IMG/VR virus record: IMGVR_UViG_2534681999_000014 | Span: 1-6,229 of that record | From: a virus | Taxonomy: Duplodnaviria > Heunggongvirae > Uroviricota > Caudoviricetes | Direction: 5' to 3' (one strand) | DNA: 6,229 nt | In this document: positions 1 through 6,229 of the stretch, piece by piece | How positions within the stretch are numbered: the stretch's first letter is position 1 | Layout: each line of letters opens with the position of its first letter | Program-made: the position numbers and the translations under genes | Notes under the pieces: generated by a model | What the model was told of the DNA's origin: nothing | The model's database searches: none | What the model saw: the letters and a program-made list of their open reading frames with translations, nothing else

Positions 1-142
1 ATTTTGTGATGCAGTGCCTGGTGCCTCCAGGTGACGTTAACCAGTTAACAATTAACGCCGGATACAGAGAATCCACCCATAACACTGTTTTTGGTTTTAA
101 CTGTTCCGCGTGCGCTTAGCCGCATTCACCGCATCACAAAAT
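1..142. repeat. Perfect 12-bp inverted repeat pair, ATTTTGTGATGC (1-12) and GCATCACAAAAT (131-142), flanking about 118 bp
   Basis: Seen directly: 131-142 is the exact reverse complement of 1-12. The left arm touches the window edge, so it may extend beyond the window. Function unknown. Confidence 0.5.
36..57. repeat. Three GTTAAC-core palindromic motifs at 8-bp spacing (GTTAAC 36-41, GTTAAC 44-49, TTAACG 53-57)
   Basis: Seen directly in ACGTTAACCAGTTAACAATTAACGCC. Regular spacing of a self-complementary hexamer suggests a protein-binding array; this is inference only. Confidence 0.35.
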
Positions 143-232
143 TCACTTTAAAAAGGGCGGCAGAGCAGTCACGGAGTAAAACTGATACCGCCAAATGTCA
201 CCAGAAAATTGATAACAGAGGGCGTTGTAGCG

Positions 233-269
233 GGGTTGTCACTTAAGCGTATGGTCAACCTGACAACCC
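233..269. other. Hairpin: 9-bp perfect inverted repeat GGGTTGTCA / TGACAACCC around a 19-nt loop that contains CTTAAG
   Basis: Seen directly: 233-241 and 261-269 are exact reverse complements. Followed by GGTGCATTTTCTGG, which is moderately T-rich. Could be a terminator of an upstream plus-strand gene or a regulatory structure; not resolved. Confidence 0.3.
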
Positions 270-461
270 GGTGCATTTTCTGGAGCAATGGAGGAAACCC
301 CAGCCATACTTACCGCCGCGCCATTTCGCGGACTGCCACAACCGGAAGCGCACGGTCGACGAAAATTTAACGATAGGCTATCTATGAACCAGCAACCTCG
401 CCGTGTGCTTTCGTGTTGTGTGCCTGCTTTTTACCACGTCAGGCGAGGTGGTCCCCGTTAT

Positions 462-507
462 TCCCCAACAACAAGGATCTTGTTAATCTGGATATCCCCA
501 ACAACAA
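462..507 (+). repeat. 13-bp direct repeat TCCCCAACAACAA x2 (462-474 and 495-507) upstream of the 546-1037 gene; a small palindrome AACAAG-gat-CTTGTT (470-484) with a GATC site lies between the copies
   Basis: Seen directly. Position about 40-85 bp upstream of the probable ATG at 546 suggests promoter or leader regulatory sites; inference. Confidence 0.35.
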
Positions 508-545
508 TAAGAGTATTGAATGTGATCGCTGAATTAACGGCAGCA

Positions 546-1037
546 ATGACGGCTATTCGTGAAACCGCCCAGATTGCAAAACTAATGAACGAGGCAAAAA
601 CTCAAGCTGAAGTAAATGCGGCTATTGGTGAACTGAACTCAAAGCTTGCATCTATTCAGCGCGAATGCGTGTCTCTCGTTGAGCTGGTGGGCACTTATCA
701 AGAAATAAATGCTTCTCTCAAAGCTAAAATTGCAGAATTTGAAAACTTTGAGGCTCAGACGGAAGGTTATATCCTTAGCCAACTTGAGTCGGGAACTTTT
801 GTGTACTCGAAGGAGGTAACCGTGAACGGCGGCAGCATAATCATGCATCTTTGTCCAAAATGTTTTGGACAAAAGATAGTATCGATACTTCAGCCATTCC
901 CGGTTAGAGAATATGAATTTTTTCATAAAAGCAGGTGCCTGTACTGTGAAGATCAGTTTCTTATGAATAAAAATCCGGATTACGTATCACCTCCATCTAT
1001 TGAAGAGTTGGCCAGAAAACTGAACGGCAATCTGTAG
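546..1037 (+). CDS. Hypothetical protein, 163 aa: N-terminal predicted coiled-coil, C-terminal CxxC-X24-CxxC zinc-ribbon-like motif; AT-rich cargo gene convergent with the leftward prophage genes
   Basis: Part of the 288-1037 ORF in the track. The first 86 codons (288-545) are R/P-rich, more GC-rich and not protein-like, so the start is placed at ATG 546 (MTAIRETAQIAKLMNEAK...). In-frame TTG 520 and GTG 526 are alternatives; the SD is weak in all cases. Cys motifs CPKC and CLYC seen in the translation. The body of the gene is visibly more AT-rich than neighbouring genes. No family recognised from memory. Confidence 0.5.
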   Translation: MTAIRETAQIAKLMNEAKTQAEVNAAIGELNSKLASIQRECVSLVELVGTYQEINASLKAKIAEFENFEAQTEGYILSQLESGTFVYSKEVTVNGGSIIMHLCPKCFGQKIVSILQPFPVREYEFFHKSRCLYCEDQFLMNKNPDYVSPPSIEELARKLNGNL

Positions 1038-1151
1038 ATTTTTACTGTTATGGATATCCAGATTGTTAAAGAGCATGCCGGATGCTTGCTTGTGTCCGGC
1101 GCGTGTGCACCACTCTCCCCCCGTGGAGGATTCCTTAATTACCAGATTTCA

Positions 1152-1304
1152 TTAGTCAGAGTTTCTTGCTAACCAGCGACGCGCGCCAGATTCGGTTTTA
1201 AACGTTTTGCTTTTGGTATACGTCATCGCGGTGAACGTGCCGTCCTGGTTGGGAAACACGCCGTACACCAGAGATTCGTTGTTGCCAAGATCGATAGTAT
1301 CCAT
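1152..1304 (-). CDS. Small prophage protein, 50 aa, DUF1391 family (YdaF/YdfA-like)
   Basis: The track ORF 1152-1343 begins with TTG; the internal ATG at 1304 is preceded by GAGG with a 6-nt spacer (GGGAAATGAGGTCAACATG on the minus strand), so the start is placed at 1304. Translation MDTIDLGNNESLVYGVFPNQDGTFTAMTYTKSKTFKTESGARRWLARNSD matches my memory of the small Rac/Qin prophage proteins YdaF/YdfA. Stop TAA at 1154-1152. Confidence 0.6.
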   Translation of the reverse strand: MDTIDLGNNESLVYGVFPNQDGTFTAMTYTKSKTFKTESGARRWLARNSD

Positions 1305-1490
1305 GTTGACCTCATTTCCCCTTAACGCCGGGTAGCGGAACAAAAACCTGCTGCATCGTTATTAAAGTTGAACCCTGCCGTCATGTTCATACGCCTCGGG
1401 CTGGCTACTTACCCCCTGACCACTGCTTGGTAACTCGAAGTATTGCCCGGCGTTCTGTGGGGCGGGGTGGGTGGTTGGTGTATGTAATCT

Positions 1491-1530
1491 ACAATAAAAA
1501 ACTGTTTTTGTGTCAACAGTTTTTAATTGT
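1491..1530. promoter_or_regulatory. OL-like operator: two 15-bp ACA-N9-TGT sites (ACAATAAAAAACTGT 1491-1505; ACAGTTTTTAATTGT 1516-1530) with a TTGACA -35-like hexamer on the minus strand in the spacer (plus coordinates 1511-1516)
   Basis: Seen directly: the first site is identical to the site at 2526-2540 and the second differs by 1 nt from 2550-2564. The location leftward of the repressor operon and upstream of the leftward DUF1391 gene matches the lambda OL/pL position. Confidence 0.6.
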
Positions 1531-1540
1531 TGTTTTGGGC

Positions 1541-1563
1541 AAAAAAATCCCTCGAAAGAGGGA
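1541..1563 (-). terminator. Rho-independent terminator for the minus-strand repressor-antitoxin-toxin operon
   Basis: Minus strand reads TCCCTC-TTTC-GAGGGA followed by TTTTTTT: a perfect 6-bp stem (1548-1553 / 1558-1563) with a 4-nt loop and a 7-U tract (1541-1547), starting 18 nt after the ParE stop codon (1584-1582). Confidence 0.55.
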
Positions 1564-1581
1564 GTATGAAAATTGTTCAAC

Positions 1582-1869
1582 TCAGATAGAGAAGGGAAAT
1601 TGTCGCCGAGAATGTGTCACGCTTACAATCTCAATGCTTGAAGCAGCTACTCTGTACAGGATTATGTAGTTAGGGTGGGTCACGATCTCTCTCAATCCAG
1701 AAACCCGTTCGCTTGGTGGATATAAGTACGGATGCTCAGATAGAGGTAATACCGATGTTTCAATGCGTATTTTTAGTCTACGTGCTGCCGGTGGGTTCTC
1801 CTTGGCGATGTAAGTTATGATCTGGCGCAAATCATCGCGAGCAGACGGTAGCCATAAAATGGGTAACAT
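1582..1869 (-). CDS. parE2: Type II toxin, ParE/RelE superfamily (ParE2-like)
   Basis: 95-aa ORF MLPILWLPSARDDLRQIITYIAKENPPAARRL...YIILYRVAASSIEIVSVTHSRRQ shows the ParE pattern (L.W.P.A..DL..I..YI...NP.AA; Y.I.YRV....IEI..V.H..R). Its ATG (1869-1867) overlaps the upstream antitoxin TAA (1871-1869) by 1 nt, the classic translationally coupled antitoxin-toxin order. The gene symbol is from memory of the E. coli O157 paaR2-paaA2-parE2 system and was not verified by search. Confidence 0.85.
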   Translation of the reverse strand: MLPILWLPSARDDLRQIITYIAKENPPAARRLKIRIETSVLPLSEHPYLYPPSERVSGLREIVTHPNYIILYRVAASSIEIVSVTHSRRQFPFSI

Positions 1870-2060
1870 TACTCGCTCTTGTTAGTTACAGCAATTTGAG
1901 CAATAAGATTTTCCATTTCAGCCATTACCTCGTCATGTGGAATTGCGGGGCGAGTGTCTGCAAGGCTTGACGTTACTTTAGTGCGCAACCATTCGTTGTA
2001 ACTGTTTTCTTGTTCGGTAGTTTCGAATTCTGAAACTATCGGAGAAAGGGCTGTACCCAT
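1869..2060 (-). CDS. paaA2: Antitoxin of the ParE toxin, 63 aa, PaaA2-like
   Basis: ORF MGTALSPIVSEFETTEQENSYNEWLRTKVTSSLADTRPAIPHDEVMAEMENLIAQIAVTNKSE lies immediately upstream of and overlaps the ParE gene. SD AGGAG sits 7 nt upstream of the ATG (2060-2058). Size and the motifs SPxVSEFET...ENSYNEWLR.KV..SLAD.RPAIPHDEV match what I recall of PaaA2; recalled, not searched. Confidence 0.75.
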   Translation of the reverse strand: MGTALSPIVSEFETTEQENSYNEWLRTKVTSSLADTRPAIPHDEVMAEMENLIAQIAVTNKSE

Positions 2061-2087
2061 GGCATAACTCCTCTTCTTGTACTGTGG

Positions 2088-2489
2088 TCACGCCCGGCGG
2101 CTTTTTTGTGCCGCCAGCCACCTAGCAATGGTTTCTTCCATTGATTTTTTCTTGTCTTTGATTTCTTGAAGCATTTTTTCTTGGTCTTCCTCAGGAAACG
2201 CACTAAAAGCTTGGAGCAGTTCGCGTTGGCGAGGACCAATTTTCATCGTGTCAGGGGTGAAAATTTGCTCACACTCTTCAGGAGGCAATAAAAACCAATG
2301 CAATGGATGCCCTGAAACCTCAACCAGTTTATCCAAACTTGAGGCTTTAGGTGTAGCCTTACCGCTGACCCATTGTTGAACAGTTTGTTGTGTCACACCA
2401 ATTCTACGGGCAAGCTCAGCCTGGCTCCATCCAGTTTCCTGAAGAAGCTTGCTGATTCTGTACATAGATACTTCTAGGGCGCTCATCAT
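2088..2489 (-). CDS. paaR2: HTH XRE-family transcriptional repressor: CI-like lysogeny repressor (RacR/DicA-like architecture) and probable third component (PaaR2-like) of the toxin-antitoxin operon
   Basis: 133-aa ORF with an N-terminal helix-turn-helix (SQAELARRIGVTQQTVQQWVSG) and a C-terminal region (ELLQAFSAFPEEDQEKMLQEIKDK) resembling the DicA-type C-terminus. Divergent from the Cro-like gene across a multi-site operator; 27 nt upstream of the antitoxin on the same strand. No SD upstream of ATG 2489, so the mRNA may be leaderless; an alternative start is M9 at 2465. Confidence 0.8.
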   Translation of the reverse strand: MMSALEVSMYRISKLLQETGWSQAELARRIGVTQQTVQQWVSGKATPKASSLDKLVEVSGHPLHWFLLPPEECEQIFTPDTMKIGPRQRELLQAFSAFPEEDQEKMLQEIKDKKKSMEETIARWLAAQKSRRA

Positions 2490-2500
2490 TATTCAATTTT

Positions 2501-2564
2501 ACAGGTAAATACTGTTAAAAGCATCACAATAAAAAACTGTTGATTGCATACAGTTTTTTATTGT
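2501..2564. promoter_or_regulatory. OR-like tripartite operator: 15-bp ACA-N9-TGT sites at 2501-2515 (ACAGGTAAATACTGT, weakest), 2526-2540 (ACAATAAAAAACTGT) and 2550-2564 (ACAGTTTTTTATTGT), centres 24-25 bp apart; divergent promoters embedded
   Basis: Seen directly: 2526-2540 and 2550-2564 are perfect reverse complements of each other. A -35-like TTGATT (2540-2545) lies in the spacer between them on the plus strand, and TATAGT (2575-2580) is a strong -10 candidate upstream of the ydaS-like SD GAGGAGG (2587-2593). On the minus strand, TAAAAT (plus 2496-2501) lies 6 nt from the repressor ATG. Confidence 0.65.
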
Positions 2565-2597
2565 AGGCTTTGCTTATAGTTTTTAGAGGAGGGCAAA

Positions 2598-2870
2598 ATG
2601 CTAGATAGCACTCGCGAAAAAATTAGGCAGAAATACACTCAGGCTGAAATAGGTCGTTATATGGGGGTCGCTCAACAGACTGTTTGGCAATGGTTTAGCT
2701 TTGGCGTTCCCCCAAAGCAGGTAATTCCGTTATGCCAACTAATGAAGTGGGAAGTTACCCCGCATGAAATCCGCCCAGATATTTATCCTAACCCAACCGA
2801 CGGTTTACCTGTTGGATGTAAGGTTAACACATCAAATGCGCCGGAGTTGATTCATGAAAATCAAGCATGA
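2598..2870 (+). CDS. ydaS: Cro-like small DNA-binding protein, YdaS family
   Basis: 90-aa ORF with strong SD GAGGAGG 4 nt upstream. HTH region AEIGRYMGVAQQTVWQWF followed by VIPLCQLMKWEVTPHEIRPDIYP resembles E. coli Rac YdaS as I recall it (…PAIERATRGEVLCEELRPDIDW). Divergent from the repressor. Confidence 0.75.
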   Translation: MLDSTREKIRQKYTQAEIGRYMGVAQQTVWQWFSFGVPPKQVIPLCQLMKWEVTPHEIRPDIYPNPTDGLPVGCKVNTSNAPELIHENQA

Positions 2871-3279
2871 ACACATCCGCATGGCGATGAATGCCTGGGC
2901 GCATCCGGACGGCGAAAAAGTACCGGCTGCGAAAATTACCAAAGCGTATTTCGAGCTGGGAATGACGTTCCCGGAACTGTATGACGACAGCCATCCGGAA
3001 GCCATGGCTCGCAATACTCAGAAAATTTTCCGCTGGGTGGAGAAAGACACTCCTGATGCGGTTAAAAAAATTCAGGCGTTGTTACCAGCGATCGAAAAAG
3101 CGATGCCGCCTCCGCTGGTGGCCCGAATGCGCAGCCACAGTTCCGCTTATTTTCGGGAGTTGGTAGAGACGAAGGAACGGCTGGTGAAAGATATTGATGA
3201 TTTCGTTGCATCAGCGATCGTTCTGTTCGATCAGATGAATCGTGGTGGCCCGGCAGGAAACACTCTGGCTGTGCATTAA
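2854..3279 (+). CDS. ydaT: YdaT-family protein (CII-like functional analog)
   Basis: 141-aa ORF starting MKIKHEHI and ending ...VH, with a central KIQALLPAI segment; these match the start, end and central motif of E. coli YdaT as I recall it. SD GGAG 7 nt upstream of the ATG. The start overlaps the ydaS-like 3' end by 17 nt. Confidence 0.75.
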   Translation: MKIKHEHIRMAMNAWAHPDGEKVPAAKITKAYFELGMTFPELYDDSHPEAMARNTQKIFRWVEKDTPDAVKKIQALLPAIEKAMPPPLVARMRSHSSAYFRELVETKERLVKDIDDFVASAIVLFDQMNRGGPAGNTLAVH

Positions 3280-3292
3280 TTGGGTAATAAAT

Positions 3293-3802
3293 ATGAGTAA
3301 TGACAAAAAATTGACACTGAGCGTTTACGAAAACAGTCCGCACATCTGGCGTGGCGGTTTATCTGATGTGGAGCTGGCAGAGTGGTTGATACATAAAGCT
3401 AATGCGCTGCTCTGGCGTTTGTCAGCCAGAGAACAGCGCAAGGAAACCAGAATAAAGCTGGCTGATGCAGAAGCGTGTGCCGGGCTTATTGAGGATTATA
3501 CAAATCTTGGTATTTCTTCAGCAGAGAGTGATCCCATTCAGCCTCTGAGCAGGGAGTCAATCCAGCACGCTGGTTGTATGGCACATCTTGTAACTGCTCG
3601 TCAACATGAGGTGGGTATTGGATCACTTCCGGCGGGATATTCGCTGATTCCAGAGCTGGTTGAAGCAAGAAAATCAGTTCAGAAAAAGAGAGATGACGCA
3701 CTTCAATTATTGAGAGAGCACTATGGCGCGATACCAGAATGCGAACAGCGTCGATACCCTGAAGGTTATGAATGGATGCAGTCTCTTTTTGAAGTTCGCT
3801 AA
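3293..3802 (+). CDS. Hypothetical protein, 169 aa, unknown function, inserted between the ydaT-like and replication genes
   Basis: Track ORF 3242-3802. The first ATG is at 3293 (MSNDKKLTLSVYENSPHIWRGG...), 14 nt after the ydaT-like stop; the region 3242-3292 overlaps the ydaT-like 3' end in another frame. Same orientation as the early-right operon. SD weak. No family recognised. Confidence 0.5.
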   Translation: MSNDKKLTLSVYENSPHIWRGGLSDVELAEWLIHKANALLWRLSAREQRKETRIKLADAEACAGLIEDYTNLGISSAESDPIQPLSRESIQHAGCMAHLVTARQHEVGIGSLPAGYSLIPELVEARKSVQKKRDDALQLLREHYGAIPECEQRRYPEGYEWMQSLFEVR

Positions 3803-4019
3803 TCAATATGTCGAGACGAAGGTATGTTTCGGCGCGCAGCCAGGCTCTGTAATCCGGGAGCATTTCGGGGCTGTTACACCAGCGGTTTGTTGCTGCAACA
3901 TTTAATACATGAGCCTGATAAAGGCTTTTCAAAAAATACATGTCGAACCTCCTCTGGTTCTGTCGATTGGGAACCACAGATTATATCCGGAGGAAGGTTC
4001 GGCACCAGATGAGGTAGCC

Positions 4020-5111
4020 ATGCGTGATTACGCAAAAGTTTCTCCGCGATTCTGGCTGGGAGAAACGGGGAGAGAACTTAGAAAGGCGGGTGCAGAAGCG
4101 CAAGTTGTTGCTTTTTACCTGATGACATCCCCTCACGCAAATATGCTGGGTTTGTATTACCTGCCAGTTTTATACCTTGCTCATGAAACCGGGCTTGGTC
4201 TGGAAGGGGCTTCAAAGGGGCTTAAAAGGGCTGTTGAAGCTGGTTTTTGTAGCTATGACCATGATGCAGAGATGGTCTGGGTCCATGAAATGGCAGCCTG
4301 GCAGGTTGGGGAAACGTTGAAGCCTGGCGATAACCGTTGTGCAGGTGTCAGGAATGAGTATGCATCATTACCTGAAAACGCTTTTCTGTCAGTGTTTTAC
4401 GACAGATATAAAACGGATTTCCATCTGGATGTGAGGCGGAATAATAGCCGAAATTCGGTAAGGGGCTTCGAAGGGGCTTTTAAGGGGCTTCGAAGCCAAG
4501 AACAGGAACAGGAGCAGGAGAAAGAACAGGAACAGGACAAAAACACTATGGTTCATGGCAAAAAAAACACCACGAACCAGGCAGGGGATGTTCAGACCGT
4601 CAATCCTGGTCAGCCAGCAGGCACGACACCGGAAGCCGATTCGGGCGCTGTGCAGCAGGTGATGACCGCAGGGTCGGAGCAATCACACCAACTGCAGCAG
4701 CCTGAAGCCGATTCCGCCATTCAGCGGGAAGCCGATCGGGTAGTCCCGGAAAGCACCGGGCAGTCTGTGGGACGAGTGGATTATCCGGATGTGTTCGAAC
4801 AGGTCTGGCGGGAATACCCGTTGCGTGCTGGGGCAAACCCGAAGAAATCCGCTTTCAGTGCCTGGAAGGCCAGATTGCGCGAGGGGGTGCCACCAGAGAC
4901 CATGCTGGATGGTGTGAGGCGTTACGCGAGATACCTGGCGGCGACCGGGAAAGCGGGAACGGAATTTGTTCAGCGAGCGACGACGTTTTTTGGGCCGGAC
5001 CGGAATTTTGAAAACCCCTGGTTGCTCCCGGTAAGCGGCACGAACAACCAGCGTTGTGTGAATCATATTTCTGAACCGGATACCGAAATTCCGCCGGGAT
5101 TCAGGGGGTGA
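4020..5111 (+). CDS. Phage replication initiation protein (lambda O-like / YdaU-position), with an internal Gln/Glu-rich linker and a conserved phage C-terminal domain
   Basis: Track ORF 3909-5111. The ATG at 4020 has SD GAGG 5 nt upstream, while ATG 3909 has none, so the start is placed at 4020 (MRDYAKVSPRFWLGETGRELRKAG...). The C-terminal segment DVFEQVWREYPLRAGANPKKSAFSAWKARL...ATTFFGPDRNFENPW resembles the conserved C-terminal domain of phage replication proteins (from memory). Position immediately upstream of the DnaC-like gene. Contains DNA iterons (see repeat features). Confidence 0.7.
   Translation: MRDYAKVSPRFWLGETGRELRKAGAEAQVVAFYLMTSPHANMLGLYYLPVLYLAHETGLGLEGASKGLKRAVEAGFCSYDHDAEMVWVHEMAAWQVGETLKPGDNRCAGVRNEYASLPENAFLSVFYDRYKTDFHLDVRRNNSRNSVRGFEGAFKGLRSQEQEQEQEKEQEQDKNTMVHGKKNTTNQAGDVQTVNPGQPAGTTPEADSGAVQQVMTAGSEQSHQLQQPEADSAIQREADRVVPESTGQSVGRVDYPDVFEQVWREYPLRAGANPKKSAFSAWKARLREGVPPETMLDGVRRYARYLAATGKAGTEFVQRATTFFGPDRNFENPWLLPVSGTNNQRCVNHISEPDTEIPPGFRG
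4204..4233. repeat. Iteron cluster A: AAGGGGCTT at 4204-4212 and 4215-4223 plus a degenerate copy (AAAGGGCTG, 4225-4233), 11-bp period
   Basis: Seen directly in GAAGGGGCTTCAAAGGGGCTTAAAAGGGCTG. Copies are read in three different reading frames (EGA / KGL / KRA), arguing for DNA-level rather than protein-level selection. Confidence 0.45.
4460..4490. repeat. Iteron cluster B: three perfect AAGGGGCTT copies at 4460-4468, 4471-4479 and 4482-4490 (exact 11-bp period), with palindromic CTTCGAAG cores; candidate replication origin inside the initiator gene
   Basis: Seen directly in TAAGGGGCTTCGAAGGGGCTTTTAAGGGGCTTCGAAGCC. The three copies are translated in three frames (RGF / EGA / KGL). Immediately followed by the linker-coding repeat and an A-rich stretch (4539-4570). 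Lambda ori is likewise a set of iterons inside the O gene. Confidence 0.5.
4500..4541 (+). repeat. In-frame hexamer array (GARCAG)n encoding the QEQEQEQEKEQEQD low-complexity linker
   Basis: Seen directly: GAACAG x2, GAGCAG, GAGAAA, GAACAG x2, GACAAA. The period is a multiple of 3 and is read in one frame, so this is a protein-level flexible acidic linker between the N- and C-terminal domains. Confidence 0.6.
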
Positions 5112-5117
5112 TGTGGC

Positions 5118-5864
5118 ATGAAAAACATTGCGGCAGCCGGGGTTCTTGAACGTATTCGCAGACTTGCACCACAGGCGTCGGTTCCACCGTACCGGACGGT
5201 GGAGGAGTGGCGGGAATGGCAACTTGCTGAAGGACGAAAACGCAGCGAGGAGATTAACCGCCAGAATCACCAGTTGCGGGTGGAAAAAATCCTGAATCGT
5301 TCGGGCATCCAGCCTCTGCACAGCAAATGCTCGTTTGCGAATTATCAGGTGCAGAACGACGGGCAAAAATACGCGCTGAGCCAGGCCAAATCCATAGCTG
5401 ACGAACTGATGACCGGGTGCACGAATTTTGTGTTCAGCGGTAAAACCGGCACCGGGAAAAATCACCTTGCAGCGGCGATGGGTAACCGGCTGATGGCGAA
5501 GGGGCGCAGCGTGATTATCGTCACCGTGTCTGATGTCATGAGCGTGTTGCATGACAGCTACGACAACGGCAAATCCGGGGAAAAATTTTTACAGGAGCTT
5601 TGCAGTGTTGATTTGCTGGTCCTGGATGAAATAGGCGTTCAGCGGGAGACGAAAAACGAGCAGGTGGTATTACACCAGATAATTGATCGCCGGACAGCAT
5701 CACTGTGCAGTGTCGGGATGTTAACAAACCTGAATCATGCCGCAATGAGTACACTTCTTGGTGAGAGGATTATGGACCGCATGACCATGAACGGTGGTCG
5801 ATGGGTGACGTTTAACTGGGATAGCTGGCGTCCAAATGTCAGCAATATGAGGGTTGTGAAGTAA
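5118..5864 (+). CDS. DnaC-like helicase loader, AAA+ ATPase of the DnaC/IstB family (lambda P functional analog, YdaV-position)
   Basis: 248-aa ORF with Walker A FSGKTGTGKNHLAAAMG and Walker B DLLVLDEIG. Start ATG 5118 follows the initiator stop (5109-5111) by 6 nt, with a G-rich SD (5103-5108). Confidence 0.9.
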   Translation: MKNIAAAGVLERIRRLAPQASVPPYRTVEEWREWQLAEGRKRSEEINRQNHQLRVEKILNRSGIQPLHSKCSFANYQVQNDGQKYALSQAKSIADELMTGCTNFVFSGKTGTGKNHLAAAMGNRLMAKGRSVIIVTVSDVMSVLHDSYDNGKSGEKFLQELCSVDLLVLDEIGVQRETKNEQVVLHQIIDRRTASLCSVGMLTNLNHAAMSTLLGERIMDRMTMNGGRWVTFNWDSWRPNVSNMRVVK

Positions 5865-5885
5865 TTTTGTCCGGAGGAAATTTTA

Positions 5886-6229
5886 ATGGAAACCGTATCT
5901 GACGCACTGAAAGCACTGAAAAAAGCCTCTTCACATGTGGTGGCAGCTCGCCTTGGAATCAGTCGTGAAGAGGCTGTCAACGAGCTGTGGGAACTCAAAA
6001 TAAATGGCGTCGTTGATAAAACTGGTCACACCTGGTTTCTGGCTGGCGAAGGTGAATCCCGGGTAACCGAAGAGCGGCCAGTAAAATCTGAAGCACAGGA
6101 TATGCTGACCGGGGAGGTCGAACAAAAAGTTACCGCAGACATGATGATTGAGTTTATCGGTCAGGATGGGGCTAAAACGTGTGAGGAACTGGCGGGTAAG
6201 TTCGGTGTCAGTACTCGCAAGGTTGCTTC
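5886..6229 (+). CDS. Partial CDS (5' end, runs off the window): hypothetical prophage protein with an N-terminal winged-helix-like segment, possibly YdaW/DUF1627-like
   Basis: Not in the supplied track because it has no stop inside the window. I translated it by hand from ATG 5886 (METVSDALKALKKASSHVVAARLGISREEAVNELWELKINGVVDKTGHTWFLAGEGE...) and found no stop codon through 6229. SD GGAGG (5873-5877) 8 nt upstream. Family assignment is a weak recollection. Confidence 0.6.
   Translation, partial: METVSDALKALKKASSHVVAARLGISREEAVNELWELKINGVVDKTGHTWFLAGEGESRVTEERPVKSEAQDMLTGEVEQKVTADMMIEFIGQDGAKTCEELAGKFGVSTRKVA

Follow-up and report, generated by a model that had tools for sequence, protein, structure and literature searches.

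A long inverted repeat in the dicF-dicB spacer of a lambdoid prophage closes a conserved, pseudoknotted RNA domain and is probably the RNase III processing stem downstream of DicF

The DicF/dicB and KilS/kilR pairs are textbook prophage-encoded cell-division inhibitors of E. coli K-12 and EHEC. DicF is stated to possess two 3' ends, and the processing, by RNase III, of full-length dicBF transcripts is reported to yield a 72-nt form of this small RNA (PMC5069750 and PMC9438474, both citing Faubladier 1990). A review also counts the dicF-dicB intergenic region among the substrates of RNase III. Furthermore, Table S1 of Gordon 2017 contains an rnc-dependent coverage peak at 1649470 that is assigned to 'dicF-dicB', marked as known and based on 0/0 reads in the wild type versus 26 in the rnc mutant. 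In a study from 2023, RNase III is described only at a different site, upstream of DicF, at the 5' end of a 190-nt species (PMC10448788). Unlike the situation for DicF-dicB, no RNase III processing has been reported in the literature for the leader formed by KilS (b4833, PMC8175672) and kilR in the Rac prophage.

A second group of RNAs that is relevant here comprises STnc100 and its relatives PasD and EcOnc27/sRNA103. These are prophage-encoded sRNAs, members of the family are expressed and Hfq-associated, and published accounts of the family do not give STnc100 a function. The two groups have been studied apart: the KilS paper (PMC8175672) does not mention DicF, and the preprint on Pas and STnc100 mentions neither DicF nor dicB. 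In the Rfam-based annotation of EDL933 none of the 11 STnc100 copies adjoins any of the four copies of DicF.

The DNA analysed in this work is a stretch of 6,229 nucleotides from a virus of the Caudoviricetes (positions 1 to 6,229 of IMG/VR record IMGVR_UViG_2534681999_000014), referred to as the window in the following. Its first 1200 bases are 99.5-99.9% identical to lambdoid prophages of E. coli O157:H7 and O55:H7. According to Pfam, the neighbouring open reading frames encode an HTH repressor, a YdaS/YdaT pair and a DnaC-like replication protein, that is, the usual immunity and early region, and the early-left operon on the minus strand has the order PaaA2/ParE, YdfA (DUF1391), DicF, spacer and dicB. 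DicF is recognized by Rfam family RF00039 with 77 bits (gathering score 48; window 155-206, minus strand). Extension of the sequence through an annotated, near-identical record places the ATG of dicB, likewise on the minus strand, 21 nt to the left of position 1. As DicF lies on one side (Table 1) and dicB starts just beyond the left edge on the other, the repeat region is the transcribed non-coding spacer between dicF and dicB. The preliminary description of this DNA had considered that the repeat might simply fall into an ordinary coding region. The dicB frame is indeed open for 135 nt upstream, but the lengths of the spacer alleles differ by non-multiples of three and the spacer is therefore non-coding; a coding reading is also countered by the exchange of the central part for unrelated sequence among alleles. 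The spacer sequence is present in 4642 of 5426 complete E. coli genomes, with a median of two and up to nine copies per genome, which correspond to separate prophages.

Several further features of the locus were observed. Genes for a PaaA2 antitoxin (1869-2060) and a ParE toxin (1582-1869) reside on the minus strand of the early-left operon between the repressor gene and the YdfA/DUF1391 gene (1152-1343). An open reading frame for 171 amino acids (522-1037, plus strand) without a Pfam match is located antisense to the operon between YdfA and DicF; it is annotated as 'hypothetical protein' in RefSeq and makes the distance from ydfA to dicF longer than in K-12. A perfect 15-bp inverted repeat, ACAATAAAAAACTGT/ACAGTTTTTTATTGT at 2526-2540/2550-2564, sits in the intergenic region between the HTH repressor gene (2088-2489, minus strand) and the gene for the YdaS-like cro analogue (2598-2870, plus strand) and might serve as an operator or as a terminator-like hairpin acting in both directions. 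Two phages assigned to other hosts, Aeromonas phage AP1 (MT713136.1) and Actinobacillus phage vB_Apl-pPE4 (PP818812.1), carry E. coli spacer copies with 100% and 86% identity, respectively, the latter together with kilR. Contamination, chimeric assembly or wrong host assignment is the likely reason.

The repeat that had originally drawn attention to the spacer was described as a perfect inverted repeat of 12 bp. Both arms could be confirmed, with ATTTTGTGATGC at 1-12 being matched by its exact reverse complement at 131-142, and a repeat search of the window extends them to 1-16/127-142 when one mismatch is allowed. Chance is an unlikely origin, as had been argued: when the complete window was shuffled 300 times with its dinucleotides preserved, a perfect inverted repeat with arms of 12 bp or longer and a loop not exceeding 200 nt arose anywhere in only 12 cases. 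The left arm does run past the edge of the window, as suspected, by about 5 nt; records identical to 1-150 continue it to give GAATTTTGTGATGC/GCATCACAAAATTC, 14 bp of perfect repeat. Three enclosed GTTAAC units with a spacing of 8 bp had also been proposed. True GTTAAC is found at 36-41 and 44-49, whereas the third unit is ATTAAC (51-56) and not palindromic, and the spacing is 8 bp for the first interval and 7 bp for the second. A fourth TTAAC at 97-101 was absent from that array. The CCTGG/CCAGG pair exists, not at 18-30 but at 17-21/27-31.

Structure prediction for the minus-strand RNA reveals a fold with a long closing helix, which we term P1. Its arms, GUGAAUUUUGUGAUGCGGUG and CACUGCAUCACAAAAUUCAU, form 21 uninterrupted pairs including one G.U; with a bulge and weak outer pairs included, the helix reaches about 28 bp. 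The 'mismatch' of the DNA repeat is this G.U pair, which exists in the minus-strand RNA only. The spacer RNA has a folding energy of -65.3 to -68.5 kcal/mol (z = -4.7 to -5.1), and three to four internal hairpins are closed by the long helix. The plus strand folds worse (-51.8 kcal/mol), and P1 persists when the 481-nt precursor is folded. We consider it likely that the 14-bp repeat is a feature of the dicBF operon transcript, i.e. of RNA specified by the minus strand of the window. The repeat constitutes the closing helix of a conserved, multi-hairpin, pseudoknotted RNA domain of about 125 nt, the parts of which are listed in Table 1.

Table 1. Positions of DicF and of the elements of the downstream RNA domain in the window
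Feature	Position	Strand	Evidence
DicF sRNA, 53-nt form	155..207	-	Rfam RF00039; MG1655 dicF annotation maps to the same sequence
Continuation of the DicF terminator U-tract	150-154	-	
P1, 5' strand	127..147	-	repeat search, fold, comparison of 272 elements
Junction AAU, invariant, precedes P2	124-126	-	
P2 hairpin, UNNGC pentaloop (here UAAGC), bulged A	107..124	-	covariation
Pseudoknot 5' strand CAGUUAA, directly 3' of P2, pairs with P4 loop	97..103	-	complementarity test
P3, variable central region	60..96	-	allele comparison
P4 hairpin GGCGUUAAUU/GGUUAACGUC, loop GUUAACU	33..59	-	covariation, fold
Pseudoknot 3' strand UUAACUG, in P4 loop	42-48	-	
P5 hairpin CCUGG-AGGCA-CCAGG, adjoins P1 3' strand	17..31	-	covariation
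P1, 3' strand (CACUGCAUCACAAAAU...)	1..16, plus about 5 nt beyond the left edge	-	records extending past the window

For comparative analysis 309 loci were gathered via the DicF core, a shared hairpin motif and a published STnc100 primer; 272 elements were extracted with their flanks and 46 non-redundant representatives formed alignment A1. The search pattern used for collection predetermined part of P5 and the beginning of the P1 3' strand, and with this proviso P1, P2, P4 and P5 are paired in 91.1% of the cells of the 46 representatives compared to 39-45% with slid partners. The covariation score amounts to 0.443 versus 0.06-0.14 for the controls, and none of 500 shuffles reaches the observed values. 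Several pair types occur at P1 positions 3-6, in P2, in P4 and in P5. Within alignment A1, P2 is paired in 99% and shows CG/GC swaps at three pairs, both sides have changed at six of the eight pairs of P4, and a swap from U-A to G-C is seen in P5 in 12 of the 46 sequences, P5 being part of the near-invariant family motif UCACCnGGAGGCACnnGGCAC. P3 is swapped for unrelated alleles of differing length in other prophages. With compensatory changes in every helix, a structured RNA turned out to be the correct choice among the options that had been listed for the repeat, and its interpretation as a recombination site is unsupported.

The GTTAAC-type units find their explanation in this structure. 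The first and the third are the arms of P4, the middle one forms its loop, and the loop sequence UUAACUG is the exact complement of CAGUUAA, which contains the fourth TTAAC. Complementarity is kept with other sequences in relatives, namely AUCAGCA/UGCUGAU, CUGGUG/CACCGG, CCAGUC/GACUGG, UGAUACC/GGUAUCA and ACUGGAUA/UAUCCAGU. A pseudoknot helix score of at least 6 is reached by 87% of the representatives versus 15% of the shuffles, and the mean score is 6.89 compared to 5.13 +/- 0.2 upon re-pairing among sequences, a value that none of 5000 permutations attains (30 distinct sequence pairs). The 'GTTAAC array' is thus explained by a pseudoknot, which does not appear in the structure line of the Rfam STnc100 entry. 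Taken as DNA, four TTAAC units within 65 bp, two of them exact GTTAAC palindromes, are reminiscent of operators, and the units could together with the outer repeat be bound by a phage regulator. We regard such a protein-binding site, which was among the original proposals, as extremely improbable: the units are hairpin arms and a pseudoknot loop, the site is about 2 kb away from the repressor/cro control region, the arms of relatives change and yet stay complementary (GGAUUCAG/CUGAAUUC, GGCGGUAG/CUGCCGUC and others), and the loop unit and the J2/3 segment covary as pseudoknot partners. Complementary changes of the arms together with covariation of the loop are the signature of RNA pairing and not of a DNA recognition sequence. 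We discarded a candidate interaction over a longer distance, in which P2 (109-117) would pair with 346-354 close to the RNase III site upstream of DicF; it comprises only 9 bp, which is chance level, and in the 481-nt fold the upstream site forms its own local hairpin.

Sequence comparison shows that the enclosed 110 nt are a divergent copy of the 5' domain of STnc100. At gathering level, Rfam detects nothing but DicF in the window. In a permissive scan, STnc100 (RF02076) aligns over its full length and with the same consensus architecture, albeit with 29.5 bits (E = 1e-4) against a gathering score of 47. A covariance model, R1, was built from 30 free-standing STnc100-type genes without DicF-, P7- or D6-type sequences. 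It matches the window at 7-136 on the minus strand with 61.5 bits (E = 3.7e-14) over model positions 1-115 of 115, and it also matches the copies in phages P7 and D6, in Klebsiella, next to kilR and in the Qin and Rac prophages of MG1655. On the Rfam STnc100 model, free-standing copies score 73-132 bits and thus above threshold, whereas embedded copies fall below it. STnc100 with its relatives and the dicF-dicB copy have P1, the GGUGAAU junction, P2 with its UNNGC loop, P4, P5 and the motif UCACCnGGAGGCACnnGGCAC in common, the latter having been found as the UCACCnGGAGGCAC motif in the test for the domain.

On the other hand, the two arrangements differ. Free-standing genes have a sigma-70-like promoter that starts transcription at the base of P1, and P1 is followed by a linker and a Rho-independent terminator. 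The dicF-dicB copy lacks an own promoter, linker and terminator and is embedded between the terminator of an sRNA and an open reading frame. A scan of the minus strand upstream of it revealed no promoter-like site, no terminator follows P1, and P1 runs into the ribosome-binding site of dicB. An own promoter inside the DicF terminator was considered on account of a weak resemblance by eye; no candidate passes the promoter scan. P1 itself comprises 21 bp in the dicF-dicB copy compared to 8-10 bp in free-standing STnc100.

BLAST also matched the internal part of the domain to a Klebsiella phage and to two P1-like phages, P7 and D6, in which it lies between tRNA-Ser and terB/tciA. A relation to the c4-like antisense RNA of the P1/P7 immI region was rejected, as the P7 and D6 copies are located between tRNA-Ser and terB/tciA and not in immI and a match to Rfam C4 is missing; neither is the element a tRNA or tRNA-like gene, none being found by ARAGORN in the window or in locus L001. 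Phage D6 contains a second, weaker match to the domain model away from the terB-linked copy (L131 4136-4241, minus strand; 33.2 bits, E ~9e-7). Tandem arrays of STnc100 were seen in locus L139 (2265-3380, four Rfam matches) and also in L132, L134, L147, L158, L199, L214 and L242, and STnc100 genes are located directly downstream of tRNA genes in L132 and L139.

The length of P1 depends on the genetic context. Its family-wide core covers about 127-135 of the 5' strand (GGUG plus 4-5 nt), while the extension at 136-147 is specific for copies that follow a DicF-type terminator. An ungapped run of 21 bp is present in 96 of the 272 elements, all of them located after a DicF-type terminator and before dicB. 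Copies that follow related terminators and precede other genes have helices of 28-29 bp with one or two bulges and different 3' sequences; the downstream genes are kilR (98.6% identical to kilR of Rac-SA53), an Ash/Rha gene or an open reading frame for 94 amino acids. Altogether, a lengthened P1 is found only after DicF- or KilS-type terminators, and free-standing copies mostly have 8-10 bp. In the copies behind such terminators, one P1 pair varies between C-G, U.G and U-A and is C.A once. Double compensations occur twice in locus L182 (U-A to C-G, A-U to G-C) and once in locus L175 (U-A to G-C). An A.C mismatch in the extension, CAAAACUC, is present in nine loci (seven loci with the flank combinations of L036, plus L038 and L085). 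The helix has only 9-10 bp in the embedded copies of P7, D6 and the Klebsiella phage, so a long stem is not required for the domain itself.

These comparisons also bear on the proposal that the repeat marks a mobile or invertible element. A perfect 14-bp inverted repeat around about 115 bp has the size of a MITE, several copies reside in one genome, and a junction at which dicB-type and kilR-type modules have recombined lies just after the 3' arm. However, a target-site duplication is missing, the flanks ...UAAAGU and CAUUGU... containing no direct repeat. All 106 DicF-linked copies occupy one syntenic position and are, like the copies after DicF-like variant terminators, oriented in a single way with respect to the sRNA upstream of them. 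Empty sites were not encountered, and the two truncated copies that were examined are accounted for by an IS1-associated deletion and another deletion. The copies represent separate prophages, the long-helix form always stands between a DicF-/KilS-type terminator and an early-left open reading frame, and Pfam analysis of the open reading frames of the window revealed no recombinase gene nearby. Moreover, base pairing of the RNA is kept despite the variation, and some of the pairs are G.U, which would read A.C on the opposite strand. A miniature transposon, an invertible segment with terminal inverted repeats or a recombination site is therefore a most unlikely interpretation.

In the dicF-dicB copy P1 has properties that are expected of an RNase III substrate. 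The E. coli enzyme requires a double-stranded RNA that runs without interruption for about two turns (roughly 20 bp or more), and P1 provides 21 contiguous pairs including one G.U. In MG1655, dicF is annotated at 1649382-1649434; counting 72 nt from the DicF 5' end leads to 1649453, GAAUUUUGU|GAUG, which corresponds to about position 136 of the window, within the P1 5' arm and near the middle of the 21-bp helix, a position that is derived from the reported lengths of 53 and 72 nt and is accurate to a few nucleotides. Since the RNase III-dependent end as given in these later accounts thus falls inside the 5' arm, the repeat probably corresponds to the RNase III processing stem already known to follow DicF, with the dependence on RNase III being taken from the literature. 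The site attributed to Faubladier, Cam and Bouche 1990 (via PMC5069750 and PMC9438474) agrees in locus, strand and location of the 3' end in the 5' arm, and as far as these accounts convey it, the RNase III role of the repeat is old knowledge from 1990. The enclosed structure is not mentioned in the later papers that were consulted. A helix formed by flanking sequences around a structured RNA and cut by RNase III is also characteristic of long-range stalks such as the pre-rRNA stems and the precursor duplex of CJnc190 (PMC8687705). In contrast to these, the known useful product, DicF, lies outside the dicF-dicB stalk.

The coverage peak at 1649470 (Gordon 2017) maps to P2 inside the enclosed domain and not to the helix, and it is weak evidence for processing because its reads are few (26) and unstranded. 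If anything, they speak against accumulation of the domain RNA in the wild type. The same table contains an rnc-dependent peak for kilR-sieB at 1418510 (0/0 wild-type reads versus 41, not marked as known). We rejected it as support for cleavage of the Rac helix because its position (L314 position 311) is outside the helix, 8 nt upstream of where KilS begins. Upstream of DicF, the 481-nt fold of the minus strand contains a long imperfect local hairpin at about 335-424. This predicted hairpin would be expected to harbour, at about 340-344, the 5' end of the 190-nt DicF species and would add another RNase III site next to DicF, distinct from the one in P1. The 5' seed region of DicF, AUUUUCUGG, is complementary to CCAGAAAAU about 70 nt upstream (201-209 with 275-283); this pairing encloses a 9-bp hairpin (233-241/261-269) and could sequester the seed in the precursor.

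As an overall account, which we hold to be probably correct, read-through would allow the long helix to form, to close the STnc100-type domain and to serve as a substrate for RNase III. Once RNA polymerase has passed the DicF terminator in the direction of dicB, the segment following the terminator U-tract would pair with the segment preceding the dicB ribosome-binding site. The resulting helix would represent the closing stem P1 of the domain and, because it is lengthened to about two helical turns, could at the same time be recognized by RNase III. Cleavage would provide read-through transcripts with the 72-nt DicF 3' end and would separate DicF from the dicB message. By inference, a staggered partner cut, as expected for RNase III with its 2-nt 3' overhangs, would be located in the 3' arm at about position 5/6, the dicB mRNA would be left with a leader of about 25 nt, and the domain would be freed as a separate fragment.

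The long helix might instead act mainly as a structural clamp that insulates folding of the domain within a long mRNA, or as a translational gate in which the outermost pairs, U-tract with UUGAGG, mask the Shine-Dalgarno sequence of dicB; cleavage by RNase III would then be incidental or would only serve unmasking. In agreement with this, the GAGGA Shine-Dalgarno region is the partner of the U-tract in minimum-free-energy folds, the U-tract is paired in the kilR-linked and L182 copies as well, and the extension is confined to embedded domains that have another RNA upstream. Masking is not conserved, however. In copies linked to kilR the partner of the U-tract is AAAAA, located upstream of the Shine-Dalgarno sequence, in L182 the latter is far from the helix, and the outer pairs are mostly G.U. 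As a clamp or gate the helix would also leave the RNase III-dependent 72-nt end, as reported in the accounts cited above, unexplained, and we consider this function unlikely.

What the domain itself does in an operon for division inhibitors can be proposed only tentatively. The dicF-dicB and kilS-kilR spacers may possibly hold a functional STnc100-type module, either as a third RNA of dicBF that is excised by RNase III or as a cis-acting gate that binds a protein or ligand and controls the division inhibitors after terminator read-through. A more specific variant, a riboswitch-like or protein-binding sensor that decides in cis on expression of the division inhibitor after read-through, with P1 as the switching helix, appears rather improbable. 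Its layout is aptamer-like: a multi-helix junction closed by P1 is combined with a variable peripheral stem and a covarying pseudoknot, and the nucleotides of junction and loop are near-invariant. The domain is also situated directly upstream of dicB, kilR, terB/tciA and other early-left open reading frames. Most members of the family are, however, free-standing sRNA genes whose linker and terminator show no evident alternative pairing; neither a ligand nor a binding protein nor an alternative fold was found for the domain, and a P1 of 21 bp is too stable for a switch.

The closest counterpart to the DicF-dicB arrangement is the KilS-kilR leader of the Rac prophage. It has the same composite structure of an sRNA with terminator, AAAGUGAAUUUUGUGAUGCGGUG, the domain (52.8 bits with model R1) and a gene for an FtsZ inhibitor. 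KilS differs from DicF by its own promoter and a different body, and its closing helix contains one or two bulges. In Rac, KilS (L314 206-303; MG1655 1418405-1418502, minus strand) ends with a DicF-like terminator that is followed by the same AAAGUGAAUUUUGUGAUG and the domain. DicF-like sRNAs with different bodies were seen in the same position in several loci among L137, L162, L172, L175 and L182, which suggests a DicF/KilS family of sRNAs with interchangeable seed regions.

Three aspects appear to be undescribed in the literature: the divergent, embedded STnc100-type domain in the dicF-dicB spacer, the covarying pseudoknot of the STnc100 family and the composite layout common to the DicF-dicB and KilS-kilR leaders. 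The pseudoknot adds to the structural model of STnc100 and suggests a specific molecular function, and the embedded copies are missed by Rfam-based annotation. In combination, an STnc100-type domain and an RNase III stem would offer a structural explanation for the long-known 72-nt form of DicF. DicF/KilS and STnc100/PasD/EcOnc27, which have been studied apart, would become parts of one modular system, in which one and the same domain has two uses, either as the 5' end of stand-alone sRNAs or embedded upstream of toxic early genes.

Follow-up and report, generated by a model that had tools for sequence, protein, structure and literature searches.

The window (i.e., the whole 6,229-nt stretch of DNA that was analyzed) corresponds to the early region in an E. 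coli prophage of the Rac/lambdoid type. The gene studied here lies on its plus strand between DicF and the DUF1391/ydfA gene, both on the minus strand, in the convergent orientation that had been read from the sequence alone. The gene, the cassette that carries it and its neighbors are as follows:

155–206, minus strand: DicF sRNA (Rfam, 77 bits)
414–1074, plus strand: exchangeable cassette made up of leader and gene (blastn against another prophage, L003, 93.5%)
509–513, plus strand: Shine–Dalgarno-like AAGAG, read from the sequence, its GAG kept in leader alignment A4
522–1037, plus strand: rip1-like coding sequence, 171 amino acids plus stop, GTG start (open reading frame, PGAP call and homology)
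1152–1343, minus strand: DUF1391/ydfA gene
1582–2060, minus strand: ParE/PaaA2 toxin–antitoxin pair
2088–2489, minus strand: CI-type HTH repressor
right of the CI-type repressor, plus strand: YdaS/Cro-like and YdaT genes
right of the YdaS/Cro-like and YdaT genes: O-like and DnaC-like replication genes

The reading frame is uninterrupted, ends in a TAG stop at 1035–1037, and is identical over 522–1037 to RefSeq WP_001509524.1, a protein that PGAP labels “hypothetical protein.” Translation most likely starts at GTG 522 (171 aa) and not at ATG 546, the start favored in the sequence-only reading. Specifically, the eight additional N-terminal residues (IAELTAAM) are kept in homologs down to ~45% identity (as MIAELSAAM...), the methionine encoded at ATG 546 (Met9) is replaced by I or L in some homologs (P0010, P0037), PGAP calls the GTG, and a GTG start was found in four of the four loci compared, while the Shine–Dalgarno-like AAGAG sits 8 nt 5′ of GTG 522. 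A start at 520, which had also been entertained, falls away, as the ATG codon there runs directly into TGA. We further considered a dual start (GTG 522 and ATG 546) like that of SieB/Esc, and do not propose one because Met9 is not conserved.

Comparison with homologs in another E. coli prophage, Citrobacter and Plesiomonas gave dN/dS values of 0.16, 0.19, and 0.24, as expected of a real gene under purifying selection. The rival notion of an AT-rich spacer with an ORF that is accidental or has no function could appeal to consensus promoter and terminator scans that were negative (see below) and to a 95-aa ORF on the opposite strand that overlaps the gene at 639–926; set against the low dN/dS, full-length homologs in Enterobacterales, Pseudomonas and Rhodobacter phages, and a confident structure prediction, we give it practically no weight. 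The AT-richness that had been taken as a mark of foreign origin is present—the gene has 41.7% GC (GC3 39%), compared to 48.8% in the left flank, 46.1% in the right flank, and 48.3% in the window—but it is modest, the nearby repressor, cro, and toxin–antitoxin genes being nearly as GC-poor (43–46%).

Prophage comparisons support horizontal exchange, as had been suspected for this gene. A CPS-53-like prophage at tRNA-Thr (L003), otherwise unrelated, shares only 414–1074 with the window, and against a second prophage (L001) the replaced, non-homologous segment is 432–1158 (blastn). The window is itself a mosaic: positions 1–1472 match an O157:H7 prophage at 98.4%, and positions 1159–6229 match a prophage of strain 2013C-3277 at 99.7%, where three other small genes replace 432–1158. 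The slot is thus variable, the same backbone holding other genes there. In HK446 (rip1) and HK620 (hkaP) the slot is occupied in the same orientation, opposite pL and between N and the cIII/kil genes, and the Citrobacter and Plesiomonas homologs lie between an excisionase or cIII gene and an S24-type repressor. Among 5426 complete E. coli genomes, O157:H7 included, 682 carry the gene.

The leader and the genes behind it

Conservation is higher in the 110 nt 5′ of the gene than in the protein. This leader is homologous to lambda 34396–34481, just upstream of lambda sieB, and to P22 (BK000583) 29652–29736, in a record that annotates the sieB promoter at 29690–29720 and the sieB RNA start at 29727. 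These homologies bear out the earlier assignment of the gene to the sieB-equivalent position, opposite pL. Three features make up the leader in the window:

422–452, no strand assigned: conserved element of ~31 nt, GCCTG(N)CTTTTnACCACnTCAGGCnnGGTGGT, upstream of the promoter (from alignments)
456–496, plus strand: predicted P_sieB-type promoter (from homology to the annotated P22 sieB promoter)
464–475 and 496–507 (together 464–507), plus strand: two direct repeats, CCCCAACAACAA, read from the sequence

Transferred from P22, the promoter would consist of a weak −35-like sequence at ~456–462 and an extended −10 (TGnTAATCT) at 481–489, with RNA starting at ~495/496 and a predicted 5′ UTR of ~27 nt. 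The first direct repeat overlaps the −35 side and the second begins at the predicted RNA 5′ end; both fall in conserved columns that read CCCCTACAG in P22, lambda, and HK446 (alignments A4 and A5). A simple consensus promoter scan found no site around the gene, a negative that says little because the same scan misses the annotated P22 sieB promoter. For an intrinsic terminator 3′ of the gene, a consensus scan likewise returned none, and folding gave hairpins without a U-tract (z −1.45).

The ~31-nt element is common to lambda, P22, HK446, HK620, and many prophages, and its position is 5′ of the RNA start mapped in P22. By reading of its sequence, it resembles boxA in part, and it could fold as two mutually exclusive hairpins or as a pseudoknot. 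A check of the pseudoknot (stems GCCTG/CAGGC and ACCAC/GTGGT) yielded one compensatory lineage (ACCGC/GCGGT) and a common variant (GCCAC/GTGGA) that breaks the fifth pair, stem 1 being fixed by the search pattern. With Rfam at a permissive threshold, neither the leader nor the gene matched a known RNA family.

Of the 5426 E. coli genomes, 2767 contain the leader, some in as many as six copies (4374 sites in all), and neither it nor the 31-nt element is ever annotated in E. coli RefSeq records. Searching for the element with the pattern GCCTG(N)CTTTTnnCCnCnTCAGGC recovered at least 120 IMG/VR loci. Only ~20–25 of 131 loci have a Rip1-family gene downstream of the leader, and the first ORFs 3′ of it form at least 35 unrelated clusters—a diversity of cargo that again agrees with the variable slot suggested earlier. 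These include SieB (PF14163; two clusters, E 3e-25 and 6e-30), the ECs1072 family, a CxxC zinc-binding protein of the ECs_2282 type, small membrane proteins, and numerous unknowns. The leader takes two forms: in the long form (that of sieB and rip1) two CCCC(A/T)ACA repeats that flank the mapped promoter come after the element, and in the short form the element passes straight into TGGTATnCT, an extended −10-like sequence ~25 nt before the start codon.

Sharing both slot and promoter/leader with lambda and P22 sieB, the gene could be read as a replacement of the same family, i.e., as encoding a SieB-type membrane exclusion protein. However, the maximum Kyte–Doolittle 19-residue mean over the protein is 1.13 and it therefore has no transmembrane segment, and it lacks a PF14163 match at E ≤ 0.1, whereas true SieB cargo behind the same leader matches that model with the E values given above. 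We consider this reading very improbable, in agreement with the sequence-only reading, which had noted the missing transmembrane segment and held that this was not a SieB-type membrane protein.

Protein architecture and kinship to Rip1

The protein divides into a helical half and a cysteine-bearing domain (residues in 171-aa numbering):

525–758, plus strand: N-terminal helical half, helices 2–24 and 28–79 (AF2; heptad register 12/15)
771–971, plus strand: C-terminal beta-rich domain, residues 84–150, with the four cysteines and “SILQ” (AF2, pLDDT >90 there)
852–863, plus strand: first CxxC, Cys111 and Cys114 (invariant in 37 close and 54 distant members)
936–947, plus strand: second CxxC, Cys139 and Cys142 (C139 invariant, C142 ≥90% conserved in 54 diverse representatives)

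The AF2 model (pLDDT 88.6) places helices at 2–24 and 28–79, followed by a beta-rich domain at 84–150. The heptad-like helical N-terminus seen earlier is recovered here: over residues 28–79, one register has I/L/V/M/F/Y/C at 12 of its 15 a/d positions, compared to scores of 0–3 for unrelated registers. The helical hydrophobic moment of the N-terminal helices did not rise significantly above that of shuffles (z 0.5–1.7). The CPKC-X24-CLYC motif is likewise present as it had been described, with cysteines at 103, 106, 131, and 134 in the 163-aa numbering, and its first and second pairs align with CAQC and CHRC of HK446 Rip1. A C-terminal tail of 20 residues (PDYVSPPSIEELARKLNGNL) is specific to the subfamily of the window protein.

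With its long helical N-terminus and, after it, four cysteines, the protein bears a superficial likeness to DksA/TraR, and a distant coiled-coil plus C4 finger architecture of that type had been raised as a possibility; the protein would then be a regulator that binds RNA polymerase. Yet the protein has no Pfam match to zf-dskA_traR (PF01258) or another regulator at E ≤ 0.1, the PDB fold matches contain neither DksA nor TraR, and the cysteine pairs sit in a beta-rich domain of ~65 residues with a spacing of X24 (X19–X29 in relatives) instead of the X17 of DksA/TraR. The chance that the protein is such a regulator is negligible.

The profile and fold searches that had been put forward as a check instead led to a family, Rip1, with PDB entry 9oox as its solved member and no DksA among the fold matches. 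The title of 9oox describes HK446 Rip1 complexed with the Enterobacteria phage T6 small terminase (cryo-EM; released 2026-02-04), and the sequence of its Rip1 chain is identical to HK446 gp37. In a single-sequence search of the PDB (phmmer), the window protein matched 9oox_L, named “ring interacting pore 1 (Rip1),” with an E value of 7e-7 and an alignment that brings the two CxxC pairs together; a profile of 16 homologs matched 9oox at E 8e-16, profile positions 7–151 aligning to chain residues 17–160 of 164. Foldseek of the AF2 model against the PDB returned 9oox_M/L at E 4.8e-7 (prob 1.00, target-normalized TM 0.73) as the only significant fold match, the next being at E 0.06. The rmsd is 3.5 Å over 120 columns; in the 9oox chains 124–126 of the 164 residues are modeled, and the C-terminal domain (84–150) aligns to this modeled part. 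The pore-forming part of Rip1 lies outside this structural comparison because ~38 of its residues are absent from the 9oox model.

Sequence comparisons agree. The protein matches phrog_1244 (PHROGs; annotated “unknown function”) at E 1.4e-55, and the same PHROG is matched by HK446 Rip1, HK620 HkaP, and JBD30 gp30 at E 1e-51 to 1e-61. In BLASTP it is colinear with all three, at 27% identity to HK446 Rip1 (E 5e-13), 30% to JBD30 gp30 over 153 residues (E 1e-19), and 31% to HK620 HkaP (E 1e-20). Across 54 diverse representatives, together with HK446, HkaP, and JBD30, residues C111, C114, L123, and C139 are invariant, and C142, Q124, Y83, G91, Y95, and L66 are conserved at ≥90% in the 54. The resulting family hallmark is hLCPxC...KSILQ...CxxC, a Cys4/SILQ signature based on the present alignments, the solved member among them.

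The family is large, with 2222 representatives of 50%-identity clusters at E ≤ 1e-3 (556 at E ≤ 1e-10), nearly all of them 145–175 aa long. All homolog contexts examined are prophages—for the window gene, a lambdoid/Rac-type early region—and no partner gene is co-conserved across the contexts compared. Another coiled-coil plus Cys4 cargo protein (L069) was tried as a Rip1 relative and rejected at an hhalign probability of 18%.

Scans of the window protein against Pfam, NCBIfam, and PADLOC returned only sub-threshold coiled-coil noise; the PADLOC models, among which there was no match, date from 2023 and predate Rip1. A fold search of the BFVD viral structures gave no significant match. Membership of the window protein in the Rip1 family is well supported by sequence comparison and by the modeled fold, and the protein is a previously unlabeled E. 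coli subfamily member. What had been called an unrecognized family is a clear sequence and fold homolog of Rip1, and the function that had been called uncharacterized has a mechanism and structure published in 2026. The earlier guess at an exclusion or abortive-infection class fits this homology.

A candidate route to phage exclusion

As set out in a 2026 review (PMC13434031, section 5) in its account of Patel et al. [quoted passage not shown] In the same review, 12 Rip1 protomers assemble around the 11-mer ring of the small terminase, the N-terminal part of Rip1 forming an amphipathic helix and its C-terminal half touching the terminase ring (PMC13434031). The complex contains a pore; it causes dye to leak from liposomes and perforates cells, so that infected cells die before the phage matures (PMC13434031). 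Rip1 homologs are described there as widespread in proteobacterial prophages, and the Pseudomonas gene as lying between the small and large terminase genes (PMC13434031).

From the sequence relationship we infer that the window protein acts by this mechanism. It would be made in the lysogen from the P_sieB-type promoter and be harmless alone. When another phage infects and its late genes are expressed, its ring proteins (the small terminase 11-mer or the portal) would dock on the C-terminal domain, to which, by analogy with Rip1, ring binding is presumptively assigned. The ring would then template ~12 protomers into an outer ring, with the N-terminal helices—presumably, on the same analogy, a pore or oligomerization module—forming a pore in the inner membrane, and the cell would die or lyse before progeny mature.

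We regard it as likely that the gene encodes a Rip1-family single-protein anti-phage defense, carried as cargo in the sieB slot of this Rac/lambdoid-type E. coli prophage. The defense activity and the trigger of the window subfamily would be carried over by analogy with the studied members and, because identity to these is only 27–31%, trigger specificity, and even activity, could differ. A protein with the Rip1 fold might then have a diverged role: recognition of another oligomeric phage or host target, exclusion without a pore, or control of the prophage's own lysis timing or packaging. The low identity, the subfamily-specific C-terminal tail and different N-terminus, the size and diversity of the family, and the occurrence of both portal and small terminase triggers within it (PMC13434031) all lend this alternative some credit. 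Against it, the architecture and the invariant residues are kept over the full length, the slot, leader, and orientation are those of HK446 Rip1, and the sieB slot is a classical exclusion locus. On balance, we judge a diverged role unlikely, with a small chance of being correct, and retain defense of the Rip1 kind as the preferred reading.

More speculatively, antisense pL transcription may silence the gene while the prophage itself grows lytically, in the manner of P22 sieB and sas. The sas RNA reportedly derives from the pL transcript, a finding credited to Ranade and Poteete in 1993. In P22, the sas antisense RNA “regulates alternative translation” of sieB (PMC5415839). By analogy, a sas-like shut-off of the window gene during the prophage's own lytic growth is plausible because leftward early transcription must run antisense across the cassette.

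A broader conceptual model is possible, which we put forward tentatively and hold to be rather less than probable. The gene may be one plug-in of a far larger and as yet unannotated “P_sieB cassette” system, in which the conserved leader would drive at least 35 cargo families—mostly uncharacterized single-gene defenses—that are active in the lysogen and, once the prophage itself turns lytic, switched off in cis by antisense pL transcription (i.e., sas-RNA-like), this Rip1 subfamily having its own trigger specificity.

Homology thus offers a mechanistic label for a “hypothetical protein” carried by roughly an eighth of complete E. coli genomes, O157:H7 lineages included, for which there is as yet no Pfam, NCBIfam, or PADLOC model. 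The kind of protein is known (Rip1, published in 2026); new is a prevalent and still unannotated E. coli subfamily. If the label holds, strains that carry the gene would be predicted to resist phages whose small terminase or portal rings are recognized, a resistance range that bears on phage therapy and on prophage–prophage competition in EHEC. The sieB slot and its conserved leader are also a cheap search handle for further prophage-borne defense candidates, and the P_sieB cassette leader, shared as it is with many unknown cargo genes, is a more open lead than the Rip1-like gene.

Comparison with known systems

The closest studied counterpart is HK446 Rip1 (gp37, HK446_037; 9oox), which the window protein resembles in PHROG, fold, CxxC pairs, and SILQ motif. 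Its gene occupies the same slot (from the N/repressor side to the cIII/kil side, opposite pL) behind a homologous leader. The two proteins differ at their ends: HK446 Rip1 (164 aa) starts with ATG and has a Gly/Ala-rich N-terminus that is 10 residues longer, whereas the window protein (171 aa) starts with GTG, is less Gly/Ala-hydrophobic at its extreme N-terminus, and has an extra C-terminal tail of 20 residues. The trigger of HK446 Rip1 is the T6 small terminase.

The Rip1 of Pseudomonas aeruginosa prophages (Patel et al., 2026) is represented here by JBD30 gp30, DMS3, and D3112 orf25. JBD30 gp30 is flanked by a DUF1804/HTH protein and a phrog_38 large terminase, which fits the Pseudomonas Rip1 locus of the review, and it is probably the exact Pseudomonas protein studied. 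Like the window gene, it is a single small gene of a temperate phage, opposite in strand to its neighbors; unlike the window gene, it belongs to Mu-like (Casadabanvirus) phages, sits between small-terminase-like and large terminase genes instead of in the sieB slot, and has a different promoter context.

HK620 HkaP (also in HK629, HK630, and an Stx1a phage) shares slot and leader with the window gene and represents a different subfamily. It has long been annotated, from its position, as a “putative superinfection exclusion protein,” and our literature search found no functional data for it.

SieB (lambda, P22, and Rac; PF14163) has the slot, the promoter/leader module, and transcription against pL in common with the window gene. 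Both would be exclusion functions expressed from the prophage, in the case of the window protein presumably so by its homology to Rip1. The proteins themselves are unrelated, SieB being a membrane protein with transmembrane segments and the PF14163 domain, and the window protein having neither. The window protein would be analogous to SieB only in the broad sense of abortive exclusion, delivered from the same slot and behind the same leader.

A leader shared by unrelated cargo genes

The rip1-like gene is one of many that follow the same upstream sequence. In lambdoid prophages this conserved leader stands in front of small cargo ORFs from at least 35 unrelated families. It consists of an element of ~31 nt, GCCTG(N)CTTTTnACCACnTCAGGCnnGGTGGT, and a P_sieB-type promoter (i.e., one homologous to the P22 sieB promoter). 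Of 5426 E. coli genomes, 2767 contain the leader, at 4374 places in all, and it is annotated at none of them. Its positions in the window and in compared loci are as follows.

Window 422-521: conserved leader
L004 4790-4890: conserved leader
L133 1201-1306: conserved leader
IMG/VR loci L013-L132: conserved leader
L116 4498-4527: example of the short-form leader

Two forms are found: the long one has CCCC(A/T)ACA repeats, the short one TGGTATnCT. Short-form leaders carry an ACCAC...GTGGT hairpin followed by ATCCTTTTAA, scored as terminator-like on the + strand, and the Shine-Dalgarno sequence lies on the 3' arm of the next hairpin. This arrangement may act as an attenuator or in translational control.

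Mosaic origin and the insertion site

Two prophage types have recombined to give the window: its left part (1-1472) shares 98.4% identity with an O157:H7 prophage at the potC site that has RacR immunity, and its right part (1159-6229) shares 99.7% identity with a prophage of strain 2013C-3277. Among the complete E. coli genomes of the collection, none covers more than 88% of the window in a single place.

155-206, - strand: DicF sRNA (Rfam RF00039, 77 bits, full length)

As DicF lies just upstream of dicB, which is outside the window, the Rip1-like cassette (leader plus rip1-like gene) is inserted in the leftward operon, between DicF and ydfA.

Overlapping reading frames

639-926, - strand: 95-aa ORF antisense to the rip1-like gene
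3290-3799, + strand: ORF matching phrog_8304 (E 4e-120)
3486-3977, - strand: ORF matching NCBIfam NF033230, 'ECs1072 family' (E 2.7e-30)

The 95-aa ORF is absent from the RefSeq annotation and is probably spurious. The other two are long, antiparallel and overlapping, one per strand, within 3242-3977; of this pair PGAP annotates the - strand ORF, whose family, ECs1072, is also represented among the cargo that follows the P_sieB leader at 12 loci elsewhere.

A toxin-antitoxin pair beside the repressor

1582-2060, - strand: ParE-toxin/PaaA2-antitoxin pair

On the same strand as the CI-type repressor gene, this pair comes immediately downstream of it, a position that suggests expression in the lysogen, comparable to that of rexAB in lambda.

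Follow-up and report, generated by a model that had tools for sequence, protein, structure and literature searches.

Results

Gene content of the window

The window, the whole 6,229-bp stretch of viral DNA analysed here, returned DUF1391, ParE_toxin, PaaA2, HTH_3, YdaS and YdaT in a Pfam search. Because of this gene content, together with matches in the structure database, we assign to it a lambdoid PaaR-PaaA-ParE/YdaS-YdaT immunity region. On the minus strand, ydfA (1152-1304; Pfam DUF1391, E = 2.8e-29) is the first gene of a leftward operon, and its product is 96% identical to YdfA of K-12. The gene for the small RNA DicF, also on the minus strand (155-206; Rfam RF00039, 77 bits; gathering score, 48), is predicted to belong to the same leftward transcription unit as ydfA, farther downstream. 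To the right of ydfA, and again on the minus strand, are a ParE-family toxin gene (1582-1869; Pfam ParE_toxin, E = 2.9e-17), a PaaA-type antitoxin gene (1869-2060; Pfam PaaA2, with PaaA2 itself, PDB 3zbe, matched at E = 1.4e-20) and a repressor gene of the PaaR/DicA type that encodes 133 amino acids (2088-2489; Pfam HTH_3). The plus strand carries ydaS, which encodes a Cro-like regulator (2598-2870; Pfam YdaS), the CII-like ydaT (2854-3279; Pfam YdaT, with YdaT of CP-933P, PDB 8bt1, matched at E = 1.4e-82) and, after ydaT, a replication module that includes a DnaC-like ATPase (Pfam). An exact copy of the YdaT operator, TTGATT-N6-AATCAA, sits at 2847-2864, at the end of ydaS and the ydaS-ydaT junction, a position that agrees with the published description (PMC9986795).

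The repressor combines a helix-turn-helix (HTH) N-terminal domain with a conserved C-terminal domain and is without an S24 peptidase domain. It aligns with PaaR2 in BLASTP (42% identity, E = 1e-20) and with DicA at E = 6e-12; its overall identity to the repressor of the CP-933P type was 37% in an alignment of relatives, mostly in the C-terminal domain.

The segment from 1582 to 2489, which spans repressor, antitoxin and toxin, matches numerous E. coli O157:H7 chromosomes at 100% identity, and the annotation of its neighbours there (ECs1072 family) leads to what the literature describes as the CP-933M homologue of paaR2-paaA2-parE2. At >90% identity this block is found in about 500 of 5,426 complete E. 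coli genomes, O157:H7 included, and the best match to the window as a whole among complete E. coli genomes covers 88% of it at 99% identity. These sequence matches identify the window as the immunity region of an E. coli lambdoid prophage of the CP-933M/paaR1 type, with a leftward operon that corresponds to dicBF of Qin. A plus-strand open reading frame (ORF; 522-1037) breaks into the leftward operon of the window. Like a second ORF at 3293-3802, it matched only PHROG families of unknown function and had no match in PADLOC.

Left and right operator modules

An earlier note on this DNA, made from the sequence, had claimed that a module of about 40 bp, nearly identical to the two strong right operator (OR) sites, recurs about 1 kb to their left, with one site identical and the other carrying a single mismatch. 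Our searches bear out each part of this claim. With up to three mismatches allowed, ACAATAAAAAACTGT had exactly four matches in the 6,229-bp window: at 1491-1505 (plus strand, no mismatch), 1516-1530 (minus strand, one mismatch), 2526-2540 (plus strand, no mismatch) and 2550-2564 (minus strand, no mismatch). Chance alone would give 0.28 matches, and none of 200 dinucleotide-preserving shuffles reached four. The left pair consists of OL1 (1491-1505), a 15-bp site of the form ACA-N9-TGT with the same sequence as both strong OR sites, and OL2 (1516-1530), the inverted 15-bp copy ACAGTTTTTAATTGT, whose sole mismatch is at base 1525; their centres are 25 bp apart. The right pair (2526-2564), of which the left is an inverted copy, consists of OR2 (2526-2540) and OR1 (2550-2564). 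The sites follow the consensus ACAAT(A/T)AAAAACTGT, and five of the six occurrences of ACA-N9-TGT in the window fall in OL or OR.

The left module is located 1035 bp left of OR. A repeat search returned each pair of sites as an inverted repeat and also matched the two modules to one another, with 1489-1505 being 100% complementary to 2550-2566 (CTACAATAAAAAACTGT) and 1513-1530 being 94% complementary to 2526-2543. The copied stretch extends beyond the sites themselves, to CTGTTGA, which includes the start of a -35 hexamer, and to TTGTAG, at the edge of a -10 hexamer. The pairwise comparison of the modules that the note had called for, made here between the minus strand of 1476-1545 and the plus strand of 2511-2580, gave two identical blocks, CACAAT.AAAAACTGTTGA and ACAGTTTTTTATTGTAG. 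The only divergence is in the 7-8 nt core of the spacer and in a 1-nt indel, with 10 bp between the sites at OL and 9 bp between those at OR.

At OR, the rightward promoter pR comprises the hexamers TTGATT (-35, 2540-2545) and TAGGCT (-10, 2564-2569), spaced by 18 nt. A probable third site, OR3 (2501-2515, ACAGGTAAATACTGT), matches the consensus at 11 of 15 positions; it is 25 bp centre to centre from OR2 and has the same orientation. This candidate overlaps TAAAAT (2501-2496), which lies 7 nt before the repressor ATG and is presumed to be the -10 hexamer of a leaderless repressor promoter (pRM), by analogy with paaR2, for which an OR3 and a leaderless promoter have been mapped. A search for a third site at OL found none: only two ACA-N9-TGT sites are present there, and the flanks, where a further site would have to sit, are the least conserved columns of the alignment described below. 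A set of three adjacent sites, known from lambda, Qin and CP-933P, is characteristic of lambdoid left operators but not indispensable to them.

Putative leftward promoter, terminator and leader

The left module was said to lie upstream of the leftward DUF1391 gene, and it does, 187 bp from the ydfA ATG (1304); it comes directly after the stop codon of parE (1582) and the terminator that follows that gene. Read along the minus strand, the order of elements is the parE stop, the terminator, OL2, TTGACA, OL1 overlapping TAGATT, the leader, ydfA and DicF. TTGACA (1516-1511, minus strand), which can be read directly from the sequence and agrees with the consensus at 6/6 bases, is the putative -35 hexamer of a leftward promoter, pL, and all six of its columns are invariant in relatives. 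TAGATT (1491-1486, minus strand) is the putative -10 hexamer, with 4/6 bases in agreement and five of six columns invariant. The note had also drawn a parallel between a minus-strand TTGACA between the two OL sites and the TTGATT between the OR sites. This parallel is close: five of the six bases of TTGACA lie in the spacer, its first T being the last base of the right-hand site (the first base of OL2 in window coordinates), and the two hexamers occupy equivalent places, each starting on the last base of the promoter-distal site. At the other end of the promoter, OL1 shares one base with the -10 hexamer, namely the first base of that hexamer.

The spacing between the pL hexamers is 19 nt in the lineage of the window and 18 nt in most relatives, which have a 9-bp inter-site spacer. 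A consensus scan of the window did not report pL, because 19 nt is outside the accepted range of 16-18 nt. In the relative from strain IHE3034 (L002), which has the 9-bp spacer, TTGACA-18-TAGATT (10/12) was the sole promoter-like site in 1.5 kb. Given the 19-nt spacing and a -10 hexamer that agrees at only 4/6 bases, pL may be weak in the lineage of the window.

The operator module is preceded by an intrinsic terminator of the paaR-paaA-parE operon (1538-1563, minus strand), composed of a hairpin (1563-1548) and a T-run. Its stem is G+C-rich, and it ends 8 nt before OL2. A hairpin with a T-run, variable in both loop and stem, is present at the same position in all of the immunity types compared below.

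Downstream of pL lies a predicted leader (1305-1479, minus strand), whose start at about 1479 is placed from the position of the -10 hexamer. Its first 10-15 nt or so are variable, and they are followed by about 165 nt, starting ACCCACCCCGCCCC, that are conserved across immunity types as far as the ribosome-binding site of ydfA. The conserved leader (1305-1472) had no Rfam match at E ≤ 1, and its folding energy was no better than that of shuffled sequences (z = +0.87); leader sequences vary too little among loci for a covariation test. The leader also contains a 22-codon ORF, the frame of which is not conserved between loci.

Conservation within the immunity type

When IMG/VR was scanned with an exact pattern, 40 contigs (41 stretches) proved to carry the module, and 26 distinct sequences from them were aligned. 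Because these contigs were retrieved by an exact match to the module, the conservation of OR in this set is biased; the state of OL is nonetheless a fair observation, as every contig could be retrieved through the OR module alone. The two modules are 1034-1037 bp apart on 35 contigs. On two others the distance is 683 bp, because most of the toxin-antitoxin pair has been deleted, and the repressor, terminator, OL and OR are all intact; the module is kept in L023 and L032 despite the loss of most of the toxin-antitoxin genes. In one contig of 48,151 bp, OR and OL lie near opposite ends, at distances of 845 and 190 nt, respectively. As these distances sum to the usual 1035 bp, the contig suggests a circularly permuted, complete phage genome.

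Among the 26 distinct sequences, OL1, OL2 and the -35 and -10 hexamers are 80-100% invariant, set between flanks that vary far more: only 24-29% of the 17 nt on the left and 9% of the 11 alignment columns on the right (window 1531-1540) are invariant. By column, 12 of 15 are invariant in OL1, 14 of 15 in OL2 when the divergent contig L041 is left out, and 14 of 15 in the OR3 candidate. Within the sites, it is position 6 that takes base substitutions (A, T or G), both in OL1 and in OR3, as expected for a position that is not contacted by the protein. Most relatives have T at position 6 of both OL sites and a 9-bp spacer; the lineage of the window, which is of the O157:H7 type, has A in OL1 and a 10-bp spacer, that is, a 1-nt insertion. 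In L041, the second OL site is in direct orientation.

Comparison of four immunity types

Complete E. coli genomes yielded relatives of the repressor-antitoxin-toxin block at 91%, 72-76% and 67% identity; with the window, these comprise four immunity types: A (the window, L001 and L002), B (L003 and L004), C (L005) and D, the CP-933P type (L006 and L007). The operators of these types are unrelated in sequence, being TAACTTTAAAAGTG-like in B, AATAG.A.TGCTATT-like in C and of the GTTTAGTAA type in D, against the ACAAT(A/T)AAAAACTGT of A. All four types nonetheless have the same order of elements, from the parE stop through the terminator, a site, the -35 hexamer, a second site, the -10 hexamer and a variable stretch to the conserved leader. 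In the other types the -35 position is occupied by TTGACA, TTGACT or TTTACA. The two OL sites of type B are direct repeats, arranged around a TTGACA at the same position.

In each type, OL best matches the OR of its own type, at 14-17 of 17 positions compared with 11-14 of 17 for the other types. The C-terminal domain of the repressor is nearly invariant across types (24 invariant columns), the N-terminal HTH domains differ, and the HTH region of YdaS varies with immunity type. The specificity elements, namely OL, the N-terminal domain of the repressor, OR and the N-terminal domain of Cro, therefore co-vary across the four types. Simple linkage within one divergent block does not account for the match between OL and OR, because the DNA that lies between OL and the N-terminal domain, which encodes the toxin, the antitoxin and the C-terminal domain of the repressor, is about 70% conserved between types. 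On this sequence comparison, the own-type match indicates selection for a shared binding protein. Degenerate patterns derived from the repressor alignment were also used to scan contigs for further immunity types, with one irrelevant locus among the matches listed.

Discussion

A proposed operator-controlled leftward promoter

We propose, with a probability of roughly 85%, that the segment from 1486 to 1530 is the OL/pL of a CP-933M/paaR1-type lambdoid prophage and that binding of the repressor there would block pL. The earlier note had regarded the module as the hallmark of a lambdoid OL/pL, a reading now supported by the gene content of the window, by the own-type match between OL and OR in four immunity types and by the precedents of CP-933P and Qin. 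The sequences show the anatomy of the locus, its conservation and its co-variation with immunity type; binding, repression, a transcription start and looping are inferred, as follows. A sigma-70 promoter, bracketed and overlapped by OL1 and OL2, would fire leftward from a start near 1479, and its transcript would run through the conserved leader into ydfA, DicF and probably dicB, beyond the window. Dimers of the 133-residue HTH repressor on OL1 and OL2 would cover both hexamers of pL and exclude RNA polymerase, as they would on OR1 and OR2, and the Cro-like YdaS probably binds the OL sites too. The terminator (1563-1538) would prevent the repressor-antitoxin-toxin transcript from extending into the leftward genes, so that a lysogen would keep its cell-division inhibitors silent.

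The four dimers on OL1, OL2, OR1 and OR2 could additionally join as an octamer, looping out the 1-kb segment that encodes the repressor and the toxin-antitoxin pair. Such OL-OR looping is plausible by analogy, because the C-terminal domain of the repressor is conserved and octamers of PaaR2 have been reported. Two further features bear on it: the presence of four strong sites and the constancy of the OL-OR distance (1034-1037 bp on 35 contigs). In a more elaborate form of the proposal, each palindrome of 39-40 bp would hold a tetramer, the OL and OR tetramers would join as an octamer, and the loop would couple expression of the addiction module to silencing of DicF and DicB. We consider this form unlikely; if it were true, the 1-nt spacer insertion in the lineage of the window would retune both the strength of pL (from 18 to 19 nt between hexamers) and the geometry of the loop (from 24 to 25 bp between sites).

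Alternative explanations

The alternative that survives best departs from OL/pL in its emphasis. Each 39-40-bp palindrome might be one composite operator for a two-fold symmetric tetramer, and OL might serve mainly as a distal anchor for a loop that tunes pR and pRM. The symmetry of the type A sites fits this idea, as the half-sites ACAAT and ACAGT make each site asymmetric and the paired sites mirror one another about the centre of the spacer at OL and OR alike; so do the reported octamerisation of PaaR2 (PMC8630535), the conserved C-terminal domain with its 24 invariant columns and the presence of exactly four strong sites in the window. A composite, mirror-symmetric operator is, however, hard to reconcile with the direct repeats of type B, with the direct orientation of the second OL site in L041, with an OR3 that is oriented like OR2 and with an inter-site spacing that is not fixed but is either 24 or 25 bp. 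Moreover, the hexamers of the OL promoter are invariant, which argues that promoter control is the selected function. Taken together, these points make it improbable that the palindrome acts as a single unit with OL as an anchor.

It is also conceivable that the module no longer functions and is a scar, left by duplication of or recombination with OR in a decaying cryptic prophage, with weak or no binding and no transcription. Many carriers are cryptic prophages, the 1-nt insertion in the lineage of the window brings the promoter spacing to 19 nt and the inter-site spacer to 10 bp, and in the window the plus-strand ORF at 522-1037 splits the leftward operon. However, in 26 distinct sequences the sites and the two promoter hexamers are conserved although the DNA on either side is highly variable, and the same layout is built from four unrelated operator sequences; neither would be expected of a scar. 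The 48-kb carrier contig, with ends that meet within the immunity region, points to a complete phage genome, and in CP-933P and Qin the homologous promoters are active and can be repressed. We therefore regard a functionless remnant as very unlikely.

Least credible of all is that the inverted repeat at 1491-1530 works in RNA, as a hairpin that backs up termination of paaR-paaA-parE read-through, and not as an operator: its minus-strand RNA does fold into a 15-pair hairpin (-14.2 kcal/mol, z = -4.4), 8 nt past the canonical terminator, and the same repeat in L002 was flagged as terminator-like by a scan (16 pairs), but the stem is A+T-rich with only three G-C pairs and a 10-nt loop, the hairpin of the window is followed by AGAUUACAUAC with no U-tract and was not reported by the terminator scan of the window, the same palindrome occurs at OR between divergent promoters (-17.9 kcal/mol), where a terminator would serve no purpose, the direct repeats of type B have no hairpin potential (z = -0.9, compared with -4.4 and -4.8 in type A), and a G+C-rich terminator is already in place at 1563-1538. 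On these grounds (A+T-rich, without a U-tract, present at OR and absent from type B), we rejected a terminator or hairpin identity for the OL palindrome.

Relation to known systems

Assigning OL and pL to this locus is the standard reading for a module in such a position, correct but ordinary, and it involves no new mechanism, as the same arrangement has been shown experimentally in CP-933P and Qin. Four details are particular to this locus: OL has two sites, the sites follow an ACA-N9-TGT model, the spacer has gained 1 nt in this lineage, and a conserved leader follows pL. In our literature search, no published description of operators for this immunity type came to light. The assignment provides a pL/OL control element for a very common E. 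coli immunity type, and it predicts which repressor silences the toxic DicF/DicB operon of this prophage. The model of bistability and looping put forward for CP-933P could also be tested in this sister prophage.

The closest precedent is CP-933P, a cryptic prophage of E. coli O157:H7. Its leftward promoter, PL933P, adjoins the paaR2-paaA2-parE2 operon downstream of parE2, carries OL1-OL3 and has -35 and -10 hexamers identical to those of PR933P; PaaR2 and YdaS each lower the expression of a PL933P-gfp fusion about 100-fold, and PaaR2 octamerises in solution (Jurenas et al. 2021, mBio, PMC8630535). The window shares with this prophage the succession of repressor, PaaA antitoxin, ParE toxin and then a leftward promoter that copies the operators and hexamers of pR. 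It also shares ydaS and ydaT divergent from the repressor gene, the same conserved leader downstream of the promoter and a repressor that has the conserved C-terminal domain and is without a peptidase domain. The operators, by contrast, are unrelated, with a GTTTAGTAA-type consensus there (as in OL and OR of L006 and L007) and ACAAT(A/T)AAAAACTGT here, and because the N-terminal domains of the repressors differ, the two prophages are heteroimmune. Further, three OL sites are reported for CP-933P, compared with two in the window, and the downstream ORFs are without assigned function in CP-933P, compared with ydfA and DicF here.

For Qin, a cryptic prophage of E. coli K-12, earlier work summarised in PMC10448788 describes dicBp as a PL-like promoter that DicA represses, its operators lying between it and dicA. 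Deletion of dicA derepresses dicBp 22-fold (Ragunathan et al., J Bacteriol 2023, PMC10448788); for dicBp and its operators, see also Bejar et al. 1988 (as cited in PMC10448788) and Yun et al. 2012 (PMC3441716). As proposed for the window, ydfA, dicF and dicB are transcribed in that order from a promoter placed between ydfA and the repressor gene; as in the window, the repressor is of the DicA type with no RecA-mediated cleavage, YdfA is 96% identical and DicF is present. Qin differs in having neither toxin-antitoxin genes nor a terminator between dicA and dicBp, and in its operators, which are of the type TTGTTAGTCATAACTAACAA and are described as three in number, against two at OL of the window. 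At the equivalent place the K-12 locus has TTGACC-17-TAATCT, and the leader of Qin is short, with only its last 40 nt or so in common with that of the window.

A resemblance to phage 434 is of a different kind. Among solved structures, the best match to the HTH domain of the window repressor is the 434 repressor (E = 3e-5), and in both proteins the recognition helix begins with Gln-Gln. The window sites begin with ACAA or ACAG and end with TTGT or CTGT, and so resemble the operators of 434, of the form ACAA-N6-TTGT; they differ in length, at 15 bp compared with 14 bp. Type B repressors have Gln-Gln too, yet their operators are different. In phi467, the N-terminal domain of the repressor is 54% identical to that of the window, and a search of its locus found no ACA-N9-TGT sites. 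Because of the Gln-Gln of type B and the unrelated sites of phi467, the likeness to 434 is no evidence for a shared recognition code. Prediction of operators from HTH similarity was set aside, having failed on phi467, where an HTH of 54% identity goes with unrelated sites.

A comparison can also be made with phage lambda. Its sites are 17 bp long and its OL has three of them, compared with 15-bp sites and two at OL in the window, and the C-terminal domain of the window repressor is not homologous to that of CI and is without the RecA-dependent cleavage module. OL and OR are about 2.3-2.4 kb apart in lambda, compared with 1.03 kb in the window. Lambda OL and OR are looped together by an octamer of CI, an arrangement that may also apply to the present locus. 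In both, an early promoter (putative here) that points leftward beyond the repressor gene is overlapped by copies of the operators at OR, and non-essential genes (rexAB in lambda, paaA-parE here) lie between the repressor and OL. Adjacent sites are spaced by 24-25 bp in both, and in both four strong sites are available for an octamer.

Left operator, deletion variants and a probable complete phage genome

The window's lineage departs from its relatives in the left operator itself. Comparison of the window with the IHE3034 locus (L002) and the IMG/VR viral contig stretches L010-L050 showed that the spacer between OL1 and OL2 (1506-1515) contains an extra T, giving it a length of 10 bp rather than 9 bp, a feature found in 6 of the 40 viral contigs. 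This one nucleotide lengthens the pL spacing from 18 nt to 19 nt and the centre-to-centre distance of the OL sites from 24 bp to 25 bp. OL1 (1491-1505) in the same lineage also has A rather than T at position 6.

Two viral contig stretches, L023 (7487-8208) and L032 (5136-5857), lack about 352 bp inside paaA-parE, which places OL and OR 683 bp apart versus 1035 bp. Despite the deletion, repressor, terminator, OL and OR are all intact in both, indicating that the addiction module can be lost while the switch is kept. Two others, L013 and L015, come from a single 48,151-bp record, IMGVR_UViG_2617270976_000012, with 845 nt between OR and one end and 190 nt between OL and the opposite end; these distances add up to the usual 1035 bp. 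The record probably represents a complete phage genome of the window's immunity type in circularly permuted form.

The repressor of phage phi467 (L051) is 54% identical to the window's in its N-terminal domain, yet no ACA-N9-TGT sites were found at the phi467 locus, and its intergenic regions (L051 2340-2530 and 3170-3360) have ATCAAGT-like repeats instead. At that level, therefore, similarity of the HTH does not predict operator sequence.

Right operator and the leader before ydfA

A probable OR3 (ACAGGTAAATACTGT, 2501-2515) overlaps a TAAAAT -10 hexamer (2501..2496). Because this hexamer is only 7 nt upstream of the repressor ATG (2489), the arrangement suggests a leaderless repressor mRNA, like those of paaR2 and lambda cI. 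Further right, a predicted operator for the CII-like YdaT (TTGATTCATGAAAATCAA, 2847-2864), which matches the published operator exactly, sits where ydaS and ydaT meet, overlapping the start codon of ydaT.

On the minus strand, pL and ydfA are separated by a leader of about 165 nt (1305-1472) that is near-identical in all four immunity types. It opens with a C-rich run, ACCCACCCCGCCCC, exactly at the border of the immunity-specific DNA, and this 5' run could base-pair with the ribosome-binding region of ydfA (GGGGAAAUGAGG). The leader had no match in Rfam, and its folding energy was not better than that of shuffled sequences (z = +0.87). K-12 Qin shares only its last ~40 nt.

Other features of the window

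Downstream within the leftward transcription unit are the DicF small RNA gene (155-206, minus strand; Rfam, 77 bits) and, adjoining it, a partial STnc100-like match (1-153, minus strand) whose 32.9 bits fall under the family's gathering score. Convergent with this operon is a plus-strand ORF (522-1037) of phrog_1244, a family without assigned function; its product combines a coiled-coil region with a C-terminus rich in Cys, and PADLOC returned no match for it. Relatives have ydfB and ydfC at this place. As a 26-nt inverted repeat flanks the ORF (arms 485-510 and 1039-1064), it looks like an inserted cassette.

Finally, GGGGCTT(C/T)(A/G)AAGGGGCTT units recur in direct and inverted orientation at 4199-4240 and 4455-4507, inside the O-like replication gene, where they look like origin iterons and resemble those of the lambda ori.

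Follow-up and report, generated by a model that had tools for sequence, protein, structure and literature searches.

The paaR1-paaA1-parE1 operon in the immunity region of an Escherichia coli Sp4/CP-933M-type lambdoid prophage

Introduction

A described paralogue of the locus reported here is paaR2-paaA2-parE2 of E. coli O157:H7 (prophage CP-933P/Sp12), whose lambda-like wiring is established by experiment (Jurenas et al. 2021 mBio, PMC8630535; Prolic-Kalinsek et al. 2023, PMC9986795). Binding of the repressor to OR and OL, bistability and activation by YdaT have been demonstrated for this paralogue, as have the equivalent PL/OL of CP-933P, a leaderless paaR2 mRNA (by 5' RACE) and ClpAP/ClpXP-dependent post-segregational killing, and transcription of the toxin-antitoxin (TA) genes was detected in both switch states. 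The motif bound by YdaT, TTGATT-N6-AATCAA, was defined by footprinting, and the same paper says explicitly that the TA pair takes the place of rexA and rexB (PMC9986795). PaaR2 is reported to lack a RecA-sensitive/S24 peptidase domain. O157 ParE2, the closest characterised homologue of the toxin described below, is reported neither to bind GyrA59 nor to inhibit gyrase, so that the usual ParE mechanism cannot be assumed here.

A review (PMC4803016), which covers Hallez 2010, describes ParE of both O157 paralogues as toxic and as neutralised only by the cognate PaaA, states that the antitoxins of the two systems do not cross-neutralise, and reports co-transcription from a promoter upstream of paaR for the family.

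Results

Identity of the locus

The window is the whole stretch of 6,229 nucleotides that was analysed (IMG/VR record IMGVR_UViG_2534681999_000014, positions 1 to 6,229). [quoted passage not shown] ParE, PaaA, the repressor, YdaS and YdaT are 100% identical at the protein level to ECs_1067-1071 of Sp4 in E. coli O157:H7 Sakai: the toxin (ECs_1067), the antitoxin (ECs_1068) and the repressor (ECs_1069) each differ by 0 aa, and the Cro-like protein matches ECs_1070 (100%). The DNA is 99.8% identical to Sakai Sp4 from position 1159 to the end of the window at 6229. Because Sp4 is CP-933M, on which the literature places a homologue of paaR2-paaA2-parE2, this identity assigns the operon to paaR1-paaA1-parE1. 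The name was reportedly given by Hallez et al. 2010 (Mol Microbiol 76:719). The alternative spelling "paaR1-paaA1-parE3" in one paper leaves a small uncertainty in the exact gene name.

A sequence-only reading of this DNA had taken the locus for a paaR2-paaA2-parE2-type system, probably described rather than novel. The system is indeed known, and its assignment to the three-component family stands, the locus itself being the Sp4/CP-933M paralogue. We rejected paaR2-paaA2-parE2 itself (Sp12/CP-933P of Sakai, L005 48660-49523), since its TA proteins are just 67-70% identical to those found here, its repressor N-terminal domain, Cro and operators are unrelated, and the repressor starts with MMSALE here versus MQKKE in PaaR2. 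To the left of about 1250 (in ydfA), the window follows a RacR-type prophage instead of Sakai Sp4, and the partner of the PL operon differs; the window is a recombinant of two prophage types.

Gene content of the operon

The genes of the immunity region are as follows.

2088..2489, minus strand: paaR1-type CI-like repressor, 133 aa; N-terminal Cro/C1-type HTH and PaaR/DicA-type C-terminal domain
1869..2060, minus strand: paaA1-type antitoxin, 63 aa; Pfam PF21217, PDB 3ZBE
1582..1869, minus strand: parE1-type toxin, 95 aa; Pfam PF05016, PDB 5CW7_B
2598..2870, plus strand: Cro-like YdaS-family regulator, 90 aa, divergent from the repressor; Pfam YdaS_toxin, E = 8e-10
2854..3279, plus strand: CII-like YdaT, 141 aa; Pfam YdaT_toxin, E = 1.2e-9

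In the list of open reading frames of the window, repressor, antitoxin and toxin genes are all co-oriented on the minus strand. The repressor stop codon (2088-2090) and the antitoxin ATG, which ends at 2060, leave a 27-nt gap (2061-2087), exactly as had been read from the sequence, with a strong Shine-Dalgarno sequence (AAGAGGAG) 7 nt ahead of the antitoxin ATG. The antitoxin TAA and the toxin ATG have base 1869 in common (TAATG on the minus strand), giving the 1-nt overlap noted earlier.

The expected ParE-family membership of the toxin was borne out by Pfam PF05016 ParE_toxin (E = 2.9e-17; 63.5 bits for a cut-off of 23), by the crystallised ParE2 (PDB 5CW7_B, E = 3e-36) and by 67% identity to Sp12 ParE2 over 92 aa; weak matches to PDB 3KXE, 5CEG and 6X0A were also obtained. 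The antitoxin belongs to the PaaA family, as judged from Pfam PF21217 PaaA2 (E = 5.6e-19; 68.3 bits for a cut-off of 27), PDB 3ZBE (PaaA2, E = 1.4e-20) and 70% identity to Sp12 PaaA2 over residues 1-56, the C-terminal tail being diverged. The Pfam search found no DNA-binding domain in it, with HTH, RHH and AbrB matches all absent.

The repressor matches HTH_3 at its N terminus (E = 2.3e-12) and Phage_CI_repr (E = 7.4e-5), among solved structures it is nearest to the 434 repressor (E = 3e-5), and it scores 51.5 bits against the NCBIfam DicA subfamily, under the cut-off of that model. Its identity to PaaR2 is 42% over residues 37-133 (E = 2e-20), and the C-terminal ~45 aa (residues ~87-133) align with PaaR2 along LLQxFSAFPEE...ARWxAAQKxRRA. 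The N-terminal domain has no detectable similarity to that of PaaR2, and the Pfam search returned no Peptidase_S24 match for the 133-aa protein. The E-values for ParE_toxin, PaaA2 and HTH_3 indicate that the three frames are real genes and not chance. The locus thus combines a ParE toxin, an overlapping non-DNA-binding PaaA and an upstream PaaR-type HTH gene, the make-up by which PaaR-PaaA-ParE systems are recognized.

On the other strand, the Cro-like protein matches phrog_35, annotated as a transcriptional repressor (E = 9e-29), and YdaT matches the CII-like activators of phrog_163 (E = 4e-46) and is 86% identical to CP-933P/Sp12 YdaT. RefSeq labels the products of the operon "helix-turn-helix domain-containing protein", "RelB family antitoxin" (or "hypothetical protein") and "RelE/ParE family toxin", and calls YdaT a "toxin"; these labels miss known biology.

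Operators, promoters and terminator

Candidate regulatory elements were located around the operon.

2501..2564, no strand assigned: OR-like operator; three ACAG-N7-CTGT sites at 2501-2515, 2526-2540 and 2550-2564
2490..2501, minus strand: candidate PRM-like promoter; -10 TAAAAT (2501 to 2496), 6 nt before the A of the repressor ATG (2489)
2540..2569, plus strand: candidate PR-like promoter of the Cro-like gene; TTGATT, 18 nt, TAGGCT, overlapped by sites 2 and 3
2847..2864, no strand assigned: YdaT operator TTGATT-N6-AATCAA, exact match, at the ydaS/ydaT junction; OM/PRE equivalent
1548..1563, minus strand: intrinsic-terminator-like hairpin; stem TCCCTC/GAGGGA, loop TTTC, then T7, tail to about 1539
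1486..1535, minus strand: OL/PL-like region; two ACAG-N7-CTGT sites (1491-1505, 1516-1530) flanking a leftward promoter

The layout of lambda is present as sequence: the repressor and Cro-like genes are divergent, and the OR-like sites recur at a distant OL-like promoter. The centres of the three OR-like sites are 25 and 24 bp apart, and the last two sites form a perfect 15+9+15 palindrome. With at most one mismatch allowed, ACAG-N7-CTGT occurs seven times in the window, five of these at OR and OL, for an expectation of 2.1 +/- 1.5; seven matches were reached in 0 of 200 shuffles. We predict from this pattern that ACAG-N7-CTGT is the operator for the repressor of this immunity type. The HTH repressor facing a Cro-like gene across a three-site operator had already been seen in the sequence-only reading, and the domain match and the site pattern agree with it. 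Since the sites are wholly unlike the GTTTAGTAA repeats of the PaaR2 operator, operators co-vary with the repressor N-terminal domain. The PL-like promoter (TTGACA at 1516 to 1511, 19-nt spacer, TAGATT at 1491 to 1486) reads into ydfA, dicF and dicB.

The hexamers predicted for PR and PRM are both weak; a promoter-consensus scan reported neither. The PRM -35 is poor and a Shine-Dalgarno sequence is absent upstream of the repressor gene, whose mRNA is predicted to be leaderless, by analogy with paaR2. The YdaT motif is found once in the window, for 0.04 matches expected.

The terminator-like hairpin lies 18 nt beyond the toxin stop, ahead of OL where an intrinsic terminator had been proposed, and its stability is modest (6 bp, -9.9 kcal/mol, z = -1.4); with so short a hairpin, some transcripts might continue into the PL operon. 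At the equivalent position, a third allele has a different hairpin and T-run (L009 2442 to 2425). Between the repressor and the antitoxin, our scan of the window detected neither a terminator-like nor a promoter-like element on the operon strand, which goes against separate transcripts ended by a terminator in that interval.

Other candidates were set aside. Positions 2096-2115, within the 3' end of the repressor reading frame, were considered as an attenuator or processing hairpin; they do fold, but no T-run follows, Sp12 keeps the hairpin in part, the third allele does not have it, and its bases are those of the conserved AAQKxRRA codons. An antisense promoter (1600-1629, plus strand) and a plus-strand terminator-like site (2126-2143) are within chance expectation for the scan. 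The conserved PL leader (1308-1480, minus strand), considered as a structured RNA, folds no better than shuffles (z = +0.64) and has no Rfam match.

Distribution and alleles

Of 5426 complete E. coli genomes, 588 contain the cassette and 509 have this immunity type. With a threshold of 99% identity, the number of genomes with the cassette is 437. One deletion variant was seen, a genome in which 351 bp of the cassette are missing. Diverged alleles (80-90% DNA identity) have intact frames and keep the 1-nt overlap. Among 50,697 records of sequenced phages, a homologue is encoded in a single one, Escherichia phage Evi, with a ParE2-type allele in the same gene order. The E. coli repressors joined to the cassette are of at least three DNA-binding types: the 133-aa protein described here, the 123-aa PaaR2 and a 166-aa protein.

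Discussion

Our observations are very probably best explained by a repressor-coupled paaR1-paaA1-parE1 TA operon that stabilises the prophage immunity region. All regulatory steps at this locus are those we infer from sequence and from analogy with the paralogue. The DicA/CI-like repressor would bind ACAG-N7-CTGT at three sites in OR and two in OL, and thereby shut off rightward transcription of ydaS-ydaT and then of the replication genes, as well as the leftward ydfA-dicF-dicB operon. A weak repressor promoter would yield a probably leaderless mRNA running through paaA and parE to the terminator just ahead of OL, so that the TA pair, in the slot of lambda rexA-rexB, would be made whenever the repressor is made. 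YdaT acting at TTGATT-N6-AATCAA would provide a second, PRE-like entry into the operon. PaaA, small and non-DNA-binding, would wrap and neutralise ParE; upon loss or silencing of the locus, protease-labile PaaA would decay and ParE would kill the cell or block its growth, the net effect being an addiction that stabilises the immunity region.

Co-transcription and coupling to the lysogenic state we infer in the same way. The anatomy is compatible with co-transcription of the three genes, given the 27-nt gap, its Shine-Dalgarno sequence and a single terminator placed after parE. Because TA transcription was detected in both switch states of the paralogue, expression of the pair is not strictly tied to lysogeny. 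The same observation could be read as favouring separate transcription units, with paaA-parE as a classical two-gene TA pair driven by a promoter situated within the 3' end of the repressor gene, and a repressor that controls the prophage only. Partial repression of the operon by the PaaA2-ParE2 complex alone, mentioned in PMC4803016, and the GC hairpin at 2096-2115 would also fit such an arrangement. We nevertheless consider it improbable, because the gap holds a Shine-Dalgarno sequence and no promoter- or terminator-like element on the operon strand, the hairpin is without T-run and missing from the third allele, PaaA is without DNA-binding domain, and PMC4803016 reports the family as co-transcribed from upstream of paaR.

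The position of the TA pair, between the repressor and the OL/PL-like site, is the rexA/rexB slot recognized in the sequence-only reading, and PMC9986795 concurs for the paralogue. One could accordingly see in the cassette, above all, a module for excluding phages by abortive infection, standing in for lambda RexAB in function as well as position, in which shut-off of host or prophage expression by a superinfecting phage would free ParE. The slot and the repressor-coupled expression are shared with lambda, and PHROGs phage families exist for both proteins (phrog_2455 and phrog_3936). This role seems unlikely to us, although it is the least improbable of the alternatives considered, given that toxin and antitoxin match 0 PADLOC defence families (the repressor having just generic HTH matches), that plasmid stabilisation through post-segregational killing is the sole phenotype described for the paralogue, whose ParE2 had no detectable activity in either state of the switch, and that a homologue occurs in just 1 of 50,697 phage records. 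Even less credit can be given to a decaying remnant with a functionless TA pair in a cryptic prophage. Sp4/CP-933M-type prophages are mostly defective, one genome has the 351-bp deletion and the window itself is recombinant between two prophage types, but the three open reading frames are undisrupted, with 100% identity in hundreds of genomes, diverged alleles retain their frames and the 1-nt overlap, and both O157 systems are expressed in their natural host according to deletion studies cited in reviews (PMC4803016).

The operon is real and already known: the system was named in 2010, crystal structures of the paralogue are available, and papers from 2021-2023 already contain both lambda-like regulation and the "replaces rexAB" reading. 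The additions made here are small, and comprise the predicted operators (three in OR, two in OL), the exact YdaT site, and evidence for a cassette and repressor C-terminal domain joined to at least three DNA-binding specificities. The value of the operon lies in a clean annotation. The comparison with hetero-immune Sp12 yields testable operator predictions for the less-studied paralogue. The three immunity types, the diverged TA alleles and the one deletion variant also offer a natural experiment on whether this TA pair stabilises prophage immunity regions.

A more tentative possibility is that the conserved unit consists of the repressor C-terminal (oligomerisation) domain together with paaA and parE, and that in E. 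coli this unit has been combined with three or more unrelated DNA-binding domains, immunity being swapped by recombination at the linker between the repressor domains. If this were true, each DNA-binding domain would come with its own Cro partner and operators while the TA cassette would be carried along, not selected against, and the published view of the TA pair as guarding the immunity region from replacement would need qualifying. The PaaR C-terminal domain might then be tied functionally to PaaA-ParE, and the predicted ACAG-N7-CTGT operators of this immunity type would be new as well.

Comparison with known systems

With paaR2-paaA2-parE2 and ydaS-ydaT of CP-933P/Sp12, the locus shares gene order, orientation, the repressor-to-OL/PL slot and an identical YdaT site, TTGATT-N6-AATCAA; neither repressor has an S24 autocleavage domain. 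The repressor/Cro intergenic region is 97 bp in Sp12 versus 108 bp here, the sequences 3' of parE are unlike, Sp12 YdaS has no detectable similarity to the Cro-like YdaS found here, and the operators are of the GTTTAGTAA type there versus ACAG-N7-CTGT here. Between Sp4 and Sp12, operators, Cro and repressor N-terminal domain thus change together, whereas the TA genes, the repressor C-terminal domain and YdaT are homologous. The differences from Sp12 predict hetero-immunity.

As in lambda cI-rexA-rexB, the repressor is divergent from cro over a three-site operator, co-oriented accessory genes lie between the repressor and OL/PL and are followed by a terminator, and a CII-type second promoter and a leaderless repressor mRNA are predicted. 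However, CI, RexA and RexB have no sequence relationship to the proteins described here, the RecA-sensitive peptidase domain of CI is missing, and the accessory genes form the Rex exclusion system in lambda but a type II TA pair at this locus.

The repressor is homologous over its full length to DicA of the K-12 Qin DicA-DicC system (28% identity, spanning both domains), and the leftward operon downstream, ydfA-...-dicF-dicB, is the same. In K-12 Qin, dicA is followed directly by ydfA, with 166 nt between them and no TA cassette, which shows the cassette to be an insert in this slot. Canonical ParD-ParE systems (RK2, Vibrio cholerae, Caulobacter) have in common with this locus the ParE/RelE-fold toxin (PF05016), whereas the antitoxin here is a PaaA without RHH DNA-binding domain and regulation is left to a third gene.

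Organization of the repressor-antitoxin-toxin operon

Three minus-strand genes encoding a repressor, an antitoxin and a toxin occupy window positions 1582 to 2489, and the ORF list and the sequence reproduced exactly the coordinates given to them by the sequence-only reading.

Main features of the window (coordinates, strand, description)
155-206, minus: full-length DicF sRNA, leftward operon (Rfam RF00039, 77 bits, E = 2.8e-16)
1152-1307, minus: ydfA (DUF1391), left of the cassette
1491-1505 and 1516-1530: two OL-like ACAG-N7-CTGT sites
1563->1548, minus (operon strand): hairpin followed by T7, 18 nt past the toxin stop
1582-1869, minus: toxin ORF, 95 aa
1869-2060, minus: antitoxin ORF, 63 aa
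2088-2489, minus: repressor ORF, 133 aa
2501-2515 (centre 2508): OR-like ACAG-N7-CTGT site 1, over the PRM-like promoter
2526-2540 (centre 2533): OR-like site 2, directly upstream of the PRM-like -35
2550-2564 (centre 2557): OR-like site 3, covering the spacer and -10 of a predicted rightward promoter (TTGATT/TAGGCT)

The claimed 27-nt spacing between repressor and antitoxin corresponds to the gap 2061-2087, in which AAGAGGAG lies 7 nt ahead of the antitoxin ATG, and the claimed 1-nt overlap to base 1869, which belongs both to the TAA of the antitoxin and to the ATG of the toxin. An independent terminator between repressor and antitoxin had been named as evidence against the operon, and the terminator scan detected no such element on the operon strand in that interval. 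The terminator proposed to close the operon at 1563->1548 is plausible but modest given its folding energy (-9.9 kcal/mol, z = -1.4 against shuffles). A GGCGGC-N8-GCCGCC hairpin without T-run at 2096-2115, in the final repressor codons (AAQKSRRA), is partly kept in Sp12 (CP-933P) of E. coli O157:H7 Sakai and gone from an allele with a 166-aa repressor; it is probably a by-product of conserved repressor codons.

The protein assignments were also borne out by similarity searches. The 95-aa product is a ParE-family toxin (Pfam ParE_toxin, E = 2.9e-17; crystallised ParE2 of E. coli O157, 5CW7_B, E = 3e-36), and the 63-aa product is a relative of PaaA2 (Pfam PaaA2, E = 5.6e-19; PaaA2 chains of 3ZBE and 5CW7, E = 1.4e-20). 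The CI-like 133-aa repressor has a Cro/C1-type HTH (HTH_3, E = 2.3e-12), with the 434 repressor as closest solved structure and the DicA subfamily as top, under cut-off, NCBIfam match. A domain search found no S24 peptidase domain in this protein, and RecA-mediated induction would therefore not be expected. Across a 108-bp intergenic region, the divergent 90-aa ORF starting at 2598 on the opposite strand encodes the anticipated Cro-like protein, of the YdaS family, and is accompanied by a YdaT-family CII-like gene. The family labels 'toxin YdaT' and 'YdaS toxin' persist in Pfam and RefSeq for 2854-3279 (+) and 2598-2870 (+); published work has shown YdaT to be a CII-like and YdaS a Cro-like regulator, rather than members of a toxin-antitoxin pair.

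A Qin/Rac-like lambdoid prophage has its immunity region here, with genes for a DnaD-like loader and a DnaC-like ATPase farther right and ydfA and DicF as leftward neighbours. A sub-threshold STnc100-like match at 1-153 (-) is truncated by the window end. On the strand opposite the PL operon, 522-1037 (+) encodes a 171-aa protein with two CxxC pairs (phrog_1244, E = 5e-57) and stands where Sakai Sp4 has ydfB/ydfC-region genes.

Predicted operators and promoters

The predicted three-site operator between the repressor and the Cro-like gene was recovered as three ACAG-N7-CTGT matches at 2501-2564. Together with the two OL-like sites these account for five of the seven matches in the window (2.1 expected; no shuffle reached seven), and a repeat search revealed up to 17 identical bases common to the OR and OL copies. 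The sites are good candidates for repressor and Cro binding because operators at both OR and OL change in step with the DNA-binding domain. The repressor strand has a -10-like TAAAAT (2501->2496) whose end lies six bases ahead of the A of the ATG (2489), the start lacks a Shine-Dalgarno sequence and the -35 is poor, a geometry which predicts a leaderless, activator-dependent PRM; leaderless paaR2 was shown for the paralogue by 5' RACE and N-terminal sequencing. The YdaT recognition sequence established by footprinting, TTGATT-N6-AATCAA (PMC9986795), has a single exact match in the window (0.04 expected) at 2847-2864, at the ydaS/ydaT junction, making a PRE-like second route into the operon likely here too. 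A perfect TTGACA between the two OL sites points left towards ydfA, dicF and dicB. Conservation of the PL transcript leader, 1315-1475 (-), is high against Sp4- and Sp12-type prophages and lower against RacR-type ones, although these prophages differ in repressors and operators; the leader has no Rfam match and folds no better than shuffles (z = +0.64).

Identity of the locus

Many E. coli O157:H7 chromosomes match positions 1340-2600 with 100% identity. The Sakai counterpart is ECs_1067-ECs_1071, within the annotated 'prophage Sp4, lambda-like phage' adjoining yccA; all five immunity proteins are identical and the DNA is 99.8% identical over 1159-6229. Sp4 is the Sakai equivalent of CP-933M, and the published paaR2-paaA2-parE2 resides elsewhere, in Sp12, at ECs_2279-2281 (48660-49523 of the Sakai stretch L005). 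The sequence-only reading of the operon as paaR2-paaA2-parE2 was thus right as to the kind of system, which is already known, and wrong as to the locus, which is the first paralogue, paaR1-paaA1-parE1, of Sp4/CP-933M. With this correction, the observation as a whole was confirmed and its interpretation supported. The locus identity is firm; a small uncertainty attaches to the gene name because one later paper spells the toxin name differently. What is left as new comprises the predicted operators of this immunity type and the comparison of modular repressors.

Compared with complete O157:H7 genomes, the window proves to be a mosaic of 1-1478 and 1159-6229, with a crossover at about 1240-1263 inside ydfA. 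The left part follows a RacR-type prophage integrated beside potC (98% over 1-1478, 100% over 420-1170) and the right part Sp4 (99.8%). None of the complete E. coli genomes of the collection is colinear with the whole window (best cover 88%), and the mosaic arose either by natural recombination between prophages within ydfA or through an assembly join.

Distribution and variants

In K-12 Qin, ydfA lies 166 nt past the gene for the homologous repressor DicA (28% identity across both domains) and there are no toxin-antitoxin genes between them, so the cassette is an insertion in the repressor-ydfA slot. It is present at >=80% coverage in 588 of 5426 complete E. coli genomes, 437 of them at >=99% identity and about 130 at 80-90%, representing diverged alleles; the window's immunity type occurs in 509 genomes. 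Two variant loci, L008 and L010, combine this immunity type with a toxin-antitoxin allele at 85% DNA identity. A third, L009, encodes a third repressor type, of 166 aa, which keeps the conserved C-terminal domain and is paired with a Cro partner of its own; the L009 toxin-antitoxin allele is at 80%, and a different hairpin and T-run occupies the same place past parE. In one genome, E. coli CAU16175 (L011), a 351-bp deletion removes most of paaA and parE (L011 2501-2566, equivalent to a deletion of window 1644-1994) and leaves the repressor unchanged, which shows that a single step suffices to lose the cassette.

The C-terminal ~45 aa of the repressor and paaA-parE form a conserved block (window 1582-2870; L005 48260-49523; L009 2457-3839). 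The N-terminal HTH domain attached to it is of at least three different kinds, in repressors of 133, 123 and 166 aa, and each kind comes with a separate Cro-like partner and separate operators. Only one of 50,697 phage records encodes a homologue: phage Evi, with a ParE2-type allele in unchanged gene order.

Proposed function and comparison with the Sp12 paralogue

Work on the paralogue has established that PaaR2 and YdaS bind within the intergenic region, where they repress both promoters, and also repress PL, that YdaT activates PRE, and that the locus is bistable, with no ParE2 activity detected in either stable state. That locus stabilises an unstable plasmid through ClpAP/ClpXP-dependent post-segregational killing. 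ParE2 is an inducer of SOS that colocalises with the nucleoid, and is reported neither to bind GyrA59 nor to inhibit gyrase. Since the two loci are homologous and share one anatomy, a paralogue-like mode of action is the best explanation for the window locus: the pair would be carried as passengers of the repressor operon, ParE would be neutralised by direct PaaA binding, and loss or silencing of the locus would free the toxin. Since the cassette occupies a Rex-like slot, phage exclusion is a reasonable alternative role, but it receives no PADLOC support and is unsupported by the literature examined on the system.

ParE is 67% identical to its Sp12 counterpart, YdaT 86%, and PaaA 70% in its N-terminal two-thirds, its tail having diverged. 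The repressor shares with PaaR2, which likewise lacks an S24 peptidase domain, only the C-terminal ~45 residues (ELLQxFSAFPEE...ARWxAAQKxRRA); protein comparison detected no similarity in the N-terminal DNA-binding domain or the Cro-like protein. At the DNA level, 1315-2153 (69%) and 2843-3279 (88%) are homologous, whereas roughly 2154-2842, which spans OR, the cro-like gene and the N-terminal domain of the repressor, is unrelated, a classical 'imm' substitution. As a control on locus mapping, a consensus scan found, at the PR and PL positions of Sp12, promoter-like TTGACT/TAAACT pairs, in agreement with the published -35 and -10 elements common to both CP-933P promoters. The operators differ along with the imm block, ACAG-N7-CTGT in the window and published GTTTAGTAA-type repeats, also seen in Sp12, in CP-933P.

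Follow-up and report, generated by a model that had tools for sequence, protein, structure and literature searches.

What occupies the gap between the two divergent regulatory genes of this prophage, and which proteins read it? The window analysed here is a stretch of 6,229 nucleotides of a Caudoviricetes virus (positions 1 to 6,229 of IMG/VR record IMGVR_UViG_2534681999_000014), and it is a lambdoid prophage immunity region. We find it very probable, from the sequence comparisons described below, that its segment 2501-2564 represents the right operator OR3-OR2-OR1 of the immunity switch of a lambdoid prophage in Shiga-toxigenic E. coli. The Pfam families recognised in the window are PaaA2, ParE_toxin, YdaS_toxin and YdaT_toxin. 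The genes that matter for the switch, with a 108-bp gap between the divergent repressor and cro-like genes, are the following:

1152-1343, minus strand: ydfA-like gene (DUF1391)
1582-1869, minus strand: parE (Pfam ParE_toxin)
1869-2060, minus strand: paaA (Pfam PaaA2), product 70% identical to PaaA2
2088-2489, minus strand: repressor of 133 aa, composed of an N-terminal 434/XRE-type HTH (helix TQQTVQQW), then a disordered linker and a pair of C-terminal helices
2598-2870, plus strand: YdaS-family Cro-equivalent of 90 aa, recognition helix AQQTVWQW
2847-2864, no strand assigned: perfect YdaT operator TTGATTCATGAAAATCAA at the ydaS/ydaT junction, spanning the ydaT ATG
2854-3279, plus strand: ydaT, the CII-equivalent gene (Pfam YdaT_toxin)

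The paaA and parE genes (1582-2060) form a toxin-antitoxin pair and share a transcript with the repressor. To the right of ydaT, the plus strand carries O-like and DnaC-like replication genes. The segment 2847-2864 matches perfectly the YdaT operator motif OM, TTGATT-N6-AATCAA, that was experimentally defined in CP-933P (PMC9986795). The TTGATT at 2540 was considered as a YdaT site and rejected, being a half-site only; the full YdaT palindrome is the one at 2847-2864.

Searched over the whole window, the pattern ACANNNNNNNNNTGT matches three times in the gap:

2501-2515, no strand assigned: OR3-equivalent ACAGGTAAATACTGT, nearest the repressor gene, with a non-consensus outer half-site, ACAGG
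2526-2540, no strand assigned: OR2-equivalent ACAATAAAAAACTGT, the central site, identified by the pattern search, the inverted repeat and conservation
2550-2564, no strand assigned: OR1-equivalent ACAGTTTTTTATTGT, within the spacer of the putative PR

All three ACA-N9-TGT 15-mers that the initial annotation had read in this gap are thereby recovered. The site centres lie at 2508, 2533 and 2557, which gives spacings of 25 and 24 bp, as it had estimated; on the scale of the helix, the three related pseudo-palindromes are about 2 to 2.5 turns apart. A repeat search identifies 2526-2540 and 2550-2564 as a 15-nt inverted repeat with 100% complementary arms and a 9-nt gap, in agreement with its description of the two strong sites as perfect reverse complements. 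It had also called the third site weaker; this holds solely in the sense that 2501-2515 has one mismatch to ACARTNNNNNAYTGT. That site ends 11 nt from the repressor ATG (2489), at an offset of 12 nt. The gap contains no fourth site at up to 2 mismatches, and no match to ACA-N8-TGT. A candidate fourth site taken from the direct repeat D2 (2570-2584) was rejected: it gives no match at up to 2 mismatches and is not conserved.

The whole window holds six matches to ACA-N9-TGT against 1.5 expected, and five of the six fall in two regulatory gaps. Three matches within the 108-bp intergenic region arose in 2 of 200,000 dinucleotide shuffles; three matches within 64 bp arose in none of 5,000 shuffles of the whole window.

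Homologues of the repressor, 42-80% identical, occur in Salmonella, Klebsiella/Raoultella, Pluralibacter, Morganella, other E. coli, Arsenophonus and metagenomes. Seventy homologues were found, and twelve loci were retrieved; a scan of genome contigs gave Arsenophonus alone, and the others were reached by protein search and contig look-ups. The recognition helix QQT(V/I)QQW is kept in seven independent loci whose intergenic DNA has diverged, with a mean column identity of 69%. Loci L002, L004, L006 and L012 each carry three ACA-N9-TGT sites, at offsets of 12, 37 and 60/61 from the repressor ATG. Counting degenerate sites, the three-site layout at common offsets recurs in five of six relatives (Salmonella, Klebsiella, Pluralibacter, Morganella, Arsenophonus and a metagenome). 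Morganella (ACC…) and Arsenophonus (AAA…) have one degenerate site each; L009 keeps OR3 at offset 12 but in a degenerate form (ACC…), and the Arsenophonus locus, L001, combines another spacing with a degenerate OR2 (AAA…). A non-consensus outer half-site (ACAGG, ACAGA or ACCGA) is found at the OR3 position in six of the seven related loci. Relatives differ in site-to-site spacing (23-26 bp), a variation that any cooperativity between the sites has to accommodate.

The invariant columns of the alignment correspond approximately to the ACA and TGT triplets together with the adjoining -10-like bases; site centres and spacers have changed. Among 34 sites, A1, T13, G14 and T15 are present in 34/34, and C2 and A3 in 33/34. 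The consensus further includes R4, (T/G)5, A11 and Y12, and its central five bases are 96% A/T. An E. coli variant (L015), 86% identical over 231 bp, has 0/45 substitutions inside the sites versus 17/63 outside (p = 3.7e-5). Relatives do not keep the mirror symmetry of the two arms, whose central nine bases agree there at no more than 3-8 of 9 positions. The perfect reverse complementarity of the two strong sites is not, in itself, the feature that matters functionally.

We then consider the proteins. The best PDB sequence match of the repressor DNA-binding domain is the 434 repressor (phmmer E = 3.2e-5 against 2r63/1per). TQQTVQQW aligns to TQQSIEQL, such that Q28, Q29 and Q33 of 434 correspond to Q34, Q35 and Q39 here. 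In the 434 co-crystal structures (PDB 2OR1, 1PER), it is Gln28, Gln29 and Gln33 that read the ACAA half-site. The AF2 model of the repressor (pLDDT 83) has a five-helix XRE domain, a disordered linker (approximately residues 70-85) and two C-terminal helices; compared with the 434 DNA-binding domain (1pra), it gives a TM of 0.78 and an rmsd of 1.9 Å. One extra residue follows helix 3 of the repressor relative to that of 434, and any link between this residue and the 1-bp-longer sites is speculation. Cro proteins of the group all start their recognition helix with QQ(T/S/V/N)V, the Cro of the window having QQTV; YdaS of CP-933P, whose operators differ, has SPSYLSQ in place of the QQ motif.

Relatives with Q39R or Q39K have other operator sequences at the matching positions: ACAC-N7-GTGT in L011, and TAACTTTAWAAGTGT in both OR and OL of L007. 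This suggests that residue 39 (Gln33 in 434) may help to set immunity specificity. Residue 39 and base 4 correlate cleanly in L011 alone, and L010 (R39) has no clear base-4 preference; a simple residue 39-base 4 rule, holding in the former and failing in the latter, was accordingly kept as a lead only. The heteroimmune relatives with helix QQSVQKW or QQTVQRW are seen at 2385-2500 and 3440-3500 of L007/L008, and at 1285-1391 of L011. Judged from the helices and half-sites, the recognition chemistry resembles that of phage 434 more than that of lambda. The lambda likeness claimed initially thus stands for the three-site layout and its spacing, and gives way to 434 for recognition.

Could the three sites be mere chance matches in an A/T-rich promoter region, with no operator function? 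The pattern is loose enough for one or two matches to be expected in the window. Nevertheless, this reading is effectively refuted by the shuffles (2/200,000), by the recurrence of the same offsets in related loci and by the substitutions that avoid the sites; the module is also duplicated at OL, as described below. A hairpin is a very improbable alternative too. Here the inverted repeat 2526-2564 would act as a nucleic-acid structure, either a DNA cruciform or, within a transcript reading through from PRE for example, an RNA stem-loop or terminator, instead of as two protein sites. Its fully complementary arms with a 9-nt loop would suit such a structure, and a leftward PRE-type transcript, as described for CP-933P, would cross it. 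Arm complementarity is lost in relatives, however, while the ACA and TGT ends of each 15-mer are invariant, and on this ground we reject the hairpin. The third site and the distal pair share the same ends, nothing resembling a terminator was scored, and the stem consists almost wholly of A/T and is not followed by a T-run; the repeat also lies upstream of both putative start sites.

It is also conceivable that the sites are real but read mainly by the Cro-like YdaS or by one regulator, the repressor binding to other sequences of the gap, such as the four sites or direct repeats proposed for CP-933P. The Cro protein does carry a QQTV helix, and the direct repeats D1 and D2 are present in the window. 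Yet the repressor helix TQQTVQQ is nearer to that of the 434 repressor than the Cro helix is, and where the repressor helix varies, the site sequence changes with it; relatives do not keep D1 and D2, and the fourth site is missing at up to 2 mismatches. We regard this division of roles as unlikely, although less so than the hairpin. A tripartite OR-like operator, as originally proposed, is well supported by comparison: the conserved offsets, the site-sparing substitutions, the 434-type helices of both regulators, suited to ACA half-sites, and a conserved -35 position all point to it.

The promoter elements that we assign around this operator are placed as follows:

2496-2501, minus strand: putative PRM -10, TAAAAT, starting on the last T of OR3 and followed by 6 nt and the ATG at 2489
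2540-2545, plus strand: putative PR -35, TTGATT, starting on the last T of OR2; TTGAyn is conserved in the OR of 5 relatives
2564-2569, plus strand: putative PR -10, TAGGCT, starting on the last T of OR1, with an 18-bp spacer

The -35-like TTGATT reported earlier between the two strong sites is therefore present and fits the conserved -35 position, with the precision that it overlaps the last T of the middle site, 2526-2540. TAGGCT matches the consensus at 3 of 6 positions. In most relatives, OR1 is followed by a hexamer of the TAnnnT type (TAGTCT, TACTCT, TAGTAT, TAATAT and TAGCCT; TAGTCC of L012 ends in C), and the positions T76, G77, T78 and A79 of alignment A2 are invariant. In relatives, conserved -35-like and -10-like hexamers abut the sites. 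The OR3-equivalent shares one base with the putative PRM -10 and sits in the PRM spacer. The centre of the OR2-equivalent is 44 bp from the repressor ATG, the presumed transcription start, and approximately 43 bp from the presumed start of PR, which is predicted near 2576.

PRM has no recognisable -35 hexamer, which fits an activator-dependent promoter. No Shine-Dalgarno sequence precedes the repressor ATG at 2489, and this is the geometry of a leaderless mRNA. The same succession of a -10-like hexamer, 6 nt and ATG is seen in eight of the ten loci, and the remaining two have 7 or 8 nt instead. In CP-933P it reads GATAAT, 6 nt, ATG, and there 5' RACE together with N-terminal sequencing proved the paaR2 mRNA leaderless. 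The called repressor starts of some homologues appear to be 6-9 nt too far downstream (L010, 2495-2500; L007, 2492-2500); in both loci an in-frame ATG follows the -10-like hexamer at a distance of exactly 6 nt, in keeping with leaderless translation. A consensus scan flagged no sigma-70 promoter in 2300-2800, and PL and TTGATT were likewise unflagged; the assignments of PR, PL and PRM are therefore inferred from conservation.

The pattern search of the window revealed a second ACA-N9-TGT pair, absent from the initial annotation, at 1491-1505 and 1516-1530. Its surroundings comprise:

1486-1491, minus strand: putative PL -10, TAGATT, assigned by conservation in relatives
1491-1505, no strand assigned: OL1-equivalent ACAATAAAAAACTGT, with minus-strand reading ACAGTTTTTTATTGT, identical to 2526-2540 and inside the PL spacer
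1511-1516, minus strand: putative PL -35, a perfect TTGACA, of which TTGAC is conserved in 7 loci
1516-1530, no strand assigned: OL2-equivalent ACAGTTTTTAATTGT, the distal site, immediately upstream of the PL -35 and differing from 2550-2564 by one mismatch
1541-1563, minus strand: intrinsic terminator of the repressor-paaA-parE operon (TCCCTCTTTCGAGGGA then T7), directly upstream of the OL sites

The segment 1491-1530 nearly duplicates the OR2, -35, OR1, -10 module, and six related loci retain it; its PL-proximal site, read on the minus strand, has the same letters as the OR1-equivalent. In the window and in six related loci, a distal pair of this kind, with a spacing of 23-25 bp, follows the repressor operon on its downstream side, 0.5-1.6 kb away, and TTGAC(A) stands between the OL sites in 7 loci. 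The distal region of L012 shows one site before the contig ends. The putative PL spacer of 19 bp is outside the range of the promoter scan, and the PL start is predicted near 1479 on the minus strand. The pair looks like the OL/PL equivalent, approximately 1 kb from OR and composed here of two sites only, and the operator would then be one half of a two-part system.

After the putative PL -10 comes a C/A-rich, G-poor leader, ACCAACCACCCACCCCGCCC (about 1455-1480 of the window, minus strand; 3482-3510 in L014). Eight related loci and CP-933P keep this leader despite their differing operators, and it may represent a nut-like, Rho-utilisation or 5'-UTR element. In the mosaic, the border between immunity types coincides with the operators. 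Further along, a DicF antisense RNA gene is located at 155-206 on the minus strand (Rfam RF00039, 77 bits). This is the strand of the putative PL transcript, and therefore the repressor may also control the DicF division-inhibitor operon.

How might such a switch operate? Each 15-bp site is a pseudo-palindrome composed of ACA(R)(T/G), five A/T bases and A(Y)TGT. It would be bound by a dimer of the repressor (2088-2489) and also by the YdaS-type Cro (2598-2870). Both proteins would read it through a 434-type helix, QQ(T/S)(V/I)xxW, whose two glutamines would contact the invariant ACA in the manner of Gln28 and Gln29 of the 434 repressor. OR1 would lie within the spacer of PR, and OR3 within that of a weak, leaderless PRM whose +1 is the A of the ATG at 2489. 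OR2 would be placed just upstream of both -35 regions, at about -43/-44 from each start. In the lysogen, the repressor would occupy OR1, OR2 and OL1/OL2 (1491-1530), shutting PR, with cro, ydaT and the replication genes, and PL, with the ydfA-like gene, DicF and further genes. From OR2 it would probably stimulate PRM; at high concentration, it would fill the deviant OR3 and throttle PRM. Cro would use the same sites in a different order of preference.

Pairwise cooperativity, and an OR-OL loop of about 1 kb with four dimers on OR1, OR2, OL1 and OL2, probably depend on the C-terminal helical domain of the repressor; the presence of exactly two OL sites fits this count. We searched the 133-aa repressor for a Peptidase_S24/LexA-type or lambda-CI C-terminal domain and obtained no hit, and the model shows two helices there. 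We base cooperativity and autoregulation on the homology of this domain to that of PaaR2 (42% identity over 98 aa, E = 2e-20). By EMSA, footprints and reporters, PaaR2 was shown to bind OR and OL; it forms octamers in solution, and it activates PRM at low dose and represses it at high dose (PMC8630535). By homology, pairwise cooperativity and an OR-OL loop are plausible.

A more specific version of this scheme is possible, and we propose it tentatively. The repressor would be a domain swap, in which a 434-type helix reading ACA half-sites set 1 bp further apart (15 bp, odd centre) is placed on a PaaR2-type octamerising domain. With three OR and two OL sites, four dimers, or one octamer, would close the loop of about 1 kb, and OR3 would act alone. 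The ParE module, the lytic genes and the DicF operon would come under one bistable switch, with residue 39 setting heteroimmunity.

The closest parallel for recognition is phage 434 (PDB 2OR1, 1PER, 1RPE). The N-terminal fold of the repressor is the same, the recognition-helix glutamines are conserved, and the repressor and Cro of 434 share the QQ motif as they do here. Its operators also begin with ACA(A/G), end with TGT and have an uncontacted A/T-rich centre, and three OR sites stand between the divergent genes. OR2 of 434 is centred at -43.5 from the annotated PRM start, compared with about -44 from the repressor start here. In both cases the deviant half-site is the one nearest the repressor gene (ACAG in 434 OR3, ACAGG here). 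The differences are equally clear. The operator of the 434 family is a 14-mer, ACAA-N6-TTGT, and the six operators annotated in the 434 record OL657226.1 are all ACA-N8-TGT, against 15 bp here; the 434 sites fit no N9 and the present ones no N8, so the dimer geometry of 434 cannot be transferred directly. The 434 repressor has a LexA-like S24 C-terminal domain, absent from the repressor studied here. Phage 434 has three OL sites instead of two, and a cI gene with an annotated RBS instead of an apparently leaderless mRNA. Here, OR1 is in the PR spacer and not over the start site.

For protein architecture and locus organisation, the reference is the CP-933P switch of E. coli O157:H7, with PaaR2, YdaS and YdaT and the promoters PRM933P, PR933P and PL933P (Jurenas et al. 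2021, PMC8630535; Prolic-Kalinsek et al. 2023, PMC9986795). It has the same gene order: parE, paaA, repressor, then divergent ydaS and ydaT. PaaA is 70% identical, the C-terminal domain of the repressor is homologous, the YdaT OM motif is identical, and the leaderless arrangement of -10, 6 nt and ATG is shared. A distal OL/PL is again found downstream of parE, followed by the homologous CCAACCCACCCCGCCCC leader. In contrast, the DNA-binding part of the repressor does not align, and BLASTP gives no alignment between the Cro of the window and that of CP-933P. The CP-933P operators are 18-bp repeats with half-site GTTTAGTAA, for which four IRs and three ORs were proposed (PMC8630535). The gap sequence differs, with three 15-bp ACA-N9-TGT sites here in place of the GTTTAGTAA repeats. 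Identity with the published CP-933P operators was thus discarded as an explanation: the repressor N-terminus, Cro and the repeats all differ. The window element and CP-933P are heteroimmune, and both are present in EDL933.

Lambda has a comparable layout: divergent cI-like and cro-like genes flank three sites spaced about 23-25 bp centre-to-centre, PRM is weak and leaderless, OL is distant, and a CII-equivalent and O/P-like replication genes lie on the right. Lambda sites are 17 bp long and different in sequence. The S24 autocleavage/cooperativity domain of CI is absent from the present repressor, and lambda has three OL sites where we find two. Altogether, the layout is like that of lambda and 434 OR, the recognition chemistry is like that of 434, and the protein architecture and locus organisation are like those of CP-933P. 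The mismatches to these systems concern operator length with respect to 434, DNA-binding specificity with respect to CP-933P and the C-terminal domain with respect to lambda. The element is a heteroimmune sibling of a characterised switch, of an ordinary kind, and reveals no new principle.

The module is carried essentially unchanged by many E. coli genomes: a 231-bp stretch across the gap is found in 510 of 5,426 complete genomes, with at least 99% identity in 439 of them. They include O157:H7 EDL933 (at 1.2553 Mb) and O26 and O103 Shiga-toxigenic strains. In EDL933, paaR2-paaA2-parE2 of CP-933P lies at another place, and a homologue of the CP-933P system was stated by Jurenas et al. to be located on CP-933M (PMC8630535). 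The locus of the window is therefore most probably paaR1-paaA1-parE1 of CP-933M, its repressor then being PaaR1. At more than 60% identity, the repressor is absent from all phage genomes of the phage collection that we searched. None of the three 15-mers was found in the literature searched, where sites of this immunity type were not found described either.

The switch would govern the ParE toxin-antitoxin pair together with the replication genes of the prophage, and probably also the DicF operon. Knowledge of its operator would make it possible to test repression, prophage stability and cross-immunity with the co-resident CP-933P. The switch also provides a compact natural comparison with the textbook case of 434: the same reading head, with a different half-site spacing and a different oligomerisation domain. 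As a minor observation, RefSeq annotates an ECs1072-family phage-associated gene in O157 genomes on the minus strand at 3486-3977, between ydaT and the O-like gene; in the window, this annotation overlaps a 186-aa ORF of the plus strand.

Follow-up and report, generated by a model that had tools for sequence, protein, structure and literature searches.

Whether bacteria and phages carry long coding overlaps on opposite strands is disputed, since most candidates are young and poorly conserved and the expression data are noisy. In Escherichia coli O157:H7 the antisense cases are mostly short or young ORFs that are embedded in a conserved 'mother' gene and have support from Ribo-seq. Phage lambda carries between cII and O the promoter pO of oop, a non-coding RNA of 77 nt that ends at a terminator of its own, and in coliphage 186 (pR/pL) and in Enterococcus pCF10 (prgQ/prgX) face-to-face promoters establish exclusive states through transcriptional interference and antisense pairing. 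Reports on antisense overlapping genes in E. coli O157:H7 describe, among others, asa, pop/ompA and ano/ECs2385, with ano as an embedded overlapping gene (PMC5960689, PMC6294744, PMC9927249). How does a pair of tail-to-tail genes in the early region of a cryptic prophage of the same organism compare with these systems?

The DNA analysed here, referred to as the window, comprises 6,229 nucleotides and represents the immunity and early region of the cryptic prophage CP-933M of E. coli O157:H7 strain EDL933, whereby the window coordinate plus 1,253,205 gives the coordinate in NZ_CP008957.1. Over positions 3200-4100 the window agrees with E. coli O157:H7 chromosomes at 100% identity, and 527 of 5,426 complete E. 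coli genomes contain a match. The region is a paaR-paaA-parE / ydaS-ydaT immunity region, and for the copy in CP-933P it was found that PaaR2, YdaS and YdaT act like CI, Cro and CII (PMC8630535). On the minus strand the window encodes a ParE/RelE toxin with its antitoxin (1582-2060) and a cI-like HTH repressor (2088-2489); by gene order these are followed by a YdaS/Cro-like gene (2598-2870) and a YdaT/CII-like gene (2854-3279), and a DnaC-like loader (5118-5864) comes after the O/DnaD-like replication initiator (4020-5111, plus strand). Between the YdaT/CII-like gene and the initiator lies the two-gene interval of interest (3280-4008), with genes that we call A and B. The best explanation that we can offer for it, and one we hold to be probable, is a mobile two-gene cassette with a dual-coding overlap and an expression switch. 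Taken by itself the anatomy is likely, and for the expression switch the chances stand about even; the interference on which such a switch would act and a functional relation between A and B are both presumed.

The sequence-only reading had drawn attention to an unrecognised 169-aa ORF in this interval, and the ORF is indeed present at 3293-3802 on the plus strand, with an ATG start and co-oriented with the pR early operon. This gene A begins 13 nt past the ydaT stop codon, and in most lineages canonical Shine-Dalgarno (SD) sequences are found upstream of its start; a GTG at 3242 was considered as an alternative start and rejected, as it would overlap ydaT and is unconserved. The product aligns with phrog_8304 over its full length (positions 1-169 of 169, E 4.2e-120) and has homologues of about 26-50% identity, with 22 cluster representatives reached by profile search. 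No match for A was found in Pfam or NCBIfam, and sequence, profile and fold searches with the 169-aa product returned no characterised homologue. An AF2 model of A (mean pLDDT 70, pTM 0.40) consists of long helices, one of them at residues 25-70; confidence is highest at residues 20-70 and weakest in the part shared with gene B, where stretches fall below 50. This lower folding confidence would fit a less constrained, possibly overprinted C-terminal half.

Gene B is the partner on the minus strand. It is a RefSeq/PGAP CDS of 151 aa at 3486-3941 (ATG at 3941, stop codon included), bears the product name "ECs1072 family phage-associated protein" and scores 105.7 bits against NF033230 (curated cut-off 70 bits), the alignment spanning positions 3-141 of the 142 in the model. 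Profile search collects 35 homologue clusters of 29-33% identity, and protein searches find homologues of both A and B in Salmonella and Klebsiella down to about 50% identity; among named B-family proteins there are also some from Enterobacter, Serratia, Yokenella and Raoultella. The AF2 model of B, computed from 30 sequences, reaches a pLDDT of 90 and a pTM of 0.86. Annotation thus splits the pair systematically, as PGAP keeps B and PHROGs and some gene callers keep A, and in this respect A and B are like the antisense genes of O157:H7 described before, of which standard annotation pipelines likewise keep one partner only. NF033230 and phrog_8304 are both uncharacterised families, and neither the NF033230 nor the PHROG 8304 entry records that the two families overlap in their DNA. 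In the literature searched ECs1072 is mentioned once, in a microarray table, and no paper describing the A/B pair was found.

The two genes overlap tail to tail by 317 nt (3486-3802, both strands), that is, over the last 105 codons of A, and this stretch appears to be coding in both frames. The first codon position of A lies opposite the first position of B, the second position of A opposite the third of B and the third position of A opposite the second of B, so that a silent substitution in either gene falls on a second codon position in its partner. To judge the selection on each frame, more than 20 divergent loci were compared, with loci read in Escherichia, Salmonella and Klebsiella. Among eight loci the stretch that belongs to A only (3299-3485) diverges by 0.30, 0.24 and 0.48 at the three codon positions of A, and the stretch that belongs to B only (3803-3938) by 0.27, 0.16 and 0.49 at those of B, as is typical for single coding frames, whereas the profile in the overlap is flat (0.28/0.31/0.25), which indicates dual constraint. 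In a profile of 18 loci the ratio of third to second position divergence in the A frame drops from 2.9 (about 2.7-2.9 in the A-only part) to 0.7-1.1 in the overlap, and the corresponding ratio in the B frame from up to 3.9 to 1.0-1.4, with the B frame still slightly more constrained there than the A frame.

Does the protein of B suffice to explain why the A frame looks conserved in the overlap? It could be imagined that only B is a gene and that A is a non-functional shadow ORF, held open by chance or by the codon usage of B. PGAP annotates B only, A has neither a Pfam nor an NCBIfam match and a mediocre AF2 model, and in three lineages A is lost or frameshifted and B survives: in the Salmonella locus L044 A has been replaced, and in L042 and L036/L108 it is frameshifted, while B is intact in all of them, so the pair is not strictly obligatory. 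L044 also provides a control, since in pairs involving it the wobble positions of B in the former overlap are saturated (divergence 0.66-0.79), whereas in pairs with intact A and similar overall divergence they remain at 0.34-0.55 and thus below the values of the B-only part. A permutation test in which synonymous codons were drawn anew under unchanged B proteins, with identical codons left as they were and the A frame scored by BLOSUM, points in the same direction: A-frame conservation in the overlap exceeded the simulation in nine of nine A-intact pairs (p 0.0005-0.0055), no excess was seen in the four L044 pairs (p 0.75-0.96), and none when the B-only region was read in the same antisense frame (p 0.2-0.98). 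The protein of B alone is therefore insufficient to explain the conservation of the A frame. Moreover, given the B protein, the A frame stays open across the overlap in a fraction of only 0.0016 of synonymous shuffles for the window and of 0.008-0.36 for the other loci tested, and yet it is open at every locus for which stops were simulated, including loci whose B is only 33-35% identical; outside the degenerate lineages no closed A frame was met down to 33% B identity. In addition, the clear A-frame codon signature in 3299-3485, which B does not touch, the motifs SPHIW.GGL and LA.WL..AN that are invariant in this segment, and the SD sequences upstream of A all speak for a gene in its own right, and we regard a mere shadow ORF as very improbable.

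A less radical version grants A its N-terminus. According to this alternative only the first 64 or so residues of A are functional and the C-terminal 85-105 codons are tolerated read-through antisense to B. The confidence profile of the AF2 model with its peak at residues 20-70 agrees with it, as does the slightly stronger constraint on the B frame in the overlap, and the position of the A stop codon differs between clades, lying at about 3745 or at 3802. However, an early stop right after the A-only part occurs in degenerate lineages only, the overlap motifs Y..LG.S...SDPI.PLS.EAI and P.GYS.LP.L of A are kept at 26-30% identity, and both the A-frame excess in all nine pairs and the wobble constraint on B that is seen only where A is present concern the very part that would be dispensable. 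A functional N-terminus followed by meaningless read-through is hence improbable, if somewhat less so than a wholly non-functional A. We return to two genuine genes that share a dual-coding overlap, which on the strength of the comparisons between loci is very likely the correct description; the earlier suggestion that the extra ORF of the early operon could be a real gene is thereby borne out by the A-frame codon signature and by conservation beyond what the protein of B demands. Gene A is presumably translated in vivo.

Like the antisense genes of O157:H7 mentioned at the outset, A and B are thus two proteins encoded on opposite strands of one DNA in the same organism. Unlike the embedded cases, they are arranged tail to tail, are of similar size, have homologues in several genera and are supported by comparative evidence: both frames are open across divergent homologues and both appear to be under purifying selection, as would be asked of an antiparallel overlapping pair. 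Each of 19 divergent viral contigs that were found through A carries an antisense B-family ORF, with an overlap of about 250-265 nt. What is new relative to the earlier O157:H7 antisense genes is, as judged from such alignments, the different kind of evidence and the depth of conservation. The evidence is evolutionary and comes with internal controls, namely the stand-alone parts, the dual-constrained overlap and the lineage in which loss of A has released the constraint, and the pair has been kept in several genera of enterobacteria and on at least four backbones of phages. It may therefore serve as a clean test case for the co-evolution of two proteins on one stretch of DNA.

Downstream of A the sequence-only reading had seen an untranslated gap (3803-4019). 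This does not hold for most of its length, as 139 nt of it (3803-3941) encode residues 1-46 of B on the minus strand, which follows from the annotation of B at 3486-3941 and its NF033230 score. It had also been proposed that the gap could hold a promoter, a terminator or antitermination site or a small RNA. The promoter exists, but it points leftward and drives B; a terminator or an RNA known to Rfam was not found. Positions 3942-4008 constitute, on the minus strand, the promoter and leader unit of B, as delimited in an alignment of 15 sequences. The unit has 27 invariant columns, is better conserved than the coding DNA of either A or B, measures 65-85 nt across relatives and contains a -10 element, a CA-rich leader and an SD sequence. 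In the window the -10 box, read from the sequence, is TATAAT at 3980-3985, 7 nt upstream of the main transcription start site (TSS), and in most relatives the element reads TGnTAGCCT. The SD sequence GGAGG (3948-3952, minus strand) is located 6 nt before the ATG at 3941, and the arrangement GGAGG-N6-ATG recurs in 14 of the 15 aligned units, L051 having AGAGG instead. A consensus promoter scan of 3200-4100 reported no sigma-70 site, so the promoter of B is recognised solely from its conservation and from published TSS data. Readings of the unit as a sigma-54 promoter, a tRNA fragment or an IHF site were rejected on inspection of the sequence.

The TSS data stem from a Cappable-seq study of uninduced cultures, the only kind that its tables cover, and indicate that B is transcribed in such cultures (PMC10469882). 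The main TSS of B in its Tables S6 and S7 maps to 3972 on the minus strand (EDL933 1257177) and is given as main gene TSS of RS32100 in six of eight conditions, all of them non-inducing, with relative read scores of 19-52 in these six; for the remaining two conditions the entries are 0 in stat LB and 9.9 at TSS 1257310 in stat MM (PMC10469882). For comparison, Tables S5-S7 give scores of 0-22 for the ydaS/pR start and of about 360-650 for the leaderless cI-like transcript (PMC10469882). Further minus-strand starts are listed at window positions 4105 and 3568, and among the TSSs listed none on the plus strand falls within ydaT or lies antisense to B (PMC10469882), for which reason A apparently depends on read-through from pR.

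The start point matters for the folding of the B leader. An upstream arm at 3993-4006 (minus strand) is complementary to the SD and start codon region of B (partner arm 3940-3952), with 12 pairs in RNAalifold and one compensatory double change. As this arm lies upstream of the TSS at 3972, only longer transcripts, for instance those from 4105, contain it. Such longer transcripts would, according to the folding predictions, sequester the SD sequence of B: a fold of -27.6 kcal/mol (z -2.8) is obtained for the long leader, whereas the leader that begins at 3972 is unstructured (-6.3 kcal/mol, z 0.1). The inverted repeat of the leader, which might act in B-sense RNA, in A-sense RNA or as DNA, folds equally well in both RNA senses, and the pair statistics favour neither.

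Two further elements of the gap had been singled out earlier, and neither stands out from chance nor is conserved as a feature in related loci. The 13-bp palindrome TGTTGCTGCAACA is correctly placed at 3888-3900; it corresponds to the B codons N-V-A-A-T and is not conserved in related loci, so that it appears incidental. The hairpin with the 6-bp stem TGGTTC...GAACCA exists as well, with its start at 3955 and not at 3954 (3955-3976). It is at most partly conserved in relatives, is likewise incidental, and cannot form in the main mRNA of B because the TSS at 3972 lies inside its 3' arm. Random 217-mers from a first-order Markov model (Markov-1) contain at least one perfect stem of 6 bp or more in 41% of cases and at least two in 16%.

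Could A nevertheless be the sole gene, with 3803-4019 as a non-coding regulatory gap that harbours a terminator, a nut-like site or a small RNA, and with B as an artefact? The plus strand of 3803-4019 holds no gene and no ORF with homologues, and a leftward TSS at this place recalls the oop RNA of lambda. The B-frame codon signature in 3803-3938 (third to second position ratio of up to 3.9), the persistence of B in L044 where A is gone, the 35 clusters of the B family together with the confident AF2 model, and the conserved GGAGG-N6-ATG with its mapped TSS are all at odds with this proposal. Searches for the regulatory elements themselves point the same way: the sole terminator-like site in 3200-4100 is on the plus strand inside ydaT, none was found on the minus strand and thus none for B, Rfam gave chance-level hits only, ARAGORN none, and the hairpins are what chance provides. 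We consider such a non-coding gap extremely improbable. As in the cII/oop region of lambda, a leftward promoter lies between a cII analogue and a replication gene, and the RNA made from it runs antisense to the 3' end of a gene of the pR operon. Unlike oop, the B transcript is the message for a conserved protein of 151 aa and covers 317 nt of the coding sequence opposite; it is thus no short non-coding RNA, no intrinsic terminator was detected for it, and it has no Rfam match.

A different way to read the gap as coding had been to let the initiator start at 3909 instead of 4020. All evidence is against it. PGAP places the start at 4020, phrog_1701 aligns from residue 1 if the protein starts at 4020 and only from residue 38 if it starts at 3909, the DNA resembles that of Stx phages precisely from 4020 onwards, and relatives show indels in 3909-4019 that are not multiples of three. 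The 3909 start was therefore rejected, and the initiator begins at 4020.

If the interval contains two genes and a promoter, is it also a unit of inheritance? It had been suggested from the Rac-type gene order that it is inserted between the CII-like gene and the replication genes, and a synteny comparison agrees. Phage vB_EcoS-689R5 has a 90.6%-identical ydaT/cII gene followed by O only 71 nt later, and its similarity to the window stops at 3277; since cII is directly followed by O in this phage, the cassette represents an indel of about 730 bp, and conservation across loci ends at about 4008. The A/B module is found in at least four different prophage backbones: after ydaT in lambdoid prophages (the window, L032, L047), directly after cro (L041, L046, L048), in Cox/integrase-type prophages of Salmonella and E. 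coli (L037-L039, L051) and downstream of a cI-like gene (L042). The orientation is constant in all contexts, with A running with the flanking operon and B against it. A tblastn search with B against 50,697 GenBank phage records gave no match, so the cassette is known only from prophages. Judged by its neighbours in these loci, 3280-4008 is evidently a self-contained, horizontally mobile prophage cassette.

The leader unit of B seems to have a life of its own. In other viral contigs it also precedes unrelated genes of 70, 87, 89 and 153 aa, which sit at an equivalent position next to a replication gene, and for this reason it behaves as a portable promoter and leader that marks a cargo hotspot. 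In prophages of pathogenic E. coli and Salmonella, the stretch from cII to the replication gene is thereby recognised as a cargo hotspot with a conserved promoter/leader unit. This invites comparison with prophage morons such as lambda bor and lom. Like a moron, B is an insertion that separates genes which are neighbours in related phages, and it has a promoter of its own that, by the published TSS tables, is active without induction (PMC10469882). Unlike bor and lom, it lies antisense inside the early operon and not in the late region; moreover, it has no recognisable terminator in 3200-4100 and is joined to a second gene on the other strand. Of the features of a moron, insertion and own promoter are therefore found in B, and the own terminator is not.

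How might two genes that share their DNA be used by one prophage? In the repressed state of lysogeny B would be made from its own promoter, its leader being short and unstructured and its ribosome-binding site strong; its mRNA, being antisense to A, may help to silence A in the lysogen. After induction A would be read within the rightward early operon: as pR opens, strong rightward transcription would meet the promoter and transcript of B head-on, and A would go up and B down. The shared DNA could in this way hard-wire mutually exclusive expression, with one protein for each state of the life cycle, and the pair suggests that the overlap itself may tie two genes to opposite life-cycle states. 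The arrangement resembles pR/pL of coliphage 186 and prgQ/prgX of pCF10 in that A and B are convergent units with overlapping transcripts, and interference as in these systems is what we propose by analogy for the cassette. In 186 and pCF10, however, the overlaps consist of regulatory RNA or leader, whereas the A/B overlap is long and protein-coding in both directions.

The architecture of the pair appears to recur. In L044 and L063 a B-type leader unit drives a different gene of 151-153 aa (B2), whose 3' end shares about 230-240 nt with a convergent gene of 138 aa (A2), the phase between the two being that of A/B. The conservation test for the antisense frame gave p=0.004 in the A2/B2 overlap and 0.79 outside it. 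Profile comparison by hhalign revealed no significant homology between A2/B2 and A/B (E 0.0047 over 22 residues and E 0.13), and the common design would have arisen by either very deep divergence or convergence.

What the two proteins do could be sought among toxin-antitoxin-like or defence/counter-defence pairs, B being the effector in the lysogen and A its antagonist in the lytic phase. Effector roles named for B under this alternative are exclusion, abortive infection or host modulation. The strict co-occurrence in the loci found through A (19 of 19) would suit such a pair, as would the opposite expression logic implied by the orientation and B's own promoter, the other small cargo genes that follow this leader unit at the position between cII and the replication gene, and the second pair of the same design. 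On the other side, PADLOC had no hits for A, B and four relatives, no known toxin, antitoxin or defence model matches A or B, and Pfam, NCBIfam and PHROG assign no function to either of them, with no PDB-sequence or fold match; in addition, three lineages keep B after A was lost or frameshifted, and this speaks against a B that is toxic unless opposed by A. On balance we regard this reading as unlikely, and the anti-defence or host-takeover role that the sequence-only reading had offered for A is speculative. Broader in scope and slightly less doubtful, yet tentative, is the idea that A/B and A2/B2 represent an unrecognised class of prophage modules, in which a 'lysogeny' and a 'lytic' protein encoded on opposite strands would be expressed exclusively through convergent transcription and act in opposition on one process, behind a portable promoter/leader unit of 65-85 nt that marks a cargo hotspot. 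One example of such a module would be an effector of exclusion or defence, carried by the prophage together with its self-antidote.

The conserved promoter/leader unit (window 3942-4008) of B, the 151-aa gene on the minus strand, is also found in front of other genes. In the viral contigs L056, L062, L063, L065 and L067 this unit of 65–85 nt precedes small, unrelated genes, which encode proteins of 70, 87 (Cys-rich), 89 and 153 aa and in every case lie antisense, adjoining the replication gene. Since the same leader unit stands before unrelated antisense genes beside the replication gene, these arrangements suggest that this site is a hotspot for cargo genes with a portable expression unit.

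Another convergent overlapping pair, B2 (151–153 aa) and A2 (~138 aa), is located behind a leader unit of the B type, at L044:3554-4187 and in L063 (minus strand, leader unit at 7469). The two genes overlap by ~230–240 nt with first codon positions opposite each other, as in B and its 169-aa partner A, and a test for conservation of the antisense frame yielded p=0.004 inside the overlap versus 0.79 outside. Homology of A2/B2 to A/B was not demonstrable by hhalign (E 0.0047 and 0.13). In the metagenomic contig L042 (3001-3700) the cassette of A, B and leader unit is found downstream of the cI-like gene and not after cII; here a frameshift splits A, and B is intact.

Published transcription start sites of EDL933 (PMC10469882) include two within B on the minus strand, at window 3568 (EDL933 1256773) and 3487 (1256692). 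The former has a relative read score of 8–69, exceeding noise in 8/8 conditions, and a TTGACG motif is located 26–31 nt upstream of it on the same strand (3604 to 3599). RNA started at 3568 would be antisense to ydaT and the 5' half of A, somewhat similar to oop of lambda. A further antisense start lies within the O-like initiator gene (4105, minus strand; EDL933 1257310; 6/8 conditions), and its RNA would include the full leader stem, which is predicted to sequester the ribosome-binding site of B.

The initiator gene also contains five exact copies of AAGGGGCTT with 11-nt spacing in two clusters (window 4204-4223 and 4460-4490) that flank a low-complexity QEQEQE linker; six matches were reached in 0/200 shuffles. 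These copies are probably iterons of an origin within the initiator gene, an arrangement likewise known from lambda.

The immunity region contains a three-gene toxin-antitoxin module of the paaR-paaA-parE type (window 1582-2489), comprising a ParE/RelE toxin, a 63-aa antitoxin and an HTH regulator that also serves as prophage repressor. The main start of this cI-like (PaaR-type) repressor gene, at window 2489 (EDL933 1255694, minus strand), is by far the strongest of the region among the starts listed, with a relative read score of ~360–650 (PMC10469882). It coincides with the first base of the start codon, and the repressor mRNA is therefore leaderless, like that of lambda cI from P_RM. Two further starts were detected in 8/8 conditions (PMC10469882): one on the minus strand (2813; EDL933 1256018), located within ydaS shortly before ydaT begins and consistent with the promoter of P_RE type reported for CP-933P, and one on the plus strand (2607; EDL933 1255812), 9 nt inside ydaS.

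Follow-up and report, generated by a model that had tools for sequence, protein, structure and literature searches.

A phased 9-bp repeat inside the replication initiator gene of a lambdoid prophage, probably the iterons of its origin

Phage origins embedded in initiator genes

The closest described systems carry the replication origin within a replication gene. In lambda the origin is part of gene O, and the O protein binds its iterons (PMC5043065). In SPP1, oriL sits inside gene 38; G38P binds its boxes, and oriL replicates with loader and helicase supplied in trans (PMC5737612). For the prophages treated here the published record concerns genes and induction. Eru4 typing uses gene content only; the proteins are called unknown or putative, and neither an origin nor repeats are named (PMC8951638). 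Induction data on the O157 Sakai prophages with a DnaC-type loader contain no evidence of autonomous firing, Sp4 being amplified only via regional replication of its neighbour Sp5; the same paper does not mention an origin or iterons for this module (PMC2669165). In the literature searched, the exact 9-mer and the hexamer tract described below occur in no phage paper found, and no binding or replication experiment on this initiator family was found.

The window (the whole stretch of DNA analysed, 6229 bases) belongs to a lambdoid prophage of E. coli O157:H7, presumably Sakai prophage Sp4. Its initiator gene contains clustered copies of a 9-bp word, AAGGGGCTT. These repeats are probably iterons (initiator-binding sites) of a prophage origin located inside the initiator's own gene.

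The initiator gene, its product and its neighbours

The initiator gene sits in a rightward early operon, downstream of cro- and cII-like genes. The coding features are:

4020..5111, + strand: replication initiator (replisome-organiser) gene, 363 aa, with a phrog_1701 match
4032..4448, + strand: codes for residues 5-143, the folded N-terminal domain; predicted winged helix-turn-helix
5037..5108, + strand: C-terminal 24 residues, DnaT-like, aligned with the extreme C-terminus of E. coli DnaT
5118..5864, + strand: DnaC-type helicase loader gene, directly downstream of the initiator gene (NF009043, E 1.6e-153)

The start is placed at 4020 and not at the ATG at 3909 because all relatives begin at MRDY. 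The N-terminal domain of the product has a predicted winged-helix fold; an acidic QE linker and a low-complexity region that is variable come next, followed by a C-terminal module with a DnaT-like tail. RefSeq annotates the product as a hypothetical protein. It matches the full-length profile of phrog_1701 (E 8.9e-149, residues 1-363), its C-terminal half is common to phrog_3729 and phrog_270, both named ‘replication initiation protein’, and its PHROG labels include ‘DnaD-like helicase loader’ and ‘replisome organizer’. A Pfam search with E up to 0.01 gave no family, including no Phage_rep_org_N or DnaD-like match. Across Pfam, NCBIfam and PDB sequence searches no family emerged, and the sole alignment was the 24-residue DnaT-like tail (...SEPDTEIPPGFRG), which aligns with primosomal protein DnaT (...SEPDNHIPPGFRG) at E 0.019 among PDB sequences. 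Identity of the product with DnaT was rejected: the NCBIfam DnaT equivalog model covers only residues 340-363, the last 24, at 17.8 bits, far below its cut-off of 201. The label ‘primosomal protein I’ on relatives rests on this DnaT-like tail.

The structure model places helix 3 of the winged helix at residues 60-73 and gives residues 144-160 a pLDDT <50; fold matches of the modelled N-terminal domain are generic winged-helix only. The neighbouring loader scores 298.7 bits against the DnaC equivalog model (under its cut-off of 357), matches Pfam IstB_IS21 and Bac_DnaA, and falls in phrog_50, ‘DnaC-like helicase loader’. The C-terminal module is combined with different N-terminal domains in other phages. 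A winged-helix model, replication PHROGs, variable C-terminal domains and a DnaC-type loader in the next gene all fit an initiator role.

A phased 9-bp repeat in two clusters

An exact search finds five copies of AAGGGGCTT, all on the + strand (4204-4212, 4215-4223, 4460-4468, 4471-4479 and 4482-4490), and no further exact copy elsewhere in the window. Dinucleotide-preserving shuffles yield a mean of 0.04 copies, with five or more in 0/200. Tandem Repeats Finder calls a period of 11 for both clusters alike. An earlier note on this DNA had claimed five perfect copies in two clusters with an 11-bp period, and both searches bear this out. When up to 2 mismatches are allowed, the whole window contains 21 matches vs 20.3 expected, without enrichment; the signal is one of exact, phased copies, not loose matches.

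4204..4223, + strand: putative iteron cluster A, two exact AAGGGGCTT copies, at 4204 and 4215
4225..4233 (start 4225/4226), + strand: degenerate third copy AAAGGGCTG, 2 to 3 mismatches to AAGGGGCTT
4460..4490, + strand: putative iteron cluster B, three exact AAGGGGCTT copies, at 4460, 4471 and 4482, in three frames

Cluster A lies 245 bp upstream of cluster B; the distance between the clusters depends by construction on the number of repeat copies. The core is 9 bp in an 11-bp unit, and the sequence logo confines its symmetry to the outer AAG...CTT. Counted from the start at 4020, the copies at 4204 and 4215 are read as E-G-A and K-G-L, and those at 4460, 4471 and 4482 as (V)R-G-F, E-G-A and K-G-L; one DNA motif is thus read in all three frames, as had been proposed. 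Cluster A encodes E62-G-A-S-K-G-L68, the N-terminal part of the predicted recognition helix, and cluster B the disordered segment V147-L157. The earlier note also counted a degenerate sixth copy. It is present as AAAGGGCTG but is missing at the matching position in the close relatives L002 and L003; it is probably a non-functional site and is not counted as conserved.

Conservation of the repeat among relatives

The comparison set holds ~146 related loci from viral and genome collections, with 71 dereplicated genes used for density counts. Across the ~146 loci the same 9-mer occupies two places, gene nt ~182-196 and the position immediately ahead of the linker. Among the 71 dereplicated relatives its density (up to 1 mismatch) is 7.95 per kb inside vs 0.285 per kb in the flanks, a 28-fold excess in the first 620 nt of the gene, and 158/184 pairs of neighbouring copies are spaced 11 bp apart. 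The 9-mer is kept across several bacterial phyla, from Enterobacteria to Acidobacteriota.

The cluster A motif stands at homologous codon positions in nearly all relatives. Cluster B has 2 to 8 copies with an 11-bp period, always directly 5' of the linker tract, and its orientation varies: all reverse in 46 of the 71 representatives, all forward in 8 and mixed in 16. Most relatives carry AAGCCCCTT, the reverse complement, in cluster B, with the peptide APSKPL vs EGASKGL or RGFEGAFKGL. L069 and L070 have an expanded cluster A that is likewise in reverse orientation and encodes EAPSVPLPSPF. Codon choice points the same way. In cluster A, GGG is used in 37/38 and 33/38 sequences vs a background of 0.22, and CTT in 35/38 vs 0.12; GGG, GCT, CTT, GAA and AAG are nearly fixed there, with backgrounds of 0.12-0.63. 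A codon scan blind to the motif finds fixation only at codons 62-68 and 151-160, with peaks at 62-64 and 66-68.

These data bear directly on the reading that the repeat is merely a repeated peptide (EGA/KGL) or chance, the DNA being unconstrained. The cluster A peptide EGASKGL is itself well conserved, as that reading would have it. However, with 0.04 copies expected and three reading frames used in the window, with orientation flips that rewrite the peptide while synonymous positions stay fixed, and with a cluster B peptide that is predicted disordered and differs among relatives, the comparative data refute it, and its residual probability is negligible. The outcome that would have spoken for it, homologues keeping the peptide and losing the DNA repeat, was looked for in the ~146 loci, and the opposite was found. 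The DNA-level constraint claimed by the earlier note is thus upheld by the orientation flips, the fixed synonymous codons and the 11-bp phasing in relatives; by computation, the AAGGGGCTT repeat is real and under selection at the DNA level.

Orientation also weighs on a reading in which the repeat acts as RNA or as an unusual DNA structure, e.g. G-quadruplex-like G-runs or an mRNA hairpin affecting translation. Cluster B has three GGGG runs 7 nt apart, and the strand folds better than shuffled controls. Yet most relatives have CCCC on the coding strand, which gives a different RNA and puts the G-runs on the other strand. A quadruplex needs four G-runs; cluster B offers three, and cluster A two exact ones plus a degenerate one (GGG). 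A search of Rfam finds no family matching the repeat region. A structural role of this kind is highly improbable.

Repeat type and N-terminal domain type

In divergent subfamilies the repeat differs in sequence and always occupies the same two places in the gene. At nt 176/187 and 408/419, a ~30%-identical subfamily (L010 and others) carries GAAAGGGTT; in L137-L143 the repeats are of the GAAGCCTT type, with a 12-bp period; L146 has five ACGGTATCGA copies ahead of a QD tract. L147 and L148 combine an unrelated N-terminal domain with a C-terminal half that is 92% identical, and show TGTCACG repeats in the same layout; homology of the window to these two starts right after the hexamer tract, ~50 bp past cluster B. 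A change of N-terminal domain brings a change of repeat, even between loci that can share C-terminal module and loader (L002 vs L010; the window vs L147), and C-terminal domains vary among relatives. The peptide EGASKGL pairs with AAGGGGCTT, and ERVSKGF with GAAAGGGTT. These comparisons strongly support a putative binding-site array acting at the DNA level and specific to the N-terminal domain type. Computed from the same comparisons, the apparent N-terminal specificity module is exchangeable between phages.

It is very unlikely that the repeats are instead bound by another host or phage factor, or form a structural or recombination element such as a joint for module swapping. The mosaic boundary would suit a joint, homology to phages with other N-terminal domains beginning so close to cluster B; so would the perfect 10-bp inverted repeat in cluster B, which folds well as ssDNA (z = -3.67). 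However, the mosaic joint falls after the hexamer tract, outside the iterons. Against another factor, the repeat follows the N-terminal domain type even where C-terminal module and loader are unchanged, and relatives with an identical 9-mer have widely different upstream genes. A host factor, moreover, would not account for conservation from Enterobacteria to Acidobacteriota. The preferred reading remains that the initiator itself would bind the repeats.

DNA elements around cluster B

The segments on either side of cluster B contain the following elements:

4381..4420, no strand assigned: least stable duplex segment within the gene (nearest-neighbour free energy, 4.8th percentile of the window)
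4491..4496, + strand: conserved junction CGAAGC, codons R158 and S159
4497..4538, + strand: hexanucleotide tract (CARGAR)n, coding for the QE linker QEQEQEQEKEQEQD; period 6 (Tandem Repeats Finder)
4549..4579, no strand assigned: imperfect hairpin TGGTTCATGG-(A-rich loop)-CCACGAACCA surrounding a run of eight A

The junction reads CTTCGAAGC followed immediately by CAGGAA in almost every relative, and its codons, in sequences having those residues, are CGA in 12/12 and AGC in 22/22. CGAAGC looks like a terminal half-site that completes the palindrome CTTCGAAG. The hexanucleotide tract has a top strand that is 85% purine and stands in + orientation at 133/146 loci; it is reversed in L073 (peptide PVPVPV) and L078 (peptide PAPAPA). 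Its codon usage is mostly at background, low-GC genomes excepted. The tract is either a plain linker or part of the origin, as a candidate unwinding or loading region.

The earlier note had described a topology like that of lambda, with iterons followed by linker-coding sequence and an AT-rich region. The order of elements stands: iterons within the gene, then the QE-linker tract and an A-rich stretch. The AT-rich region is weak. GC is 0.40-0.47 across 4500-4580, only mildly A+T-rich; segment 4530-4569 reaches just the 13th percentile of the window for 40-bp duplex stability; and the family-wide GC profile shows no conserved AT-rich dip after the tract in relatives. Composition, nearest-neighbour stability and the family GC profile together reveal no convincing A+T-rich unwinding element beside cluster B, and this part of the claim is not sustained. 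Segment 4381-4420, between the clusters and ~40 bp 5' of cluster B, is an alternative candidate opening site; in relatives the lowest relative GC lies 100-140 nt before the tract end.

The hairpin at 4549-4579 was found on the - strand by a terminator-like scan and folds as ssDNA at -5.9 kcal/mol (z = -1.96). Within the C-terminal module common to other phages this hairpin comes first, and L147 has a similar element. Apart from this hairpin, the promoter and terminator scan of the window found nothing beyond shuffled expectation. DnaA-box matches are below chance level, with none near the repeats. The window shows no further repeat array and no second candidate for an origin, and the flanks of relatives are at chance motif density.

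A rival reading gives the array a control function: the repeats would bind the initiator for autorepression, titration or ‘handcuffing’, with the true origin elsewhere. The sites lie only inside coding sequence, where bound protein would obstruct transcription of initiator and loader; two separated clusters, usually inverted, suit looping; no clear A+T-rich region adjoins the repeats; and iteron plasmids use the same sites for initiation and control (PMC5043065). Set against this, neither the window nor the relatives' flanks (0.285 per kb, at chance) offer another array or candidate origin, and the succession of array, linker tract, exchangeable C-terminal module and loader is that of origins proven to lie within a gene (PMC5043065, PMC5737612). 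The same sites could also serve both control and initiation. Control with the origin elsewhere is unlikely.

A possible course of initiation

For the array as origin, we infer the following course of binding, oligomerisation, opening, helicase recruitment and firing. The predicted winged-helix N-terminal domain would recognise the 9-bp word. Since this word is nearly symmetric (AAG-NNN-CTT), either orientation should work. With sites spaced 11 bp apart, the bound proteins would align along one helix face and might build a nucleoprotein complex on cluster B, with a smaller second complex on cluster A. Strain could then open nearby DNA, either in the (CAGGAR)n tract and the A-run 3' of cluster B or in segment 4381-4420, and the C-terminal module may recruit host DnaB via the DnaC-type loader from the next gene.

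Several observations are counted against the origin reading. The 9-bp core is short for an iteron; initiator sites within the gene could serve regulation instead of, or besides, initiation; induction of O157 Sakai prophages with this loader type gave no sign of autonomous firing (PMC2669165); and the iterons have neither a convincing A+T-rich element beside them nor DnaA boxes.

A more elaborate, bipartite form of the origin is possible though doubtful. It would combine cluster A as coded in the recognition helix, inverted clusters ~245 bp apart and the hexamer tract as a DNA element. Cluster A lies in the codons of the helix presumed to read cluster A's own repeat; protein specificity and site sequence would therefore be coupled and would have to change together. 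The two clusters, normally inverted, might bracket or loop the melting segment. The hexamer tract, with one purine-rich strand and triplet periodicity, might stand in for the A+T-rich region as a platform on which the DnaT-like C-terminal module or DnaC-DnaB would load. A role as a DNA element would explain why the tract is retained in reverse-complemented form in L073 and L078.

A search of plasmid collections for the module as a sole replicon was uninformative: the matches are prophages in chromosomes, megaplasmids or mis-assigned contigs, and a 32-kb Klebsiella ‘plasmid’ with the module carries chromosomal genes.

Significance

If the origin reading is true, it defines the replication origin of a very widespread, undescribed family of temperate-phage initiators. 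The exact module is present in at least 470 complete E. coli genomes. Eru4-type Stx1 phages also have the family, as do prophages of Klebsiella and Acinetobacter and relatives from several phyla. Published typing schemes for these phages give genes only. A short exact DNA word would be usable for origin annotation and minimal replicons, and for origin-based interference or incompatibility tests against Stx and other prophages. The locus is, in addition, an unusually clean natural case of overlapping codes, a coding sequence under DNA-site constraint in three frames and on both strands. With the comparative data, co-evolution of initiator and iterons becomes directly testable.

Comparison with known systems

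The likeness to lambda is one of layout. The initiator gene itself contains the array, here putative, of binding sites, placed where the sequence for the DNA-binding N-terminal domain gives way to that for the linker; iterons and N-terminal domain together would form one exchangeable specificity module while the C-terminal part serves the helicase loader; and the gene holds the same rightward early operon position after cro- and cII-like genes (PMC5043065). The differences concern the parts. The initiator has no detected homology to O (no Pfam family). Its sites have a 9-bp core in an 11-bp unit, whereas lambda has four ~19-bp inverted-repeat sites, each binding an O dimer. Here a second cluster lies 245 bp upstream, within the coding region of the DNA-binding domain. 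Lambda has a ~40-bp A+T-rich melting region; in the window none is clear, and the (CAGGAR)n tract follows the iterons. The loader here is of the DnaC/IstB type, that of lambda of the P type.

SPP1 likewise has repeated boxes inside the organiser gene with the helicase-loader gene next (G38P and G39P, with helicase G40P), and the PHROG labels of the window protein (‘DnaD-like helicase loader’, ‘replisome organizer’) are of the same type (PMC5737612). The SPP1 organiser is, however, without detectable homology to that of the window, and SPP1 possesses a helicase of its own, oriR as a further origin, and an AT-rich unwinding element adjacent to oriL, whereas the window presumably uses host DnaB and its AT-rich element is not evident. 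The iteron plasmids (RK2, F, pSC101, P1 and R6K) share helix-phased direct repeats and a winged-helix initiator, here modelled; in the plasmids the iterons are longer and are found outside the rep gene, with DnaA boxes and AT-rich repeats beside them, none of which is seen in the window.

The Eru4 phages and the O157 Sakai prophages with a DnaC-type loader have initiators of the same protein family as that of the window. Shigella phage 75/02 Stx, the type phage of Eru4, shares its gene order with the window, and its N-terminal domain is 80% identical; of its repeats, the two in cluster A are forward and the two in cluster B reversed.

The repeat array in the initiator gene

The 9-mer AAGGGGCTT occurs five times as an exact copy in the 6229-base window, on the + strand only. 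The expected number of copies is 0.04 on average, and none of 200 dinucleotide-preserving shuffles contained five. The copies fall into two clusters within the initiator gene:

4204 and 4215, + strand: cluster A, exact copies of AAGGGGCTT
4460, 4471 and 4482, + strand: cluster B, exact copies of AAGGGGCTT

The clusters are 245 bp apart, and Tandem Repeats Finder assigns both a period of 11; the logo gives the unit as a 9-bp core within an 11-bp repeat. In the frame set by the gene start at 4020, the copies encode, in order, EGA, KGL, RGF, EGA and KGL, and all three frames are used. On each of these points (five perfect copies, two clusters, an 11-bp period, three reading frames) the earlier note, made from the sequence alone, read the array correctly. 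The degenerate copy that it added, located here at 4225/4226, has 2 to 3 mismatches and does not hold up as a site; being mismatched and lost in close relatives, it is left out of the site count.

A perfect 10-bp inverted repeat (GGCTTCGAAG / CTTCGAAGCC) at window 4464-4473 and 4488-4497 arises because the iterons are near-palindromic. A cruciform or hairpin may form there, since single-stranded cluster B folds with an energy of -13.5 kcal/mol (z = -3.67).

Conservation of the repeat in relatives

Relatives of the N-terminal domain were drawn from annotated phages (L002-L010), IMG/VR viral contigs and one genome per species, giving ~146 loci in total. These come from Enterobacterales, Acinetobacter, Burkholderiales, Xanthomonadales and alphaproteobacteria, and from metagenome-assembled genomes of Acidobacteriota, Planctomycetota, Bacteroidota and Spirochaetota. 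Where the N-terminal domain is at least ~45% identical, essentially every gene carries the 9-mer (at most 1 mismatch) as two copies with 11-bp spacing at nt ~182-196, and has a second set of 2-8 copies, with an 11-bp period, immediately upstream of the linker-coding tract. Density, spacing and orientation were counted in the 71 genes left after dereplication: 9-mer density is 7.95/kb in the gene's first 620 nt versus 0.285/kb in the rest of the loci, the latter about chance level, and 158 of 184 neighbouring copies lie exactly 11 bp apart.

Constraint on the DNA

Orientation flips in cluster B, flips in cluster A, synonymous sites and an unbiased codon scan show, at the level of sequence comparison, that constraint acts on the DNA and not on the peptide. 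Of the 71 genes, 46 have cluster B entirely in reverse orientation (AAGCCCCTT), 8 have it entirely forward, as in the window, and 16 have copies in both orientations; a flip changes EGASKGL or RGFEGAFKGL to QAPSKPL, EAPSEPL or EAPPKPL. Two loci (L069 and L070) have cluster A reversed and expanded, with EAPSVPLPSPFQGPL inserted into the domain, and in several other relatives the second cluster A copy turns KGL into KAL.

Synonymous sites were assessed in 38 dereplicated genes encoding EGAxKGL at cluster A, selected on peptide only, against codon use in the same 38 genes. Gly is GGG in 37/38 and 33/38 (background 0.22), Leu is CTT in 35/38 (0.12), Ala is GCT in 32/38 (0.18), Glu is GAA in 38/38 (0.49) and Lys is AAG in 38/38 (0.63). 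A codon-by-codon scan, on an alignment picked without reference to the motif, finds consecutive near-fixed synonymous codons only at 62-64, 66-68 and 151-160, the invariant junction CGA-AGC falling within the last block; elsewhere there are scattered single fixed codons and the pair 72-73.

A role in RNA or unusual structure is very improbable: the orientation flips are hard to reconcile with an RNA-level function, and Rfam gives no match in the repeat region. A peptide repeat, or chance, deserves still less credence. The earlier note had named a kept peptide with a lost DNA repeat as the outcome that would count against its origin proposal; across the ~146 loci, it is the DNA that is constrained and not the peptide.

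Codons 72-73 (window 4233-4240) are near-fixed as ATC GAA in relatives (0.87 and 0.86), within ...ATCGAAGC..., and read GTTGAAGC in the window. The relatives' codons echo the CGAAGC junction 3' of cluster B and may mark a half-site ~20 bp past cluster A.

The initiator protein

A profile search finds no Pfam family for the initiator protein. The hit to phrog_1701 spans the whole protein (E 9e-149), and the PHROGs hit by the C-terminal half bear the name 'replication initiation protein'. The last 24 residues are similar to the C-terminal end of E. coli DnaT, and the label 'primosomal protein I' on relatives derives from this DnaT-like tail.

The AlphaFold2 model of residues 1-160 (43 aligned relatives; mean pLDDT 83, pTM 0.77) is a canonical winged helix (H1 25-36, S1 45-47, H2 49-57, H3 60-73, wing 77-88), with extra helices beyond the wing and disorder at residues 144-160. 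Placed on this model, cluster A codes for residues 62-68, where helix H3, the presumed recognition helix, starts. Cluster B codes for the segment predicted to be disordered, whose peptide would therefore be free to vary.

Co-variation and modularity

Distant subfamilies retain the two-cluster layout with a different repeat word. Related loci with other repeats are:

~30%-identical group (L010, L074-L090, others): GAAAGGGTT at gene nt 176/187 and 408/419 (spanning 176-195 and 408-427 in L010)
L137-L143: GAAGCCTT-type repeats, 12-bp period, at ~174/186/198 and ~393-451
L144: TCGCGGAAG repeats
L146, a Clostridia metagenome-assembled genome: five ACGGTATCGA, 11-bp period, gene nt 401-455, directly 5' of a QD tract
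L147 and L148 (vB_EcoS-689R5 and Tritos): TGTCACG repeats, two within the N-terminal domain (nt 137-165) and five 5' of a DKDTDK-coding tract (nt 388-438)

The GAAAGGGTT positions are homologous columns, given a 3-residue gap. In vB_EcoS-689R5, Tritos and further E. coli phages, the C-terminal half is 92% identical to the window's and the N-terminal domain is unrelated; homology begins directly past the tract, at ~4540 (mosaic joint ~4540-4548). The best match lies in the 90-95% identity band for 2330 E. coli records, whichever part of the query is covered; the C-terminal half, taken by itself, matches those phages at this level. Relatives also pair the N-terminal domain with other C-terminal domains (PF09524, PF17948).

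The comparisons with these two phages and with the subfamilies indicate that the N-terminal domain, both clusters and the hexamer tract travel as one module. This is the putative specificity module, and the C-terminal module and loader are its exchangeable partners. Recognition of the repeats by the N-terminal domain would produce such a pattern. A large superfamily seems to share the bipartite in-gene arrangement as a general design. That the repeats instead serve a different binding factor, or form a recombination joint, is improbable.

Sequence past cluster B

The feature that relatives conserve past cluster B is a hexanucleotide tract, (CARGAR)n, 85% purine on the window's top strand:

Window 4497-4538: hexamer tract (CARGAR)n, + in 133/146 loci
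L073, gene nt 469-498: tract reverse-complemented, peptide PVPVPVPV
L078, gene nt 392-421: tract reverse-complemented, peptide PAPAPAP

Other dipeptide repeats (QA, TE/AE or PE) take the place of the QE tract in a few genes. Codon usage within the tract follows the background, low-GC genomes excepted, and gives no clear sign of constraint on the DNA; the tract may be a DNA element or simply a flexible acidic linker.

An imperfect hairpin (TGGTTCATGG...CCACGAACCA) surrounds a run of eight A at window 4549-4579. It is terminator-like on the - strand, has a similar counterpart in L147, and may act in loading or priming, or as an antisense terminator. Three copies of a CCGGAAGCCGATTC-like sequence follow at 4629-4642, 4701-4714 and 4725-4738 (spacing 72 and 24 nt; four copies in L147). 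They share one frame (PEADS, PEADS, READR), and with the frame constant, peptide-level and DNA-level repetition look alike.

Prophage setting

E. coli O157:H7 chromosomes match a 1401-bp query (window 3800-5200) at 100% identity, and the full module occurs in at least 470 complete E. coli genomes. Annotation of the matching chromosome and profile searches identify a lambdoid early region:

RelBE toxin-antitoxin pair (annotation and profile searches)
2088-2489, - strand: repressor with helix-turn-helix domain, without peptidase domain
2598-2870: Cro/YdaS-like gene
2854-3279: YdaT-like gene
3486-3941, - strand, opposite to its neighbours: ECs1072-family gene, separating the initiator gene from the cro/ydaT operon
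4020-5111: initiator gene, annotated 'hypothetical protein'
5118-5864: DnaC-type helicase loader

A full-length DicF small RNA lies at window 155-206 on the - strand (Rfam RF00039, 77 bits versus a gathering score of 48), in agreement with the dicB/ydfB-type genes annotated beside it in the matching O157 chromosome.

Lambdoid prophages of O157 Sakai (Sp4 and others) carry DnaC-type loaders and repressors without a peptidase domain (PMC2669165). The window is a prophage of this kind, and we infer that it is Sp4 itself. Published induction data for Sakai-type prophages of the DnaC-loader class offer no sign of autonomous firing (PMC2669165), which is a caveat for the window's prophage and not for the family.

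Origin model and comparison with known systems

The repeat, the selection on its DNA, the way it co-varies with the domain, the fold and the gene order are all shown computationally, and an in-gene iteron-type origin is the reading they support best. An origin inside its own initiator gene is a textbook kind of element. The winged-helix domain would bind the phased 9-mers along one helix face; the nucleoprotein complex would stress and open DNA nearby; and the C-terminal module would recruit DnaB via the DnaC-type loader encoded next. These three steps, and the firing of the origin, are inferred from the precedents of lambda (PMC5043065) and SPP1 (PMC5737612). The main rival, unlikely yet compatible with initiation, is that the sites serve control (auto-repression or origin pairing).

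Neither these repeats nor an origin for this initiator family turned up in the literature searched; Eru typing has Shigella phage 75/02 Stx, one of the relatives, as the type phage of Eru4, lists its proteins without a function and names no origin (PMC8951638).

In the lambda origin, four inverted-repeat iterons of ~19 bp precede a 40-bp A+T-rich region that opens (PMC5043065). The window's repeat, in contrast, has a core of 9 bp within a unit of 11 bp, and its copies form two clusters separated by 245 bp. The lambda-like topology proposed in the earlier note stands for iterons followed by a linker-coding tract and is weak for the AT-rich region: the window is only mildly A+T-rich 3' of cluster B (GC 0.40-0.47), duplex stability there is at the 13th percentile of the window, and no conserved AT-rich dip occurs 3' of the tract across relatives. 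The least stable segment of the gene is 4381-4420, between the clusters, and no DnaA boxes were found. Lambda has a single rightward operon, whereas in the window the same operon is interrupted by the opposite-strand ECs1072-family gene. This instance differs from known systems in its initiator family, very short iteron and bipartite layout, and also in the overlap of cluster A with the presumed recognition-helix codons and in a hexamer tract replacing an obvious A+T-rich region.
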